This document shows positions 1 through 11,576 of a stretch of 11,576 nucleotides of DNA, one piece after another (the first letter of the stretch is position 1; each line of letters starts with the position of its first letter). The notes below the pieces were generated by a model. It made no database searches. It was not told the origin of the DNA and saw only the letters and a list, made by a program, of their open reading frames with translations. The position numbers and the translations under genes were made by a program. This DNA is from Candidatus Zixiibacteriota bacterium. Lineage in GTDB: Bacteria; Zixibacteria; MSB-5A5; GN15; FEB-12. The stretch lies in NCBI GenBank assembly GCA_041742355.1, contig JBGSIV010000283.1, forward strand, positions 1 to 11,576, written 5' to 3'.

Positions 1-1
1 C

Positions 2-934
2 GATCAGTTCGATTTCCGGATGGAAACGATCGATTCGTGGATCGAGTCGCTCTGCCTGCGGCCCGGGGACGTCGCCGCGGTTGTCGGCCGCGGCGCGCCG
101 CTCCGTCCGCTTGAAGGCGGCTCCTACCGTATCTCGCCGCAAATGCTCGACGATGTGCGGACAATGCGCTACTCCAACCATGCCTCCAACCTCGGCTGCC
201 TGATCGCCCATCACCTCGGCGAGCGTTTCAAAGTGCCCTCGCTCATTTCCGATCCGATCACAGTCGACAATTTCACCGACATCGCCCGCGTGTCCGGCAT
301 CCCTGAAATCGAGCGCAAGTGCCGTGTGCATGCCCTCAATATCAAAGAAGTGAGCCGCCGCGAGGCTCACAAAATGGGAAAGACGCTCGAAACCGCGAGT
401 TTCGTCGCCTGCCACATGGGGGGTGGCGTGTCGGTTGCAGCGCTGCGCGAGGGGCGGGTAGTTGACGTCAACGACGCTCTGCTGGGTATGGGGCCGTTTT
501 CCCCCGACCGGGCCGGCGCGCTTCCGATCGGCGGGTTGGTCAAACTCTGCTACTCGGGGAAGTACTCGGAAAAAGAGATGGTTGACAAGCTGTCCAAGAA
601 GGCGGGCCTGCTGGCCTATGTCGGCGAGTCCGATTTGCGTGCGGTGGAAAAGATGATCGACGGCGGCGACGGGAAGGCGCTTCTGTACTTCAATGCCATG
701 GCCTACCAGATCGCCAAGGAGATCGGGGTCGCCTCGGTCGCCCTGGAGGGCCGGTTCGACGCCATCATCCTCACCGGCGGCATGGCCAACTCCTCCCGGC
801 TGTGCGGCGAGCTCCGCCGGTACGCCGGGTTCCTCGGTGAATTCCGCGTCGTGCCGGGCGAGTTTGAGATGGAAGCGCTGGCGGCGGCCGGAGTCCGGTT
901 CCTCTCCGGCCAGGAACAGCTTAACGAATACTAG
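2..934 (+). CDS. buk: Butyrate kinase (acetate/butyrate kinase family), 5'-truncated by the window edge
   Basis: Frame is open from base 2 (DQFDFRMETID...), so ATG 20 is internal. Buk motifs are present: GRGAPLRPLEGGSY, HASNLG, DPITVD, HALN, HMGGGVSV, DVND, GPFSPDRAG, MAYQIAKEIG, LTGGMA, PGEFEMEAL. Lies next to ptb-like genes. Confidence 0.95.
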   Translation, partial: DQFDFRMETIDSWIESLCLRPGDVAAVVGRGAPLRPLEGGSYRISPQMLDDVRTMRYSNHASNLGCLIAHHLGERFKVPSLISDPITVDNFTDIARVSGIPEIERKCRVHALNIKEVSRREAHKMGKTLETASFVACHMGGGVSVAALREGRVVDVNDALLGMGPFSPDRAGALPIGGLVKLCYSGKYSEKEMVDKLSKKAGLLAYVGESDLRAVEKMIDGGDGKALLYFNAMAYQIAKEIGVASVALEGRFDAIILTGGMANSSRLCGELRRYAGFLGEFRVVPGEFEMEALAAAGVRFLSGQEQLNEY

Positions 935-951
935 CCGAAGGAAATGCGACC

Positions 952-1902
952 ATGTCCGACCCGGCCATTCACTCATCGGAGCAACTGATCGAGCGCGCAC
1001 TATCCATCGCTCGCGAGGGACGCAAGAAGACTGTAGCGGTTGCGGCGGCACAGGATGTCGATGTCATCGATGCCGTGACACAGTCGCACGCCGACGGTTT
1101 TCTCGACGCCGTGTTGGTCGGCGACAGGGACAGAATCGTCGCGCTTGCCCAGGAAAACGGAATCGATATCGGCGGCCTGGAAGTGGTGCATCAGAAAGAT
1201 GTCACGCAGGCGGCCCACGGTGCGGCCCGGCTGGCATCGGAAGGGAAAGCCGATGCAATCATGAAAGGTTTCCTGCCGACCTCGTCGCTTCTCAAAGTAG
1301 TGCTCGACAAGGCCTACAACCTCCGCGGACCGAATACTCTCTCGCATTGCGCGGTACTCGACATCCCGGGCTACCACAAGCTGCTCAACTTCACCGATGG
1401 CGGCATGGTGGTGCGCCCGGAACCCGACCAGAAGCTGCAGATTCTCGAGAACGCCGTGCTTGTAGCCCGGGCGCTGGGGCTGTCGCCGGTGAAAGTCGCA
1501 GTATCAGCCGCGGTCGATCGTCCGGCCGACTACTCCGCCCATCTGCTGTCGGATCTTGATTTCGTGATTCCAAGCGCCCTGAAGAAATTGCCTGACCTGG
1601 TGATCCAGGGGCCGCTGACCCTCGATGTCGCGACCTCAAAAGACGCCGCGCGGGCTTACGGTGTCTCCGGTCAGGTAGTGGGCGACGCCGACATATTCCT
1701 CGTTGATTCGATCGAGGAGTGCAATATCATTGCCAAAGCTCTGATCAACTTTGCCGACGCAGTTTTCGCCGGCGTGATTGTCGGGGCCAAAGTGCCGGTT
1801 TCGCTGGTTTCCCGGACCGACTCCGTCGCCAACAAAAAAACGTCGCTCGCAATTGCCTGCGTCCTGGCGGACTACTACGCGCAGCAGCGGGTGTGGGGGT
1901 AG
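952..1902 (+). CDS. ptb: Phosphate butyryltransferase / PTA_PTB family phosphate acyltransferase, paralog 1
   Basis: Motifs VAVAAAQD, ADAIMKGFLPTSSLLK, LSH, FTDGG, GDADIFLV, AGVIVGAKVPVSLVSRTDS..KKTSLAIA. AAGGA RBS about 9 nt upstream. Follows buk. Confidence 0.9.
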   Translation: MSDPAIHSSEQLIERALSIAREGRKKTVAVAAAQDVDVIDAVTQSHADGFLDAVLVGDRDRIVALAQENGIDIGGLEVVHQKDVTQAAHGAARLASEGKADAIMKGFLPTSSLLKVVLDKAYNLRGPNTLSHCAVLDIPGYHKLLNFTDGGMVVRPEPDQKLQILENAVLVARALGLSPVKVAVSAAVDRPADYSAHLLSDLDFVIPSALKKLPDLVIQGPLTLDVATSKDAARAYGVSGQVVGDADIFLVDSIEECNIIAKALINFADAVFAGVIVGAKVPVSLVSRTDSVANKKTSLAIACVLADYYAQQRVWG

Positions 1903-1911
1903 GAGGCGAAC

Positions 1912-2850
1912 ATGAACAACCAGACCATTGCGATTCCTGAGATCAATACGATGGAAAAGCTCCTCGCCCGCGCCCGGGAGCTGGGCGGCAGCAGATCGCT
2001 CCGCGCAGCGGTACTGATGCCTCACCAGCCCGACATCCTCCGGGGCTGCCGGTTGGCGATGGATGAAGGCTTCATATCGCCAATTCTCATCGGAAATAGG
2101 GACTGTATCGACAGAGCCCGGGCCGCTGCCGACGGCTGCCTCGGGAAGGCCGAGGTCGTGAATGCCGAGTTCGTCGACGATGCCGTTCAGGCCGCGCTGG
2201 GAATGGTAAACGATGGGACCGTCGATCTGCTCGTTCGCGGCGCCGCTCCCCAGCCCGATTTCGTGCGCCTGCTGACTACCGAATCTGAAGGATTCGTCGG
2301 CAAGGGCACTGCCCTCGGGCACATTGCCTTCATTAAACCGGAGCGGTACCAGAAGCTGCTGGCTCTAACCGATGCGGTCGTGCACCCGGAACCCGATCTC
2401 AAACAGAAGATCGCCCTCACCGAGAATCTCGTTGCCGCTTGTCGCAAGGCAGGCATTGACATGCCCCGAATCGCCGTGCTGGCCGCTGTCGAAGTGGTCT
2501 ACCCGCAGATGCCCGTCACGATGGAAGCGGCCATCCTCGCGAAAATGGGGGAACGAGGGCAGATCAAGGGAGCATTTGTCGACGGCCCGCTGTCGTTTGA
2601 TTGTGCCATCGATCCCTTGGCGGCCGAAAGCAAAGGAATCCGAAAGTCCGAGGTGGCCGGACAGGCTGACGCCCTGCTGGCTCCGAACATGGAAACAGCG
2701 CACGGCGTCTATAAGGCTATGGCGCTTTTTGGTCGGGCGAAACTGGGCGGTGTGCTTTTCGGCGGTCGCGTGCCAGTCGCGATGCCGTCGACATCAGACT
2801 CAGTCGAGACTATATTCCACTCGATCGCGCTCGCCTGTCTCCTGCGCTAA
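1912..2850 (+). CDS. ptb: Phosphate butyryltransferase / PTA_PTB family, paralog 2 (lacks the SR catalytic Arg)
   Basis: Motifs LTDAVVHPEPDLKQK, AAVEVVYPQMPVTMEAAILAKMGERGQIKGAFVDGPLSFDCA, KGI...VAGQADALLAP, SIALA. AGGAGG RBS overlaps the stop of paralog 1. Confidence 0.85.
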   Translation: MNNQTIAIPEINTMEKLLARARELGGSRSLRAAVLMPHQPDILRGCRLAMDEGFISPILIGNRDCIDRARAAADGCLGKAEVVNAEFVDDAVQAALGMVNDGTVDLLVRGAAPQPDFVRLLTTESEGFVGKGTALGHIAFIKPERYQKLLALTDAVVHPEPDLKQKIALTENLVAACRKAGIDMPRIAVLAAVEVVYPQMPVTMEAAILAKMGERGQIKGAFVDGPLSFDCAIDPLAAESKGIRKSEVAGQADALLAPNMETAHGVYKAMALFGRAKLGGVLFGGRVPVAMPSTSDSVETIFHSIALACLLR

Positions 2851-2952
2851 CCGGTGACCGCTGCCGTCGCCACCGAAGTGCGCCAGTAGTCGCTTGCAGT
2901 ACAATAGCTTACCTCCCTTGCAGCGACCTGCCTGCCCGGCCGACTTCCCGCC

Positions 2953-2984
2953 GAACCTTCCCGTTCCACCGCTGTTCTTATACT
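2953..2984 (+). promoter_or_regulatory. Candidate promoter for the small ORF (GAACCT-N17-TCTTA, RpoE-like, with overlapping TATACT -10-like hexamer)
   Basis: GAACCT at 2953-2958, TCTTA at 2976-2980, TATACT at 2979-2984, about 45 nt upstream of ATG 3030. Motif match only. Confidence 0.3.
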
Positions 2985-3029
2985 GCGCACACGTACGGGT
3001 CCAAGTAGCCGTAACTGGAGGAACAAATC

Positions 3030-3317
3030 ATGACCAAACGACCAGATCGCACTCGTCAGACCGGAATGAGAGGCATGGGCCGGGGATTCGGGGTCGGGGC
3101 GGTTTTTGGAGCGCTCGCCGCCTGGGTGGCCACTGACATAAACAAGCCTAACAGCACGCTCCGCCGCTGGATCGAGATCGGCCGCCGCAAGCGCGAGCGG
3201 ACGCGGCTTGAGAACGAACTGAAACGGGCGGCCGATGAAGCCGCGGCCGTGGGGGAAGAGCTGATCGACGAAGCCCGCCGACCGGGCCAACTGCCACCCG
3301 ACGAAATGCCGATTTGA
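3030..3317 (+). CDS. Small hypothetical protein with one Gly/Ala-rich hydrophobic segment and a charged helical C-terminus
   Basis: GGAGG RBS at 3017-3021, 8 nt before the ATG. Segment GFGVGAVFGALAAWVA. Fills an otherwise empty gap and is followed by a strong hairpin. Confidence 0.75.
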   Translation: MTKRPDRTRQTGMRGMGRGFGVGAVFGALAAWVATDINKPNSTLRRWIEIGRRKRERTRLENELKRAADEAAAVGEELIDEARRPGQLPPDEMPI

Positions 3318-3330
3318 CGACAGACATCGC

Positions 3331-3362
3331 AGTCACGGAAGGCACGGCGGCCTTCCGTGACT
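3331..3362. terminator. Perfect 13-bp hairpin between convergent genes, probable terminator or 3'-end protector
   Basis: AGTCACGGAAGGC-acggcg-GCCTTCCGTGACT between the stops at 3317 (+) and 3387 (-). No real U-tract on either strand. Confidence 0.65.
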
Positions 3363-3386
3363 TGGGAATCATGTATCGGAGGCTGA

Positions 3387-4583
3387 TCAGGCAGCAGCAG
3401 TCCGATCGCAGACTTGCCGGAACACGCGCATGAAATTCCCGCCGAGAATCTTCGCGATATTCTCCTGCGTGTACCCTCGCCGCACCAGTTCCTCCGTGAT
3501 CCGAGGCATCCCGGTGCAGTCTTCGAGACCCTTCGGCATGGCGAACACACCGTCAAAGTCCGATCCGAGGCCGACATAGTCCGGTCCGACCAGTTGCACG
3601 ATGTAGTCGATATGATCGCACACCGTGCTCACAGTCACCGGCGCTATGCTGTCGACGGCCGCTGCAATCGAACCGTACAATTTCCATCGTTCCGCTCGGT
3701 GAAGCGAATCGTTATCCGCGTACAACTGGGCAATCGAGTCCCTTTGTGGCTGGAGTGCTTCCCAGAGCGAGTCGGAGACATGGTTCCAGCGGTCGGAGAG
3801 ATACCCGCTGAAGAAGTTGACGCCGATCATCCCGCCGTTGACGGCGATTGCTCTGATCTGATCGTCGGTCAGATTACGATCGTGGCTGCACAACGCATAC
3901 ACGCACGAATGTGAAGCGATCACCGGATCGGTAGTCAGGCGAAGGATCTCGCTGACCGCCGTGGGATGGGCATGGGATATGTCGATGATCATGCCCAGCC
4001 GATTCATCTCTGCCACGACCGAGCGTCCGAATTCCGTTAACCCGTTGAAGGCCGGAGCCGTGTCGGCCGACGAAATGCACCAGTCGTTAGAGGCTGTGTG
4101 CGTGAGCGTCATGTATCGTACGCCCCGGCCGTAGAAGTGGCGCAGGTTGGCCAGATCGTTGGCAATCGCTACTCCGTTCTCGATCCCCAGGAAGGCCGCA
4201 ACACACCGTGAGGAGACGGCGGACTCGACTTCGGCAGCCGTGCGGCAGGTCGTAATGCGGTCGTCGTATCGGCTAAACTGCGCTTCAAGTGAATCGAGGA
4301 GAAGGTCGGTCTCCGCACGGCAACTGTCGAGCGGGGTCTCAGTGGGAAGCCAGACGGCGAACACTTCGAGGTCGATACCGCCGCTGTCGAGGCGAGGCAG
4401 GTCAAGATGACCGTCGGTACCGATTACTCCGAGATCAACCCCACGACGCAGGCGAAGTGCGGTATCGCAGTGGAGATCCGCTACCAGGGCGGTCAGGTGG
4501 ATTTGAGCCGGGGTGGGTGAGTCGCCCTGACAGCCCAGGGCGAACAGGCCGAGCAGAAGACCTGCGAGCGGTGATAGTCTCAT
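3387..4583 (-). CDS. Membrane dipeptidase (peptidase M19, amidohydrolase fold), predicted lipoprotein
   Basis: Motifs DLHCDT, GIENG, GVRYMTLTH, GLTEFGRSVVAEMNRLGMIIDISH, IASHS, RNLTD, HIDY, VGLGSDFDG, KILGGNFMRV. Signal peptide ends in FALG-C18. AGGAGG RBS at 4588-4593. Confidence 0.95.
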   Translation of the reverse strand: MRLSPLAGLLLGLFALGCQGDSPTPAQIHLTALVADLHCDTALRLRRGVDLGVIGTDGHLDLPRLDSGGIDLEVFAVWLPTETPLDSCRAETDLLLDSLEAQFSRYDDRITTCRTAAEVESAVSSRCVAAFLGIENGVAIANDLANLRHFYGRGVRYMTLTHTASNDWCISSADTAPAFNGLTEFGRSVVAEMNRLGMIIDISHAHPTAVSEILRLTTDPVIASHSCVYALCSHDRNLTDDQIRAIAVNGGMIGVNFFSGYLSDRWNHVSDSLWEALQPQRDSIAQLYADNDSLHRAERWKLYGSIAAAVDSIAPVTVSTVCDHIDYIVQLVGPDYVGLGSDFDGVFAMPKGLEDCTGMPRITEELVRRGYTQENIAKILGGNFMRVFRQVCDRTAAA

Positions 4584-4610
4584 GGTTCCTCCTGAGTCCG
4601 GACGCGGCGT

Positions 4611-5324
4611 TTAGAAATTCGCAGTGATACCGACCTGGATCATCAGCATGTCCGTTTCAGTCCTGACAATGTCGTAGATCACTTCGCTGTCGACAATGTC
4701 CTTTCGCCGCGCGTAATCGGCTTCGGCGCCGATCAGGTACCGGGCGCCGGCATCTATGAGCAGCGTAACCGGTGAACCTGCCGATCCACCCGACCATACG
4801 CGGACGAGCAGGCCGCCTCCCACGCCATAGCTCAGCGCGGCGTCATCGAAATCGGTCGAACTCACGACTTCCTCATTATCATCTTCACCCTGAATCTTCG
4901 TCTCCATGAACAGGTAGTTGAAACCGAAGAGGCCGTCGGCATAGGGACGCAGATCCCCCTCCTGATACTGGGCGCGCAGGAGCAGGTGCCCCTGGAACGA
5001 ATTGTTGGTAGTGTTCACCTCGACCGTGACGTCCGGGATGGTATTGGAGAACGGTTCGCGCCGTGTATCGCTGCTGAAATTGAGGTAACCCAGGGAGATG
5101 CCGAGACCGATCGGCGACCGGTTCGGCGTCCAGATGAAGTTGCCGCCGCCGCCGTAAGCGTTGTCGTCGATAGCTTCTTCAAAATCCCCCTGCGGAAGAC
5201 CGGCGAGGAAGTGGAGACTGGCCTGGAAGTTCTGATGGTCGACTGCATACACGTTTGTGAAACAGCAGGCGGTAAGGATGGCGGCCGTCAGGCACAGAAC
5301 GGCAAACCGGAATCTCGGGCGCAT
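4611..5324 (-). CDS. Outer-membrane beta-barrel protein (small, OmpA/OmpW-like transmembrane architecture)
   Basis: Start moved from 5393 to ATG 5324 because of the AAAGGAGA RBS and the signal peptide MRPRFRFAVLCL...VYA. Amphipathic strands (RPYADGLFGFNY, LSYGVGGG, IDAGARY) and a C-terminal Phe (QVGITANF). Confidence 0.8.
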   Translation of the reverse strand: MRPRFRFAVLCLTAAILTACCFTNVYAVDHQNFQASLHFLAGLPQGDFEEAIDDNAYGGGGNFIWTPNRSPIGLGISLGYLNFSSDTRREPFSNTIPDVTVEVNTTNNSFQGHLLLRAQYQEGDLRPYADGLFGFNYLFMETKIQGEDDNEEVVSSTDFDDAALSYGVGGGLLVRVWSGGSAGSPVTLLIDAGARYLIGAEADYARRKDIVDSEVIYDIVRTETDMLMIQVGITANF

Positions 5325-5422
5325 ATACAGGTACTCTCCTTTGCATGCGGCAGCCGAAAGCAATCGGCCGAAACCGCGGTCCCAGTCAGGCAAGAGTCAG
5401 TTCAATACCGAAGAATACATGT

Positions 5423-5448
5423 GTCGCCGATATGCCGAAAGAGTTTTC
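5423..5448 (-). promoter_or_regulatory. Candidate ECF-sigma promoter (AAAC-N16-CGAC) for the beta-barrel/dipeptidase pair
   Basis: Minus strand reads gAAAAC tctttcggcatatcgg CGAC, just downstream of a terminator and about 100 nt upstream of ATG 5324. Confidence 0.45.
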
Positions 5449-5465
5449 TCGATCCACCGGTGAAC

Positions 5466-5495
5466 AAAAAAGACGCCCCGCTTGAGCAGGGCGTC
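5466..5495 (-). terminator. Rho-independent terminator of the 570-aa gene
   Basis: Minus strand GACGCCCTGC-TCAA-GCGGGGCGTC-TTTTTT: 10-bp stem with one G-U pair followed by U6, about 30 nt after the stop at 5527. Confidence 0.9.
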
Positions 5496-5526
5496 ACAAT
5501 TCGGTCGTAAGTCCCCTCGGTAGGTC

Positions 5527-7239
5527 TTACTCGATAGCCCGGAACAGTCCCGACTGCACCGTGATTGCGCCGTAGGCCGACGGAATGTAGGTGGCCGTGA
5601 GAGTCGGATTCATCATGTTCGTCCTGCCGTCGCCGCCGTTTTGCGGGTGAGGCTGCGCCTCGAGGTAGAACGTATAGGTGCCCGCCTCTTTGGTGTAGAT
5701 CCGCTGGACCGCCATCGAGTAGTAGTGCCGCCGGCTGGGCGAATCGTAGTTGCCGGAACCGGTGACGGCATAGAACGGAGCGGTATAGCTGCCGCCTTCG
5801 GCCTCATCGATCTGCATGATCGACTGGTTCCGCGAATTCGACCCGTACGCCTCCAGCGTCGATGTTCCGGACAGCAGGATATAGCCGGCCGCAGGAATGG
5901 TGATCGTCACGGAGGTAAGGGTCTGCATCGGCCCGCATTGCGTGAGGAAGATCGTTTGCGATGAAAAGGTCCCCGCCAGTCCCGACTCGTTCTGCAGTTC
6001 GTCGGAGCCAATAGCGTTATTTGGCAGTATGACTGCGCTGTCTCCGAGTTCGGAGACGATCTCCAGCGCCCCGGAGGGGTTGTTGGTCCCGATGCCGACC
6101 CCTCCCTTGGCGCGGATGATGAACTGGTCGGGAGCGGTCGTCGCGAAATCCTCGTCGGTATGATCGGCCCAGACAAAGGATCCGTCGTGAAGCGCCTTGG
6201 CGCGCCGTCCGGCCGCGTGTGAATACTCGCCATCGGCCTGATTGAGATTGCCCCCCGGCACCACGCCGAATGCACCGGCGGCCGCATTGTCCAAACCGCC
6301 GCTGACGACCGCATGCGGTCCGGTCGCGCTGTTTTCTTCGCCGCCCGCCACTACCGCGTAGCCCCCCAAAGCTTCATTGTGTCGACCGCCGCTGACCGTC
6401 GAGCCATCTCCTCCCGCGGTATTCTCATGGCCACCCGCCACAACCGACATCGCGCCATACGTCACATTGCTTGAGCCACCTCCGATAGTGGAAGAATCGC
6501 CATTGGCGGTGTTCTGGAATCCCAGCACGCTGGTCTGGATGCCGGGGCTGCTGTTCTCGCCCATCGTGATCTGGCCCTTGGCGATGATATCGCCGTTCGG
6601 GGCGACAATCAGCGTGGTATCGTCCTCCGTCGCGCCGAACATGACGATGCCATCGTTCAGTATCGTCACCCGCTTCACCGGGTCGGACGAACCGCTCTTC
6701 GAATCGACCGGATCGTACAGCGAGATCGACCCCGCGCCATCCAGGAACCCGAGCTTGATAATGCTGGCCGGGGCCATGGCATCCTTCTGGGGAAAGTAGT
6801 CCGGGTTGAGCAGAGTGAGATCACCGGTCATAACGCCGGCCATGGCGCCGTCGACCGTGCCCACCCGGTAAGCGAAGGGGCTGGCGCCGATCTGTGTCCG
6901 CGGCGTGATAGCCTCGCCGTTGACCGAAATCTCCAGCCAACGGCCGGGGCCGGCGAGCAGGGAATCGGTCAGCGGAGTCAGGCTGCCGAGGAACACGGAA
7001 AACAACCCGCCGGACAGCGTGACGCCCGGATGCGTCTCGGTCCACAGGAGCGTCCCCCCGGTGGCATTATCGTACATCGAGAACACCAGGTTGGCCGTGC
7101 CCTCTGCGGACGGCTCACCGAGCGCATCGGTCAAGCGTCCCTGATAGCTGATAACCGACGGGATGGCCGGGAAAACAGTGGACAGGGAAACCAGTGACAG
7201 GACGAGTGTGCAAAGAAGGCCACGATACATACGCTTCAT
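5527..7239 (-). CDS. Secreted multi-domain surface / fibre-like protein with 15-aa beta-roll repeats, function unknown
   Basis: AAGGAG RBS at 7245-7250. Sec signal ends ...TVFPA. N-terminal IPSVISYQGRLTD...LWTETH...GLFSVFLGS domain, about 8 N-x-A-x-G-x-x-S/A-x-V-x-GG repeats, GGVGIGTNNP motif, C-terminal beta-rich domain. Confidence 0.85.
   Translation of the reverse strand: MKRMYRGLLCTLVLSLVSLSTVFPAIPSVISYQGRLTDALGEPSAEGTANLVFSMYDNATGGTLLWTETHPGVTLSGGLFSVFLGSLTPLTDSLLAGPGRWLEISVNGEAITPRTQIGASPFAYRVGTVDGAMAGVMTGDLTLLNPDYFPQKDAMAPASIIKLGFLDGAGSISLYDPVDSKSGSSDPVKRVTILNDGIVMFGATEDDTTLIVAPNGDIIAKGQITMGENSSPGIQTSVLGFQNTANGDSSTIGGGSSNVTYGAMSVVAGGHENTAGGDGSTVSGGRHNEALGGYAVVAGGEENSATGPHAVVSGGLDNAAAGAFGVVPGGNLNQADGEYSHAAGRRAKALHDGSFVWADHTDEDFATTAPDQFIIRAKGGVGIGTNNPSGALEIVSELGDSAVILPNNAIGSDELQNESGLAGTFSSQTIFLTQCGPMQTLTSVTITIPAAGYILLSGTSTLEAYGSNSRNQSIMQIDEAEGGSYTAPFYAVTGSGNYDSPSRRHYYSMAVQRIYTKEAGTYTFYLEAQPHPQNGGDGRTNMMNPTLTATYIPSAYGAITVQSGLFRAIE
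6165..6555 (-). repeat. Protein-level tandem repeat of about 15 aa (45 nt), roughly 8 copies, degenerate at DNA level
   Basis: NSSPGIQTSVLGFQ / NTANGDSSTIGGGSS / NVTYGAMSVVAGGHE / NTAGGDGSTVSGGRH / NEALGGYAVVAGGEE / NSATGPHAVVSGGLD / NAAAGAFGVVPGGNL / NQADGEYSHAAGRR. Confidence 0.9.
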
Positions 7240-7303
7240 ATAGACTCCTTAGCGGGAAAGCGGGTAGAGTTCAGCGGGAGGGGTCAGGTATCCCGGGGTC
7301 ATT

Positions 7304-7331
7304 ATCATATTGTGGCAATCCGGCTTGCCAA
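7304..7331 (-). promoter_or_regulatory. Candidate sigma70 promoter (TTGGCA-N16-TATGAT) overlapped by the inverted repeat TGGCAA-N6-TTGCCA
   Basis: -35 at 7331-7326, -10 at 7309-7304, palindrome at 7313-7330, about 65 nt upstream of ATG 7239. Confidence 0.4.
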
Positions 7332-7421
7332 TCGGCTCCGGACCTGTTTCTTCCTCTTCTTGCCGGATAACCGGCTTCGGGCCTTAAGGTAGATAAAATA
7401 TACCTGCGAGATCTACGTTAA

Positions 7422-7450
7422 CAAGTAAACAGTTTCGGCATTTTTGTCAA
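7422..7450 (-). promoter_or_regulatory. Candidate distal sigma70 promoter (TTGACA-N17-TACTTG)
   Basis: Perfect TTGACA at 7450-7445 in an AT-rich patch. The -10 is weak. Confidence 0.4.
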
Positions 7451-7524
7451 GCACAATTCTCCGGAAGGGCTGCAAGAGACCGGACTCCTCTGGTTCGAGG
7501 ATGGGGAAGAAGGTGAAACTTTGC

Positions 7525-7553
7525 TTGACTCCGTCGTTTAACCCTGATATTAT
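7525..7553 (+). promoter_or_regulatory. Sigma70 promoter for the manC operon (TTGACT-N17-TATTAT, with extended TGn)
   Basis: TTGACT at 7525-7530, 17-nt spacer, TG at 7545-7546, TATTAT at 7548-7553, 38 nt before GTG 7592. Confidence 0.75.
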
Positions 7554-7591
7554 CAACCAATTAGCCGGATTTCTGAAAGGGTTGTGACACT

Positions 7592-8671
7592 GTGATTTTT
7601 GGAGTAATTCTGGCCGGCGGCCGCGGAGAGCGCTTCTGGCCATTGTCGCGCATTCAGAAGCCCAAGCAGTTCCTTCGGTTAACTTCCGACCGAATGATGC
7701 TTGAGGAGACGATCGACCGAGTCCTTCCCCTGATCCCGATGGATCGAATGCGGGTGGTCACGGGAGAGGAAATGCGCCCGTACGTGTTGCGGAACTGCTC
7801 GGCCCTGACCGACCGGCACATTCTGGCCGAACCCTTCGGCCGAAACACGGCTCCGGCCATTGGTCTTGCGGCGGTCCACCTTCTCCAGGAGGATCCGGAT
7901 GCCGTGATGGTTGTTCTTTCCGCCGACCACCTCATTCGACCGCCCGAGAAGCTTCTTCGGATCATTGAGGCCGGCACCAATATCGCCGCTGTTGAAGACA
8001 GCCTGATCACCATCGGAATCGTACCCACCCGTCCGGAAACGGCGTACGGCTACATCAAGCTGGGTGACCTGTACAAGTTGGAGAAAGACAGCCCGGTGCA
8101 CTACGTTTCCGGCTTCACCGAAAAGCCCCGCGCCGCGGTCGCGCTCGATTACTACTATAGCAACAAGTACCTCTGGAACAGCGGCATGTTCATCTGGTCG
8201 GCCCGGTCCATACTCGCGGCCATGCGCAAATGCGAACCGGAGCTGGGCCGGCAGCTTGACGAGTACGCACGGCATGTCGGTACAGCCTCCGAGGGTGAGG
8301 CCCGGGCAAGATTCTACAACGAGGCCACGGGCATCTCCATCGATTTCGCCGTACTTGAAAAGGCTGACAACGTCTTGACCATCCGCGCGGACATCATTTG
8401 GGACGATGTCGGGGACTGGCGCGCGCTTGAGCGGTATAAGCAGAAGAACCGCGACAATAACGTAATCGTCGGGGACGCGGAAACGTTCGAAACGTTTGAA
8501 ACGACCATTTACAACGATGGTGACGGTCTCGTGGCCACCTTGGGCGTGTCGGACCTGATCATCGTGCAGGCAAACAACATCACGCTGGTGGCGCACCGAT
8601 CCCGATCTCAGGACATTAAGAAGCTCTTGGCCAGGTTGCATGAATCGGAAGAACACCGCAAATATCTGTAA
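7592..8671 (+). CDS. manC: Mannose-1-phosphate guanylyltransferase (monofunctional, no C-terminal PMI cupin)
   Basis: Motifs VILAGGRGERFWPLSR..KPKQFL, EPFGRNTAPAI, LSADH, GIVPTRPETAYGYI, FTEKP, WNSGMF, SIDFAVLEK, WDDVGDW. GTG start with AAAGGG upstream. Confidence 0.95.
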   Translation: MIFGVILAGGRGERFWPLSRIQKPKQFLRLTSDRMMLEETIDRVLPLIPMDRMRVVTGEEMRPYVLRNCSALTDRHILAEPFGRNTAPAIGLAAVHLLQEDPDAVMVVLSADHLIRPPEKLLRIIEAGTNIAAVEDSLITIGIVPTRPETAYGYIKLGDLYKLEKDSPVHYVSGFTEKPRAAVALDYYYSNKYLWNSGMFIWSARSILAAMRKCEPELGRQLDEYARHVGTASEGEARARFYNEATGISIDFAVLEKADNVLTIRADIIWDDVGDWRALERYKQKNRDNNVIVGDAETFETFETTIYNDGDGLVATLGVSDLIIVQANNITLVAHRSRSQDIKKLLARLHESEEHRKYL

Positions 8672-9254
8672 GCTGCTGCTGCTGTGCCTCCTCTTGGCGG
8701 CGGGCGGCTGCGTACCGTCGACCCGGGGCGGCGAGGAAGATCGGGTTGCCGGAACCGGATCGAGCGACAGCCTGGCGTTCGATCCGCTGGCGCTCAAGGA
8801 AGACAGTGAGGTTGTTCCGGAACGATATCCCGCCGATTCCCGTCGTACCGGCGAGACCGTTACGACTGACAACGGCTCCGCCGCTGAGCAGGCCGACGGC
8901 CAAGTGGATCAAGCCGAGCCGATCGGCGGTCAGGTCTTCAAGGTGCAGGTGCTCTCAAGCAAGTTGTTCGGTGAGGCCAAACAGGCCCAGCGTGTTGCCG
9001 AAGAGATTTTCGATCAGCCGGTCGCGCTGGATTACGAAGTGCCGTATTTCAAAGTCAGAGTCGGCGCCTTCCGTGACCGCTATGAGGCCGAGCGGTATTC
9101 TCAGCGCGTCCGTGCCGCCGGCTACGCTGACGCCTGGGTCGTGGCGGCCACGATATCGGCCCGGAAAGCGGCTCCAATGTATCAGGATGGAAGCCAGGCG
9201 CCCGCGCCAGTCGATTCGACCACCGCTGATTCATCGTCGATCGGAAACGAGTAG
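8640..9254 (+). CDS. SPOR-domain (peptidoglycan-binding) lipoprotein
   Basis: Signal ends LLLAAGG-C24, then an acidic linker and the SPOR-like FKVQV...YFKVRVGAFRDRYEAERYSQRVRAAGYADAWVV. Overlaps the manC end by 32 nt. Confidence 0.85.
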   Translation: MNRKNTANICKLLLLCLLLAAGGCVPSTRGGEEDRVAGTGSSDSLAFDPLALKEDSEVVPERYPADSRRTGETVTTDNGSAAEQADGQVDQAEPIGGQVFKVQVLSSKLFGEAKQAQRVAEEIFDQPVALDYEVPYFKVRVGAFRDRYEAERYSQRVRAAGYADAWVVAATISARKAAPMYQDGSQAPAPVDSTTADSSSIGNE

Positions 9255-9262
9255 TGGCGGCT

Positions 9263-9895
9263 ATGGGGGTGCGCATTCTGCCTGTCGATCCGGCCAACCC
9301 GGCGCCGGCTGTTATAGATGAAGCGATCGGAATTTTGAATGCCGGGGGATTACTGGTGGCGCCGACCGAAACGCGTTACGGACTCCTGGCTCGCGCCGAC
9401 AGTCAGATGCCGGTCGAACGGTTGATCCATGCCAAGCGGCGATCGCCAGCCAAGCCGGTCTCGATATTTGTCGCCGCCACGAACCGGATTCAGAGTGCCG
9501 GCCGGCTGAGCCCGGTTGCGAGGCGATTGGCCGAACGGTTTCTGCCGGGACCTCTCACGCTGGTCCTGCCGGCCGTGGGACAGTGGCATCCGGTCATAGT
9601 ACCGGAACACGCAATTGGAGTTCGCGTGTCGTCATCGCCGCTTGTCGCCGGTATTATGAGTCGCGTGGCATACCCGGTCACGGCGACATCGGCGAACATA
9701 TCGGGTGATGAAGAAAATGAGCGAATTGAACAGATTGTCGATTCATTCGGTTCGGATGTGGATTTGTACCTCGACGGCGGCCCGCTGACCGGCCTGCCGT
9801 CGACGGTGGTTGACTGCACCGTGGACCCGCCGCGCGTGTTGCGCGAAGGGGCGATCGATCCGGAAGCCATCGAGCGAACAGCGCGAGGAAAGTGA
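9263..9895 (+). CDS. tsaC: L-threonylcarbamoyladenylate synthase (YrdC/TsaC type, no Sua5 C-terminal domain)
   Basis: Motifs PTETRYGL, KRRSPAKP, LPGPLTLVL, IGVRV, TATSANISG, PSTVVD, LREGAI. Start is ATG 9263 or GTG 9254. Confidence 0.92.
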   Translation: MGVRILPVDPANPAPAVIDEAIGILNAGGLLVAPTETRYGLLARADSQMPVERLIHAKRRSPAKPVSIFVAATNRIQSAGRLSPVARRLAERFLPGPLTLVLPAVGQWHPVIVPEHAIGVRVSSSPLVAGIMSRVAYPVTATSANISGDEENERIEQIVDSFGSDVDLYLDGGPLTGLPSTVVDCTVDPPRVLREGAIDPEAIERTARGK

Positions 9896-9896
9896 C

Positions 9897-10397
9897 ATGA
9901 GCAGACCGTTTACGATTATCTTCGTCTGTACAGGGAATACCTGTCGGTCGCCCATGGCGGAAGGAGCGCTGCGCATGCTTCTGAACAGGGAACGCCCCGG
10001 CATGTTCGAAGTCCTCTCAGCCGGAATTGCGGCCGCCGACGGCTACCCGGCCACGTTGTACGCAATCGAAGCCGCCCGCATATGGGAGTGCGACATCAGC
10101 GGCCATAAATCCCAACCGCTCACAGGCGAGCTGGTCGACCGGGCCGATCTGATCCTGTGCATGTCCGAGCGGCATGTGAAGGAAGTTCTGCGGCTGCGGT
10201 CGGGTGCCCGGGAGAAGACATTCTTGTTCAAGAATTTCCCCGAACCATCTCCGTTCGGCGAAGGGGTCGAGGATCCGATCGGCCAGTCGCTCGACCGCTA
10301 TAACGAGACGTTCCTGGAAATCGGCGAGTACCTGGGCAAGCAATTGCCGGAAATTGTAAAAAGAATTGATGAGAAGACTAATGCCGCGCAAATCTAA
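9897..10397 (+). CDS. ywlE: Low-molecular-weight protein phosphatase, probably protein-arginine phosphatase (YwlE type)
   Basis: P-loop FVCTGNTCRSPMAE, SAGI, ADLILCM...H, EDPIG. Start moved to ATG 9897, 1 nt after the tsaC stop. tsaC-ywlE adjacency as in the Bacillus ywl locus. Confidence 0.85.
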   Translation: MSRPFTIIFVCTGNTCRSPMAEGALRMLLNRERPGMFEVLSAGIAAADGYPATLYAIEAARIWECDISGHKSQPLTGELVDRADLILCMSERHVKEVLRLRSGAREKTFLFKNFPEPSPFGEGVEDPIGQSLDRYNETFLEIGEYLGKQLPEIVKRIDEKTNAAQI

Positions 10398-11220
10398 GCT
10401 GCAGGTAACCGTCCTCAGCCTCCTCGTTTTTATCGGCCTCGTGCCGCTGGTGTATTTCACGGCTGGCCGTATCGAAGGTGTGGCGGCCAGCCAGGTGGCG
10501 CCCGGTGAGTCCTCGCCGGTCGACAGCCTCGACCGTTCTGTTGACAACACCGCTTTCGGCGTGGGAGAGAACCTCGTATTCGACGTCGGGTACGGCTTCA
10601 TAAACGCCGGGACCGCCTCGATGGGAGTGCTCCGTCTGATAGAGTACGAGAATCGTCCCTGCTACCAGATACAGACACGCGCCCAGTCGAACAGCTTCTT
10701 CTCGACCTTCTTCCGGGTCGATGACAAAGTCGAATCGATTGTTGACGCCGCCGGTCTTTTCCCGTGGCGCTTCGAGAAGAATCTGCGCGAAGGGGGATAC
10801 CGATCCGACCGGCTCTACACCTTCGACCAGCGCGGACACCTCGTGTACTATCAGAAGGACACGATCGAAATCCCCCCGTTTACCCAGGATCCGCTCTCGG
10901 TTCTGTATTACGTGCGCACCCAGAATCTCGAAGTAGGAAAATCTCTGTTTATCGACAACTTCACCGACGGCAAGCTGTACCCGCTGGAAGTCCGGGTTCT
11001 CGAGAAAGAGCGGATCACCGTCAAAGCGGGCACCTTTGATTGCATTGTGGTCGAGCCGCTTCTTCAGGCCGCCGGTGTGTTCAAGCACGAGGGGAAACTG
11101 AAAGTCTGGCTGACCGATGACCGGCTCAAGATGCCGGTACTTATGAAATCTAAAGTGCTTGTGGGATCCATCAGCGCCGAATTGACCAGCTACGAGCTCG
11201 GCGATATCGACGCCTTTTGA
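10381..11220 (+). CDS. DUF3108-like exported beta-rich protein
   Basis: N-terminal TM/signal, then AFGVGENLVFDVGYGFINAG, FFRVDD, REGGY, QDPLSVLYYVR, VKAGTFDC, VWLTDDRLKMPV, VGSISAEL, which I recognise as DUF3108-like. Start at 10381 (alternatives 10366, 10369), overlapping the phosphatase stop. Confidence 0.75.
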   Translation: MPRKSKLQVTVLSLLVFIGLVPLVYFTAGRIEGVAASQVAPGESSPVDSLDRSVDNTAFGVGENLVFDVGYGFINAGTASMGVLRLIEYENRPCYQIQTRAQSNSFFSTFFRVDDKVESIVDAAGLFPWRFEKNLREGGYRSDRLYTFDQRGHLVYYQKDTIEIPPFTQDPLSVLYYVRTQNLEVGKSLFIDNFTDGKLYPLEVRVLEKERITVKAGTFDCIVVEPLLQAAGVFKHEGKLKVWLTDDRLKMPVLMKSKVLVGSISAELTSYELGDIDAF

Positions 11221-11222
11221 AC

Positions 11223-11576
11223 ATGCCGCCAAAGAAACACAAGATAGGGCCGATCGACCTCTCGTCTGTCACCCGCTACAGCATCGCCGAGCGGCCCAGC
11301 AAGACGCATATCAGTGCTTTCAGCCGTCCGATGGACCGGGTCGACGACGCCGACTTCTTCGAATCCCTGCCGCAGTTCCTCAAGGCCTCGGAGTTCAGGG
11401 AATTCATCGACCTCGTCGCAAAGGCTCGGCGCAATGGCCGGCCCTTTCACCTTCTGCTCGGCGCACACACGATCAAAGTCGGCCTCTCACCAATCTTCAT
11501 CGACCTCATGCGCCGGGGAATCGTGACCGGCCTCTCATTCAACAGCGCCGGAGTCATTCACGATCTCGAACTGGCT
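11223..11576 (+). CDS. Deoxyhypusine-synthase-like (GSU2086-family-like) protein, 3'-truncated, absent from the ORF track
   Basis: ATG 2 nt after the previous stop and open to the window end: MPPKKHKIGPIDLSSVTRYSIAERPSK...FFESLPQFLKA...LLLGAHTIKVGLSPIFIDLMRRGIVTGLSFNSAGVIHDLELA. Confidence 0.8.
   Translation, partial: MPPKKHKIGPIDLSSVTRYSIAERPSKTHISAFSRPMDRVDDADFFESLPQFLKASEFREFIDLVAKARRNGRPFHLLLGAHTIKVGLSPIFIDLMRRGIVTGLSFNSAGVIHDLELA

Follow-up and report, generated by a model that had tools for sequence, protein, structure and literature searches.

Cross-subunit contacts have been described for several phosphate acyltransferases of the Pta/Ptb family and for related enzymes. In the Ptb of C. 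acetobutylicum (CaPTB), residues K198, R202 and D211 form, together with E181, the contacts between dimers that build the octamer, and D217 and K254 are joined by a salt bridge across the dimer (PMC9706017). In the M. thermophila Pta (MtPta), the other subunit supplies K257 and Q244 as contacts to CoA (PMC9706017); residue roles in MtPta are given here following PMC9706017, PMC6461089 and PMC12978539. In the literature found, this lysine (K228 in CaPTB, K257 in MtPta) is described as a structural contact only. Mutants of S311 and R312 in the P. gingivalis Pta are inactive. In MaeB, the acetyl-binding Q683 is supplied by the opposing monomer (PMC7902834), and in human NAD-IDH (IDH3) the non-catalytic subunit contributes Lys182 and Asp215 to complete the active-site cleft of the catalytic one (PMC5241874). 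A search of mainly open-access literature returned no heteromeric member of the Pta/Ptb family, in line with an earlier note on this DNA that knew of no heterodimeric Ptb.

The window, a stretch of 11,576 nucleotides from a Candidatus Zixiibacteriota bacterium, carries the gene order buk-ptbA-ptbB (Table 1). The butyrate kinase gene directly upstream of the ptb pair, absent from the earlier note, scores 371 bits against the curated TIGR02707 cut-off of 289 and 386 against 222 for PRK03011. Both ptb reading frames are intact over their full length, as had been claimed, and their products, A and B, share 31% identity (96/312, E 5e-37). The ribosome-binding site of ptbB overlaps the ptbA stop codon (TAG, 1900–1902), an arrangement recognized before, and ends 5 nt ahead of the ptbB ATG; from the sequence, this overlap suggests that translation of the two genes is coupled. 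A scan of the window gave two promoter-like sites (0.5 in shuffles) and two terminator-like sites (2.0 in shuffles), none of them informative. A separate Pta gene is also encoded in the genome, and a PF01515 match separate from B lies in a 784-aa frame on contig C218.

Table 1. Genes, signals and key residues of the buk-ptbA-ptbB locus (positions in the window).
Feature	Position	Strand	Basis
buk, butyrate kinase (5' end cut off by window edge)	2..934	+	TIGR02707 and PRK03011 profile matches
AAGGA, likely ribosome-binding site of ptbA	938..942	+	sequence; 9 nt before ATG
ptbA (P0001, 316 aa, 33.3 kDa), cleft-keeping subunit	952..1902	+	profiles, alignments, fold model
A Tyr236, at the trans Lys position (CaPTB K228, MtPta K257)	1657..1659	+	alignment
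A Glu256, A-specific, at the dimer two-fold axis	1717..1719	+	alignment, predicted complex
A Ser287-Arg288, catalytic SR (MtPta S309/R310)	1810..1815	+	alignment
AGGAGG, ribosome-binding site of ptbB	1901..1906	+	sequence
ptbB (P0002, 312 aa, 33.1 kDa), degenerate-cleft subunit	1912..2850	+	profiles, alignments, fold model
B A192-D224, AVE loop and helix with E194, K211, R215, D224	2485..2583	+	alignment, predicted dimer
B S228-K241 segment, with D230 and K241	2593..2634	+	alignment, published contacts, predicted dimer
B Gly265, in place of a bulky dimer-helix residue (CaPTB V251)	2704..2706	+	alignment; axis position by symmetry

Both proteins exceed the cut-off of PF01515 (PTA_PTB superfamily), and the best sequence and fold match of each is CaPTB (E 1e-55 for A, 2e-53 for B), with fold models of pLDDT 91 and TM about 0.9 to 7VG9 for A, and pLDDT 93 and TM about 0.88 for B. 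Against the canonical Ptb profiles (TIGR02706, PRK05805 and PRK07742), A and B reach 253.7 and 235.2 bits, under the cut-off of 410.5. Two other assignments were rejected: the bifunctional enoyl-CoA hydratase/phosphate acetyltransferase PRK08190, for which the scores are 220 and 237 bits versus 282 and only profile positions of about 158–463 are matched, and a MaeB-type PTA sensor domain, B being a free-standing 312-aa ORF without malic enzyme fusion. The linkage to buk is that of a canonical Ptb, and the residues that a canonical Ptb unites in one chain are divided between two: the cleft residues K/T/N/K/D and the Ser-Arg occur together in A and not in B, the Lys (CaPTB K228) and Glu (E181) together in B and not in A.

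Every motif that had been read in the two paralogs is present. A has MKG (from 1261, M104), SH (131–132), IEECN..K (254–262) and SRTD....K (from 1810, S287), retaining the cleft residues K105, T110, S131-H132, N258, K262, S287-R288, D290 and K295. It further has AVDRPADYSAHLLSDLD, QGP and YG, with D189 and Y236 in place of the partner-facing Glu and Lys. B retains AVEVVYPQMPVT, AAILAKM, RGQI, VDGPLSFD and KGI, and its altered motifs are VRGAAPQ, GH, AH and PSTSD....I. Its cleft is degenerate (R109, Q114, H264, T294, I301), with the equivalents of K105, T110, N258 and R288 gone. At the position of CaPTB K186, B has Gln.

We compared these residues in tree-defined groups of canonical Ptbs, A and B, with sequences dereplicated at 85%. 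The cleft set K105/T110/N258/K262/S287/R288/D290 is complete in 143/154 canonical Ptbs and in every A scored (172/172), compared with 13/145 B, and the partner-facing set E194/D230/K241 in 153/154 canonical Ptbs, 145/145 B and 1/172 A, the last figure owing largely to an E-to-D change. The E181-equivalent Glu is found in 153/154 canonical Ptbs, and Ser-Arg in 176/177 A, with a gap in the remaining one. At the trans Lys position, Lys occupies 154/154 canonical Ptbs and 147/147 B, as opposed to 22/177 A (Arg in 28 more). When pairs were scored with conservative substitutions counted as complete (n = 123), site 1, formed by the A cleft and the B face, was complete in all 123 and its mirror image, site 2, in two. 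Under this lenient scoring, 42 A and 18 B appear self-complete, and in 65 pairs, that of the window included, neither homodimer would be complete. The D217-K254-type bridge is fully kept only crosswise (A K262 and B D230, both 100%), its reverse partners less so (B K268 74%, A D225 86%).

The two genes also travel together. Six Zixibacteria families with 188 genomes were surveyed; a hit was present in 152 genomes, and 146 of these had at least two; the six with a single copy had Ptb-family pieces at contig edges. B directly follows A at 181 of 191 partly redundant A loci, eight of the others lying at contig ends and two being odd, and pairs in the same order occur in other phyla. Contig-edge cases aside, one gene without the other was found in no genome surveyed. 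Exactly one B-model match (E<=1e-76) is present in each of the 147 genomes of the six families that have any, and since intact canonical Ptbs pass this threshold too, no spare canonical Ptb is evident. The presence of buk tracks the pair by family, with the exception of two genomes with A and B (G104, G105), where buk matches only at acetate-kinase level, and one (G061) with buk and no Ptb. Purifying selection acts on both genes (over 13 close locus pairs, the median dN/dS is 0.066 in A, 0.095 in B); because the complementary pattern is in addition conserved in hundreds of orthologs, we rejected pseudogene decay or chance as its source.

Different, complementary losses and side-by-side retention in many uncultured bacteria indicate that A and B likely pair up, and we consider it probable that the products of ptbA and ptbB form a Ptb heterodimer whose single active site is built from both chains. 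Alternatively, A and B could be independent homo-oligomeric enzymes for different acyl substrates, kept together only by a shared buk operon. Other Zixibacteria families do have two intact Ptb paralogs within one cluster, so paired specificities exist, and the phylogeny is divided over an origin of A and B by a single duplication: FastTree joins A and B (0.968, 0.868), IQ-TREE (56 of 479 rows) does not support them as sister clades, and their joining is not rejected by the AU test (p 0.44). Yet the B of the window has no catalytic Arg, a residue without which Pta is inactive, the mirror-image losses extend over several phyla, and the co-occurrence is as strict as described above, which makes independence very improbable. 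The two intact Ptbs of families f12–f15 were also considered as an early stage of A-B and rejected, since no motif is lost in them and they belong to neither the A nor the B clade.

The distribution of conservation bears on a further reading, in which A is an active homodimer with no need of the trans Lys and B, attached to A or in an oligomer of its own, a catalytically dead scaffold, chaperone or acyl-CoA sensor, comparable to the PTA domain of MaeB. Sensor use of a non-catalytic PTA domain is known (PMC7902834), B keeps its oligomerisation face (136/147), and A, with its invariably complete cleft and its self-complete members, is the more conserved protein overall (background entropy 1.47 versus 2.05 bits in B). 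At the 19 partner-facing interface columns, however, the order is opposite (B 1.12 versus A 2.26 bits), a contrast reached by 0/20,000 random column sets, with columns not independent of one another. B conserves the face aimed at its partner's cleft and not its own ligand cleft, whereas the partner-facing surface of A is its most variable part (2.6–3.0 bits at 193–212 and 233–242). Moreover, Glu256 would meet itself at an A-A axis; Glu occupies this column in 175/177 A, 0/147 B and 0/154 canonical Ptbs, which have A/S/T/V there. The window's A has Tyr at the position of a lysine universal among canonical Ptbs, and we regard this reading as unlikely.

A heteromer might also use both sites, the first for catalysis and the second for regulation or a second substrate, much as the mirror cleft of the NAD-IDH alpha-gamma dimer is an allosteric site (PMC5241874). 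The 13 B with a full cleft set suggest that in some lineages the B cleft works or binds a ligand, and basal B mostly keep SR (21/23), with recurring K105R and D290E changes. Against this, the erosion of the B cleft has followed many unrelated routes across the tree of B, the entropy of the cleft face (2.5 bits) lies above the B background, and no new motif is fixed, so that B does not show a second cleft conserved in the manner of NAD-IDH; the B of the window has, in addition, lost the four cleft equivalents named above. Two used sites therefore seem quite improbable, and the varied decay favours relaxed selection on the second site. The word "obligate", used for the pair in the earlier note, appears from these alignments to fit the window and not every lineage, given the full clefts among B and the 50/177 A in which Lys or Arg occupies the column of K241.

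For the single composite site, the alignments and published contacts point to particular elements of B. In a gap-free alignment, B K241 and S228 correspond to MtPta K257 and Q244, and B D230 corresponds to CaPTB D217, which bridges to the partner's K254. B E194, K211, R215 and D224 correspond to the octamer contacts E181, K198, R202 and D211 of CaPTB. Of the earlier proposal that A contributes a cis half and the motifs kept in B a trans half, the core is supported by co-occurrence, cross-conservation and the placement of K241 on a published trans contact; KM..RGQI and the Asp of DGP have to be withdrawn from the active site, as they match the dimer-dimer contacts K198, R202 and D211. A trans role is supported for K241, S228, D230 and the 190–202 loop. 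The AVE loop may be the counterpart of trans-acting loops in IDH or PdxA, a likeness that forms no part of this evidence.

The predicted complex of A, B and CoA scored 0.94, compared with 0.02 for the best of three controls (partner pLDDT 91), and the runs share at least 96% of contacts. This mark is met by 116/157 solved complexes and 2/215 mismatched pairs; as a similar homodimer has been solved (7VG9), it speaks for likeness and not for binding. In the model, A N258, E255 and K262 contact B A192 and F229; B E194 lies outside the predicted A-B contacts. B 190–192 and parts of 197–202 touch A, and A256 contacts B262. Gly265, found in 114/123 B of the Zixibacteria-type subclade, 6/24 basal B and 2/154 canonical Ptbs, is predicted to form a hole facing A Glu256, a contact placed by symmetry and absent from those listed. 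Inter-chain MI-APC on 130 pairs, dereplicated from 150 (effective number 79), gave top pairs that are 2–4-fold interface-enriched with phylogeny uncontrolled; the top 100 include seven interface pairs versus 2.5 expected, the strongest pairs are not at the interface, and the signal was given no weight.

The heterodimer would serve the butyrate kinase encoded next to it by interconverting an acyl-CoA, of short or branched chain, and its acyl-phosphate, probably through ordinary chemistry. Judging from homologous structures, A would supply the cleft, with Ser287/Arg288 for phosphate and catalysis and with Asn258, Lys262 and Thr110 binding CoA and the acyl group. B would complete it across the dimer through Lys241 as a CoA contact, Ser228/Phe229 and the 190–202 loop, and an Asp230(B)-Lys262(A) salt bridge would link B to the A cleft. 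The mirror site, made of the B cleft and the A face, would be dead in the window organism, and A Glu256 at the two-fold axis, together with B Gly265, may disfavour A-A and favour A-B pairing. Since only B keeps the dimer-dimer face, B-B contacts might, more speculatively, hold two heterodimers together as an A2B2 tetramer of about 133 kDa, in place of the octamer ring known from canonical Ptb.

Outside the Zixibacteria-type subclade, most A-type proteins (59/69) retain the octamer contacts. We tentatively propose, at slightly less than even confidence, that Zixibacteria and several other uncultured phyla share an undescribed obligate heteromeric phosphate acyltransferase and that their lineages represent successive stages from homomer to heteromer. 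A would first have gained the axis Glu256 and lost the trans Lys while the B cleft eroded, and Zixibacteria-type A would then have lost its octamer face, so that a ring of A4B4 gave way to a tetramer of A2B2; K228, the lysine invariant in Ptb, would act from the partner subunit.

If correct, this would be the first heteromer known to us in the Pta/Ptb family and a natural complementation experiment, by which the conserved residues of the family could be sorted into cis, trans and higher-order-assembly classes. It would predict a contribution of the partner subunit to catalysis in an enzyme of industrial use, and offer a bacterial series of intermediates for the passage from homomer to obligate heteromer after duplication. 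Neither ptbA nor ptbB would be expected to work when cloned alone, and the annotation of genomes with the pair should probably count a single Ptb activity instead of two.

Among known systems, CaPTB (7VG9; TIGR02706, PRK05805) resembles the locus in that its gene adjoins buk and its conserved D217, K228, N250, K254, S279 and R280 are mostly present in A and B combined. CaPTB is, however, a homo-octamer of one chain, whereas in the window the conserved residues are split over two chains, of which B alone retains the octamer face. The Ptas of M. thermophila (2AF4) and P. gingivalis (6IOX) have the fold, dimer mode and catalytic Ser-Arg in common with the pair, and the trans CoA contacts of MtPta map to B S228 and K241; unlike A-B, these enzymes are homodimers with two equal sites, at about 20% identity to the window pair. 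The alpha-gamma dimer of human IDH3, from the same fold superfamily, would be a working analogue of A-B, and the sequence and model evidence agrees with such a composite site. It differs in chemistry and family, and its second cleft is a proven allosteric site, while the B cleft has no conserved new motif. Finally, the PTA regulatory domain of MaeB is catalytically dead, belongs to the same Pfam family as B and takes one acetyl-binding residue from the opposing monomer. MaeB is a homo-hexameric malic enzyme fusion that keeps its ligand cleft, whereas B is free-standing, has lost its cleft and has kept its partner-facing face.

Neither of the two Ptb paralogs A (product of ptbA) and B (product of ptbB), which are 31% identical, qualifies as a Ptb alone, each failing on one defining feature; together, they are predicted from their residues to work like one Ptb. 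The best solved relative of both by sequence is the C. acetobutylicum Ptb (CaPTB, 7VG9), which is also the best fold match for both AlphaFold models (TM about 0.88-0.90; pLDDT 91 for A and 93 for B). All motifs quoted for A and B in the earlier note are present, and the overlap it described between the two genes was confirmed, as the ptbA stop overlaps the AGGAGG of ptbB.

Features of the window and the evidence for them
Feature	Position	Strand	Evidence
buk, butyrate kinase 3' part	2-934	+	TIGR02707 371 bits, cut-off 289
ptbA, 316 aa	952-1902	+	below Ptb family cut-off: 254 vs 410.5 bits
ptbB, 312 aa	1912-2850	+	below Ptb family cut-off: 235 vs 410.5 bits
Segment of about 4.7 kb separating ptbB from the mannose-1-phosphate guanylyltransferase gene, with a small ORF, an M19 dipeptidase and two ORFs that lack family matches	2851-7591		
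ORF, 95 aa, good ribosome-binding site, one short hydrophobic stretch	3030-3317	+	sequence; no NCBIfam or Pfam match
260-aa protein, signal-like N-terminus, C-terminal Phe	4611-5393	-	sequence; no match in Pfam search
570-aa protein, glycine-rich tandem repeats, GG..N.A.G..S.V type	5527-7239	-	sequence; no match in Pfam search
Ordinary housekeeping genes: sugar-nucleotide transferase, SPOR protein, Sua5/YrdC, low-molecular-weight phosphatase, DUF3108; one cut ORF without family match	7592-11576		

In 45 related loci, the guanylyltransferase gene lies at most 3 kb from ptbA, and locus L081 has it immediately 3' of ptbB. Because of this proximity, the segment that separates the genes in the window looks like a lineage-specific insertion. 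Within it, the sequence of the 260-aa protein resembles an outer-membrane beta-barrel; the 570-aa protein is probably secreted, with repeats that resemble those of adhesin heads.

We aligned 625 proteins (479 after 85% dereplication) and defined groups on the tree: A with 177 proteins (support 1.0), B with 147 (0.93) and a remainder of 154, termed canonical, with one unplaced row excluded. The canonical proteins, a set drawn mostly from a B-profile search that may favour B motifs, have 70 columns with at least 75% conservation; 24 of these are kept by both paralogs, 12 by A only and 13 by B only, while 17 are mixed and 4 are kept by neither. The residues lining the own-chain cleft (K105, T/S110, N258, K262, S287, R288 and D/E290; A numbering) are complete in 143/154 canonical proteins, 172/172 A and 13/145 B, and the partner-facing residues (E194, D230 and K241; B numbering) in 153/154, 1/172 and 145/145, respectively (gapped rows, 5 A and 2 B, omitted). 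With conservative changes allowed, the partner-facing set passes in 42/172 A and the cleft set in 19/145 B; thus, the loss in A is weaker than the strict count suggests.

The same lenient rules were applied to 150 A-B pairs, reduced to 129 by dereplication and to 123 by dropping 6 with gaps. The site combining the A cleft with the B face is complete in 123/123 pairs, and the mirror site in 2/123. At loci L066 and L069, both sites look complete. The window's pair is one of the 65/123 in which neither chain looks self-complete by sequence; A does in 42/123 and B in 18/123. That A and B are two independent enzymes is highly improbable. The proposed obligate pairing would hold for the window's pair, but not for every lineage. 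Decay of the B cleft takes many forms, and 13 loci (L012, L039, L044, L055, L058, L062, L066, L069, L078, L080, L109, L115 and L209) still have it intact, so that dependence is probably fixed in the window's lineage but not everywhere. A regulatory second site, as reported for NAD-IDH (PMC5241874), would fit these intact clefts; the varied decay elsewhere makes it a rather improbable reading.

Related structures indicate what the retained residues may do. In M. thermophila Pta, one subunit contacts CoA through S128, N279, Y282, K283, Q286, T298 and C312, and the other subunit contributes Q244 and K257, according to the text of PMC9706017 (a figure-level assignment of chains could alter details). 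A gap-free count from the DG motif equates the latter two with B S228 and K241. Lysine occupies the K241 position in 154/154 canonical proteins, 147/147 B and 22/177 A, with Arg in 28 further A and Tyr in the window's A. Other papers describe MaeB Q683 as supplied by the opposing monomer (PMC7902834), the MtxX cleft as formed by both monomers (PMC12978539) and Ser-Arg as essential in P. gingivalis Pta (PMC6461089); Ser-Arg is present in A and lost in the window's B. A rival reading, in which A works by itself and B serves as a scaffold or sensor, would agree with the A sequences that look self-complete, but is unlikely, as the window's A has Tyr at the K241 position.

The CaPTB dimer salt bridge, D217-K254 (PMC9706017; numbering is that of the 7VG9 chain minus 20), corresponds to A K262 (100%) with B D230 (100%), and to B K268 (74%) with A D225 (86%); judged by these residues, it is fully retained only crosswise, between A K262 and B D230. 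The KM..RGQI and DGP elements, previously assigned to the active site, instead match CaPTB octamer contacts (E181-R202, K198-D211 and D211-R202; PMC9706017), and thus higher-order assembly. The octamer residues correspond to B E194, K211, R215 and D224, and the K/R/D trio is kept in 136/147 B and 94/154 canonical proteins; among A, 59/69 of the basal but 0/108 of the Zixibacteria-type sequences have it. As the trans-position Lys occurs in 0/69 basal A, A lost the trio later than this Lys.

The predicted A+B complex with CoA, the one pairing modelled, scored 0.94 (best control 0.02), a value reached by 116/157 solved complexes and 2/215 mismatched pairs, with at least 96% contact agreement between runs and a partner pLDDT of 91. 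Since a similar homodimer is already solved, this score measures likeness, not binding. The geometry is more informative: A N258, E255, I259 and K262 contact residues 190-192 and 229 of B, whose segments 228-241 and 197-202 form part of the interface. B E194 is missing from the contact list. Thus, in this model, the retained residues of both chains converge on one cleft, that of A, as the earlier note had anticipated. Entropy is 1.12 bits for B vs 2.26 for A over 19 partner-facing interface columns, where B is far more conserved, 2.52 vs 0.19 over 12 hand-picked cleft-side columns, where A is, and 2.05 vs 1.47 over all columns. Glu256, at the two-fold axis, is found in 175/177 A and never in canonical proteins or B, and Gly265 replaces a bulky residue in 114/123 Zixibacteria-type and 6/24 basal B. 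Two Glu256 would presumably clash in an A-A dimer, whereas in an A-B dimer Glu256 could fill the Gly265 gap, a contact derived by symmetry.

We consider it likely that A and B form a heterodimer with a single working site, the A cleft completed by B, that feeds acyl-phosphate to or from Buk. The Lys241 helix and the 190-202 loop of B would complete the cleft; more tentatively, two B chains meeting at the octamer face that they retain might yield an A2B2 assembly of about 133 kDa. Gene context suggests butyryl- or branched-chain acyl-CoA as substrate: some A/B loci have genes for 3-hydroxybutyryl-CoA dehydrogenase and crotonase as neighbours, and ilvE and acyl-CoA dehydrogenase genes lie beside the canonical Ptbs of Zixibacteria. 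In families f6, f12-f15 and f18, the genomes sampled carry one or two intact Ptbs instead of A/B. In f12-f15 (loci L116-L132), two intact Ptbs of distinct subtypes, DAA/DVA and DGG, mostly share one cluster with ilvE nearby; these subtypes may differ in acyl specificity, or may also mix.

The ptbA/ptbB pattern is real and conserved. A strong A match occurs in 28/40 relatives, nearly always within a buk-A-B cluster, and one further relative has B at a contig end. Across the phylum, 193/285 genomes have a Ptb-type match, and eight families have neither a Ptb-type nor a buk match. The proposed co-occurrence was borne out in six families (188 genomes): 146 of the 152 genomes with a match have at least two, and both paralogs, while the six single-copy genomes (G003, G006, G051, G088, G110 and G173) carry Ptb-family pieces at contig edges. 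A is present in 191/204 partly redundant loci, with B directly 3' in 181 of the 191; eight others stop at a contig edge and two are odd (L187, diverged neighbour; L231, reversed B). A B-model search (E<=1e-76) returned exactly one match in each of 147 matching genomes of these families; because intact canonical Ptbs of other families pass this threshold, no spare canonical Ptb is evident in these 147 genomes. The PF01515 matches in the window's genome (93.8% complete) include no further Ptb-type gene, the others being one Pta and one match in a 784-aa frame. Purifying selection acts on ptbA (median dN/dS 0.066) as well as on ptbB (0.095), as estimated from 13 pairs.

Two single-contig genomes (G104, G105) have ptbA-ptbB and only acetate-kinase-level matches in place of buk, and the 99%-complete G061 has buk and no Ptb. 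Tandem buk genes, two each, occur in L164 and L173, and at L100:1882-3936 a second buk copy, 3' of a separate buk, shares one 685-aa open frame with ptbA, a possible Buk-PtbA fusion. Other irregular loci are probably assembly errors: ptbB spans two frames in L084 and L092, buk and ptbA are broken in L080, and ptbB lies on the opposite strand in L231.

Named close homologs of A and B are mostly from Zixibacteria, and, by source name, A-type or B-type proteins also occur in LCP-89, KSB1, Calditrichaeota, Electryoneaceae, TA06 and CSSED10-310; basal A/B pairs are adjacent in metagenome loci. A forms one clade (support 100/99) and B probably another (88/93); that the two are sisters was recovered by FastTree but not by IQ-TREE, and the AU test did not reject it. 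A literature search of titles and abstract openings, with most subscription papers outside its scope, found no heteromeric Pta or Ptb, and ptbA/ptbB probably encode a hitherto undescribed, heteromeric form of an enzyme that is itself known. The splitting of a homomer into a heteromer is itself a known kind of event, with a precedent in NAD-IDH, which has the same fold as A and B.
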